Of a stretch of DNA of 45,817 bases, positions 1 through 45,817 are shown one piece after another. Each line of letters starts with the position of its first letter. The first letter of the stretch is position 1. The notes below the pieces were generated by a model that did no database searches, was not told the DNA's origin, and worked only from the letters and a program-made list of their open reading frames with translations. Source of the stretch: a virus. Lineage: Duplodnaviria; Caudoviricetes. The stretch is taken from IMG/VR virus record IMGVR_UViG_3300044728_000254, positions 1-45,817 of that record. One strand, written 5' to 3'. A program made the translations under genes and the position numbers.

Positions 1-145
1 GGTTGATCGCCTCGCGCTGTTGAAACTCATGCTCCCAGGCGGCGCTCTTGAGCCCCAGGCCGGCACGCATATCGCTTTCCGCCCACTGACCCTGCTGGGC
101 CAGCCCGCCGTATGCACCTTGCCAATGGGGGGCGTCAATTCGCAA
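1..145 (-). CDS. Partial gene running off the left edge; probable N-terminus of an ejection/DNA-pilot protein
   Basis: Open frame from TTG at 145 (GAGG upstream): LRIDAPHWQGAYGGLAQQGQWAESDMRAGLGLKSAAWEHEFQQREAIN; Q/A/G-rich like neighbouring internal virion proteins. Confidence 0.5.
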   Translation of the reverse strand, partial: MRIDAPHWQGAYGGLAQQGQWAESDMRAGLGLKSAAWEHEFQQREAIN

Positions 146-422
146 GTTTGACCCTCAATTCTTCCTGTTCTTGTGGTGTCAACTCCGCTCCGTCTATTCC
201 GATGCCCTCCGCGCTGATGGGCAGCTTCAGATCAAGCTTGTCGGTGGTGCACTTCGCGGCGTGCTGGCGATGGTGAAACCCGCATCGTCGCATGACGTAG
301 TCGACGTAGGCTATGATGTCCTCATGCTCACGCCGTTGACGGACTTCCACGTCGAGCGTATCGAGCCCACAGGCGTGGCAGGTGTAACCGGCTTTCTTCA
401 TAGCAGGAGTGTCAATTCTCAT
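135..422 (-). CDS. Hypothetical small Cys/His-rich (Zn-binding) protein
   Basis: CHAC ... CGFHH...C motifs; overlaps both neighbours; start uncertain (422 or 401). Confidence 0.6.
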   Translation of the reverse strand: MRIDTPAMKKAGYTCHACGLDTLDVEVRQRREHEDIIAYVDYVMRRCGFHHRQHAAKCTTDKLDLKLPISAEGIGIDGAELTPQEQEELRVKLAN

Positions 423-576
423 GGTCGATCTCAAACTCCTCGTGGGCGCATTCCTCGTCTCCGCCGTGCCAGACTTCCTTGTGTGTGCGGTGCAGCTCGG
501 TCTGGTCCTTCCCGGGCGCCGCGAACGCCATCATTTGCGTCTTCGCTCCGCACGGACATTGCACCTGGCACATCAT
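412..576 (-). CDS. Small hypothetical protein (54 aa), not in ORF track
   Basis: MMCQVQCPCGAKTQMMAFAAPGKDQTELHRTHKEVWHGGDEECAHEEFEIDHEN; ATGA overlap with upstream stop; fills the gap exactly. Confidence 0.55.
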   Translation of the reverse strand: MMCQVQCPCGAKTQMMAFAAPGKDQTELHRTHKEVWHGGDEECAHEEFEIDHEN

Positions 577-1655
577 AGGACCATATCCCACAAGCCGGTG
601 CCCAGGCTGGAGAGCACCAGTTGGCTCAGATCCTGGAAGCCAAACTGCGACTCCTTCTCCATGGTCTGCAGGGCCTCATCGCGGAAACGGGACTCGTCGG
701 CCGCCCGCTGCGTGGCGTCGTTGAGGGCCGGCCACACGCTGTAGTCGGTGGGCTCGAAGTCCACCCCGGATTCCAGAGAGGCCAGCGCTCCGGCCAGCTG
801 GTTGCCGGCGTTGACGTAGGCGGTGTCTGCGGCGTTAAACTGCGACGTGGTACCGGCCAGGTCCTTGAGCGCCTGCTCTTTGAGCTGCCGCTCGGCGGCG
901 TCGATCTGTGCCCGCACCTGCATTCCGCCGGTGTCGGCCAGCACGGCGAGGGCGCCGCGATCCTGCCCGGACTGCCCGCTGCCGTAGATCCCACGGCGGG
1001 CCTGGTCGGCCTGCATCATGGCGGAGTTGCGGGCGTAGCTCTGGGCGATGGGTTGCGTGGCCGCGGTCCGCTCGGTGGGGCTGAAGAACTCGTAGCCCGG
1101 CGCCGCCCGTTCCATCATGCCCTGCATGGCCAGGTTGCGTCCGGGATCGTTGGCCCAGGACGTCGCCGCGTCGCCCACCTGCTGCTGCTGGCCGGTGAGC
1201 CAGTCGCGCCCCCGCTGGAGCTGGGCCATTTCATCGTTGCGCGTGTCGTAGGCCGATCGCTCATTGGCGAGCATGGCCGCGCGATAGCCTGGCGTCTGCT
1301 CCTGGTACATGGCGTAGAACGACGCCGGATCGCGGATGTACTCGGGGAAGTTCACGTCCGCCCAGCTTCCGGCAGTGGGGTTCCACACCTGGCCGCTTTG
1401 ATTGAATCGGTGGCCGGGGGTGTCGAGGATGTTGGTCCAGTCGCTGCCGAAGGCCGGAGTCGGCGGGGCGATGGGGTTGTGCAGGACCTGGGATTCGGGA
1501 TAGCCGCCCGAGCCGCTGACGTTTCCCAAGGCGCTTTGGTTGTTGCGGTTAAAGAGACCGCCGCCGCCCCATCCGGCCAGGGGTCCGAAGCGGGCCCGCT
1601 GGGTGGTGGAACCCTTGGTGGCCGTTCCTCCTCCGCCCCAATCCGACCAGGACAT
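573..1655 (-). CDS. Internal virion / DNA ejection protein
   Basis: 360 aa, G/Q/A-rich helical, ARRGIYGSG motif typical of podovirus injected proteins; AAGGAG RBS; downstream of tail nozzle gene. Confidence 0.65.
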   Translation of the reverse strand: MSWSDWGGGGTATKGSTTQRARFGPLAGWGGGGLFNRNNQSALGNVSGSGGYPESQVLHNPIAPPTPAFGSDWTNILDTPGHRFNQSGQVWNPTAGSWADVNFPEYIRDPASFYAMYQEQTPGYRAAMLANERSAYDTRNDEMAQLQRGRDWLTGQQQQVGDAATSWANDPGRNLAMQGMMERAAPGYEFFSPTERTAATQPIAQSYARNSAMMQADQARRGIYGSGQSGQDRGALAVLADTGGMQVRAQIDAAERQLKEQALKDLAGTTSQFNAADTAYVNAGNQLAGALASLESGVDFEPTDYSVWPALNDATQRAADESRFRDEALQTMEKESQFGFQDLSQLVLSSLGTGLWDMVL

Positions 1656-1694
1656 GGTTGCACTCCTTCGCAGGGTCTACCGTACTGTAGCCGA

Positions 1695-1886
1695 TCAGCC
1701 GCCAGTCACCAAGAACAGCGGAAATTCACTGGAGGCGCCTTCTGGCGGTCCGCCGGCCACGCCGCCTTCGGGTAGTTCCGGCTCGATCGGCAGATCGAAC
1801 TCCCCGCCGCCTATCCCGCCGCTCAGTCCGCCCAGGCCCACGCGAGCCGCCGGCGGGTGCAATCCTCCAAATCCACTGTTGAGCAT
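1695..1886 (-). CDS. Small Gly/Pro-rich hypothetical protein
   Basis: 63 aa; GAGGAG RBS; fills gap in operon. Confidence 0.5.
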   Translation of the reverse strand: MLNSGFGGLHPPAARVGLGGLSGGIGGGEFDLPIEPELPEGGVAGGPPEGASSEFPLFLVTGG

Positions 1887-1889
1887 GGT

Positions 1890-2363
1890 TCACTCCTCAA
1901 AAACAAACTTCGCCTTCAGCGGCTGCAGGATGGCTCCGATGTTGCGCAGGGCCCAGCGGGTCGAGGAATCCAGGATCAGCTTTCCGTCGACGGTCGGAGG
2001 GGTCCAGCGCAGGCGGGCCTGCTGGTGCAGGCTGATCGGGTAATAGACCGTGTTGGTACCCGGTTCCACCGAGCACGTGATGTGCACGGTCGCGGAAATC
2101 GATCCGGCGAAGGCTGGCACCTGCTTGAGGATGCTTGCCGAATCGTCGATGTCGTAGGTTCCGTCCGCGCTCTGCAGGACCAGGGCCAGCTCCATGGCCG
2201 CGGCCGCCGGCGTGGCCCCCAGCCCCTCCAGCTCGATGGCGTGCAGGACGGTCCGCCGATTCGCCGCCGTGCGAATCTGCCAGAGGGACTTGGGATTGGC
2301 CGCCGGGGTGATGGTGGCCAAGTTGTGATGCAAAAGAACACCAGCCATGAAGACTCCTTTCAT
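1890..2363 (-). CDS. Putative virion structural protein
   Basis: 157 aa beta-rich, ends VFEE; in structural operon; AAGGAG before the second Met. Confidence 0.6.
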   Translation of the reverse strand: MKGVFMAGVLLHHNLATITPAANPKSLWQIRTAANRRTVLHAIELEGLGATPAAAAMELALVLQSADGTYDIDDSASILKQVPAFAGSISATVHITCSVEPGTNTVYYPISLHQQARLRWTPPTVDGKLILDSSTRWALRNIGAILQPLKAKFVFEE

Positions 2364-4351
2364 TGACCGACAGGCTCGGCGTCCAAGCCGAAACCCACGA
2401 TGCTGAAGTTGGGATGCCAGCGGGAATCGCCGCTTTGCGGATTCCGCAACAGGACGGTGATATCGGAGCCCACCTCGGCCACCTTGTGGTGGGCGGTGGG
2501 TCCGGTCATGAGATCGATCACCTTGTACTCGTCGACGTTCCGCGGGGACGTGCGGAAGCCTACCTCGATCTGCCGCTGCAGGACGCCGGCGGGCAGGGAG
2601 TTGCTCAGGAACCAGCGCACCCAGTAGAAGTGGCCGTCCAGCCCTTCCTTGAGGATCACGCGGCCGCCCTGGTAGGCGAAGGCGGGCATGGGCAGGGTAT
2701 GGTCGCGGTCGCGGAGGGTGAGTACGCGAAAGGGGTTTGTCCCCACGACCAGGGCCAGCCCGGTGGGCTGCAGCTCGGCTTCGCCGCCGCCCGGCTCGGG
2801 CGGGTCCGCCGGCGTGCGCGTCCCCACCACCTGCAGGATGCAGGAGGGGTTGTCCGCCGGATCATCGGGCGAGATGGTGGTCCAGGCTCCGCCCTCCACG
2901 CCGTAGTGGCAGCACAACACCTTGGTCCGTTGATTGTCGATGCTCAGGTTCACCATGTAGAGCAGCTGTCGCTCGGGATCGAGGCCGTAGGTCACGGCCT
3001 GGTTGCGGCCCCAGGTCTGGTCGCCGACGAACTCCCGCCAGGTGGGATCGATCAGCCCGGAGACCTTGGTTTCGGAGAGTCCGTCGAAGGTGTAGAAGCC
3101 GTCAGCGCCGTTCCACCCCACCCGCGACGAGCCCAGGGGGATGATGCCGTTGCCGCCGGCGTTGTTGGCGCAGCCCACCACCACTTTCGTGCGGTAGAAA
3201 TCGTGGCCGGAGGGCAGGAGGGCGGCGCCGGTCGCTACGGTCTCGTTGGTCGCTCCGACGATGGCGCCGGAGAGGATCCACGCGCTGCGTTCCTTGCCCA
3301 CGACCAGTTGCCCGGCCTGCTCCTGCAGGCCGGTGACATTGCCGTCGTCGTCGGCCAGGAGAAAATCGTCGGGGTGCACATGGGCCGGCTGGTTGATCGC
3401 TGAATAGCGCAGCAGAGCCGGGTTGCGAAGATCGTTGTAGTACATCCGCGACTTGTAGAAGTAGGCCACGCTGGCGTACTCCGGGATGCCGTTGCGCGTC
3501 GGGGCGAAGGGTCCGGTGATCTCGCTCCCGGGGACGAGAAAGTCGTAGTCCTGCGGGAAGGGGCTGCCGATGGGAAACTCGAACCAGAAGACGAAGCCGG
3601 TCTGCCCGGCGGTGACGTTGCGGACGTAGGCCCGCACGTGGGTGATGTGCCGGCCGGTGGGGGTGGCTCCCCAGACGATGCGCAGACGGGGCCGACTGAC
3701 CCCGTCGAGCGTGGTGAAATTGTCGGTGAAGACGGCGTTGGACTCCGCCCCGGAATCGGCGTCGTAGTAGGAAAACCCAAACTGGTATTCGGTCAGCTCC
3801 TGCAGGCTGATGGGGCGGGCGGGCAGATCCTTCACCTGCCACAGGATCTGGCCCTGGACCGGCGGCGGAAAGCCGGTATCGATCTGCGCGTCGGTCGCGG
3901 TGGGCGTCAGGGTGGTGGTGGGCGGGGGGATGCCCACCTGGTGCATGATCAGGTCGCCGCCGATGCGGAGCACGCGCAGGCCGTCGACGTAGTACAGGGC
4001 CTGGTCGCCGAAGGCGAACGTCCCCTGCCGCTCCTGCAGTCCGGAGAGTCCGCCCACCGACAGATTGCAATACAGCATGTTGCCCACGTGCACGACGTTG
4101 GCGGCCAGGCGGGCGGCGGATAATCGCGGCGGGTACCAGTCGACGCCGGCGTAGACCTTGCCCGGCGGATAACCGGCGAATCGGGTGTCCTCCACCAGAG
4201 GCGGGCGCACCTGGATGGTCCCGTTGTCCACCAGGACGTTGTCCGCGCGGACCGCATGGCGACGGGAGATCTCCCGCGGCTGGTGCACGGTGTCGAGCCC
4301 CAGGAAGGGGCCCATCACTTTGATGGGACTGGATCGTTCCCTTTCCGCCAT
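2360..4351 (-). CDS. Tail nozzle / stabilisation protein (P22 gp10- or T7 gp12-like beta-propeller)
   Basis: 663 aa; N-terminal PFLGLDT...ADNVLVDNG, LLRYSAINQP, GFYTFDG...VSGLIDPTW motifs; follows adaptor gene. Confidence 0.7.
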   Translation of the reverse strand: MAERERSSPIKVMGPFLGLDTVHQPREISRRHAVRADNVLVDNGTIQVRPPLVEDTRFAGYPPGKVYAGVDWYPPRLSAARLAANVVHVGNMLYCNLSVGGLSGLQERQGTFAFGDQALYYVDGLRVLRIGGDLIMHQVGIPPPTTTLTPTATDAQIDTGFPPPVQGQILWQVKDLPARPISLQELTEYQFGFSYYDADSGAESNAVFTDNFTTLDGVSRPRLRIVWGATPTGRHITHVRAYVRNVTAGQTGFVFWFEFPIGSPFPQDYDFLVPGSEITGPFAPTRNGIPEYASVAYFYKSRMYYNDLRNPALLRYSAINQPAHVHPDDFLLADDDGNVTGLQEQAGQLVVGKERSAWILSGAIVGATNETVATGAALLPSGHDFYRTKVVVGCANNAGGNGIIPLGSSRVGWNGADGFYTFDGLSETKVSGLIDPTWREFVGDQTWGRNQAVTYGLDPERQLLYMVNLSIDNQRTKVLCCHYGVEGGAWTTISPDDPADNPSCILQVVGTRTPADPPEPGGGEAELQPTGLALVVGTNPFRVLTLRDRDHTLPMPAFAYQGGRVILKEGLDGHFYWVRWFLSNSLPAGVLQRQIEVGFRTSPRNVDEYKVIDLMTGPTAHHKVAEVGSDITVLLRNPQSGDSRWHPNFSIVGFGLDAEPVGQ

Positions 4352-5046
4352 TAGAACCTCTGGGATACGTGGGCCTGCAGGCTGGACAGCTCGGCCATCA
4401 TCATGGCCTCGGCCCGGGCGTACTCGATGAGCACCTGCTCGTTCATGCGGTTCTCGCTGCCCTTGGCCAGCATCGCCGCCCGCATGGCGATGATGTGATG
4501 GAAGTCGGGGGGCACCATGAGGGGGTACTGCCCGTCAGTGGTGAGATCCTCAATCGAAGGAATGTAGGAGACTTCGATCACCTGGTCCCTGGGGGCCAGG
4601 GCCTCGAAGCCCAGCACCCACTCGCCGGCGGAGCTGCGGTAGCAGTAAACGCCTTCTCCCACGGAGGAGTTTTCCAGGGCCGGATAGTAGGGGCCGCTCG
4701 AACTGGATTCGGTCGCAGGGCGAAGGGTGAGCCGGGTCCGTCCCAGGTTGCTGGCGATTGCGGAGACAGCCGTGATGCTCTCCACCCGGTGGAACAGGAC
4801 CGGGCGGCGGACCGCCATATCGTCGTCGAAGACGTATTCCCGGGCGGCGCTGGTGACGGCGAAGGCGATCCGCGTGCGCGAGAGGTTCCACAGCCGCCCC
4901 GCCGACTCGACCACGCTGACCACGATGGGGTAGGCGATGCCAATCAGGCTATCCAGGTAGGGGTTGTCGAACTTGGTCTTCTTGGGATCGTCCAGCCAGA
5001 AGGCTGTCTCGGTCCGCAGTTGATCCAGGGTTTTGGCCATAACCAT
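4351..5046 (-). CDS. Head-tail adaptor protein
   Basis: N-terminal TLDQLRTET..WLDD and C-terminal P.VPPDFHHII motifs typical of podovirus adaptors; position. Confidence 0.7.
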   Translation of the reverse strand: MVMAKTLDQLRTETAFWLDDPKKTKFDNPYLDSLIGIAYPIVVSVVESAGRLWNLSRTRIAFAVTSAAREYVFDDDMAVRRPVLFHRVESITAVSAIASNLGRTRLTLRPATESSSSGPYYPALENSSVGEGVYCYRSSAGEWVLGFEALAPRDQVIEVSYIPSIEDLTTDGQYPLMVPPDFHHIIAMRAAMLAKGSENRMNEQVLIEYARAEAMMMAELSSLQAHVSQRF

Positions 5047-5067
5047 CTCCCGCCGGCGGTCGGAGAC

Positions 5068-5099
5068 GGGGGCGGGGCCATGAGAAAACCCCGCCCCCC
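5068..5099. terminator. Intergenic GC-rich hairpin (terminator/processing element)
   Basis: GGGGGCGGGG-11 nt-CCCCGCCCCC stem between two structural genes; no strong U tail. Confidence 0.4.
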
Positions 5100-5123
5100 C
5101 GACCCTCCAGCTTCCTCACCTTC

Positions 5124-6053
5124 CTAGGTCGCCGCTACGCCGCAGAGCACGCCGGTCAAGCCGGCCGCATCGGTCGCGTAGTTTTCGTACAACCGCCAGA
5201 TCGCCGAGCCCAGGGTGATGGCCACGGTGACCGCGACCACCGCGCTGGCCAGGGTGATGTAGTTGTTGTAGATCATCCCCGAAGCAGCCACGGCCCCGCA
5301 GATGATGCCGATGTTGACGGCGTTGCTGTTGTCGAGCCGGTTGTTTCCGATGGCCAGATCCAGGGCCGCCGCGTCGACTTTGATGACGGCGCCCGAGTAA
5401 TTGCCAATAAGCATGCAATCGTGGATGCCCACCTCGATCGCCGCCCCGGTGATGTTGATGCAGCTGGTCGCCCCGGCAGTGAGCTGCTTGGCGATCAGGC
5501 CGCGTATCTTCACCCGGAAGCCGCCCACAGTGATGACGATGCCGGTCACCGACTGGAAGGAGGCGCTGTCCTCCAGGCGGCAATCGATCAGCTCCACACC
5601 GGCCCCGCTGATTTCCACCAGCTTGGTGATGGCGTCGAGGGCCGAGAAGATCAGCATATTGTACATGCGGACACGGGCGCCGCTGATACTCAGGTAGGCC
5701 CCGATCGCCCCGCCGATGCTGATGGTCGGCCGCTTACTGCTATGGCCCATGCCGATGATGGTCAGGTCGGCCTTGTTGATGTCCAGGCCGGCCGCGGTCG
5801 TGATCACCTCCGCATGCCCGGGGCCCACGATGATGACGTCGCCGGCGGCGGCCAGGGCCACCGCCCGGGCGATGGTCTTGAGCGGGGCGTCGGCGCTCGT
5901 GCCGGAGTTGTTGAGATCCACGCTCCGGGTGTGCACGCTCTGCACATAGAGCACGTTCTGCCAGGGATGAAAGACAAAAGCCTGGTTGTTCAGGGCGGCC
6001 GCGAGTTTGGGGCCTCCCTTGTTCACCATGGCGGCGCTGATTCCACTTCCCAT
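5124..6053 (-). CDS. Virion protein with pectin-lyase-like right-handed beta-helix
   Basis: APLKTIARAV...AGDVIIVGPGH.E...DLTIIGMG motif; AAGGAG RBS. Confidence 0.7.
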   Translation of the reverse strand: MGSGISAAMVNKGGPKLAAALNNQAFVFHPWQNVLYVQSVHTRSVDLNNSGTSADAPLKTIARAVALAAAGDVIIVGPGHAEVITTAAGLDINKADLTIIGMGHSSKRPTISIGGAIGAYLSISGARVRMYNMLIFSALDAITKLVEISGAGVELIDCRLEDSASFQSVTGIVITVGGFRVKIRGLIAKQLTAGATSCINITGAAIEVGIHDCMLIGNYSGAVIKVDAAALDLAIGNNRLDNSNAVNIGIICGAVAASGMIYNNYITLASAVVAVTVAITLGSAIWRLYENYATDAAGLTGVLCGVAAT

Positions 6054-6090
6054 TGCACACTACTCCTTTTTGGTAACTAGGTAAGAAGGA

Positions 6091-6124
6091 GGATGGGGCG
6101 GGCTCTCTTGGCTCCGCCCCGTCC
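6091..6124 (-). terminator. Putative intrinsic terminator after capsid/decoration genes
   Basis: GGACGGGGCGG...CCGCCCCATCC stem on minus strand followed by pyrimidine tract TCCTTCTT. Confidence 0.45.
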
Positions 6125-6149
6125 GTCCCGGCTGAAACGAAAAACCGCC

Positions 6150-6749
6150 TTACGTCGACTGACGGCCGGTGTCGTTGGTGATCTTGCGATGGCCGCGGAA
6201 CTGGACCGCGATGAGCATCAGCTCGTCGGCGGCGGCGTCGCCGCGGCTGGTCAGGGTCACGGCGTACATGGTCAGAATGTCGGCGGTCATTTCGCCGGCT
6301 ACCTGCAGGGCGGCCCACTCCGTCGCCTTCACCAGGTTGGGGGTCGCCGTCGTCGTCGCATTGACGAAGGTGGCGGTTCCATCCGGAGTCGCCTTCGCGT
6401 CGCCGACCGCTTCGCCCACGGCCAGCCCCTTCATGTCGATGGTCCAGCTGATGCTCCCATCGATGGCCGCGGCTGTGTCGATGTAGATCAGCCGGGCGTG
6501 GATATCCTGGGCCAGGTCGAAGTCGGCGGCGTTGAAATCCACTATGTCATAGACTTCGTCGGCGGTATCCATGGACAAGCCGTTCAGCTCGGCGGCGGCC
6601 ACCAGCTCGGCAATCTGGCCGCCGGGGGCGCCGCCCAGGGAGACGCCGTTGGCCCCCAGGCCGGTCATGTTCACGGCCTGGCGGGTGAGCAACGCGTATT
6701 TGAGGTTCAGGCCGCTGTCGTCATGGCCCGCACCGGGAGGATTTGGCAT
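6150..6749 (-). CDS. Putative capsid decoration/cement protein
   Basis: 199 aa beta-rich, directly after major capsid gene; AAAGGA RBS. Confidence 0.6.
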   Translation of the reverse strand: MPNPPGAGHDDSGLNLKYALLTRQAVNMTGLGANGVSLGGAPGGQIAELVAAAELNGLSMDTADEVYDIVDFNAADFDLAQDIHARLIYIDTAAAIDGSISWTIDMKGLAVGEAVGDAKATPDGTATFVNATTTATPNLVKATEWAALQVAGEMTADILTMYAVTLTSRGDAAADELMLIAVQFRGHRKITNDTGRQST

Positions 6750-6770
6750 AAAACACGTCCTTTCTTAGCA

Positions 6771-6799
6771 AATTATCGAATTGTCGTGATTCGATAATT
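6771..6799. repeat. AT-rich perfect inverted repeat
   Basis: AATTATCGAAT-tgtcgtg-ATTCGATAATT (11-bp arms). Confidence 0.8.
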
Positions 6800-6822
6800 C
6801 GTGGTTTCAGGTCATCCCAGGG

Positions 6823-8067
6823 TTACACCGTCACCGGCGTCGTATCGAGATCCTTGATCACCGCCTGGGTGTTGGGGGCGTCGCACACCGGCTGCAGGTA
6901 CCGGAACCAGGCCGCCTCGTAGGCGTCCTCACCGGGCACGCGGGACAAAATGGCCCCGTCCTCGTCCATCCACGAGCCCTCGTTGCTCTGGAACAGCTCC
7001 CAGTGGCTGGTGTCCAGCAGGTACATCTTGGTGGGGTCGCAGTGCTTATCACGCACGATGGGGATGTCATCGTGCATGATCGCCGTGGCCCAGCCGTTGA
7101 GCTTCTTGGTGTTGTTCTCAATCCGGCGGGCGGAGACCAGGTCGGCCATGAGCTGTCGGTGCACCTCGTAGCCGCAGATGGCCAGGTTTACTTCGCCGTT
7201 GGAATAGCGCGACACCTGGTCCACCGCTTCGGAGATGAGCGGGAAGCTGATCCTTCGCGGTGCGCCGCTGGCCAGGACGTTGCCCTGCCAGAACTCCTTG
7301 CCGGCCACGGTGCGGTCGATGCCTCCGTAGTTGCCCACGGCGGGATTGCCCGTGTCGATCACCGCATCGAGCCCCAGCACCGCGTCGTTGTACGAGCCGT
7401 TCTCGTACATCAGGTAGGTGGTCGGGGCGGCGTTGACCCCGACTCCGGTGCCGTCCGCAAACTGCGATCCGCCTGACATGGTGATGGTCTTGGTGGAGAC
7501 ATTCACGCTGACCGTCGCCCCGCGGACGCCAAAGCCCACATTGCCATTGGCTGAGAGCAGGACGTCGTAGCGGGCTCCGTCGTCGATGCCACGCACGTCG
7601 TCCACCGTGAACGTGGTGGCCGAGGGCGCCGTGACGATCGCGGCCACCTTGCCGCTGCCGTTGCCGAACATGTGGAAGTTGAGCATGTGCCGCAGCTGCT
7701 TGACCAGGTTGAGGGTCTCCAGGTCATAGACCCGGGCTTCCGCGGCGGTGGGCACGTTGCTGGTCGAATTCATCATCGAGCCGGGGATGCGGATGCGTCC
7801 ATACATCCGCGTGTAGTTGAAGTTGGCTCGATCGACCTTCTGGTAATCGCTGTTGGGCAGGTGCCCCGCGGAGCTGAATCCCCGGCCTCCCGATTTCCCC
7901 TTGTGCAGGGAGATCGAGATCTGGGAACCTTCCGCGAAATTCGAGGTGGTGTTGCGGGTGAGGTACTGCAGCAAAATCGACTGCAGGTTGAACATCAACC
8001 GCATTTTTGGGCGGTACACTGTGCGTAACAGTGCCGCCTGGGTGGTCCGACTGGCTTCGACGGCCAT
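6823..8067 (-). CDS. Major capsid protein (HK97 fold)
   Basis: 414 aa; YGGIDRT...FWQGN, IPIVRDKHCDPTKMYLLDT, DAYEA motifs; AAAGGAG RBS; follows scaffold and portal. Confidence 0.9.
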   Translation of the reverse strand: MAVEASRTTQAALLRTVYRPKMRLMFNLQSILLQYLTRNTTSNFAEGSQISISLHKGKSGGRGFSSAGHLPNSDYQKVDRANFNYTRMYGRIRIPGSMMNSTSNVPTAAEARVYDLETLNLVKQLRHMLNFHMFGNGSGKVAAIVTAPSATTFTVDDVRGIDDGARYDVLLSANGNVGFGVRGATVSVNVSTKTITMSGGSQFADGTGVGVNAAPTTYLMYENGSYNDAVLGLDAVIDTGNPAVGNYGGIDRTVAGKEFWQGNVLASGAPRRISFPLISEAVDQVSRYSNGEVNLAICGYEVHRQLMADLVSARRIENNTKKLNGWATAIMHDDIPIVRDKHCDPTKMYLLDTSHWELFQSNEGSWMDEDGAILSRVPGEDAYEAAWFRYLQPVCDAPNTQAVIKDLDTTPVTV

Positions 8068-8200
8068 AGGCGCGCTCCTTTATGAGGCGTCGTCTGGCCG
8101 CCAGGGGTTGATCCCTTTGGGCCCGGGCTCCCGCCAGAGCGGAAACCCGGGCCCTCAGACGGTTGTTGCACCAACCGTAGGGGGTTTTCCAAAGTAGGGT

Positions 8201-8860
8201 CTACACTTTTTTCCCGCGTTCCTTCTTGAGGAACTTCTGGGCCTTCTGTGAATAGCGGGCGTTCAACTCCGCGTCGGTTATGGCGAAGGCCTTCTCATCT
8301 CCTGTCCCGCACAGGGATCCGTCGAAGTCCTCCTCATCGCTCTCGTGGGCCGGCGGGGCCGATCGTCCGCCCCCCTTGCCCGAGTCGACCGCGGCGTCTT
8401 CCTTCTCCAGGCGTTTCTCCGCTTTGGTCTGCTGCTCGCTCTTGCCGGAGCCCTTGCCGCGCCGCTCGCACTCCGCCTTGGTGGCCTCGGCCAGCTTGGC
8501 CTTGGTCTCGTCGTAGCTCCATTTGGCGTAGTCCGGGTTCTTGGCCACCGTCTCGGCCGCCGTGGCCTGGATCTGCTTGAGGTCGGTGGCGTCGAATCCT
8601 TCGAAGCTGTCCACCACCCCCTTGACCGTCTCGGTGAACTCCCGGCGGCGGTTGGCCCCTTCGACCAGCAGCTCCGCCTGTTTCTGCTGCATGGGGGTCA
8701 GGGGGGTGTTGGGATCCACCGCCTGGGATTTGGCGCTGCTGCTGGCCATGGCCCGCTTGACCGCCTCCCCGGGGGCCAGTCCCGAGTTGCGCATCTGCTG
8801 CACGGCGTCGCGCTCCTGCGGGGTCAGTTCGTCATCATTGAGGGTTTCTTCGTCGCTCAT
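8201..8860 (-). CDS. Capsid scaffolding protein
   Basis: Charged helical 219 aa between portal and MCP; start moved to MSDEETL (AAGGAG RBS) from ORF-track 9046. Confidence 0.7.
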   Translation of the reverse strand: MSDEETLNDDELTPQERDAVQQMRNSGLAPGEAVKRAMASSSAKSQAVDPNTPLTPMQQKQAELLVEGANRRREFTETVKGVVDSFEGFDATDLKQIQATAAETVAKNPDYAKWSYDETKAKLAEATKAECERRGKGSGKSEQQTKAEKRLEKEDAAVDSGKGGGRSAPPAHESDEEDFDGSLCGTGDEKAFAITDAELNARYSQKAQKFLKKERGKKV

Positions 8861-8918
8861 GATTTCCTGCTCCTTTTCTTGAGACACTTCCGTTTGGTGA
8901 TCGCCGCCTTGGGAATCT

Positions 8919-11228
8919 TCATGGTGGCGTCCGCCCGTTCTGCCCCTGCCCATTGGCGCCCGCTTGGGGAGCGCCGGGTGCGCCCGCCGGATTGGGCCGC
9001 CCCGGCCCCGGAGATACAGGCGGGCTTCCCGCTCCCGCGGGCGCACCAGGAGCTCCCACCGGCGGAGCGGTACCGCCGGAGATCTGCATCAGGTAGGCGG
9101 AGACCTCCGCCTGCATGGCATGGGGCAGGAGCTGCTTGAGCCAGTGCCCGAACATGTGCTCCTTCATATGCACCCAGTGGGCCATGCCGATCTGTGGATC
9201 CTGGGCCACGGCGTCGCGGTACCTCGCCGTGGTGGTGAGCTGCTCGTGCTCACGGATATGGGCCGCGTCGTTGTCCCCGTAGGCCGCGCGAACCTTGGAA
9301 CGCTCCTGGGCGCTGGCCAGCAGCATCTCGTTTTCGCGGTGGGCGTTGCAGCGGTGCTCCGCCTCCTCGTCGGTCTCTGGGGGCAGCTGCTCGTTGATCC
9401 AGCGCAGCATGGTCGATCGATGGGCCTCGTTGGTGGGATCCATCAGGCCCATCTCCACCGAGCCCTTGATCAGATCCAGCACGTCCTGGGGCTCTCTGGC
9501 CTTGGTGAGCACACAGCGCACGTTGGCTGATTGCGGCCCGACCGGTGGGTGCTTCATCAGGCTCCGCCCTTTGAACGTCATGACCTCGTATTGCCCGTTC
9601 TGGCCGAGGAGTCCCAGGGTGCGCTCCTCGTCGTAGTACTGCCACATCAAGGCCACGATCTGGCTGCCCACCTCGCTGGCGGCGTCCTCCACCAGGGTTC
9701 GCGTGGCCACCTGGACCAGCTTGTCGCCGGATTTCATCAGCTCGGCATGCTTGCCCGACTGCTGGCTGTTCTCTGACTGCCCCATGGTGGAGCGGTGCAC
9801 GTTGGCGACGTCCTCCATGTCCCGGGTGTCCATCTGGTCCAGTTCGCCCATGTAGGCCGGCGGAGGCGGCAGCTCCAGGGCTTTGACCTTGGCGATGCCC
9901 TCGGCCTTCATGTGGATGACCTTGGGCCATTTGCTCATGGCGTCTTCGGGAAAGCCCGAGCCCGGCTCGACCAGGATCCGCGGGTCGATCGTCGCCCGCA
10001 GGTAGCCATTGAGCAGGGACCGGGTCTGGTTCTTGTTGCGCTGCAGGCTCATCAGGTCGCGGACGGCGCAGGTGGGCCGGAAGCTGTCCGGGTCGGGTAG
10101 CTCGGTGAAGCGCACGATGGGGATCCGCCCGTGTACGTAGGGGTGGGCGGTCTTCTTCAGCGCCGTGTTGCCGGCCACGATGCCCAGAAAGCCTTCGGGG
10201 CAGATGCCGTGCAGGCGCGGCCGCCACAGCTCGTGGGTGAGCACGTCTTCGCTCTCCCCGCCGGCGGTCTGGGAGTCCGTGTTGCGCATCCCGTAGTCGG
10301 CCTCGTAGCGGTTGTGCTCCCGGTACTTCTGGCCGGCGTCGGCGGCGATCTCCGCGGCCTTGGCCCCGTACCTCTGCCGCAGCCATTCCAGGGGCCGGAA
10401 GCGGGAGACCAGGATCCACCCCGCGTTGGTGATGTTCTTGCTGTGCTCGGGCTCGGTCACGTCGAACCCGGTGATCCACTCCGCGTCGATCTCCCCGCGC
10501 GGCAGGACGATACCCCCGTTCTTGAGCTTCACTTTAGAGGGGTCCACCTTCCGTTTGCCGGCTACCATCTGCTTGAGGCGATCGGTCCAGGCGGCCTTCA
10601 TGGCCGGGTCCTGGGGATCCTCGCCGGGCTGCTTCATCATGCCGGCGCTGAACCAGTCCTCGCCGCCGGCGAAGGGATCGTAGGTCAGGCGACAGAAGGA
10701 GACGCCGGTGCAAAACATGGTCCAGAAGCCTTCCAGCAGTCGCGTCTGCCCCTGCAGGTGCGATGCGCCGAAATAGTGGCGGACCAGTTTGGAGAGCGTG
10801 CGGCTGTTGGCCACGTCGTCGTTGTCGTTGGTCTGGGGATAGACCTGGAAGGTGATCGGCCCGCCCAGGACCATACCCAGGTAGGCCAGAACGAATCCGC
10901 GAAGTTTGTTGATGATCACCGGCTCGCGCTGTTCGAGGGGGACGTCCATATCGCCGCCCTCGTCCACGAGGCTGCGACTGGCGTTGCTCCAGATCAGATG
11001 CTGGTTGCCCTTGACCCAGGCGAGCTGCACGGCGGCGTCGCGCTCCCATTCGTAGCGCCGGGCCTTGCCGTTGGCGTACTGGTGGGTGACGAAGGCGATC
11101 AGGGCGTCATCGGAGACCTGTTCGGGATCGGTCCAGTCGATGCGGTGTGCGGCCATGGCCCCGGCGCCGTCTGCATCCTGCATCCGGGCCTGAATCTCGT
11201 CGGGCACGTGCTCGCGTATGGCCGCCAT
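8919..11228 (-). CDS. Portal protein
   Basis: 769 aa; AWVKGNQH, PVIINKLR, HPYVHGRIP, DLMSLQRNKN, DNDAAHIREH motifs, Pro/Gly tail. Confidence 0.9.
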   Translation of the reverse strand: MAAIREHVPDEIQARMQDADGAGAMAAHRIDWTDPEQVSDDALIAFVTHQYANGKARRYEWERDAAVQLAWVKGNQHLIWSNASRSLVDEGGDMDVPLEQREPVIINKLRGFVLAYLGMVLGGPITFQVYPQTNDNDDVANSRTLSKLVRHYFGASHLQGQTRLLEGFWTMFCTGVSFCRLTYDPFAGGEDWFSAGMMKQPGEDPQDPAMKAAWTDRLKQMVAGKRKVDPSKVKLKNGGIVLPRGEIDAEWITGFDVTEPEHSKNITNAGWILVSRFRPLEWLRQRYGAKAAEIAADAGQKYREHNRYEADYGMRNTDSQTAGGESEDVLTHELWRPRLHGICPEGFLGIVAGNTALKKTAHPYVHGRIPIVRFTELPDPDSFRPTCAVRDLMSLQRNKNQTRSLLNGYLRATIDPRILVEPGSGFPEDAMSKWPKVIHMKAEGIAKVKALELPPPPAYMGELDQMDTRDMEDVANVHRSTMGQSENSQQSGKHAELMKSGDKLVQVATRTLVEDAASEVGSQIVALMWQYYDEERTLGLLGQNGQYEVMTFKGRSLMKHPPVGPQSANVRCVLTKAREPQDVLDLIKGSVEMGLMDPTNEAHRSTMLRWINEQLPPETDEEAEHRCNAHRENEMLLASAQERSKVRAAYGDNDAAHIREHEQLTTTARYRDAVAQDPQIGMAHWVHMKEHMFGHWLKQLLPHAMQAEVSAYLMQISGGTAPPVGAPGAPAGAGSPPVSPGPGRPNPAGAPGAPQAGANGQGQNGRTPP

Positions 11229-11317
11229 CCTTGGCTCACCCCGTTCATCCTTGAACGTTTACGGGGGCCAGGTCCAGGTCGCGAACGTGGGTCTGGCCCC
11301 CTTCTGGTTTTAGACGG

Positions 11318-11542
11318 TCAGATCAGCCCGTTGAGGGCGATGGCTGCGTTGGCGTCCATACGCGCCTCGCGAAGCTTCCGCATGGCGGTCGAACGATCCG
11401 CACACTGCGGGCAGTTGTCTAAGATCGCCTGCCCCAGGGCGATGGTGGCCTTCTGCACCGCGGCGAACTTCGGAACCATGTCCGGAGTCGGCGAGTGATA
11501 GGTCATTACCTCAGTCAGATTTCCGCCCTCTACTTGTCCCAT
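11318..11542 (-). CDS. Acb2/Tad1-like helical-hairpin protein (putative immune-signal sponge)
   Basis: TYHSPT...ILDNCPQCADRSTAMRKLREARMDANAAIA matches family pattern TYH.P...CP.S.ERS.A.TKL.E..M.ANAAIA; GGAAAGG RBS. Confidence 0.7.
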   Translation of the reverse strand: MGQVEGGNLTEVMTYHSPTPDMVPKFAAVQKATIALGQAILDNCPQCADRSTAMRKLREARMDANAAIALNGLI

Positions 11543-11611
11543 TCGGTCAACCTTTCCAGTTCAGCACGCTGCCTTTTATGCTGGTATTTATTCAGCGATT
11601 TTATTCAGTGC

Positions 11612-11923
11612 TCACTTCGGGGGCCACGGCCCGGGTTGCGGAATCCGCTGTTCCAGCTGCACGATCAGATCCTGCAGGTTTGAGACCCGCTCCTGGAGCT
11701 GGTCGATCTTCCGGGCGGAGGCCTCCCACATCTGCCCCCATTGATCGATGCATTGTCGGGCTTCCTGGGCACAACAGCCGCTCACGACGACTGGTGGCTT
11801 GCCGGGCACGCAGCAACCGGCGACGAGGGCCAGGGCGACCAGTCCCCACAGCGATCCAAGGCCCGTTCGCCGGGCCGATACACCTGGGCCTCCCGGAACT
11901 CCTGGTGTTTGATTTTTTCGCAT
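11612..11923 (-). CDS. Lipoprotein with coiled coil (spanin-like)
   Basis: Hydrophobic segment ending LALVAG|C, coiled coil, Pro-rich end; start at MRKNQ. Confidence 0.55.
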   Translation of the reverse strand: MRKNQTPGVPGGPGVSARRTGLGSLWGLVALALVAGCCVPGKPPVVVSGCCAQEARQCIDQWGQMWEASARKIDQLQERVSNLQDLIVQLEQRIPQPGPWPPK

Positions 11924-12135
11924 AACTCGATCCCTTCTGCGCTCAGGCGGAAGCACACCAGGCGGATCAGCTCCGCCAGGCTGTCCACCTCCATTTTCCG
12001 CATCACCTTGGCCCGGTGATGTTCCACCGTCTTGCCGCACAGGCCCAGCCGCAGGGCCGTCACCTTGTTGGACTGTCCTGCGAACATGGCCCCGAGCAGT
12101 TGCCGCTCCCGCCGGGTCAGCCGCTCCAGATTCAT
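11782..12135 (-). CDS. Orphan LuxR-type (FixJ-like) HTH regulator
   Basis: LTRRERQLL...GQSNK..ALRLGL..KTVEHHRAKVMRKMEVDSLAELIRL is a FixJ-type C-terminal HTH; no receiver domain. Confidence 0.85.
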   Translation of the reverse strand: MNLERLTRRERQLLGAMFAGQSNKVTALRLGLCGKTVEHHRAKVMRKMEVDSLAELIRLVCFRLSAEGIELCEKIKHQEFREAQVYRPGERALDRCGDWSPWPSSPVAACPASHQSS

Positions 12136-12142
12136 CACCCGC

Positions 12143-12349
12143 TCAGGATGTGGCAGGGACGGGAACCACTCCGTCCACTGGGAATCGCCGGCGTCCACAG
12201 TACTCGCTCCACAGGGCCCGGATCATGTCCCGATCGTCCGCGTCCAGCGCCTGGTCTCCGGCCCGCAGGGCCAGCAGCTGCCGCTTCCAGAACGACGGCA
12301 GCCGGGAACCCAGCAGATCCCCAATCAGGGTTGCGTCTTCGCTCAGCAC
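12143..12349 (-). CDS. Hypothetical protein
   Basis: GTG start overlapping upstream stop; MLSEDATLIGDLLGSRLPSFWKRQLLALR... Confidence 0.5.
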   Translation of the reverse strand: MLSEDATLIGDLLGSRLPSFWKRQLLALRAGDQALDADDRDMIRALWSEYCGRRRFPVDGVVPVPATS

Positions 12350-12858
12350 TTGGGCTTTTTGCCGCCCTTGCTCCCCTTCTTGGTCTTGCCCCCAACTCCC
12401 TTGGCCGGCGGGCGCCTGTCCTTCAGGTTGGCCGCCTGCGTCTCCCGATTGGCTTCCGGCTTCATCGCTCCCACGGTCGCACTCCTTATCGTAATCGGTT
12501 CCAAGGCGGCCTTGGCCGCCCACTCATTGTGCTCGCACAGCGTATTGTACGAGTCCAGGCTCAGCAGCGCGTGCGGCGCTCCGCACGCGGTACACAGCAG
12601 ATTCGAGACCGTCATCCTGCCGCAGCGGCCACAGGGCAGTAGCCGCTCTGCCAGGGGATCACCGCTGGATCGGCGGTCTACCCGGTCCGCGGTTCTGGAT
12701 CCCCGGCCGGTTCGCTCCTGGAGCCGCCACTGGCGCCGGGGCTTTCGGCTGCTCCGCGGCGGCCGGTTTTGGATTGGGCTTCGGGCCCGGCGGCGCATCG
12801 GGATCGGGCGCTGCCGGCGGCGGAATGGAGGCCGTCGCCACCATGGGCCCGTCCCCAT
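12343..12858 (-). CDS. Zn-ribbon protein with basic tail (start uncertain, probably shorter)
   Basis: CGRC...CTAC pair; Lys-rich C-terminus. Confidence 0.5.
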   Translation of the reverse strand: MGTGPWWRRPPFRRRQRPIPMRRRARSPIQNRPPRSSRKPRRQWRLQERTGRGSRTADRVDRRSSGDPLAERLLPCGRCGRMTVSNLLCTACGAPHALLSLDSYNTLCEHNEWAAKAALEPITIRSATVGAMKPEANRETQAANLKDRRPPAKGVGGKTKKGSKGGKKPKC

Positions 12859-13003
12859 CCTGGCTGATCGACTCCTTGGCCGCCGCCCCGATCTGACCCA
12901 CCTGGGTCACCAGGCTCTTGGCCAGGGAGTCCAGCTTTTGGAGAAGCTCGGGCGGCGGATCATTGAGCCACGAGCCCTTGATCGTGATCGTGAAATTCTT
13001 CAT
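12659..13003 (-). CDS. Hypothetical protein, Pro/Ala-rich tail
   Basis: AAAGGA RBS; ordered N-terminus MKNFTITIKG. Confidence 0.6.
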   Translation of the reverse strand: MKNFTITIKGSWLNDPPPELLQKLDSLAKSLVTQVGQIGAAAKESISQDGDGPMVATASIPPPAAPDPDAPPGPKPNPKPAAAEQPKAPAPVAAPGANRPGIQNRGPGRPPIQR

Positions 13004-13016
13004 GGGATCGGTCCTT

Positions 13017-13556
13017 TCAAACCATGCGACAGACGCCTCTCACCGTGGGATCGTCCGCAATGTTCTGCGGAGACAAGAAACCGCGGTCGTCGTACTTGAA
13101 CCCCTTGCCCGCGGACCGGAAGCACTGATCCACGAACTCCGAACAGGTGGGCCGGGAAAACTGCTGCGGCTTGTAGCGCCGGAACCCCAGGGCGATCTCC
13201 ACCACATGGCGCAGGCCGTAGGGCGAAGGGAAGTTGTCCAGGGCGTAGCGGTGCATGAGCTGCAGTCGCTCCGGGGTGACCCAGTCGCTGCGAGCCAGGA
13301 CCGCCCCGTCGGTGGACTCCGCGACTTTTTCGAGCAGGGGAACCCGCGTGCGGTGCGGCTTGCTGGCCTCGTGCACCACCAGCAATTCGCCCTCCCAGAA
13401 GGCGATGCTCACGTGCGACCACTGCGAGCGGGTCACGCGGCGGATGCACCAGGCGATGAACCCCTTTCGCGAAAAAAAAAGCAGGTCGCCGTCCCGGACG
13501 TCCTCCAGGGCGGCGCCCGCAGTCTTCGACGGCAGGTAATCGGCGATGGCCATCAC
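13017..13556 (-). CDS. Permuted papain-like NlpC/P60 enzyme (YiiX/YaeF-like)
   Basis: GDLLFF...IRRVTRSQWSHVSI (catalytic His) precedes TCSEFV (catalytic Cys). Confidence 0.85.
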   Translation of the reverse strand: MMAIADYLPSKTAGAALEDVRDGDLLFFSRKGFIAWCIRRVTRSQWSHVSIAFWEGELLVVHEASKPHRTRVPLLEKVAESTDGAVLARSDWVTPERLQLMHRYALDNFPSPYGLRHVVEIALGFRRYKPQQFSRPTCSEFVDQCFRSAGKGFKYDDRGFLSPQNIADDPTVRGVCRMV

Positions 13557-14230
13557 GGAGTCACCGGAGGAGTTACCGCCACGGGAACCGGGCGGGGGAC
13601 GATCCCCGCCTGCATGAGCAGCTCCAGGATCCGGGGGTCGACGCCGGCCAACAACGCTGGATCGACCGGCGGCGCCTGCGGCGGCCTGGGTCCTGGCGTA
13701 AAGGCCGCGGCCAAAAGAGGCGCGACGCTTTGAAAGGCCCCGGCGTAGATTTTCAGCTTCTCGATTTCGGCGTTGCTCACGATCTGCTGCTGGGCGAGCA
13801 CCAGCTGCTGATCACCCAGCCGGCCCGGCGTCATGGCGGTGATCACGTTGCCCTGGGCGTCGAGGATGGCGGGAATGCCGGTACTCTCGAACTTGGCGTG
13901 GTAATTGATCCGCTGCTCCTCGGGGAAATGGTTGATGTCCAATTCCCCCTTGGTGTCGGCGCCCGCCTTGAACCAGAACCGATCGTCCTTCCGCCCCCGG
14001 CTGTGTATGCTGGTGCTCTTTTCGAACTCTAGATTGGGCTGCCGCTGCATCTGCCCCACCATGGCGTCCGCCGTCATGGGCTTGATCACCGCCGAGCAGC
14101 CAGCCAGAGAGAAGCAGCACCAGGAGATCACCCCGAAGAGGAGAACATAAAACAACCACCCCCACAAAATCGATCGGGGGGGCAGCGGAGGCGGGGGCTG
14201 GTCGTGGAGCATGTCTTCAGGGGTCAACAT
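13553..14230 (-). CDS. Membrane-anchored lipoprotein
   Basis: Hydrophobic helix then lipobox LAG|C; Pro-rich C-terminus; coupled to terminase stop. Confidence 0.6.
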   Translation of the reverse strand: MLTPEDMLHDQPPPPLPPRSILWGWLFYVLLFGVISWCCFSLAGCSAVIKPMTADAMVGQMQRQPNLEFEKSTSIHSRGRKDDRFWFKAGADTKGELDINHFPEEQRINYHAKFESTGIPAILDAQGNVITAMTPGRLGDQQLVLAQQQIVSNAEIEKLKIYAGAFQSVAPLLAAAFTPGPRPPQAPPVDPALLAGVDPRILELLMQAGIVPRPVPVAVTPPVTP

Positions 14231-15972
14231 CAGAAACGGTCCTTTCGGCGCTGGGCGGCCATCAGGCGACGTGCGTACTGGGCGAGCGACCGGTCCTCAA
14301 GGCCACTGGTGGCCGACATCCCTGTTTGTGCTAGCACCCTCATGGCCAGCCGCTCGCGGGTGACCCGCATGATCTTGTCCACGTTTCTCGATCCGTCGAT
14401 CAACGCGGACACCTGCCGGATCCCCTCCAGTGTCTCCGTGAGCGGGCGGTCCGTCAATAACTTTCCTTCCTGTTTTCGTGAGATCACCTTGTGTCCCACG
14501 CAGGGGATGTCGTTGGCGCAGTAGGTCGAGATGGCCTTGGCCCACGATCGGTCGGCCACGGTCCCCTGGTAGGTCTCGCCGTCGCCGGGCCACCAGACGG
14601 CCCGCACGTCGTCAGGGGCCTCCTCCCAGCCGCTCATGCGGTGAATCATTTCGATCTCGTTCATGATGTTCCACCCCTTGGCGACGCTGTTGACCTCGTA
14701 GTGCTCACGGTACACCCAGACCAGGCCGGTGAGGTGAAAGGTGGTGATCGCGTAGCGCACGGCGTCGCAGGTGTGATCGTCGCGCTTCAGGGGCTTTTGT
14801 TCCTTGTCCTCCTCGATGTCCTCGTCCCAGCGGTAGGCGAAAAACTCCCGGATGGTGTTGGGGCACTTGGGGGAGACCAGGAAGGCCGAGGGCCCGGGGA
14901 TGTACACCAGCCAGAGCACCACGAAAGGCGACTCCACCGAGCCCCAGTCGATGGCCCGGTAGCGGACCGCGTTGAGTGGCAGGTCGGGGATGTCGCCCAC
15001 GTTCAGTTCGCGGCGGAACAGCGGGTAGATGCGCCCCGCGGCGTACTCCCAGGCCTCCTGGGGATTCTCCGGATGCTCCTGCTTGATGGCCACCGGGCTG
15101 ATGGCGTCGAGCTTCTCCTTCTCGCGGGCGTACCACTCCGGCGTGCGGCCCTTCCGCTTGCTCCAGTGGATGAAGATCGGCTTGAACCCGTTGGGGCCGC
15201 GGCCGTCGGGGCGGAGCAGCTCGCCGTCGTCGCCGTAGCTTCCCCGCCAGGACTCGTAGAAGTACCCCTGGGGGCCCGCGGAGCTGCTCAGGGCCACGAT
15301 CTGCCCGCCGGCGGACTCCACCCCGGGCTGGATGGCGGTCATGGTCTTGTCCAACTCGGGGATGCGGCTGGCCTCATCCAGGATGGCCAGGTCCACGGTC
15401 ATACTGCGGCCGGCCTTCTGGCCCCCGACGATCGCCCGAACCAGGATCTTGTTGGGCGCCGCCTTCAGCTCGATCGATTCCTTGTTGTTGGTGGTGATGT
15501 CCTTCTGCAGCCAGGGGGGCAGGCGGTCGATGGTGTCCTTCACCCGCGTGATGAAGTCCTGGGCGTATTCCTTCTGCTGGTTGACGATGATGCAGGTGAG
15601 CCGCCGGCGGTAGGTGATCAGCCAGACCACGTAGGCGACCAGCAGCCAGGTGAGCCCCAGCTGCCGGCCCTTGAGCAGCACCAGCCAGGCGCCCTTGACC
15701 AGGTCGGGCACCACTTCCCGCTGACCCTCGAACAGGTCCATGGGCACTTCGAGGCGGGCTTTCTGATCGTAGATGATGACGAACTTGTCACAGAAGCGTT
15801 CGAAGCCGGCGGCGCCGCGGCAGGGATGGCAGGCCCAGTATTCTTCGGCGGTGGCGTCGGTGAGCGTGCGGGCGGTGAGGGCGAAGGATTCGCCGAGTAG
15901 GATCTCCGCCGTGGCTGTGATCTGCGTGGCGAGGGGATTTTTACAGAGGGTGGTGTTCCACGGGAAGGGCAT
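14230..15972 (-). CDS. terL: Terminase large subunit
   Basis: Walker A LKGRQLGLTW, Walker B LAILDEAS, motif III SSSAG, nuclease IDWG and DDHTCDAVRY. Confidence 0.93.
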   Translation of the reverse strand: MPFPWNTTLCKNPLATQITATAEILLGESFALTARTLTDATAEEYWACHPCRGAAGFERFCDKFVIIYDQKARLEVPMDLFEGQREVVPDLVKGAWLVLLKGRQLGLTWLLVAYVVWLITYRRRLTCIIVNQQKEYAQDFITRVKDTIDRLPPWLQKDITTNNKESIELKAAPNKILVRAIVGGQKAGRSMTVDLAILDEASRIPELDKTMTAIQPGVESAGGQIVALSSSAGPQGYFYESWRGSYGDDGELLRPDGRGPNGFKPIFIHWSKRKGRTPEWYAREKEKLDAISPVAIKQEHPENPQEAWEYAAGRIYPLFRRELNVGDIPDLPLNAVRYRAIDWGSVESPFVVLWLVYIPGPSAFLVSPKCPNTIREFFAYRWDEDIEEDKEQKPLKRDDHTCDAVRYAITTFHLTGLVWVYREHYEVNSVAKGWNIMNEIEMIHRMSGWEEAPDDVRAVWWPGDGETYQGTVADRSWAKAISTYCANDIPCVGHKVISRKQEGKLLTDRPLTETLEGIRQVSALIDGSRNVDKIMRVTRERLAMRVLAQTGMSATSGLEDRSLAQYARRLMAAQRRKDRF

Positions 15973-16258
15973 CCGTGCCGTCGTCTTCTACCTCGATCGG
16001 GTAATTGAGGTTGTGACCGGGATCCACTAACTGAAAGTTCATCCCCCAGCAATCATTCTCCGATCGAGCGCGATCCATCACGCAAGCCCGGCAAAACAAG
16101 GTGAGGACGAACCCCTTCACAAAACATTGGATGGGCGCAGCGCTGCCGCCGTGCTCGTTGCAGCCCATGGCCCTCCCCAGACGGTCATGGTCAATATTGC
16201 AGGCAGGGTCTCCGCAGGCAGGGCCAAAGCTTTGGGGATTACAGATGTCCAACTTCAT
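15941..16258 (-). CDS. Cys-rich hypothetical protein
   Basis: CGDPAC, CNEH, CRAC motifs; ATGA coupling. Confidence 0.55.
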   Translation of the reverse strand: MKLDICNPQSFGPACGDPACNIDHDRLGRAMGCNEHGGSAAPIQCFVKGFVLTLFCRACVMDRARSENDCWGMNFQLVDPGHNLNYPIEVEDDGTDALPVEHHPL

Positions 16259-16566
16259 GGTGCCGCCTTTCGCGCGAATTCCAGGGCCTGCTTCGCCTCC
16301 AACTTATGACGCGTCGTCATTTCGGTGCACTTGGCGGCGATGTCACCCAAGCAATCGGCTTCAAAGATCGTGCCCCAGTCTGGTTGAAATGCGTACTTCC
16401 GCCATGGGGCATACCATTTGATGTGGCCGAGGGGGCTATCGTCCATACTTTTCACGGCGACGATCTTGGTCTTACCCGACGGCGATGCGCCTACCACGTC
16501 GAAGGTGATCCATCGCGCCCCAACGCCCCCGCCCCCGGATAGCTCGCTCTCATGTGGCTCGTTCAC
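16255..16566 (-). CDS. Conserved phage hypothetical protein
   Basis: LGHIKWYAPWRKYAFQP..GTIFEADCLGDIA pattern recurrent in phage ORFs. Confidence 0.7.
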   Translation of the reverse strand: MNEPHESELSGGGGVGARWITFDVVGASPSGKTKIVAVKSMDDSPLGHIKWYAPWRKYAFQPDWGTIFEADCLGDIAAKCTEMTTRHKLEAKQALEFARKAAP

Positions 16567-16943
16567 GCGTCCGCCTTTCGCAACGCATCGGCCACGATGT
16601 TGTTGGGCATGTTGTACAGATCATCAGCCTCGGGGTCGTACCACAGGAATCGCAAGCCCAGCAGAGTCAGAGCCAGGGCCACCTCATCCAAGCTGCCCCG
16701 GCTCTGGGTCCAGCGGTTCACCAGGATGATCACCGTGCACTTGCGGACCATCACCAGGTCCCCGGCCAGGATGGTTTCGTCGGGCACCACCCCGCCCATG
16801 TGGGCGGTGTTGAGGTGCGGGCAGATCACGGCCAGGCCCCGGCGCCACCCGGCGGCCGCGGCCTTCCTGGCGTTCTCGATGTTCGTCAACACCTCAAATT
16901 CTATGGGCGCCCGGTAGGGCCCGATCACGTAGGCTAGCTCCAT
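16563..16943 (-). CDS. Nucleoside 2-deoxyribosyltransferase-like protein (DUF4406/DUF1937-like)
   Basis: YVIGPYRA...NIENA...ICPHLNT...RWTQSRGSLDE; AAAGGA RBS before MELAY. Confidence 0.8.
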   Translation of the reverse strand: MELAYVIGPYRAPIEFEVLTNIENARKAAAAGWRRGLAVICPHLNTAHMGGVVPDETILAGDLVMVRKCTVIILVNRWTQSRGSLDEVALALTLLGLRFLWYDPEADDLYNMPNNIVADALRKADA

Positions 16944-17083
16944 TTCAGTTCCTTTCCCGCCGTCGCTCCTGCAAGTCTTGGATCTGCTCGGCCGGCGTGA
17001 CCAGCGAAATGCTCCCATCCAACAGCTCTGGCATGATGCATTGCATGACACCGGCGAAGCGCCCATGTCGTACTTTTATTCGC

Positions 17084-17602
17084 TCATGGCCGGGGTCCCG
17101 TGTGATACTTCTGCCAGGCACGCAGCTGCAGGGGCCAGGGATAGGTCGAAATCCATGTCTCCGTGTTCGGATCCACCTCGTTTAGGGGGCCGCTGGGACA
17201 GCTGTGCTGCATGCGGTACACGCGGGTAAAGGCCCCATCCATCGTGCGGCAATGCTCCAGGGGAACGGCCACCGTCGCCGAGGGCACCTTGAAGTTGCCC
17301 GACCAGGCGGACCAGTCGAACAGGTCGATGTCCCCGTCCGAATCATGGTCGCAGCTCAGCAGGGCCGCGTCCCAGTCCGTGACCTTACCGTCCCTGTCGA
17401 CATCAACATGAAACCCGCTCGGCGCCGCGCGATCACGGGCCAGGGCGTCTGCCTTGCGGATGTACCGGGTCACAGGTCCGTCCTTTCCCACCTCCCGCGG
17501 CCGGCGATTCAGGGGCCAGCGGGGAGCGAAGGAGTACGCTGCCGTGACCATCAGCACGGCCGTCAGCAGGCCCAGGTAGGAACTCCAATGCGGCCGTCTC
17601 AT
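17084..17602 (-). CDS. Secreted/membrane protein with two dockerin/EF-hand-like Ca-binding loops
   Basis: N-terminal hydrophobic helix; DVDRDGKVTDWD and DHDSDGDIDLFDW. Confidence 0.65.
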   Translation of the reverse strand: MRRPHWSSYLGLLTAVLMVTAAYSFAPRWPLNRRPREVGKDGPVTRYIRKADALARDRAAPSGFHVDVDRDGKVTDWDAALLSCDHDSDGDIDLFDWSAWSGNFKVPSATVAVPLEHCRTMDGAFTRVYRMQHSCPSGPLNEVDPNTETWISTYPWPLQLRAWQKYHTGPRP

Positions 17603-18501
17603 GGATTCTCCATCCTGTCGATCTCCATCTTCAAGTGGTCGATCACCTCGAAAGCATCCATCAAAGCGAAACCCAGCTCGACATTCGCAGTAGCGATGCG
17701 CCTCAGGATGGAGGCGGGGGTAGGTCGGGCATGTTGTCGATCGTCCTGCCCGTTTTCTTCTCGGCTTTGATCGCCTGCCGAAGCTCCAGGAGCTTGTTCA
17801 CCCCCTCCACCTGCATGGCCGCCGCGCCGATCGTGATCTCGTTCGTGTTCCACCGCACGCGGATGTCCTCCGCTGAGTTTCTCGCCCGTTTGATCTTGAG
17901 GATCAGGGCCGACGTGGCCAGGGCATTGCCCGTCTTGTGCAACGTCCGCACGTTCTCCATCAGGATCGAGTCCAGCTCCTCCTCGTCCTTTTGCTTGGGC
18001 CCCGCGTGGGCGCTCACGTGCACCTCCTGGGCTTCCATCACCACCCCGCGGTACAGCCTTTTCAGGCTCATGCCCGGAAAGTCCACCAGCCGCTGGAGCT
18101 GCTCCCGGGTTCGCCCACCCGTGGTTAAGCGCTTGGTCGAAGCGTCCGGTGCGGTGGGGAAACCTCCAGGCCTTTTCTTCGCTTTGCTTTTCGCCTTTGT
18201 CTTCCTTGACGCTGGCATAGGGGTTTTCTCCTTTTCGAATAGCTTCGGCCCGCATCCGCAGGCCGTGTCGGTGTTGAGAGCTCTGCTCGTCGTCCCAGTA
18301 TGTTCCGAGCTGCATCGCCCGGTTCTCCTCCTCAACCAACACGGCCTCGACCGCGTCCACGATACCCGCGCGGATGGTGGCCCGGTAAATGTCGGCCAGG
18401 CCCTCCGGCTTGCCGTTCTTGTTGGCCCGCTCCACACACACCCGCACCACCCTGTCCGCCAGCTTTCCGCCCAACACATCCTCCATCGAAATCATCGCCA
18501 T
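17599..18501 (-). CDS. Hypothetical protein whose frame spans the nested 17703-18218 gene
   Basis: First gene after promoter/leader; GGGAG RBS; helical N- and C-terminal parts; ATGA coupling to next gene. Confidence 0.5.
   Translation of the reverse strand: MAMISMEDVLGGKLADRVVRVCVERANKNGKPEGLADIYRATIRAGIVDAVEAVLVEEENRAMQLGTYWDDEQSSQHRHGLRMRAEAIRKGENPYASVKEDKGEKQSEEKAWRFPHRTGRFDQALNHGWANPGAAPAAGGLSGHEPEKAVPRGGDGSPGGARERPRGAQAKGRGGAGLDPDGERADVAQDGQCPGHVGPDPQDQTGEKLSGGHPRAVEHERDHDRRGGHAGGGGEQAPGASAGDQSREENGQDDRQHARPTPASILRRIATANVELGFALMDAFEVIDHLKMEIDRMENP
17703..18218 (-). CDS. Basic helical protein (terminase small subunit candidate, unproven)
   Basis: AAAGGAG RBS before MPASRKTK; 171 aa; upstream of terL in the same operon. 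Confidence 0.6.
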   Translation of the reverse strand: MPASRKTKAKSKAKKRPGGFPTAPDASTKRLTTGGRTREQLQRLVDFPGMSLKRLYRGVVMEAQEVHVSAHAGPKQKDEEELDSILMENVRTLHKTGNALATSALILKIKRARNSAEDIRVRWNTNEITIGAAAMQVEGVNKLLELRQAIKAEKKTGRTIDNMPDLPPPPS

Positions 18502-18619
18502 CTCCCGCGCCTGTTTCTGTATGTACCCCCGCCCTGTAGTCCCTCCCCCAAGGGGGTCTACGGGCGGGCCTTGAACGCCGATTGTGCCTAAAACGTGCCG
18601 GTCTCTCCCGGCTGTCACC

Positions 18620-18697
18620 GCTATCCAGATGGAGTTGCACCAGCTTCTTCCGCGGTTGGAGGCCACGCGATCTAACCCTCTTTCAGTCCTGGCGTGC
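18620..18697 (-). ncRNA. tRNA-like cloverleaf in 5' leader
   Basis: GCACGCCA-gga-CTGA(aagaggg)TTAG-at-CGCG(tggcctccaac)CGCG-gaagaa-GCTGG(tgcaact)CCATC-TGGATAGC; 78 nt; imperfect stems. Confidence 0.4.
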
Positions 18698-18720
18698 ATG
18701 GCACCAGTCGGACTGCCCCC

Positions 18721-18749
18721 ATTATAGATTGACATTCGAATAAGGGCAA
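18721..18749 (-). promoter_or_regulatory. Sigma70-type promoter (leftward)
   Basis: TTGCCC-17 nt-TATAAT. Confidence 0.7.
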
Positions 18750-18757
18750 GTTAGTGT
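18729..18757 (+). promoter_or_regulatory. Sigma70-type promoter (rightward), probably leaderless transcript
   Basis: TTGACA-17 nt-TAGTGT; ATG at 18764. Confidence 0.7.
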
Positions 18758-18763
18758 TGAGTT

Positions 18764-19234
18764 ATGGTCCGTTACTTGACGGCTGGCAGGCCCCGGCCCG
18801 GGTTTGGAAAATACGGCGTCGCCCCCAAGGATCGGCGCACGTACAACGGCGTCGTCTACCACTCCCTGGCCGAGGCCCGCCGCGCTCAAATCCTCGACTT
18901 GCTGGTCCGCGGAAACGTCGTGATCCGCTGGGAACGCCAGGTCAAGCACCACCTGGGCACCGTGCACAACGTGTACGTCGTCGATTTCGTGGTCTACGAA
19001 TCGGACGGATCCGTGCACGCCGAGGACGTCAAGGGCTGCCGCACGCGGGACTTCGCCCGCAACGTGAAGCTGTGGCGCGACTACGGCGCCATGCCCCTGC
19101 ATTTGTTGACCCCCGGTGGACGGAACCGCTGGGCGGTCGAGATCATCGACCCCAAAGGAAAGACTCCCCATGCTGACGCAACCGATTCATCCCATCGACA
19201 AAAAAAGAAACCGGTTCCTGCTCCAGTTTCATGA
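18764..19234 (+). CDS. DUF1064-family PD-(D/E)XK endonuclease
   Basis: KYG...TYNGVVYHSLAEARR...WERQV...YVVDFVV...EDVKG..T. Confidence 0.85.
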   Translation: MVRYLTAGRPRPGFGKYGVAPKDRRTYNGVVYHSLAEARRAQILDLLVRGNVVIRWERQVKHHLGTVHNVYVVDFVVYESDGSVHAEDVKGCRTRDFARNVKLWRDYGAMPLHLLTPGGRNRWAVEIIDPKGKTPHADATDSSHRQKKKPVPAPVS

Positions 19235-19619
19235 CGCCAACAACTACGTGGTGGGCATCTGCCCGCTGTATGTGTTGGGTTTTCGCCAGACAGGCAGCGG
19301 GACGCAGGTTTCCGTCGCCCGCGGCGGGGCGGTGGACGTCTTCAATGTGAAGGACCTACCCTCGGAGGTGGCGAACCGCCTGGACGAGGCCTTCGAGGTG
19401 ATGGAAGACTCCTTTGTGGCCTCCTTCCTGCGCAACGACGTGGGGGCCATGGAAGATCGCCTCCAGACCCGGATCACACAGCAGCTCCGGGAGGATCTCA
19501 TCAAAGAGGTGACGGCGGGGTTGCGGCTCGTGGTCCGCGATGAGGTGGCCACCATGGCCGCCCTGGATGCGGCGCCTTCCGAGCCCGAGAAGGTCACACC
19601 CAAGAAAAAGGCCGGATAA
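19170..19619 (+). CDS. Hypothetical protein
   Basis: AAAGGA RBS before MLTQP; beta-rich N-terminus, helical C-terminus. Confidence 0.7.
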   Translation: MLTQPIHPIDKKRNRFLLQFHDANNYVVGICPLYVLGFRQTGSGTQVSVARGGAVDVFNVKDLPSEVANRLDEAFEVMEDSFVASFLRNDVGAMEDRLQTRITQQLREDLIKEVTAGLRLVVRDEVATMAALDAAPSEPEKVTPKKKAG

Positions 19620-19625
19620 GGCCGG

Positions 19626-19973
19626 CTAGGGCTGGCCGCGGTCGATGGTTCCCGGGTGCAGCTCACCCTTGATCACGTTCCCCGCGTGGCAGAATGCCTC
19701 TACAAAATCCTGCGAAGGGCTATTTCCCTTCATCACGTCCAGATCGTAGCGATGCACTGAGTACTTCTTCTCATTGATGTGCGTGGTGCAGATGCCCCAG
19801 AATTCGCACGACTTCGACATGGCGCCATCCGGCATGGGCTTGAGCGGTGCGTAGTACCTCCGCCCGTCCTTGCGTTCCACGATCACCACCACCCAGCGAA
19901 CATCCTCCTCCAGGTGACGGACGTCTCCGTCCGCCGGACCACCGAAAAACTCTCGATCAACTGCTTTGCTCAT
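19626..19973 (-). CDS. Phage hypothetical protein (F.GGP.DG motif)
   Basis: FFGGPADG N-terminal motif; similar motif in 30669-31031. Confidence 0.6.
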   Translation of the reverse strand: MSKAVDREFFGGPADGDVRHLEEDVRWVVVIVERKDGRRYYAPLKPMPDGAMSKSCEFWGICTTHINEKKYSVHRYDLDVMKGNSPSQDFVEAFCHAGNVIKGELHPGTIDRGQP

Positions 19974-20139
19974 GCCTAACGCTCCCGCAATCGTAACAGG
20001 TGAACACCCGGAACGTCATCACCTCCGCCGTATACGCCGCCCCACAGACGCACACGCGAAACACTTCGTCCGCGTTGGTTGCACACCCACACGGCAACTG
20101 ATGCTCTTTGTGTTTCTCGGGCACGTGCCAATCGATCAT
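19957..20139 (-). CDS. Small Zn-finger protein
   Basis: LPCGC, CVCG, CYDCG; ATGA coupling. Confidence 0.55.
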   Translation of the reverse strand: MIDWHVPEKHKEHQLPCGCATNADEVFRVCVCGAAYTAEVMTFRVFTCYDCGSVRHEQSS

Positions 20140-20381
20140 GTGCCGCCATCCCAGGCCACTTGCTGGCCAGGCAGGTCATCTGTTCGGGGCACGGTCACCC
20201 GCGCCGCCATACGCAGGGGCCTACGAGACCACTCCATCAGGGCCTCGTAGCAGCCACCGCACAGATCGAAGTGTTTCCGCCGTCCGCGCGAGCGGGCCAT
20301 GGACAAAAGAAAATGGGCATCGCGGCCCCGCCCCGAGAGCGGCATCCTGTGCCCGCAGCGATCACACTCGTGGAACCTCAT
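20136..20381 (-). CDS. Small Zn-finger protein
   Basis: CDRCG...DLCGGC; ATGA coupling. Confidence 0.65.
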   Translation of the reverse strand: MRFHECDRCGHRMPLSGRGRDAHFLLSMARSRGRRKHFDLCGGCYEALMEWSRRPLRMAARVTVPRTDDLPGQQVAWDGGT

Positions 20382-20605
20382 AACTTGTCCAGCTTGTCCG
20401 CCTTCTCATTGAGGAGGTCCGCGATCCTCCTGGCGTGTTTGGAATCCAGTCCGATCCACGCCACCGCCACGCCGAAGTCCATCAAAATCTTCCGGTGTTC
20501 CGGGTCGATGGCGATGGCAATCTGCAGCTGCCCTTGATCGTGCTTGTTCAACGGCCCCTTCTCATCGAACCGCCCAAGAGGCCCCGCTTTTCCGCTGATG
20601 CTCAT
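20378..20605 (-). CDS. Conserved phage hypothetical protein
   Basis: GRF..GPLN.HDQGQL.IAI...MDFG..VAWIGL pattern; true start MSISGK by ATGA coupling. Confidence 0.7.
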   Translation of the reverse strand: MSISGKAGPLGRFDEKGPLNKHDQGQLQIAIAIDPEHRKILMDFGVAVAWIGLDSKHARRIADLLNEKADKLDKL

Positions 20606-20919
20606 GCGGCGTCCCTCACGTTGGGGTCGATGGTGATCCCCGCCTCGTCTTCCCGGACCAGCACGTGTTTGCCCCGCCCGTGGATGTACAACGCGACAGC
20701 CTGGCCGCCTCCGGTCCCCAGGGCCACCTCGTGATTTCCCCTGCTGAAGGCGGCCAGGCTCGCCAGGATCAGATCGTCCATCACGCCGGGGTCCTTGAGC
20801 AGGGACCGAAGATAGGTGGGGTCCAGCACGAACAGCAGCCCGCTTTCGCAGGGAGCAAAGCCGCGCGAATGGCCGGCTCGGATACGTGCACTCTCCTTGA
20901 TGGTTTCGGTGGTTTCCAT
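20602..20919 (-). CDS. Hypothetical protein, first gene of a probable early operon
   Basis: AAGGAG RBS before METTE; promoter immediately upstream. Confidence 0.7.
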   Translation of the reverse strand: METTETIKESARIRAGHSRGFAPCESGLLFVLDPTYLRSLLKDPGVMDDLILASLAAFSRGNHEVALGTGGGQAVALYIHGRGKHVLVREDEAGITIDPNVRDAA

Positions 20920-20942
20920 TTGAGTTGATCTCCTTCGGCGAT

Positions 20943-20971
20943 ACACTACTGAGTATCGGCGAATAAGTCAA
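20943..20971 (-). promoter_or_regulatory. Sigma70-type promoter
   Basis: TTGACT-17 nt-TAGTGT with AT-rich upstream tract. Confidence 0.75.
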
Positions 20972-21021
20972 CATAATTAAGAAGAAAATCCTACCGAACA
21001 GAATCCTGCCCTGTGAGTTTC

Positions 21022-21603
21022 TTAGATCGAATGATTGATGAGATTCGAGACGGGACGCCAGAGCGCGCCCAGGGCGGTCATGGTAGTCGCGGTGGCGTCG
21101 AACTCGATCAGCAAAGACTTGTAACCCAGGGTGGGCAGGAGCAGGACAGCCTCCTGGTTGGCCACCGAAACGACCTCCGCCCCGACCGGGTTGTAGCCGC
21201 CGCCCAGGGTCGCGTCCCAGCCGATGGCTTCCAGCCAGGCCGCGGTGGCGCCCCACTTGCGGTCGTCGGTGGGTACCTGGCCGGCGTCGATCGTCTTGGT
21301 GCCCAGGGTGAGGCGGCCGCGGAACAGGCGGTGCCCGCAACCCACGTTGGGCAGGGATGTGTCCATGCCCTGCGAAGGGGTGCGCAGGTCCATCCATCCC
21401 GAGATCACGACGTCACAGATCTGGGCCGCGGCGGAGCGACCGAAGGCCCGCAGGGCCACGATGCTGACGCCGACCTCCAAGGGGATCATCTTGAGCTTGA
21501 GGGCCGCGGTGACGTCGGACGGCTGGTATTTGGTCAGCAGGGTGTCAGCGGGAGCCGTCGTCTGCGTGCGCCATGTGCGCCATTGATCGAACATGCCGAA
21601 CAT
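21022..21603 (-). CDS. Hypothetical beta-rich protein, possibly virion-associated
   Basis: About 193 aa, T/A/G-rich, GC3-rich codons; start uncertain. Confidence 0.55.
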   Translation of the reverse strand: MFGMFDQWRTWRTQTTAPADTLLTKYQPSDVTAALKLKMIPLEVGVSIVALRAFGRSAAAQICDVVISGWMDLRTPSQGMDTSLPNVGCGHRLFRGRLTLGTKTIDAGQVPTDDRKWGATAAWLEAIGWDATLGGGYNPVGAEVVSVANQEAVLLLPTLGYKSLLIEFDATATTMTALGALWRPVSNLINHSI

Positions 21604-21622
21604 GTCCGCGAAGTCTAGCGGG

Positions 21623-21832
21623 TTATGGGTTGCTGTCCAGAGGTGGATCGGTCCGGTGGGTGATCCGCAGGAGTCCTGGATGCGGCGCCATCCACCAGGG
21701 AATCTCATAGTGGTCCTTGCAGACCGCTCCGCCCATCTCCGGGTCGGGAGCGTAGGAAATATCCCCACACAGCCGGCCGTCTTCGAGGTTGGCGATGCAG
21801 CGGTTATCGATGGGTTCCATGAGGCGGGTCAT
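21623..21832 (-). CDS. Small Cys/His protein
   Basis: C..LCG...VCKDH; ATGA coupling. Confidence 0.5.
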   Translation of the reverse strand: MTRLMEPIDNRCIANLEDGRLCGDISYAPDPEMGGAVCKDHYEIPWWMAPHPGLLRITHRTDPPLDSNP

Positions 21833-22059
21833 TTCTTCGTGACCCTGTTGGCTGCGGCTTCTCTCAGCTCGCGCTCACACTCCAAGTACAAGGGACTCTG
21901 CAGGCAGAACTCATTGATCGCGTTGAGGGACGAACCGTATCGCTGGGCCACCAGGTTGGCCGCGGCGATCAGGTGGTTGAACTGTCCCCCGACTCGCCAC
22001 ATGATTAAGATGTGCCTCGCCTTGCCCTTGGCTCGCTTGGCTTTCTTGACCGGCTTCAT
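21829..22059 (-). CDS. Small basic protein, possible DNA-binding regulator
   Basis: Basic N-terminus, strand then helices; directly behind a promoter. Confidence 0.6.
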   Translation of the reverse strand: MKPVKKAKRAKGKARHILIMWRVGGQFNHLIAAANLVAQRYGSSLNAINEFCLQSPLYLECERELREAAANRVTKK

Positions 22060-22066
22060 TCTCGGA

Positions 22067-22095
22067 ATTATGCCCGGTTAAGGGGAGTTAGTCAA
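22067..22095 (-). promoter_or_regulatory. Sigma70-type promoter, probably leaderless transcript
   Basis: TTGACT-17 nt-CATAAT; ATG follows after 7 nt. Confidence 0.75.
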
Positions 22096-22097
22096 CC

Positions 22098-22346
22098 ATG
22101 ATCGTTTCCGGGTTGTGTGTTCGCTTGGTCGGCTGGTCGTTTCTGTACTGCCAGGGCGCCCTTACCGGCCCCGGCGTTCCCCAGCCACACTGGGATATCA
22201 CCCGCGATGGGTTCTTCGACCTCCACGACTTCGCCGAGTTTCAGAACGGCATGCACACCCAGGCCGACAGGCGGAAGGGCTATCGAACCTGCTGCGTCAC
22301 GCCGGAGGACTGCCTGCCCATCTACTGTGATTGGTACGGCCCGTGA
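22098..22346 (+). CDS. Small protein with a dockerin-like loop
   Basis: GGGGAG RBS; WDITRDGFFDLHDFAEFQN. Confidence 0.6.
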   Translation: MIVSGLCVRLVGWSFLYCQGALTGPGVPQPHWDITRDGFFDLHDFAEFQNGMHTQADRRKGYRTCCVTPEDCLPIYCDWYGP

Positions 22347-23197
22347 AAATCCCTCTCCCCCTCCTCCTGCTCTGCGCTATCGCCCGAGGCGGACCCATCG
22401 AGTGCATTCAGGCCGGCGTCGAGCATGTCTATGTCGATTTGGGCGTATACACGCTCATGGAACCACTGATAATTCCGAGCAATGTTACAATCTTCTGCGA
22501 ACCAGGCGCTGTTTTCGAGGCAGCACCGGGAGCGTTTCTTGGCGTTCACGACTCCCTCGTCGTCATGGAGAACTCAACCAATGTTGCGATTCACAACTGT
22601 GAATTCCGAATGCGAAAATCAGACTACCAGCAGCCGCCCTATGAGCTTTCAGAATTTCGTCATGCAATTAACCTTAGGGGAGCAAGCAATGTTAGTCTGT
22701 TTAGTGTTGGAGTATTTCAATCCGGGGGCGATGGCATCTGCATTGAAGCCCTTGTCAGCGGCCCGTTCTCCGAGGACCGAAAACCGTCAAAGAACGTCAC
22801 TATTGAACGTTTGACCGCCAAGGGCAATTACCGCACCGGCCTGGCCGTCGTCTCCGCAGATGGCCTTACGGTGCGTGATTCGCTGTTTGAGGGTACCAAG
22901 GGCACTTCGACGAACGCCGGCGTGAACTGCGAGCCATCCCACGGGGGCGATCAGCTTAAGGACATCTTGTTCGAGAGATGCACGGCTAGAGAAAATGGCG
23001 GTTCGGCCTTTCGCGTGAACATGGACCGCCAGAATCAAAATTCCAAGCCGGTGAGCGTTGAGTTCCGAGATTGCATCGCCGAGCGCGTGCCCATCGGCCA
23101 TTCGATCATCATGCTCAATGAGTGGGGCTACAATCTCAACAGCGTCAAGCCCAAGGGACGCATCTGCTGGGACGCAAGCTGCCAGACCAACCCCTGA
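22343..23197 (+). CDS. Secreted right-handed beta-helix (pectin-lyase-like) protein
   Basis: GTGA-coupled start, signal-like KIPLPLLLLCAIA; FRHAINLRG..NV, SGGDGI, NYRTGLAVVS beta-helix repeats. Confidence 0.8.
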   Translation: MKIPLPLLLLCAIARGGPIECIQAGVEHVYVDLGVYTLMEPLIIPSNVTIFCEPGAVFEAAPGAFLGVHDSLVVMENSTNVAIHNCEFRMRKSDYQQPPYELSEFRHAINLRGASNVSLFSVGVFQSGGDGICIEALVSGPFSEDRKPSKNVTIERLTAKGNYRTGLAVVSADGLTVRDSLFEGTKGTSTNAGVNCEPSHGGDQLKDILFERCTARENGGSAFRVNMDRQNQNSKPVSVEFRDCIAERVPIGHSIIMLNEWGYNLNSVKPKGRICWDASCQTNP

Positions 23198-24346
23198 CTA
23201 TTTGCCAAGGGTGGTCTTTCCCCGCAGCGTTGCATTGCCCAGGATGCGAACGGTCGCGTCGGACGCCATCCCGATCAAGGCCACGGCGGCATCGCTCAAG
23301 ATCGCTCCAATGAGTCCCCCCGGCTCCTGTTGAAACTGCTGCTGGATGATGTGCTGAGCCACGGTCGGCGTCACCCCCTTGGCGCAGAAATGCACGGCCT
23401 CGCTACCCCCAGCCGGCGATTCGTTGCGCGACTCCTGCACCACCACGCCGTCGTAAGTGGTTCGCACCGACGCTTCCTGACTCCCCGACCCGCGACGGTA
23501 TCGACCGCACGAGAGCATGAGAGACAAAAACGCCCGTGACGGGAATATGTCATTGAGGCCGGGCTTGGCAATGTACGTACTGGTGTTCGTGTCGTCGCCC
23601 ATGTCCTCAGCCTCGACCACGTCGCCCAGGGTATCGATGCGAATGGCGACAACGGACGCCTGGGTCGTTGAAACACTCCCTGTCGTCGAAACCTTGTGCT
23701 CGATAGTGAGCACGTCCCCGGCGGCCAGGGTGAGCCTCTGCATCGCGGCCCATGGCAAAAAGTGAATCACGGAATTCGCCCGCATGGTCTGATCGCCGTA
23801 GCCGGTGGTCCCGTTGACCGCCAGGCGCATGTTGAAGTTGGCCGTGGTCTCGTCCTTGCCGGTTTTGGCGCAGGCCAGCACGAGGTAGTCACCGGGCTCC
23901 GTGATGGTGACCGTGCTGTTGGTCACCGTCTCGAACGTCGTGCTGTTGGTGGAGCTGCCCGCCAGGATGTAGTCGTTGGCCAGGTCACATTCGAGCATTT
24001 TGAACACGCCCAGGAAGGCCTGCCTGGCCGTCGCTGCTGCACCGCCAATGGGATTGATGAACAGTTCAAAGAGTTCCCCTGCGCCCTGCGCCGTGTAGGG
24101 TGCGATCATCGGGCAGGAGAAGCGATCATTGACTGAGTCACGGACCGCAACGCTATAGCTGTAAACTCCAAAGATTTCCACCTCAAACGCCGTTATGTCA
24201 ACACCCGCCGCCACCGTGCCGATCACCAGATAGCGATCACCTGGCGTCCACGTTGGAGTCAGCGCAGCCGTCGCAAAAAAAGACGTACTCGTGGTCGGAC
24301 CAGCCCATTCGTTGAATTGGAAATTCCGGTTCACAGCGAGTTCCAC
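23198..24346 (-). CDS. Tail fibre / receptor-binding-like protein with repeated beta-sandwich modules
   Basis: T/A/S-rich, repeated PGDYLV-type strands; end of fibre operon. Confidence 0.6.
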   Translation of the reverse strand: MELAVNRNFQFNEWAGPTTSTSFFATAALTPTWTPGDRYLVIGTVAAGVDITAFEVEIFGVYSYSVAVRDSVNDRFSCPMIAPYTAQGAGELFELFINPIGGAAATARQAFLGVFKMLECDLANDYILAGSSTNSTTFETVTNSTVTITEPGDYLVLACAKTGKDETTANFNMRLAVNGTTGYGDQTMRANSVIHFLPWAAMQRLTLAAGDVLTIEHKVSTTGSVSTTQASVVAIRIDTLGDVVEAEDMGDDTNTSTYIAKPGLNDIFPSRAFLSLMLSCGRYRRGSGSQEASVRTTYDGVVVQESRNESPAGGSEAVHFCAKGVTPTVAQHIIQQQFQQEPGGLIGAILSDAAVALIGMASDATVRILGNATLRGKTTLGK

Positions 24347-24681
24347 AATGTCCGCATGGCCGCGATGTTCACATCGGCCTTGAACGCCGCGAAGGTGGAA
24401 GCGGATTGCAAGGCGGTCAGGATGGTCACCACCTGCTTTTGGAGGTCATAGGTCTGTTGGAACTTGCCGACCTTAAGATCATAGGCCCGCTGGGCCAGAA
24501 TGAGTTGCCGGGCCTCGGGGATGTGGGATTGAATGTCCGCCAGGGTCGGCTTGGGAACCGGCGAGCCGGGCAGGATCACCAGGTCGTTGTACTCCGTGCC
24601 GGAGAGGGTAAACAACATTCCCGGGTAGAAGTACCCCAGGCAGAAGGCGATCTCTTCGTGGGTTGCATCGATGAGCGGCAT
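24331..24681 (-). CDS. Tail fibre assembly chaperone (XkdW-like)
   Basis: YPG..FTLSG..Y..L......PKPTLADI pattern. Confidence 0.6.
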   Translation of the reverse strand: MPLIDATHEEIAFCLGYFYPGMLFTLSGTEYNDLVILPGSPVPKPTLADIQSHIPEARQLILAQRAYDLKVGKFQQTYDLQKQVVTILTALQSASTFAAFKADVNIAAMRTLWNSL

Positions 24682-25796
24682 TACAGTTTCTCCAGTCGAA
24701 TCCGCAGAGCGTAGGCCATGCCGGCGGCGGTGCTCGCGTAGTTGATCGTTTTGTACTGGATGGCCACGCCGACTTTTGCGTAGAAACCCACGACGCCGGA
24801 GAACATCGTGCCCACCACATTTGCAGTAAGCAGCCCGCTTTGGCCAAGCCCCGCGGCGCCAAGGATCGGACTCACGTCCAGAGTCACGGAAGCATTCGAA
24901 TCCTTATCCGTAAAAATGATTTGCGCGTTGGGCATGGTCGATGAAACAGACGCCGCCGTTGTGCAGACCAAAACCGCGCTGATCCGATAGAACCCCTCCA
25001 CCACGGAGCCCGCCGCCAGAAGATCGGCGGCGGCCACGTTTGCAGTCAGACCCGTGGAATTGATTTGTGCAATGATGGAAGGCAGGCCGTTCGAAACGGT
25101 TGGCACATCACCGTACTCATCTACGATCCCCGCACCGCTGATGGAAAGTTTTGTGGTCGGGTTACGGTCCGCAGTCCCCGCCCCTTGGTTTGGCGCCACC
25201 GTCTGGAAGGCGATGCCCGATCCGCCGTTGCCCGTGGCAATGCCGGACTGGATGATGTACGTACCGCCGTTTTTGTCCGTGGCTCCGGTGGTTGCCCCAC
25301 CGGCGTTCCCCGTGCGATTGTTGCCCGCCGCATTCCCGGCCGGATTGCGCAGCATCCCCTCCAGCACCGCGCCCGCCCCGGTGAAGTCGAGCCCGTTGAA
25401 TCCGATGGAAGCGCCGTTACCTAGACGAAGCAGGTTGTCCGTCTGGGGGTACATGTACCGAAGGAGCGTGACGCCTGGAAGCAACACATCGCCATCGGCG
25501 CCCACCTCCACCATGGTGGTGGCCAGGAGGCCGAGTATGCCGGCGGCGCGGGACCACACCTTGTTGCCCGAGGCCCGGTAATACTGCGGGACATCACCGA
25601 CGAACATCCGGTACCCGCCGATGAGCGCTTCCGGAAAAGCCCGTGGAAGGAAGCCCAAGACATTCTGGATGTCCACCGCCGAAGGATAGAGCGGCGCCCC
25701 GGGCCGCTGACCGTAAACCTGCTTGGCCAGCACGTCCTGGGACTCTCCGGCGTTCAGGGTGGTGAGAAAGTTGTGGTTGGCTCCGCTGCCGGGCAT
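24681..25796 (-). CDS. Tail fibre-like virion protein
   Basis: Gly-rich GGATTGATDKNGG...SGIATGNGGSG segment, beta-rich C-terminal domain. Confidence 0.65.
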   Translation of the reverse strand: MPGSGANHNFLTTLNAGESQDVLAKQVYGQRPGAPLYPSAVDIQNVLGFLPRAFPEALIGGYRMFVGDVPQYYRASGNKVWSRAAGILGLLATTMVEVGADGDVLLPGVTLLRYMYPQTDNLLRLGNGASIGFNGLDFTGAGAVLEGMLRNPAGNAAGNNRTGNAGGATTGATDKNGGTYIIQSGIATGNGGSGIAFQTVAPNQGAGTADRNPTTKLSISGAGIVDEYGDVPTVSNGLPSIIAQINSTGLTANVAAADLLAAGSVVEGFYRISAVLVCTTAASVSSTMPNAQIIFTDKDSNASVTLDVSPILGAAGLGQSGLLTANVVGTMFSGVVGFYAKVGVAIQYKTINYASTAAGMAYALRIRLEKL

Positions 25797-25990
25797 CAGG
25801 CATACCCTGACTTAGGTCCCGGAGCCTTGGTGGCGACTCCTTTGAGGGTCGACAGAGAAGGTGAAGGCGCTTGGGACGCCTGGAGCATACCATCAATTCG
25901 TTGCTTGAGGGCGACGGCCTCGGCGCTGCCCGCCGCATAGTTCAGACACTTGGATAGGAGCCGCAGCTCCCGCTCGTCAAATGGGGTCAC
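25796..25990 (-). CDS. Small hypothetical protein
   Basis: GGAAAGG RBS, GTG start, TGATG coupling. Confidence 0.55.
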   Translation of the reverse strand: MTPFDERELRLLSKCLNYAAGSAEAVALKQRIDGMLQASQAPSPSLSTLKGVATKAPGPKSGYA

Positions 25991-26008
25991 GGTGCACCAT
26001 CCTTTCCG

Positions 26009-26356
26009 TTAGGCAATTCGATTCACAAAACCAGACATATTGAGCACGTTGGTGGTGCCCGCGAAGGCTCGCACCACCAGGCCGGTGGCCAGGATGATGC
26101 CCGGCACCACCAGGATCGGCGGGCTGTTGGCCGGGATGCTCAGACTCTTGACCATATGGTCTGCAGGATCGGAGACTCCTCCCCACTCGATGGTCAGGTT
26201 CACCGCAGCCGCAGAGGCGTTGGAGACCCACAACCAGATCTCGTCCGTGCCCCCGGAGGTGTGCAGCAGGGTACCAGCCGTAGCTGTGGCGGCCACGGGG
26301 ATGACCTGGCCGTCCGCCGAGCCGCCGGAAAGATGCAATTTGCTATAGGTTGCCAT
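26009..26356 (-). CDS. Conserved small virion beta-protein associated with tail fibres
   Basis: MATYSK..LSG...VAATATAGT.LHT...DEIWLW...LTIEWGG...VRAFA..NV....GFVNRI pattern. Confidence 0.75.
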   Translation of the reverse strand: MATYSKLHLSGGSADGQVIPVAATATAGTLLHTSGGTDEIWLWVSNASAAAVNLTIEWGGVSDPADHMVKSLSIPANSPPILVVPGIILATGLVVRAFAGTTNVLNMSGFVNRIA

Positions 26357-28105
26357 TTATCGCACTCCAAAAATCTGTGTCGCCAGAACGTCCGCCGCCT
26401 GGATCTCGAACTCTTCCGCCCGCTGCTGGATGCTCATGTTGCCCCCGGCCTTCAGGCGGGGGATCAACGGTTGCCTTCTTCCCAGACTCTGCCCGGCGAG
26501 AATGTTTTGATCGGACTCCGGGGCAAAGCCTGCTGCGGCCACTTCGTATTCGTCCGCTCGACGGGTCAGGGTGACGTTGGCCCCCTGCTTCAGACGGGGA
26601 ATCTCCGGGGTTCTTCGCCCCATGCTCTGGCCTTCGAGCACATCTCCACCACCGCTGCCGCTGGCCGCGATCTCGAACTCATCGGCTCGCTGGGTGAGGG
26701 TGACGCCGGTTCCGGCCTTCAGCCGGGGGACCAACGGCATACGGCGGCCATGGATCTGATTGACCAGGAGATTCTGATCGGAGTCGAAGCCGTTGCCCGA
26801 AACAACCATCTGAAGGATGTCTCCGGTCTGCCCGGCGACACCGACTGCTCCGGCTGTCCCAGTTCCACTGCCCGTTCCCCCGGCTCCTCCTGATCCTCCT
26901 GCCACGTTCAAACTTCCACTACCTGAGTAGGTCTCATACATGAGCATGAGAGCGCCGCCACCACCACCTCCACCTCCGCCACCTCCGCCACAGTTCCCTA
27001 AAGTTGGAGTCCCACCATTTCCGCCATTGCCTCCAATCGCTTTTAATTCCCCATTATTGACGATGGTCCTAGCGCTGATGTAGATCACTCCACCGCCACC
27101 ACCACCTCCGCCACCCTTTCCACCAGCGTTCACTCCATCTCCCGAAGCTCCACCTCCACCGGCTCCGCCTGATCCCCCCCGAAGCCCAAAGATGCCCGTG
27201 GAAGTTGCGGCAACCATAGGGGGCATAGGAAAGCTTCGAGACCCACGCTGAACGATTCCCGTAGCACGGGCGCCACCGGCGCCGCCCGCTCCCGGAACAC
27301 CTGAGGGTCCATCACCACCAAGTCCTCCAGCACCACCAGAAGCCCATGACTGACTTGTAGTGGTAGCGTCCGCTCCGCCCTGCCCAACGGCGCCGTTGGT
27401 TGTGGTACCGTTTCCTCCGTCCCCACCCTGGTAACCTGAAATGCCCATCAACCCGACAGCACCAAGACCGTTACTTCCGCCCGATGACCCTACCCCGCCG
27501 TCGCTTCCGTTGATAAACTGACTAATACCACTGGACGTGCTGACGATTCTTCCGGTGGCTTCAATGGTGAGAGTACCCGAAACAAAAATCAACATTCCCT
27601 GATGACACAATGTAGCCCCCGCAGCAATCGTCAAGTTGCGATAATAATGCGTTCTCGCAATGACCTCCGTCCCGGTCACGGTGTAATCGCCGTCTATCCC
27701 ATCGCCAAACATGAAGGGGATGTTGGCGATGCCCTGGGCGTTGATGGTGAACTCGTCGGCCTGCTGAAAAATGACGATCTGATTGCCGGCCTTGAGCCGG
27801 GGAATGAGCGGGCTTCTTCTTCCCATGACCTGGCCTTCGAGCACGTCGCCCCCGCCGCCGCCGCTGGAGGCGATCTCGAACTCGTCCGCCCGTCGGGTGA
27901 TGGTGATGTTGCTGCCCGCCTTGAGCCGGGGAATCGTCTCCCGCAGATGATCGAAGACCTGGCTCTCCAGCACGGTTATCCCGTCGTCGCCCGGGGGACC
28001 GGGCTGGCCACCGCCGGCCATCACGGCCGACAGCAGGCGATGCAGGTGGCGAAACTCCGCATCGATGGAGGGCTGGTCATGGTGGCTGTTGTGCAGCAGG
28101 GCCAT
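26357..28105 (-). CDS. Glycine-rich tail fibre with five repeated modules
   Basis: 5x PRLK.G.....ADE(F/Y) modules flanking a FGDG.DG + poly-Gly core. Confidence 0.8.
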   Translation of the reverse strand: MALLHNSHHDQPSIDAEFRHLHRLLSAVMAGGGQPGPPGDDGITVLESQVFDHLRETIPRLKAGSNITITRRADEFEIASSGGGGGDVLEGQVMGRRSPLIPRLKAGNQIVIFQQADEFTINAQGIANIPFMFGDGIDGDYTVTGTEVIARTHYYRNLTIAAGATLCHQGMLIFVSGTLTIEATGRIVSTSSGISQFINGSDGGVGSSGGSNGLGAVGLMGISGYQGGDGGNGTTTNGAVGQGGADATTTSQSWASGGAGGLGGDGPSGVPGAGGAGGARATGIVQRGSRSFPMPPMVAATSTGIFGLRGGSGGAGGGGASGDGVNAGGKGGGGGGGGGVIYISARTIVNNGELKAIGGNGGNGGTPTLGNCGGGGGGGGGGGGALMLMYETYSGSGSLNVAGGSGGAGGTGSGTGTAGAVGVAGQTGDILQMVVSGNGFDSDQNLLVNQIHGRRMPLVPRLKAGTGVTLTQRADEFEIAASGSGGGDVLEGQSMGRRTPEIPRLKQGANVTLTRRADEYEVAAAGFAPESDQNILAGQSLGRRQPLIPRLKAGGNMSIQQRAEEFEIQAADVLATQIFGVR

Positions 28106-28340
28106 CCGTGGCTCTCGGCTTTCCGCGGGGGTGTCCGATGGGCAGCCGCTGGCGATAGACCGGCGCTTCCGCCGCGGCCAGGTCCAGGGTGCCGCCGTGC
28201 GTGGATGGTATCAGGTTTGTTTTCAGGAGGGTATCGATCAGCCAGAGGCGGAAGGAATCCTCCTCCAGGTCCAGCACGTCGATGTCGCCGACCGAACCGT
28301 CCGTGGTCTGCCCCTTGACGATCACCGTTCCTCGACGCAT
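28077..28340 (-). CDS. Hypothetical protein
   Basis: 87 aa; first ORF after AT-rich intergenic region. Confidence 0.55.
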   Translation of the reverse strand: MRRGTVIVKGQTTDGSVGDIDVLDLEEDSFRLWLIDTLLKTNLIPSTHGGTLDLAAAEAPVYRQRLPIGHPRGKPRATDGPAAQQPP

Positions 28341-28384
28341 GGGCTTCTTCTTTGGTTGGTCAAAAATCCAACAACAATAATAAG

Positions 28385-28636
28385 GGCTGTGAATTGTGTG
28401 ATATCTTGGCTAGTGTCTTCTCGTCGACGCACCAGACTACATTGGGTGGTGTGTACTTGTTTTCGCTCACCAACATGTCGTAGGACTCCTCCTTCGAGAT
28501 ATCACAGGCGGCTGTGCATACTTTTGTGAAATCTTGGGGGTTTGTTAACAGGAAGAGCGCCCCACGGCTATTTTCACAGGCGAATCGCACGGATTTCACA
28601 GAAAAACTCACAGGATATCACAGGTCATTCACAGGC
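28385..28636. repeat. Phased TCACAG iteron-like array in AT-rich non-coding region
   Basis: TCACAG at 28574, 28596, 28608, 28618, 28629 (degenerate copy 28585), another at 28502; inverted copies near 28387-28401 and 28524. Confidence 0.75.
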
Positions 28637-28646
28637 TGTAACGCCC

Positions 28647-28694
28647 AAAAAAGCGGGGCGGGTCAGCGGCCTTTGCTCCGCCTTCCCGCCCCGC
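28647..28694 (-). terminator. Intrinsic terminator
   Basis: GCGGGGCGGG...CCCGCCCCGC followed by TTTTTT on minus strand. Confidence 0.8.
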
Positions 28695-28714
28695 AAGGCT
28701 TACAGAAACAACCT

Positions 28715-28957
28715 TCACGGGACGTTGTCGATCACCCACTGTTCCCACTCCCGCAGCTGGCGGATGATCTTCCAGTGCGTATCCGACCGCACCCGCACGG
28801 CCACCCGGGTCCGGGTCACCGCCGAGCTGCTCGGGGCGGGAGTCGGATCGGGCGGAGGCGGATGGTTGCAGCAGCAACAGCAGGCGCAGCACGGGCGGCA
28901 CTCACAACAGCCGCAGCGGCCGCGGGGACATCGACAACGACAATGCACTCGTCGCAT
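28715..28957 (-). CDS. Extremely Cys-rich (metallothionein-like) small protein
   Basis: 14 Cys in 25 residues; GAGGAAGG RBS; followed by terminator. Confidence 0.6.
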   Translation of the reverse strand: MRRVHCRCRCPRGRCGCCECRPCCACCCCCNHPPPPDPTPAPSSSAVTRTRVAVRVRSDTHWKIIRQLREWEQWVIDNVP

Positions 28958-28975
28958 GGAACCCGCCTTCCTCAA

Positions 28976-29482
28976 TTAGCGCAGGCGATGGCCCGTGTTG
29001 GGGTCAAACTTCGGTCCCTTGGTCTTCACCCGGGCGACGTTGGAGAATCCGCGGCGCATCATCGTGGGGGCCACTTCCGGATCGTTGTCCGTCCAGATGC
29101 ACACCACCTGCTCGCCGTCGACCGTGGCCAGCGCCGGAACCATGTCCGCAATGATCTGCCCGGCGTCGGCCAGGCTGACGATGTCCGTCTTGTTCCAGAA
29201 GCCGGCGTTGATGATCCCCGGACCATCGAGACCATCGGTGGGATCCAGGCCGTTTTCGATCATGGCGGAGGCCACGTGGCGGTGGGTCAGCTTGCTGATC
29301 GACTGCTGCTGGCCGGTATCCATGTTGGTCTCCGTGGTGGGCAGGATCTGGCTGTAGCGGATCACGTCGCCGTCCTGGAACGGCTGCTCCGCAAACTGCG
29401 AGGGGTCGGGGGTCACGTTCCCGGGCGGAATGATGACCGGCGACACGGGCACGTTGGCCCTGGTGACTTCACTGTGTGACAT
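28976..29482 (-). CDS. Hypothetical protein
   Basis: 168 aa; AAAGGA RBS; GC3-rich codons. Confidence 0.75.
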   Translation of the reverse strand: MSHSEVTRANVPVSPVIIPPGNVTPDPSQFAEQPFQDGDVIRYSQILPTTETNMDTGQQQSISKLTHRHVASAMIENGLDPTDGLDGPGIINAGFWNKTDIVSLADAGQIIADMVPALATVDGEQVVCIWTDNDPEVAPTMMRRGFSNVARVKTKGPKFDPNTGHRLR

Positions 29483-29565
29483 GGGCGAATCCTTTCAAAA
29501 AGACAATCCTGCAGGAGGGGGGAGTGCGAGGGCAACCATGCCCGCGCCTTTGTTTTGCGAGCACT

Positions 29566-29595
29566 ATTGTAGCGTAGAAGCAGGCACGGGAACAA
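29566..29595 (-). promoter_or_regulatory. Possible sigma70-type promoter
   Basis: TTGTTC-18 nt-TACAAT upstream of the two-gene unit 28715-29482. Confidence 0.45.
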
Positions 29596-29596
29596 C

Positions 29597-29989
29597 TCAT
29601 GACGCGGCCCGCACGCAGTCGGGATGGTTGCACAACGTCTGGGTTTCGTCGGTCCAGGAGCACGCCTGGATCATCCCTCCGAAGCCCTCCACAATGCTGC
29701 AGGCGTCGTTCTCCATGCAGCCGCACTCCCGGCACACGCCCCGCAGCGGCTTCTTCGCTTCGGGCTCTACGGCCATGCCCGCCTTGCGCCGCCACCCCTC
29801 GTAATCGCCACTCTTGCAGTAGTGCAGGCTGCCGGGCCACTCGCGGATGATCTTGCAGGCGGTTTTGTTCCGGATGTGCGACGCGCTCAACAGCTTGCCC
29901 GTGCGGTCCTTCATGAACCAGTGCTGGTCCTTGTACTTGATCAGGGCCCCGCCGGCGTGCAGTGCGTCAATGATCGCTTTGCTTCTCAT
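29597..29989 (-). CDS. Protein with C-terminal Zn finger
   Basis: GGGAGG RBS; CRECGC...AC...CSW...LC...C. Confidence 0.7.
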   Translation of the reverse strand: MRSKAIIDALHAGGALIKYKDQHWFMKDRTGKLLSASHIRNKTACKIIREWPGSLHYCKSGDYEGWRRKAGMAVEPEAKKPLRGVCRECGCMENDACSIVEGFGGMIQACSWTDETQTLCNHPDCVRAAS

Positions 29990-30672
29990 AGAACCTCCCT
30001 GGGCCACTGGCGGACGCCGAGCATATTGCACATCGAACGCCCGGCCTTTGGTCCACTCTCCCCGCCCACGATCACCCAGTCCAGCCCGCGATGATGCTGG
30101 TGGTCGTACCGTTTCTCTGGATCGTGGATATCCCCGCAGCGGCAGCACATCCGAAGATCGGGGCGGGGTCTGAAGCCGCCGTGGTATGGTTTCTCTTTTC
30201 CCTCTAGCCAGTCCAGCCCCTCCTGCGCAGCCTTCAAGTAGTGCCTCCCTCCGGCACACCGTTTCAAGTACTCCCGCATACGCTCCGGCCGCTTGGTGAG
30301 CGCCTGCCAGGTGATCCCGGGCGTGCAGGCGAACATGGCGAACATCTTATCCAGGAACTCGTGGGGCACGCCGGGGTGGAACGTGTCGCTCATGTCGTTG
30401 ACAAACACCATCCACTGCCCGCCGGAGTTGCGGCGGCTGGGGCGGCGACGCCAGCGGAGCGGCTCTGACAGCAGCTCCGGGTGCAACCGGATCTGCCCCG
30501 TCCACCTGGGCCCCGCCCCAGTGTGCTCCGCCACCCCCTTGTACTTGTGGGAAAGTCGCAGGCGGGTGGCCGACAGCCTCTCCGCGTAGCAGTTCCGGCA
30601 CCCTTCGCTCACCCGCGTGCACCCGGTGATGCAGTTGAAGGTGTCGTCGGTCCACTGGATGGAGGCGCTCAT
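29986..30672 (-). CDS. Phage gp37/gp68 (DUF5131) radical-SAM-like protein, internally deleted
   Basis: IQWTD.TFN.ITGCTRVSEGCRNCYA, FVNDMSDTFH, LTKRPERM, DWVIVGGESG present; central and C-terminal blocks absent. Confidence 0.85.
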   Translation of the reverse strand: MSASIQWTDDTFNCITGCTRVSEGCRNCYAERLSATRLRLSHKYKGVAEHTGAGPRWTGQIRLHPELLSEPLRWRRRPSRRNSGGQWMVFVNDMSDTFHPGVPHEFLDKMFAMFACTPGITWQALTKRPERMREYLKRCAGGRHYLKAAQEGLDWLEGKEKPYHGGFRPRPDLRMCCRCGDIHDPEKRYDHQHHRGLDWVIVGGESGPKAGRSMCNMLGVRQWPREVL

Positions 30673-31031
30673 CGCCAGCCTACCTTTTCTGCCCACGTTC
30701 CGGCGACGAGCGCCTCCCGGTTTGCATCGCACCAGGCACGCCACCCTTGGTTCGTTCTGATGGTTTCTTCTTTGGGTTGCTCGGCGAGCAGCTGATAGGA
30801 TGTGCTCTCATAGAAGCCCGACTCGGAACGCTTTTGGCACTTGATGTGTGATGGCGCGGCAGTCGATCGATACACAAAAACCTGTTCGGTCGGCTTCACC
30901 ACGTCGTCGGGCTGGTCCAAGGCATCCCACTCCCCGGTCTTGTGGTTCTTGACCACTCGCAACATGAATGGCGCCCGTCGCAAATCCAGGACGACGCCCT
31001 GCGCTGGTCCGTCCAGAAAGGTGGCGCTCAT
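30669..31031 (-). CDS. Phage hypothetical protein
   Basis: FLDGPAQG..L.L.RAP..LRVV...WDALDQ.DD pattern; ATGA coupling. Confidence 0.7.
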   Translation of the reverse strand: MSATFLDGPAQGVVLDLRRAPFMLRVVKNHKTGEWDALDQPDDVVKPTEQVFVYRSTAAPSHIKCQKRSESGFYESTSYQLLAEQPKEETIRTNQGWRAWCDANREALVAGTWAEKVGWR

Positions 31032-31108
31032 AGTCGCATCCCCACCACCAGACCCAGCAGCACCCACCCGGTCACCCATACAAGCAAAAACGTCTTCGAA
31101 ACCTTCAA
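31028..31108 (-). CDS. 26-aa single-TM microprotein
   Basis: MKVSKTFLLVWVTGWVLLGLVVGMRL; TTGA and ATGA overlaps with both neighbours. Confidence 0.5.
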   Translation of the reverse strand: MKVSKTFLLVWVTGWVLLGLVVGMRL

Positions 31109-31371
31109 TTTATGCTCCTTTTCTGTTCGGCCATGATTTCCTCACCCAGGCGGGTGAGGGCCGCCAGGGCCAGGTTGCGGATCAGGGACACGTCCACGTC
31201 GTTCAGGTCCACCAGCATCAGGCGGAAGGCCATGGCGTCCACGGTGTCGGCCAGCTGGCGCTGCAACAGCTCGATCACCTCCGGCGCGGTCTCCTCCCGC
31301 AGCACGGTCTTGAGAAACGCCCAGGCGTCAGCGCTGTTTTTCATAGGGATGGAGTGGGTGCGCCAACTCAT
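31105..31371 (-). CDS. Hypothetical helical protein
   Basis: 88 aa; GC3-rich codons. Confidence 0.6.
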   Translation of the reverse strand: MSWRTHSIPMKNSADAWAFLKTVLREETAPEVIELLQRQLADTVDAMAFRLMLVDLNDVDVSLIRNLALAALTRLGEEIMAEQKRSIN

Positions 31372-31466
31372 CGTGTACCGCTCAATTCAGCACCGCATCG
31401 GGGTCCGGGCGATCATGCTCACGGATGTGCATGCAGCCCATGTCTCTCCACCATGGCGGCGCCCGA

Positions 31467-32024
31467 TCAGTCGCCTCCGGGATCTTCTTTGCCACGCTCG
31501 GCCTGGACTTCCGCCAGGTGATCTTTGCCCGATAGGAGCGGCTTTCTGGCCGCCTTTGTTTTGCCCTTCTTCGGCGGGGTGAGTCTGGTGAGGGGCGCGG
31601 GCGGCCTCGCGTACTTCTTGTTGTCCGTCCACCGCCCATGCTTGGAGTCCCAATACGGCTTGCCCGCCGGCTGGGGCGGGCGCGACTCGCTCCCGTCACG
31701 GGCCAGGCTTTGCAGGCGCGTCACCGGCTTCTTTGGGGCTGCCTTCTTCTTCGTGGGCTCCTTGACCTTCGGTTTCCCGTCGTAACCGAGGTTCCCCGCT
31801 ATGCGGCACGCCTCCTGGGCTTTATCCACCTCCTCCAGCAGCGCGTCCCGTGCCCCCTCGATCTTGTCCCGCTCGATCTGCGCCTGCAACCAGGTGCGTT
31901 CCCAGAAGGAGCACGACTCCTTCGCCCTCTTGTGAGTCTCCTGGTGATTTTTCAATTGCCAGTCGTTGAAACAATTGCACCCGCACTCCGGGCAGGCGAC
32001 GCGCGTTCTCTGGAAGGGTCTCAT
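31467..32024 (-). CDS. C2H2 zinc-finger protein with coiled coil and basic tail
   Basis: C-x2-C-x12-H-x3-H (CPEC...HQETH); AAAGGAG RBS. Confidence 0.7.
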   Translation of the reverse strand: MRPFQRTRVACPECGCNCFNDWQLKNHQETHKRAKESCSFWERTWLQAQIERDKIEGARDALLEEVDKAQEACRIAGNLGYDGKPKVKEPTKKKAAPKKPVTRLQSLARDGSESRPPQPAGKPYWDSKHGRWTDNKKYARPPAPLTRLTPPKKGKTKAARKPLLSGKDHLAEVQAERGKEDPGGD

Positions 32025-32072
32025 GTTTATCTCCTTTGGGGCATCTCCTCCCCGCGCGGCGCCCGCACGGGG

Positions 32073-32309
32073 TTACTTCGCTTCGAACAGGGGCAGGCGA
32101 TCCTCGGTGGCCGCGGCGATCAGCTCGGCGGTGATCCGCTTGAACCGCTTGCGCAGCCCGGCCAGCTCCTTAGCCTTGTCGCGGATCTCGTCCTGCAGGT
32201 GCTCCATCTCCTTGCCGCAGCGGATCCACGCCGAGCGCTGGCGCTCGTCCGCTGTGTGGCTGTTGGTGTCGATGTGGGTCTTGAAATGCGTCCTGGATGG
32301 CCGGGCCAT
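32073..32309 (-). CDS. Small coiled-coil protein
   Basis: AGGAGG RBS; ends DRLPLFEAK. Confidence 0.7.
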   Translation of the reverse strand: MARPSRTHFKTHIDTNSHTADERQRSAWIRCGKEMEHLQDEIRDKAKELAGLRKRFKRITAELIAAATEDRLPLFEAK

Positions 32310-32317
32310 AAAACCTC

Positions 32318-32833
32318 CTACACCGCCAGCTTGGCGGCGATGATCCTGCGGTACTTGGTCACGGTCGCGTCGCTGAAGCCCACGAGCTGGCTTGCTGCGA
32401 ACGCCGGCAGGATGGGGTCACACACCAGCGTGTCGAGCAGCTCGACCAGGGCCTCCCGATACGCCGCCTTCATCACCTGGCCGTGATTGGCCAAAGGATC
32501 GTCCAGACCCAGCTCCCCCCATATGTCGGACTTGGCCTGTCCTAGAACCATACGCAGGGTTGAATTCCACGGCTCCAGCCACTTGCCGATTCCCTGCTGA
32601 TCGTCCGCGTAGACGTCGGAACGCCCGCAAAGGCGCTCAAGGGGCGATGCGTTCGCGTTTGGCTTTGGCGGTGGCGCGGGAGATGGCGGACTGCTCAACG
32701 GTGGATTCGGTGATGGGCTTTTCTCGGTCGCTCTTGTAGCGGTTGTAGAACTCGATGAGCTTGACGGCGCGACGCCCGTTTCGCTCACCAAGCGACTCAT
32801 GGACTGCGTCGTAAGCCGCGGATTTGTTTGCAT
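32318..32833 (-). CDS. Putative HTH protein (start uncertain, likely shorter)
   Basis: C-terminal AASQLVGFSDATVTKYRR resembles an HTH. Confidence 0.5.
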   Translation of the reverse strand: MQTNPRLTTQSMSRLVSETGVAPSSSSSSTTATRATEKSPSPNPPLSSPPSPAPPPKPNANASPLERLCGRSDVYADDQQGIGKWLEPWNSTLRMVLGQAKSDIWGELGLDDPLANHGQVMKAAYREALVELLDTLVCDPILPAFAASQLVGFSDATVTKYRRIIAAKLAV

Positions 32834-35800
32834 AACTCCGAGTTATACGGATTCCAAAGACCTCTTTCAAGAGCACGGGGATAAATTCTTCCCCGGATTC
32901 TCCGGTCGCCGCCCGGAAGATACGCAGCACCCCCTTGCGGGCGATGGTGGGGACCGGGGCGGACTCCCAGGCAACGTACTTGGCCGCCGACCACGCCGAG
33001 GAGGCGGCGCTGCTGTCGTCGATCACGTCCTGCCCAGTCCATAGGGAGCGGTTGAACATCACCTCCAGGGACGGCTTCACGAACGGCTGGGAGAACAGGA
33101 AGGGCACGCCGACGCCTCCGGGTCCGGTCGCGGTGCGGAAGTCGCTGGCCAAAGGCATGATCCAGCGCATGTCCCAGGTGCGCAGCAGGCCGTCGCTTCC
33201 CCGCCAGGGCATGATCGGCTGGAAGTAGCGATCGATCGACCCCTGCACAAAACCCAGCGGGCCCTTGGGACTGCGCTGGCGGTCGGTGTCCAGGATGGTC
33301 ATCTCCTCGTCGGTGACCCCGAGCATGATCTTGCTGGCGAAGTTGAGGATGCCGGGGACAGCGTACAGGGCCATGACCCGCATGGGATGCTCCCGGGCGG
33401 CCTTGATGGTGATCTTCACCATCTGATCGGGGAAGGCGATGAAGGGGTCGCCGATGGGGCTCTTGCGCAGCTTCTTGGCCCACTTCCCTAAGCGATCGTA
33501 GTTTTGGGTGTAGCGCAGCTGCTCGATGGCCCAGGCGTGGGGCAGGCCGCGCATTTCCGTGTCGCGGATGTAGCTGGCCACCTTGGTGACGTCGTCGATG
33601 AAGGAGTAGCCGGCGGAGAGGGCTCGGTTGAGGCGCTTCAGGCCGGCGTACAGCTGGGCCACGGCCCCGCTGATGGTGTTTTTGGGGTTGGAGAGGAAGG
33701 CCAAGTACTTGGAAACATCGTCGCGGTCCCACCCACCGGTCAGCTCGTTGGACTTCATCAGCCGGGCGATGGTGGGGTTGTTGATCCCCTCCTTGATCCG
33801 TTTGGCGGCGTCCACGAACGTGCTGCGGTGGGTGAGGGGGTTGAGCCCCAGGTAAATCCAGATCGCGTTCTGCCCCAGCAGGTTGTTCATCCAGGTCTTG
33901 GCCGAGTACAGCACCGTCGCGGCCTTGAAGATGTTCAGAAAGATGTCCCACACCTGGGAGAGGACGCCGGTCATGACCTGCTCCTCCTGCATCAGGTTGT
34001 ACCAGACCGCCTCGGGCACATAGAGATTGGCCAGCTCGCCCAGGGCCTCGGAGTCCTTCACCCGCACGTAATGGAAGCGGTCCTCCTCGGGCAGTTCGAG
34101 ATATTCTTCCTGGGATAGCCCCACGGTTGTGGCCAGCTGGTGAAACAGCTCCATGTGCGACAGGTTGGTGGCCATGTCCACGATCGAGCGGGTGAGCAGG
34201 ACGCGAAGATCCCGCACCGGCCCCAGGTGCTCGACGGTGTCGGCGCCAATGGGGGCCATGACGATCACCTTCTGCAGGATGGACTGCCCGTACTTCTCCC
34301 GTCCCGCCTCCCGCTCCCGCTCCATGCGTTCGAACGCGGCGTCGGAATCCGGGGTCTGCCAGATATCCCCGTTCGCCAGGCGGACGCTCCACAGCTCCTC
34401 GTCCGATCGTTTGAATTTGAACATGCCCATCTTGATCCGCGGGCCGGCCAAACGGTTTTCTACGGACCGGATCAGCTTAGGCTGCTGCATCATGTGGTAC
34501 AGCCGGCGGACGTAGGCTCCGCCTTTCGACTGCCGCAGCTTCACGATCTCCTCGAAGTTCACCAGGCCGCCGGCCTTGGCCTGCACCAGGAGATGCGGGC
34601 GATTGAGCAGATGGTCGGTGAGGGTGTCCATCACCTCTTTGTAGTTGTCGAACCAGGCCTGCATGGCCGGGGTGAGACTGTAGTAATCCGACTTGCCTCG
34701 CAGCACGTCCTCGATCGCCTGGTGCTCGGTGAGGGCGGCGACGTCGAAGGCCTCGTCCGCGTCCCAGGTCCCGACGGTCTCCTTCTGCAGGTCCATGAGC
34801 CGCTTGCCAAGATCCTGGCGGCGGTCCTGTCGCTGGAAGGGTTTGATCTCCTCCTCGTACACTTTGCGCATGTCCGCCGGCAGGGTCTCGGCCCTGGTCT
34901 CCCCGTCGATCACGGAGTCCATCAGCCGCCAGGCGGATTTGGGCCAGGGCTTGCCCTCGTGTTTCTTGCGTACCGCGGCCACGTGGCGGTTGAGTCGCTC
35001 GTTGAGATTTCGTGCCACCTCGGTGTGGTAGCGTTTCATGCCCCGGGCCCACTGGAACAGATCCCGCTCCGGGGCGGCCAGCTTCCACTCCGCGTCGTAC
35101 AGCCCGCGGCCGAAAAAGTCGCTGCGTCTCTGCCCCTCGACGGTCTTCATGTTCTTGAGCCGGCCTACGATGCGATCCCATTGGCGGCCGTACTCCGCCT
35201 GGGCCCGCTCCATGATCCCGGTGGGGTCGGGGATGGCCGCTTGCGTGGCGCCCATACCAAACAGGGGCTCGTGCCAGTGCTCCCGCATCCAGCCCCGTTG
35301 CTCCGGGGTGAGGTGGTCGGGGAGCAGGCTTTCCTTGGTGGGCGGAAAGCCGGGCAGGTCGGAGGCCCCGCCGCCGGCGGTACCGGGTTCGTTGCCGTCT
35401 TCGTCCTCCTCCTTGCCGTCGTCCTGGGCGGCGTGCCCCTGGGCCTGGTTCGCGTTCTTCTCCGCCTCCTTGGCGATCAGGTCGGCCAGCACGCGGACCC
35501 GGCCGGCGATCTCGTCCATCTCCTTCTGCTTGCCGAAGGGCTTGTCCACCGTCTTATCGATCTCGGTCAGCTCCTCCTTGAGGGCGGCCAGGCGGCGAGT
35601 GAAGGATTCCGGGGCGATGTCGTCCAGCTCGTGGGCGAAGGTGGTGATCCAGTGGCGCATCGCCCCTTCCGTGGGGTTGGCCGCAGCGTCCCAGGCCAGC
35701 CAGTTGCCCAGGCGGATCCCGGCCTGGTCCAGGAACTTCTGCAGGTCGCCCTTGTCCGGGGGCAGGACCACGGAGACCAGGGCCTTCAGGTTGCGATCGC

Positions 35801-38800
35801 CCCAGGAGACCATGTACTGCAGGTTCACCGCCAGGCCGCGGTATTGTCCCACCTTGCGCTTGTCCGTGTCGTTCATGCGTTTGGTGATGTCGAACAACGC
35901 CTTGCCCGCGTCGGTGTGCTTCTCATAGGTGGTGTTGCCGATGTCCATAAGGAACGGGCTCGCCGGCGGGAGGGTGGCGGCCCACTCCTGGAACTTCTTC
36001 GCCTTGGGGATCAGCTCAGAAACCCGCTTGATCTCCGCCTTGGTGTGCACCTGCTGGTTGCGCAGCTTCATCTGCGCGTCGCGGTGGTACCGGCTCTCAC
36101 CCTGCAGGCGGTTGAGGTTGTGCGACAGCGTGGTCCACTCCAGAACCGCCTTGTTCTCCGAGCCCGCGGCCATGGCCATTTCGAACGCCAGGGTCTCGGT
36201 GTCCACGTCCTCGATCTCGTCGGCGTCGAGCTTGCCCGACAGAAACTCTGTGTTGGTCTTGTGCTTGGCGGCCAGCAGGGAGTACATGAACTCGTCGGCC
36301 ATGCCCTTGGCCACGTAGCGGTACAACTTCACCTCTTTGTTGCGGTTGCCCGAGCGGATGCTGCGGCCCCGCACCTGCTCCAGCGTGCCCGGCTCCCAGG
36401 CGGCCTCCAGCTCGTGGGAGGCGATGACCCGCTCCTGCACATTGACTCCCTGCCCCATCTTCTTCATCGAGCCCAGCAGGATGCGGATTTCTCCGGCGTT
36501 GACCCGATCGAACAGGGCGGCTTTCTGAGCGTCGTTCTTCGCGTCGTAGATGGTGGCGATCTCGTCGCGATCCACCCCGCCGTCCACCAGCTTCTTGATC
36601 ATGGCGTCGTAGGTGGAAAACATCGTCTTCTTTCCCGGCGCCCCCTGGTTGATGAACACCAGCTGGGTGAGGCGATCGGCGGCCGTCTCTTTGTGGATCC
36701 GCACGATGTTGTTGGCCGCCGACGTCAGTTTGTTCCCCGGCTCCTCGGGGTTGTTGGGGTACAGCAGGCGCATGTCCAGGGAGGCCTTCTTCTCGTCGGT
36801 GATGACGCTGAGGATGATGTCGTCGCCGGGCTGGGGCGGCTTGCCCCCTCTGGCCTTGATCGCTTCGCGGCGCTGGCGGATGACCTTCTGGTAGGCCTTC
36901 TGGCCCGGGGTGACCTCCAGGGCCACCACTTCGTAGCTGCGCTTGCCTTCGCTGTTCTCCGCCACGACGGGGATATCCCCGCCGGCCTCCTGCACCACCC
37001 GCACCACTTCCTCGTGGGGCGCCACGTGGGTGATCTTGTCCCACAGACCGTACAGCCCGCTGAGGTTCATGAACTTCCGCAGGCGGGTGACCATCTTGTA
37101 TTCCTGGGCGACGTTCTCCAGCTTGGGGGCGGCCACCGCAAACATACGCACCCAGTCGTCGAAGGAGGCGATGCCCTGGGCCTTGAGCACATCTGGCTGC
37201 AGGTAGCGCTGCATGGTGTAGATTTCGCTGATGGAGTTGTTCACTGGCGTGCCAGTGAAGAAGGTGAGCCCTCGCCCATTCTGCAACCGGCTGACAAACC
37301 GGGCCTTCATGTACAAGTCCAGGGTGATCTGGTTGCCGGCGGGGTTGCCCAGGCCGCGGACGTTCTCGATCTGCGTGGCGAACTGCAGGTTCTTCACCTT
37401 GTGGGCTTCGTCGTACATGATCCAGTCGATGCCCAACTCCTCGAAGGGCAGGGACGCGGTCTTCTTGGTCTGCTCCACTTTCTCCTTCAGGCGGGCCAGC
37501 AGGTTGTCGCGGGCGGCCTCCATCTTCTTCACCGACCGCTGGCTGGCCTTGCTGGCGTCGGCCTCGGCGATGGCGTCCTCCATGTCCTTGATCATTTCTC
37601 CGTAGAACTCGGTGAGGGTCGCTTCCGAGACGGGCAGCATGGTGAACTGCTGGTGGGGGATGACGAACACGGTTTTTTCGGCGATGGCCACCTTGGCCAA
37701 CGTCTTCGCCCGCATCATGCCGCTCAGGTCGTTGGTGGAGATGGCCACGAACTGGGCGCCGGGGTAGAGCGTGCGGGCGCTCTTGATGAACTGGTTGAGC
37801 GTGGCTCGATCGACCACGATGGCCACCTTGCGGGCCAGGCCCAGGCGGATCGCCTCCATGGCCGCGGCCGTGGCCGTGTACGTCTTCCCCCCGCCCACCG
37901 CGGTGTAGATCAGCGTGTTGTAGGGGCTGGACAGAACGCGGCTGACGCCGTCCTTCTGGTACCCGCGAAGCTTGATCGCCGGATTGGAGCCCGGCAGGGA
38001 GAGGTGCGAGCCGTCGTACTTCTTGGGCACCCAGCTGTTGAACGTGTCGTTGTACTCGCGAAGCAGCTGCGGTCCCCACTTGGGATGGGCCCACACCCAG
38101 GTCTCGAAATGGGCTTTGATCTCCTCCAGCTTACTCTTGGCCGCGTCACTGGCCGGCGTGTCCAGGTACCGGCTGCCGTCGGCGTTCCTGCGCAACACCT
38201 TGGGGGTCTTCATGTTCAGCTCGTCGTCGAGCAGCTCGGCGGTGTTGTAATCGGGCGTGCCCCAGGTCTCCTGGCTCGCAGCGGTTCCCCCCGCACCGGA
38301 GGCGGCCACAGTCCATCGCCCGGTCGCGCTCGAGCGTCGAATGCTGATCGAGCGGCGGTTGCCGATCATGGAGGCCAGGAATTCCTCCAGCAGCTTGGCG
38401 GGGATCCACGGGGCGCCGATCGCCGTGCGGATCCGGGACGCGGGCAGGTCCGCGGGCTGGGCGGCTTTGAGGGCCTCGACGTTGCGGGCGTACTGCTTGG
38501 CATCGGCCTTGGCCAGGGCCTCGGCTTCCTTCAGCTTCTCACGCACGTTGCCGCTCAGGTAGTCGGCCGTGGCCACGATCTCATCGCCAGGCAGGGGGAA
38601 GGCCAGACCCTCGTTGATCAGGCGGACGCGGGCCGCGGCGGCGTCGATGCCCAGCAGCTCGCCGATGCGCTCCAGGTCGATCTGGGCGCTTTCGTCCAGG
38701 CTGATGTTCAGGGCGTCGCCGGTGGTCTCCGCGGCGGTGGGCCGCTGGTAGGCGTCGAGCATGCGGCGGGTGAAGTACTCGCTCTTTTCCGCCTTGCGCG

Positions 38801-41800
38801 TCTTGGGGTCGTACTTTTCCAGCTGGGTGAGCAGCGAGAGGGTGAACACGTCGCTTTCCAGCAGGGTGGTGTTCTGGTTGCTATGCAGGGGGGTGAGCTT
38901 GGCCCGGGCCATGGCGTCGTATTTCCGGTTCAGCTCCTTCTGCAGCTCCGGCAGCCGGGTATCGCCTTTGGGGTCGATCGAGGCGCGAAGCAGCTCCTGC
39001 ATGGTGGTGCGCAGATCCACCATGGCCTTCAATCGCTTGATGGCCGTCTCCCCCTCCTCGGCCCGGATGATGGACTCGACGTTGGTGGCCGCGTCGCCGC
39101 GCCGCCCCGCCTGGCGCAGGGTCCCGTCCTCGCTGGTGAAGAAGGCTCCGGGCGGCAGGTTCTTGGGACTGGGCACCATGTCCATCACGTCGTCGATGCG
39201 CGTGAGGGCTTCGGCCCGCTTGCCGAAGATATCTGCGGGCAGATGGGCTAGTGCGGCGTTCAGGTCCTTGGCCAGGTCGAAGTTGGGCGGGGCCTCGACG
39301 ATCGTTTCGGTGGGTCCTTCTTCCCCGGCGCTGTACAGGCTTCCCGCTTTGATCTCGCCCAGCACCATTTCCGGGCGGTTCTGGAAATACTCGTTGATCA
39401 CCTTGCCGGGCAGGGGCTCGTAGGGGCGGCTGTTGACCCAGGCCTCTCCGCCGGCGGGCTCGTCCTTGCCCCGCTTCTTCAGAAAGATGATGTCGGTGGT
39501 GACTTTGGTACCGGGGAGGGAGTCTTCGTTGAGTCGCACCGCTCCGACCAGGTCGGCCCGCTCGGCGATGTACACGCGGAACCGAGCATCCAGCTTATCC
39601 ATCGTCCCCTTGGTGGTGATAAAGGCAACCAGTCCGCCGGGGCGGACCAGATCCAGGGATCGTACAAAAAAGTAGTCGTGAATGAACTGCCGCAGCCACT
39701 TGGGATAGCGTTTGTCATGGATGAACAGGTCTCCAAAGGGAACGTTGCTCACCGCCAGGTCGAAGTAGTTTTTGGGAAGGGCCGCTTCCTCAAATGGTGT
39801 GTGCTCCACCATCGACGCGGGGTACAACGCCTTGGCGATCGCCGCGGTGATGTTGTCCTTCTCGATCAGGGCCCGCTGCGAGTTGTTGGCCAGGTGCACG
39901 GGCTGCAGTCCGAACCAGTGCCCCACACCGCCCGATGGTTCCAGCACCTTGCCCCCGCGGAACCCCATCTTGTGCAGGGCCTCCCACACGCCGGTGACGA
40001 TCGCCGGCGGGGTGTACATGGCGTTCTTGGTGGAGCTGCTGGCCGCCTTCCACTCCTCGGATGTGAGCAGCTCATCCAGCTCGGCGAATTCTTTCTGCCA
40101 GCCCTTGTCGTTGCTGTAGCGGTTGCGGCCGTCGAAGGGCTCAGGCACCGAGCCCCACCCCTGGTAGCGCGACAGGATGGCCCGCTCCTCCTGCGTGGCG
40201 GCCCGTTCGCGGCCCTCCTCCTTCAGCTTCTTCGCCAGGCGGATCGCGTCTACGTTGCGTCGGAAGATGGTTTTGGATGGGTTTTTGCCGGCGGCGAACA
40301 GGTTGGCGGGGTCGCTGATGACGTAGTCGGTGACGCCGGCCTTGTCGATCGAGTGGTCGATGGAGGCGGGCGTGGTTGGCGGTTGTTCTGCTGGAGCTTC
40401 CGCACCCGCTTCTCCTGCACCGCGTAAAACCGATGGCACTTGCTGCTCATTTACAGCTCCGGCGGCGGATCTACCGCCAGCACGTCGATCAGCTTCTCGA
40501 CGTGTGTCCAGAGGGTCCATGTCGCCAGTGTTTGCCGCCGGCTGGCCCCCTTCGCGTTCGCTTGATCCAGCAGAGGCTGCAGGCTCGCCAGTGCGTTTCT
40601 CAGGGTTTTGGTTGCGTTGCCTATTTGCTTCGGCTCGCCCATCTCCTGCTGTGCCTGTTCGAATGTTACCGCCATCGTCTACTCCTCCTCGTTCGCCGGC
40701 GGGGGCACGTGGATGTACTCGCTGGCCACGGTCTCGTACGCCTGGTCCGCCGGCATCCCCTGCTCGATCAGCTGCCCCAGGCGGTCTTTCGCCTTCCGCT
40801 GCAGGTCCCAGGCCCACAGGTGCAACGTCCCCGCGGCCTCCATCTCCCTCAAGAATCCCGCGTTGACGTCCCGGGCCACCCGGATCGCTTCGAGTCCCAT
40901 CGGGCCCAGTCGCTCCTTGGCTTCCTGGTCGGTCTTCGGCGGCGCCGGTTTGTCGCTCATCGGTTTCTGCTTTCTGCTTTATGCTTTCCGCTTTCTCAAT
41001 TATAGCGGGTTTTTCGGCGTTACTCAAGGACTGCAACTGCTGCTCGATCCGGTCCATCAGGTCGCCGGCTTCGTTCAGTCGTTCGCTGGATTTCAGGAAC
41101 TCATCGTCGCCGATGCGCTTCGCTCGATACTGCGCCGTCACAGCCAGGTGGCGGGAACTCTCGGTGCGAAATTGTTCCAGGGCCTTGTTGTACAGGGCTT
41201 GCAGTTTCCCGCGTTCGCTCTGCGTCTTCTGCCCGGCGACGATCTGCGCGTCCGATGGGGGGCGGACCACTTCCTCCTTGCCCCCGAATATGGGCTTGAT
41301 GATCAGGTCGCCGGCGGGTTGCTTAGGAGCTGCTCCGCGCTCGCGTCCGCCGTCGTCGGCTCGCCCGGGTTTCCCAATGGGGCCAGCTGGGCGATCCGCC
41401 TCCGCCGGAACTTCTCCTCGTCGTAGGTCAGCTTCACGCTCTGCCGCAGGAGCTGCTGCTGGGCTGGGTCCTCCACCTCCCGTCTCACGTACCGCCCGTT
41501 CTTTCTCTCCAACAGGGCTAATCGTCTCGCCTGCCGGTCCTCCCGTTTCAGCTTTCGTTCCGATCGTCTCACCGGGGGTCTCCTTCTTCTTGTTGGCCAA
41601 ACGGGCAGCCTCGGCCTCCGCGGCCGTGGGGAACACGTATCGATCGACATACAGCTGCGTGCCGTAGGTGAAGCTGTGTCGTTTTCCGTCGGCGGTCTCG
41701 ATGGTTGTAGCAGACCCGTCAGGGCGATTGCCGATAACCTTCTGTACCGTCTCCTCTGGTCCACCTTCCCCGCTGGCCAGCCCCTTGATGACGTCTCCGC

Positions 41801-44189
41801 TTCGCAGCTCCTCGGCGTCCAGCTTCACCCGCTTAGTGTCCGTAATTGCTGGCGGCTTCGGCCCTTCTGGCGTTTTTGAATAATCCGGCGGAATAGAATC
41901 CGGAATAATCTGCGCTGGTTTTTCAACTTCTGGGGCGACGTTAGGCTCATCAATGATTAGGGGCGGACGTGCACCAAAGAGTGAAGCCTGGGCCACGCGT
42001 TTGACGTCTTCCACGCTATGAATCTGCCCGGCGTCATAGGCCGCCTTGACGGCTTGATCCTCTGGGCTCTGGTACTTGCCCGGGGACGGCAGCTTGCCCT
42101 TCTGCAGGCGGTCGAAGATGGAGACATACAGGCCCTCGGCGATGCCTTTGCCTATGTCACCCACCCCTTGTGAAATGTCCTCTACCGGGTTGCCGTCCGA
42201 TAAGGTTTCTTCTGTGTCGCTCGCACTTGTGGATGTTCCACGTGGAACCACCACCAGTTGTGTCCCCTCATGCGGAAACGGTTCCGACGGCTTTGTAACA
42301 ACCTGCTGAGTTGGCCCTAGTTGGGATGAGTTAGTACCAGTTGCCATGAGTTGGTCGAGCTTCTCCTGGAAGTCCGGTCCCAGGGGCTGGCTCGGCGTGG
42401 CGTTCGGAAAGTGCATGTTGGGCTGGTCGGGGATGTCCGCTTCGCCGGGTCCCGGAGGCTGTTGTGCTGGTCGTGGAAACTCCCGCGACTCCGGCACCAG
42501 GGCGGAGGCTCCCAGGGTGACCGCTCCGGGGATGAGGAACCCGGCGAACTCCGCCGTAAGTTGCCCGCCGGTCGGAGCTTGGAAGTTACGTAAGGCGCTC
42601 TTATCCCCGCCGCGTTCGATGACCGCCTTGGCGGCGGCCTCCATCAGCTCGGCAACGCGCTCTTCCCCGATCTCCTCAAACGGCTGGTTGTAGCCCACCT
42701 CTCGCAGATGATGCCAGGCGGCCTGCATGGTCGCGTACTTGTTCGGAAATCGTTCGACCAGATCGGCGGCGATCGATGCCCGCGTGGCCGCCATCCACTC
42801 GGCGGCTTTCTCCGCCGGCACGCCGATGACCCGGACGCCGGGCAGGTGGGCGCCCGCTCGACCCAGGGCCGCTCCGGCCTTCCCCACCTTGCTGACCAGG
42901 TGACCGACCGCCTTGCCGGTGTACTCGCTGTACACCTGGATGGTCGCGTTGATGCCGGAATCACGCAGGGCGCCCAGGAAGGGCTGTCCGGGCGTCTTGA
43001 TCGCCCCTTCGATCACTTCGTCGTCGCCAGGCCTCAGCTCGAAGCCTGGGAGGGTTCTACGTAGCGTGTCGGCCGTGGTGGCCACGGCGATGTTGGGCAG
43101 TCCGCGTTGGGCGGTTTCCACTCCGGCTTTCGCCAGGGTCGAGACGATGCCCTTCTCCGTGGCTTTGCCGGCCATCTTCCGCATGGCCGAGACCGCGGCG
43201 GCGCTGGCCTCCTTACCCACCAGCTTGCCGGCGATCTTCTCGGCGCCTTTCACGCCGGCGCGGGTGATCGCTCCGCCGGTGGCCAGCTCGCCCATGAATG
43301 GGACGCTCTGGCTGGGGATCTTGGCCACCATGCCGCCCCAGGTTGTGCCGCGGCTTTCCTTGGCCATGCGCTCCTGCAGCTGGGTGAGGGTTTCGAAGTC
43401 GGCCATCGTTCCCTCGCCGCGGGTAACGCGGCCCAGGGCCCGGTGCACCTTGACCAGCTCGACCGCGGTGAGGGCCGACTCCATGTAGGGGAGCTTTTCG
43501 AGCAGGCCGCGGGGCGTCTTCCATTCCTCCTGCATGACGTCGCCGAAGCCGGCGGGCCGGGGGAGTGCGTCAAGTGCCTCAAGGCCGTACCGGCGGCGGA
43601 ACACGTTGGTGAAACGGAGCTTCGCTTGGTCGCTTTGCAGGTTGGCGAATCCCGGATGCTCCCGGGCCTCCAGCTCCGCCTGGGCGGCGAAGGAGCGCTC
43701 GGCAACTTCCTCCTCGGGCGTCTTGGGAACGATAGCCCGGCCTAGTTTACTCAGGGTCCGTCGAATCAGGCCGGGGCGATCTTCCCGCGGCCCTACCGAT
43801 GGCATTCCGCCTGGACTAGTTCCTGCCTGGGCCGGCGGCCAGGCGGCCATGGGACCGGGCGGGGGTGCGGACTGGAGTGAGTCCGCAGAAATCCCCGTCG
43901 CTGGTCCACGTCCAAAGAATCCGTCTCGCAGTTGATCGAAGCTGCGCCCCATCGGCGTGTCGATGGCCAGGGGCGGGCGGCCGCCGTAATCGGCGGGTGG
44001 TGCACCGTGCTGGTGCATGGTGGTGCGATCTGCACCGTGCTGGTGCATGGTGGTGCGATCTGCACCGTGCTGGTGCATGGTGGTGCGATCTGCACCGTTC
44101 GGATGCGGGGTGTCGATGAGTAGCGGGGGGCGCTGCCCGTAGTCGCGGGCGACCGTATCCGCGGCGAGATCATCCAGGGGATTGGGCAC
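32637..44189 (-). CDS. Giant polyvalent virion protein with DarB-like N6-adenine methyltransferase and SNF2-type helicase
   Basis: 3850 aa; VLEPSGGVG and SNVPFG (about 39730-39950), AVGGGKT (about 37885), DEAH (about 37405), TGTP, GRSIRSGN (about 36355); ejection-protein-like N- and C-terminal regions. Confidence 0.9.
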   Translation of the reverse strand: MPNPLDDLAADTVARDYGQRPPLLIDTPHPNGADRTTMHQHGADRTTMHQHGADRTTMHQHGAPPADYGGRPPLAIDTPMGRSFDQLRDGFFGRGPATGISADSLQSAPPPGPMAAWPPAQAGTSPGGMPSVGPREDRPGLIRRTLSKLGRAIVPKTPEEEVAERSFAAQAELEAREHPGFANLQSDQAKLRFTNVFRRRYGLEALDALPRPAGFGDVMQEEWKTPRGLLEKLPYMESALTAVELVKVHRALGRVTRGEGTMADFETLTQLQERMAKESRGTTWGGMVAKIPSQSVPFMGELATGGAITRAGVKGAEKIAGKLVGKEASAAAVSAMRKMAGKATEKGIVSTLAKAGVETAQRGLPNIAVATTADTLRRTLPGFELRPGDDEVIEGAIKTPGQPFLGALRDSGINATIQVYSEYTGKAVGHLVSKVGKAGAALGRAGAHLPGVRVIGVPAEKAAEWMAATRASIAADLVERFPNKYATMQAAWHHLREVGYNQPFEEIGEERVAELMEAAAKAVIERGGDKSALRNFQAPTGGQLTAEFAGFLIPGAVTLGASALVPESREFPRPAQQPPGPGEADIPDQPNMHFPNATPSQPLGPDFQEKLDQLMATGTNSSQLGPTQQVVTKPSEPFPHEGTQLVVVPRGTSTSASDTEETLSDGNPVEDISQGVGDIGKGIAEGLYVSIFDRLQKGKLPSPGKYQSPEDQAVKAAYDAGQIHSVEDVKRVAQASLFGARPPLIIDEPNVAPEVEKPAQIIPDSIPPDYSKTPEGPKPPAITDTKRVKLDAEELRSGDVIKGLASGEGGPEETVQKVIGNRPDGSATTIETADGKRHSFTYGTQLYVDRYVFPTAAEAEAARLANKKKETPGETIGTKAETGGPAGETISPVGEKERAVRETGGGGPSPAAAPAAEREADLRRGEVPAEADRPAGPIGKPGRADDGGRERGAAPKQPAGDLIIKPIFGGKEEVVRPPSDAQIVAGQKTQSERGKLQALYNKALEQFRTESSRHLAVTAQYRAKRIGDDEFLKSSERLNEAGDLMDRIEQQLQSLSNAEKPAIIEKAESIKQKAETDERQTGAAEDRPGSQGATGPDGTRSDPGGPGRQRGILEGDGGRGDVAPVGLGPAAEGERPPGAADRAGDAGGPGVRDRGQRVHPRAPAGERGGVDDGGNIRTGTAGDGRAEANRQRNQNPEKRTGEPAASAGSSEREGGQPAANTGDMDPLDTRREADRRAGGRSAAGAVNEQQVPSVLRGAGEAGAEAPAEQPPTTPASIDHSIDKAGVTDYVISDPANLFAAGKNPSKTIFRRNVDAIRLAKKLKEEGRERAATQEERAILSRYQGWGSVPEPFDGRNRYSNDKGWQKEFAELDELLTSEEWKAASSSTKNAMYTPPAIVTGVWEALHKMGFRGGKVLEPSGGVGHWFGLQPVHLANNSQRALIEKDNITAAIAKALYPASMVEHTPFEEAALPKNYFDLAVSNVPFGDLFIHDKRYPKWLRQFIHDYFFVRSLDLVRPGGLVAFITTKGTMDKLDARFRVYIAERADLVGAVRLNEDSLPGTKVTTDIIFLKKRGKDEPAGGEAWVNSRPYEPLPGKVINEYFQNRPEMVLGEIKAGSLYSAGEEGPTETIVEAPPNFDLAKDLNAALAHLPADIFGKRAEALTRIDDVMDMVPSPKNLPPGAFFTSEDGTLRQAGRRGDAATNVESIIRAEEGETAIKRLKAMVDLRTTMQELLRASIDPKGDTRLPELQKELNRKYDAMARAKLTPLHSNQNTTLLESDVFTLSLLTQLEKYDPKTRKAEKSEYFTRRMLDAYQRPTAAETTGDALNISLDESAQIDLERIGELLGIDAAAARVRLINEGLAFPLPGDEIVATADYLSGNVREKLKEAEALAKADAKQYARNVEALKAAQPADLPASRIRTAIGAPWIPAKLLEEFLASMIGNRRSISIRRSSATGRWTVAASGAGGTAASQETWGTPDYNTAELLDDELNMKTPKVLRRNADGSRYLDTPASDAAKSKLEEIKAHFETWVWAHPKWGPQLLREYNDTFNSWVPKKYDGSHLSLPGSNPAIKLRGYQKDGVSRVLSSPYNTLIYTAVGGGKTYTATAAAMEAIRLGLARKVAIVVDRATLNQFIKSARTLYPGAQFVAISTNDLSGMMRAKTLAKVAIAEKTVFVIPHQQFTMLPVSEATLTEFYGEMIKDMEDAIAEADASKASQRSVKKMEAARDNLLARLKEKVEQTKKTASLPFEELGIDWIMYDEAHKVKNLQFATQIENVRGLGNPAGNQITLDLYMKARFVSRLQNGRGLTFFTGTPVNNSISEIYTMQRYLQPDVLKAQGIASFDDWVRMFAVAAPKLENVAQEYKMVTRLRKFMNLSGLYGLWDKITHVAPHEEVVRVVQEAGGDIPVVAENSEGKRSYEVVALEVTPGQKAYQKVIRQRREAIKARGGKPPQPGDDIILSVITDEKKASLDMRLLYPNNPEEPGNKLTSAANNIVRIHKETAADRLTQLVFINQGAPGKKTMFSTYDAMIKKLVDGGVDRDEIATIYDAKNDAQKAALFDRVNAGEIRILLGSMKKMGQGVNVQERVIASHELEAAWEPGTLEQVRGRSIRSGNRNKEVKLYRYVAKGMADEFMYSLLAAKHKTNTEFLSGKLDADEIEDVDTETLAFEMAMAAGSENKAVLEWTTLSHNLNRLQGESRYHRDAQMKLRNQQVHTKAEIKRVSELIPKAKKFQEWAATLPPASPFLMDIGNTTYEKHTDAGKALFDITKRMNDTDKRKVGQYRGLAVNLQYMVSWGDRNLKALVSVVLPPDKGDLQKFLDQAGIRLGNWLAWDAAANPTEGAMRHWITTFAHELDDIAPESFTRRLAALKEELTEIDKTVDKPFGKQKEMDEIAGRVRVLADLIAKEAEKNANQAQGHAAQDDGKEEDEDGNEPGTAGGGASDLPGFPPTKESLLPDHLTPEQRGWMREHWHEPLFGMGATQAAIPDPTGIMERAQAEYGRQWDRIVGRLKNMKTVEGQRRSDFFGRGLYDAEWKLAAPERDLFQWARGMKRYHTEVARNLNERLNRHVAAVRKKHEGKPWPKSAWRLMDSVIDGETRAETLPADMRKVYEEEIKPFQRQDRRQDLGKRLMDLQKETVGTWDADEAFDVAALTEHQAIEDVLRGKSDYYSLTPAMQAWFDNYKEVMDTLTDHLLNRPHLLVQAKAGGLVNFEEIVKLRQSKGGAYVRRLYHMMQQPKLIRSVENRLAGPRIKMGMFKFKRSDEELWSVRLANGDIWQTPDSDAAFERMEREREAGREKYGQSILQKVIVMAPIGADTVEHLGPVRDLRVLLTRSIVDMATNLSHMELFHQLATTVGLSQEEYLELPEEDRFHYVRVKDSEALGELANLYVPEAVWYNLMQEEQVMTGVLSQVWDIFLNIFKAATVLYSAKTWMNNLLGQNAIWIYLGLNPLTHRSTFVDAAKRIKEGINNPTIARLMKSNELTGGWDRDDVSKYLAFLSNPKNTISGAVAQLYAGLKRLNRALSAGYSFIDDVTKVASYIRDTEMRGLPHAWAIEQLRYTQNYDRLGKWAKKLRKSPIGDPFIAFPDQMVKITIKAAREHPMRVMALYAVPGILNFASKIMLGVTDEEMTILDTDRQRSPKGPLGFVQGSIDRYFQPIMPWRGSDGLLRTWDMRWIMPLASDFRTATGPGGVGVPFLFSQPFVKPSLEVMFNRSLWTGQDVIDDSSAASSAWSAAKYVAWESAPVPTIARKGVLRIFRAATGESGEEFIPVLLKEVFGIRITRSYANKSAAYDAVHESLGERNGRRAVKLIEFYNRYKSDREKPITESTVEQSAISRATAKAKRERIAP
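40451..40675 (-). CDS. Nested (+1 frame) helical protein, 74 aa
   Basis: GGAGGAG RBS; amphipathic helices while the outer frame reads as low-complexity linker. Confidence 0.65.
   Translation of the reverse strand: MAVTFEQAQQEMGEPKQIGNATKTLRNALASLQPLLDQANAKGASRRQTLATWTLWTHVEKLIDVLAVDPPPEL
40679..40960 (-). CDS. Nested (+1 frame) TnpV-like protein, 93 aa
   Basis: LG.MG...GFLREM..AGTL...AKDRL.QLIEQ...AYETV..EYI.V parallels TnpV pattern G.YG...L...G.L...A.ERL...AEEIV..ELI; own promoter. Confidence 0.7.
   Translation of the reverse strand: MSDKPAPPKTDQEAKERLGPMGLEAIRVARDVNAGFLREMEAAGTLHLWAWDLQRKAKDRLGQLIEQGMPADQAYETVASEYIHVPPPANEEE
40999..41027 (-). promoter_or_regulatory. Intragenic sigma70-type promoter
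   Basis: TTGAGT-17 nt-TATAAT, 38 nt upstream of nested ATG at 40960. Confidence 0.8.
41303..41572 (-). CDS. Nested (+1 frame) basic protein, 89 aa
   Basis: AAGGAG 7 nt before GTG; MRRSERKLKREDRQARRLALLERKNG... Confidence 0.55.
   Translation of the reverse strand: MRRSERKLKREDRQARRLALLERKNGRYVRREVEDPAQQQLLRQSVKLTYDEEKFRRRRIAQLAPLGNPGEPTTADASAEQLLSNPPAT
42234..42249. promoter_or_regulatory. parS-like palindrome
   Basis: TGTTCCACGTGGAACC; 14-bp perfect palindrome, 15/16 to TGTTCCACGTGGAACA. Confidence 0.65.
44001..44098. repeat. Perfect 30-bp tandem repeat x3.3
   Basis: TGCACCGTGCTGGTGCATGGTGGTGCGATC; encodes HGADRTTMHQ. Confidence 0.95.
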
Positions 44190-44194
44190 GGGGG

Positions 44195-45505
44195 TTATCC
44201 TCCACCGCGTCCGCGCTGTGCGTCAAGTTCCTCGGGATCCATGAGCAGCCCGAGGTACTCATTGGCCGCCTGCTGCGCCTGCTTGACGCGCTGGGCCTTG
44301 TGGTCGGGGCTTTCCTCGCCCAGCAGAAATTCCCGGCCCGTCTTCTTCCAGCTGCTCAGGGCCGGCGGATCGAACTTGCCGGCGGCGTAGGCCGCCCGCA
44401 CCTCGTCGGGGGTTTTGTAGGGCGCCCGGCCCTTGATCGCCTGGCGAAGCAGTTTTCGCTCGGCCGGGCTGGCGGTGGCCATCTGGCTTTGGATGTAGCT
44501 GGCGTACTTCTTGAACTGGCCCACCGCGTCGGTCTGCCACTCCGGGGCGTTGGCCAGGCCTTCGCCCAGGACGCTCCCGCCCATGCGCTTGTTGAACTCG
44601 CCCTTATCCAGCAGGGAGGCGTCCTTCTCCGGGGTCCGCTTCGCGTCCGCGAGCGTGGCCATGATGTCCGTGGGGCTCTTGCCCTGTCCCTTCTGCTCGG
44701 CGATCGCTTCGGCGGTGAGGGCGTTCATGGGGTTGTCGGATCCGGCGCCCGCTCCGCCCTTTCGGGCCAGGGACGCCTTGGCCAGGGCGTCGAGGGGATC
44801 GCCCGATTTCGCATACGCCTGGTCGAAGGCCTGCTTGAAGGCCTCCTCCTCGGGGTTCAAGGCCTGCTTCTGATTAAGGCTGGCGTCGCGGTACCGCTTG
44901 GTCTCGACCTCTGCCCGATCGGCCCGGGCATTGTCTGCATTCCGGTCTTCGCGGGTGAGCTGGAATTGCCGATCAAACCGCGACTCCTGCTGGGCATAAT
45001 GGGCCTGCTGCTGCTCGTTCTGCACCGTCTTCACGTATTGCTGATACCCCTGGTCGAGCAGGCGCAGCTCCCGTTTGCTGGCGTAGGGCTTTCCGGCCAG
45101 ATTGGGCATGAACTTGGCCGCCCACTCCGGGGGGCTCAGTAGACGTGGCCCTGCTGAGACTCCCGGAGTGTACGCTGTCGCGTCCGCGGGGGCATTGGCA
45201 GGCATGTTGCCATACCCCCCCATCGCTACGGGTTCATTTTGGGTCGGGGGCATACTGGCGGGGCTTGGGGCTCCCGCCGGCGTCCCGGATGGAGGTAGAC
45301 TATTGGGGGTTGGCGGTCCCGCGGCCATCAGGCGCTGGCGATACATGGCGTCGCGTTCCCGGGCCACGCTCTGCATGGCCAGCTGGCGCATGGGGGTTTC
45401 GCCGGCCACGTCGGTAATGAAGCCGCTGCCCGGCGGGGGCAAATAGCTTTCCCGCGGGGTGAGGTCCATCATGCCCGGCGGCGCCATGGTGGTGGGCGGC
45501 ATCAA
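44195..45505 (-). CDS. Internal virion / ejection protein
   Basis: 436 aa, Pro/Met-rich N-terminus, Q/A/E/K helical body; directly upstream of giant gene. Confidence 0.65.
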   Translation of the reverse strand: MMPPTTMAPPGMMDLTPRESYLPPPGSGFITDVAGETPMRQLAMQSVARERDAMYRQRLMAAGPPTPNSLPPSGTPAGAPSPASMPPTQNEPVAMGGYGNMPANAPADATAYTPGVSAGPRLLSPPEWAAKFMPNLAGKPYASKRELRLLDQGYQQYVKTVQNEQQQAHYAQQESRFDRQFQLTREDRNADNARADRAEVETKRYRDASLNQKQALNPEEEAFKQAFDQAYAKSGDPLDALAKASLARKGGAGAGSDNPMNALTAEAIAEQKGQGKSPTDIMATLADAKRTPEKDASLLDKGEFNKRMGGSVLGEGLANAPEWQTDAVGQFKKYASYIQSQMATASPAERKLLRQAIKGRAPYKTPDEVRAAYAAGKFDPPALSSWKKTGREFLLGEESPDHKAQRVKQAQQAANEYLGLLMDPEELDAQRGRGGG

Positions 45506-45817
45506 TACTGGCTCCGGTTGGGTGACATGCCCATGCCCATGCCGCCGTACTGGTCGAACATCGGGGTTCCGCCGCCTCCGGCCTGCATGGCCGCCTGGTA
45601 GTACGGGTTGGGGTTGGTGGGCAGAAACTCGGTGGAGAAGTCCATCAGGGTTCCGCCCAGGGCCGTGCCGCCCGATCCGTCGTTGCCCATGGCGGTGTCG
45701 ATGGCTCCGCCGGCGGACGCTCCCAGGGCCGAGCCGATCCCGGCGCCGGCCAGCATGGACATGCCGCCGGTGGGCGCTGCGAGCAGGGCTCCGATACCCG
45801 CTCCGGCCGCTCCTCCG
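45502..45817 (-). CDS. Partial glycine-zipper DNA-pilot/ejection protein (5' end off the right edge)
   Basis: GGAAGAGIGALLAAPTGGMSMLAGAGIGSALGASAGG; frame open to window end. Confidence 0.7.
   Translation of the reverse strand, partial: GGAAGAGIGALLAAPTGGMSMLAGAGIGSALGASAGGAIDTAMGNDGSGGTALGGTLMDFSTEFLPTNPNPYYQAAMQAGGGGTPMFDQYGGMGMGMSPNRSQY

Follow-up and report, generated by a model that had tools for sequence, protein, structure and literature searches.

A TnpV-like gene nested out of frame in the giant DarB-type gene of a tailed phage: a candidate partner of the methylase-helicase

In the +1 frame of a giant DarB-type gene of a tailed phage lies a second gene, here called ORF1, which is almost certainly real and encodes a TnpV-like protein. 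Genes of this type recur beside the same enzyme in most of the loci compared, and ORF1 is, on these sequence comparisons, an old gene that goes almost constantly with the DarB-type methylase-helicase, be it in a phage, a plasmid or a bacterial genome. The link to one enzyme is fixed across phages and bacterial elements alike, so its product is more likely a dedicated partner of that enzyme. We give an even chance to a more specific prediction, namely that this nested TnpV-like gene is read from its own promoter after phage entry and that its protein binds and restrains the methylase-helicase.

The window (the whole stretch of DNA analysed, 45,817 bases) is a tailed-phage record in which the major head, portal and terminase genes all lie on the minus strand, as do all features described below. 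Contigs of two runs labelled as soil metagenomes, possible sources of the record, show zero differences from the window (a comparison that is not independent), which makes an assembly artefact an unlikely origin of the nested layout. The giant gene occupies positions 32637..44189 and encodes a polyvalent protein of 3850 aa in what we call the outer frame. PHROG 10089 (DarB-like antirestriction) matches this protein at aa 1181-2925 (E=0), and the protein of the closest relative, locus L168, aligns across aa 1-3223 with 46.5% identity overall and 70% in the methyltransferase. The LPD36 and adenine methyltransferase region covers aa about 1290-1600 (39390..40322) and is recognized by motifs at aa 1342-1485: the GXGU motif of LPD36 appears as GWGS within YQGWGS at aa 1342, ahead of the methyltransferase motifs YTPP (1392), EPSGG (1415) and NVPF (1482), the last being the majority form of the NPP(Y/F) motif among 113 relatives. 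The Pfam N6_Mtase match is weak (E=0.057), and 120 phage records match the region. Further on, a SWI2/SNF2-type helicase core at aa 2072-2614 (36348..37976) carries GGGKT at 2099 and DEAH at 2260, with Pfam ResIII above its cut-off and SNF2 and Helicase_C under theirs. The motifs of LPD36, the N6-adenine methyltransferase and the SWI2/SNF2 dyad were defined for polyvalent proteins by Iyer et al. 2017 (PMC5512222). Elsewhere in the gene, an AT-rich stretch of 42 bases (41891..41932), read as EKPAQIIPDSI in the outer frame, is 93% identical to L168 by blastn.

A first-pass annotation of this DNA had described a nested mini-operon of three back-to-back ORFs at 40679-40960 (ORF1), 40451-40675 (ORF2) and 40250-40450 (ORF3). 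The coordinates are correct and each ORF lies at offset +1 of the giant ORF; as an operon of genes, the claim stands for ORF1, probably for ORF2, and doubtfully for ORF3, and it overlooked a fourth ORF, probably also a gene, at 41303-41572 (ORF4), upstream of the promoter-like site discussed below. ORF1 (40679..40960) encodes an acidic five-helix protein of 93 aa, ORF2 (40451..40675) a predicted helical hairpin of 74 aa, ORF3 (40250..40450) 66 aa, and ORF4 (41303..41572) a basic protein of 89 aa. Shine-Dalgarno matches extend over only 3 bases for ORF1, 6 for ORF2, 4 for ORF3 and 6 for ORF4. The 6-base match of ORF2 lies in GAGGAGGAG (40682..40690), within the final codons of ORF1, and bears out the ribosome-binding site first reported there, while ORF4 begins with GTG, 7 bases past AAGGAG.

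Frame-specific analysis of GC3 and codon usage yields a nested-frame coding signal for ORF1 and ORF2. Across both, GC3 of the outer frame falls from about 0.9 to 0.38-0.47 and GC1 rises to 0.80-0.88, as expected where the coding frame is shifted by one base, and GC3 of ORF1 in its own frame is 0.93. Across ORF4 the outer frame has GC3 0.47 and GC1 0.92, with the shift located at aa 901-960. With codon usage learned from the giant gene's helicase half, the log-likelihood per codon, nested minus outer, is +0.97 for ORF1, +0.60 for ORF2 and +0.62 for ORF4, and ORF1 and ORF2 were reported as the two best of the 17 +1 ORFs of at least 40 aa in the giant gene. ORF3, which had been called weaker, scores -0.60 overall: its first 24 codons are nested-coded (+1.14), and the remainder is outer-coded (-1.59) and overlies conserved outer sequence, so that only about the first 24 codons look coding and the ORF as a whole is doubtful. 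In the ordinary half of the giant gene, the +1 frame is open in just 3 of 216 windows of 93 codons.

Homologues of ORF1 come to light mainly through profiles. As lone queries in the locus searches, ORF1, its L168 homologue and the window methyltransferase returned zero loci, and tblastn of ORF1 against cultured phages gave no match. One homologue is 67% identical and that of L168 47%, and a two-sequence profile gathers 22 representatives at E<=0.001. Ten cultured-phage records, drawn from 60 of the 120 methyltransferase matches, all show a GC3-rich +1 ORF directly before the methyltransferase; eight of these ORFs form one family, that of Gervaise is marginal (E=0.003), and that of 8P is weak (E=0.05). 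A profile built from the eight proteins gave, in its first round, 59 matches in 80 viral loci, every one in frame +1, and this profile, which does not include ORF1, finds the window ORF1 at E=0.011 and, one round later, at 3.2e-8.

The breadth of the association was gauged in 240 loci chosen by methyltransferase alone (80 viral, 80 metagenome and 80 genome). A nested +1 TnpV-like ORF lies upstream of the methyltransferase in 204 of them, comprising 79/80 viral loci (among which the match in L017 is doubtful and low-complexity), 63/80 metagenome loci and 62/80 genome loci; viral loci entered later profile rounds, whereas metagenome and genome loci did not. The other 36 loci divide into 21 that run off the fetched DNA, 10 closed without a match and 5 matched outside the outer ORF. 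The outer frame is open across the TnpV-like ORF in 204 of the 209 loci having a match, which is the fair count, since the 112 non-redundant loci for which chance predicts an open outer frame in 8.3, and in which the third frame is never open (0/112), were preselected as nested. Nested loci reach as low as 30% GC. The converse search, by nested protein, places 74 of 76 loci inside a methyltransferase-bearing ORF, the other two being cut by contig ends. Among 79 nested starts, 58 have a Shine-Dalgarno match of at least 5 bases, against 108 of 3287 control ATGs, a comparison biased in that starts were picked by this very feature. All 21 phage records matched by the family annotate only the giant gene there, as the first-pass annotation had anticipated in saying that gene callers would miss the nested gene. 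Atu_ph08 and PBC5 are examples of cultured relatives; in the PBC5 record the nested and outer frames are joined.

The family leads to TnpV. Of the 82 members in the alignment, 65 have a Pfam PF14198 match at E<=0.05, the best being 2e-44, and 7 of 11 TnpV-like ORFs tested singly lie above the Pfam cut-off, with scores up to 150 bits. The window ORF1 scores 12.2 bits (E=0.19), under the 27-bit cut-off, as do P0001 (21.9) and the L168 homologue (21.2); the profile that recovers ORF1 also gathers L026, L053, L082, L012 and L069, each over the cut-off, and by this profile chain ORF1 is a distant TnpV relative.

An ORF1-type gene also accompanies enzymes without the giant virion half. In minimal enzymes with a leader of merely 130-190 aa, the TnpV-like ORF is still nested. 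On pREC3 of Acaryochloris, the gene annotated as TnpV immediately precedes the SNF2 gene, overlaps it by 8 bases and has its -1 frame closed, and among five further plasmids the ORF is nested in two, weakly so in one and absent from two. A Rhodococcus and a Sinorhizobium plasmid that lack it, together with P1 darB (no such ORF in 7.5-19 kb of P1) and the 10 closed loci among the 240, indicate that the TnpV-like ORF is not needed by every such enzyme. Conversely, in genomes of the Faecalibacterium family, 10 of the 16 Pfam TnpV matches that were scored stand alone, with the -1 frame closed, which leaves room for a role apart from the enzyme; the other 6 are nested, 4 of them with a methyltransferase in view.

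Both frames are kept, with selection mainly on the nested one. In all 17 pairs compared frame by frame, which were hand-picked and are not independent, identity in the +1 frame is higher than outer-frame identity over matching columns, and variation is greatest at the third position of the nested codons. The greater conservation of the nested frame makes the linker look like the overprint. The first-pass annotation had explained the layout by GC3-rich coding that leaves the -1 frame open; this is true in this genome (149 of 216 windows) but insufficient as a general cause, as nesting is also seen where the DNA is AT-rich and an open -1 frame does not come free.

The further nested ORFs behave differently from locus to locus. 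In L168 the promoter, ORF1, ORF4 and the beginning of ORF3 are all retained, and the ORF2 slot is taken by an unrelated gene (78 aa, GC3 0.86, strong Shine-Dalgarno) that has no alignment to ORF2 (z -0.1). Directly after it comes an ATG whose product has 9 of 19 N-terminal residues in common with ORF3 (z 4.1, against 1.6 for the outer frame). ORF4 is 45% identical over 71 aa to L168:2890-3246 (31% for the outer frame in the same columns), and its homologue there sits on the opposite side of a shared domain. A large protein search restricted to near lengths and tblastn against cultured phages yielded no homologue of ORF2, and none of ORF4 beyond L168. A single-sequence model of ORF2 gives a helical hairpin at moderate confidence (pLDDT 76, pTM 0.48). 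Atlas scores, taken as leads only, are 0.88 for ORF1 and 0.78 for ORF2. A codon-phase scan of 161 loci, which skipped those having less than 1.8 kb of downstream gene, returned 17 further nested ORFs in 15 loci versus 5 in 685 kb of control sequence; only the window and L168 have two further nested ORFs, and in no other locus does one separate the TnpV-like gene from the methyltransferase.

This variability bears on an alternative in which all the nested ORFs form an early accessory cassette directed against the host, for anti-defence or takeover, that is independent of the giant protein and found the linker merely convenient. The cassette has its own promoter-like site, its ORF2 slot holds unrelated proteins, the position of ORF4 differs between the window and L168 in an accessory-like manner, free-standing tnpV genes are known, and PF14198 is reported in 16 of 24 MOBQ2 mobilizable elements (PMC12084326). 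Against it, in 204 of 240 loci from phages and bacterial elements the ORF1 family keeps to one frame and one side of this enzyme, a non-nested ORF1-type gene stands directly before the enzyme, and Pfam and PHROG searches gave no defence-related match. Accessory genes seldom keep so fixed a partner. We consider this explanation unlikely, while granting it appreciable weight. The first-pass annotation, too, had proposed an embedded accessory cassette with anti-defence or host-takeover functions. A recent embedding fits poorly for ORF1, an old fixed companion of the enzyme that is sometimes a separate upstream gene; for ORF2 and ORF4, both probably accessory, the proposal may yet be right.

Structure prediction speaks to the kind of protein that ORF1 encodes. 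ORF1 is modelled with confidence (pLDDT 89) as an acidic, all-helical bundle of five helices, and the family has a median net charge of -3. The best fold match among 48,161 chains is PDB 2APL (Z 6.6, rmsd 2.1, 62 residues), where a Z below 8 can reflect a common helical arrangement. This structure, DUF1896/PG0816 of Porphyromonas gingivalis (PF08989), is also listed by sequence profile (E=0.18) and Foldseek (E=4.2), yet it shares 8% identity with ORF1; PF08989 matches none of the 82 family members at E<=0.05, and Foldseek gave nothing at E<=0.001. DUF1896 genes presumably stand beside methylase-helicases in Bacteroidota. A mutual-information scan of 113 paired rows of nested and outer protein gave no signal over shuffled pairing (maximum z 6.1 versus 5.3-7.2), and the distance correlation of 0.79 between the paired rows reflects only physical linkage.

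A TnpV-like protein could alternatively be an Xis-like accessory of recombination or transfer, linked to the enzyme through shared inheritance only. TnpV was postulated to aid excision from its likeness to lambda Xis (PMC3158075), and a transfer role has been suggested for it in mobilizable elements (PMC12084326). The acidic helical bundle and the negative family charge argue against such a role, no Xis structure is found among the fold matches listed, and in tailed phages the gene tracks the methylase-helicase and not an integrase. This explanation is improbable.

The promoter-like site ahead of ORF1 is of the sigma-70 type, TTGAGT-17-TATAAT, and lies at 40999..41027 (41027-40999 as read on the minus strand), 38 bases before the ORF, where the outer protein reads LSNAEKPAII. 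It had been called near-consensus from the outset; the site is present and conserved in L168 (TTGCGT-17-TATAAT, ahead of its ORF1), but its match strength is not above chance, with 1 found versus 1.6 +/- 1.3 in shuffles of 30000-45817 and three 10/12 sites in the whole window. Of 62 loci, the window among them, 7 have a site of at least 10/12 no more than 200 bases from the nested start, compared with 22 of 1803 control windows (Fisher p 3e-5, rows not independent); 19 of the 62 lack any promoter-like site in the upstream window. Support for the promoter comes from its conservation in L168 and from enrichment in relatives, rather than from the match itself, and on this comparative footing a promoter before ORF1 is likely.

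Such a promoter might mainly express a separate methylase-helicase half, as the first-pass annotation had suggested, with the small ORFs as leaders or translational couplers. It is directed into the methylase, ORF3 starts at the ORF2 stop in both the window and L168 and extends into LPD36, and Acaryochloris has a tandem arrangement. The analysis turned up no start for the separate half: between 41000 and 40200 there are three outer-frame start codons, with Shine-Dalgarno matches of no more than 3 bases, and in L168 the sole start with a 5-base match falls within the domain. ORF3 has, by eye, no shared slippery run, and the ORF1 protein sequence itself is under selection. We judge this use of the promoter to be a poor prospect. 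It is very improbable overall that the +1 ORFs arise by chance as shadows of low-complexity linker sequence, a reading that is partly true of ORF3 and agrees with a promoter match at chance level; for ORF1 it is refuted by family-level homology, Pfam matches to 150 bits in the nested frame and frame-specific selection.

We return to ORF1 as the source of a partner for the methylase-helicase. P1 DarB is packaged in the virion and protects DNA against type I restriction, in cis on entry (PMC5512222, PMC9024508), and the DarB-like gp69 of phage JC1 was found in virions (PMC9144972). By analogy, the giant protein would be packaged and injected as in P1 and act without new expression, and the ORF1 product would be made from its own host-polymerase promoter once the phage DNA is inside. 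Because a gene behind a host-type promoter works only after entry, we take a role in switching off or redirecting the enzyme as the most likely one, though the sequence data would fit an activator as well as an inhibitor. The small acidic putative partner would bind the methylase-helicase half and keep the enzyme in check, at a time after the incoming DNA has been protected and during the making of new copies.

The layout may have its origin in a two-gene unit, a tnpV-like gene followed by a methylase-helicase gene, in which the enzyme would have gained N-terminal extensions through read-through of the -1 frame. The linker rich in R, G, A and D would then be a by-product of the older nested gene, and in this lineage its tolerance may allow it to host extra exchangeable small genes (the ORF2 slot and ORF4). 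A bolder form of the proposal, to which we give somewhat less than even credence, is that TnpV proteins are a hidden regulatory subunit of DarB-type methylase-helicases, out of frame in most, with the linker serving as a gene hotel that here holds an exchangeable, promoter-driven operon of three to four genes within one virion gene, and with free tnpV on mobilizable elements acting on the enzyme of the helper. Mobilizable elements bearing tnpV insert into the snf2 gene of Streptococcus ICEs (PMC9815147); together with the occurrence of PF14198 in MOBQ2 elements, these insertions fit action in trans, yet they fit rival readings too.

Several parts of this picture are familiar. Full-length TnpV proteins, as in Tn4451-type elements, are nested likewise in Bacillota-type loci, but ORF1 is shorter, scores below the cut-off and sits in a gene of the phage structural module, off any transposon; the head, portal and terminase genes mark the window as tailed-phage DNA and not a Tn4451-like mobilizable element. 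In the portions of PMC3158075 that concern the postulated Xis-like role of TnpV, the methylase-helicase goes unmentioned. The outer protein resembles the DarB dyad of P1 (PMC5512222) in LPD36, methyltransferase, SWI2/SNF2, PHROG 10089 match and virion-gene neighbourhood, whereas P1 darB has neither the long N-terminal half nor a TnpV-like ORF, and the words 'TnpV' and 'overlap' are absent from the main text of that paper. Embedded genes of the Rz/Rz1 type are like ORF1 in that a whole gene lies within a second gene of the same strand but in a different frame, with both frames kept. The two spanin products work together. In the present case the outer gene is 3850 codons long, and the nested unit comprises up to four ORFs and a promoter-like site of its own. 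An embedded gene of the Rz/Rz1 type has been described in the Bcep22-like phage JC1 (PMC9144972). TnpV as a transposon protein, DarB dyads and embedded phage genes are already known, and the nesting of TnpV in a DarB gene is probably new: no published description of a nested TnpV-like gene was found among the openly readable papers searched.

If the proposal is true, an unannotated second gene would lie concealed in most anti-restriction genes of the DarB type, in phages and conjugative elements alike, and would cast the 'disordered linker' of DarB-type proteins as its shadow. A testable role would emerge for TnpV, which often goes by the name of transposase or Xis-like factor, and a direct handle on the control of DarB-type enzymes would come within reach. 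The locus would also offer a natural example of a multi-gene unit nested within one reading frame, for the study of which cultured phages exist.

Beyond the TnpV-like gene upstream of the methyltransferase, the giant DarB-type gene carries further small +1-frame ORFs in relatives of the window. A second family is found in Pavtok-like phages, 2-2.8 kb upstream of the methyltransferase (L002:158-388, L013:2944-3162, L015:2410-2622 and L008:956-1135), with 36% identity between the L013 and L015 members; a nested ORF in Gervaise resembles this family, as judged by eye only. Members of a third family of small ORFs, each with a Shine-Dalgarno sequence, are 44-59% identical among themselves (L036/L038:3316-3513, L046:3373-3540 and L076:3820-4002). 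A +1-frame ORF of 209 aa also lies inside the giant gene at L048:3661-4290, and its product may be an HNH endonuclease, to judge from a motif. In phage 8P, the ORF at the usual slot (L004:2690-2962; third-position GC 0.84, profile E=0.05) encodes a very divergent, or else a different, protein.

The phage record PBC5 (L009, AF448724.1 orf33) presents another layout, not shared by the related Atu_ph08: the TnpV-like ORF is joined in one frame to the giant gene's N-terminal half, and the methylase-helicase forms a gene of its own. Either a sequencing error or a genuine frameshift could account for this arrangement. The top viral match in the fold search was a 1093-aa half chain, which by its length may be the PBC5 protein.

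In L168, the closest relative of the window, a 9-base unit stands four times in tandem between ORF1 and the ORF2-slot gene (L168:4570-4600), a unit length that preserves both reading frames. In translation, the giant protein of the window has, close to its N-terminus, three near-identical copies of a 10-residue, HGADRTTMHQ-like unit (outer aa 34-63; window about 44030-43990). The window and L168 further share a 42-base AT-rich stretch (window 41891-41932, L168 3286-3327) at 93% identity between unalignable flanks, possibly a DNA site; a +1 ORF of only 42 aa, starting at 41953, overlaps the stretch in the window, and its codon log-likelihood favours the nested frame (+0.29). Two more sigma-70-like sites scoring 10/12 lie on the minus strand at window positions 18749 and 22095, one of them with TATAAT.

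In the outer frame, the 60 aa that precede the nested gene contain the motif QL[DSENG]LF in 32 of the 204 loci carrying that gene (for example L180, L183, L185, L188, L224, L232, L236, L063 and L200), and the same count returned none in about 304,000 downstream residues. The window has QASLF at outer aa 734. A preprint (bioRxiv 2025.01.04.631326) gives QLDLF as the consensus for binding the sliding clamp. Given this likeness, the linker may tether the methylase-helicase enzyme to the sliding clamp.
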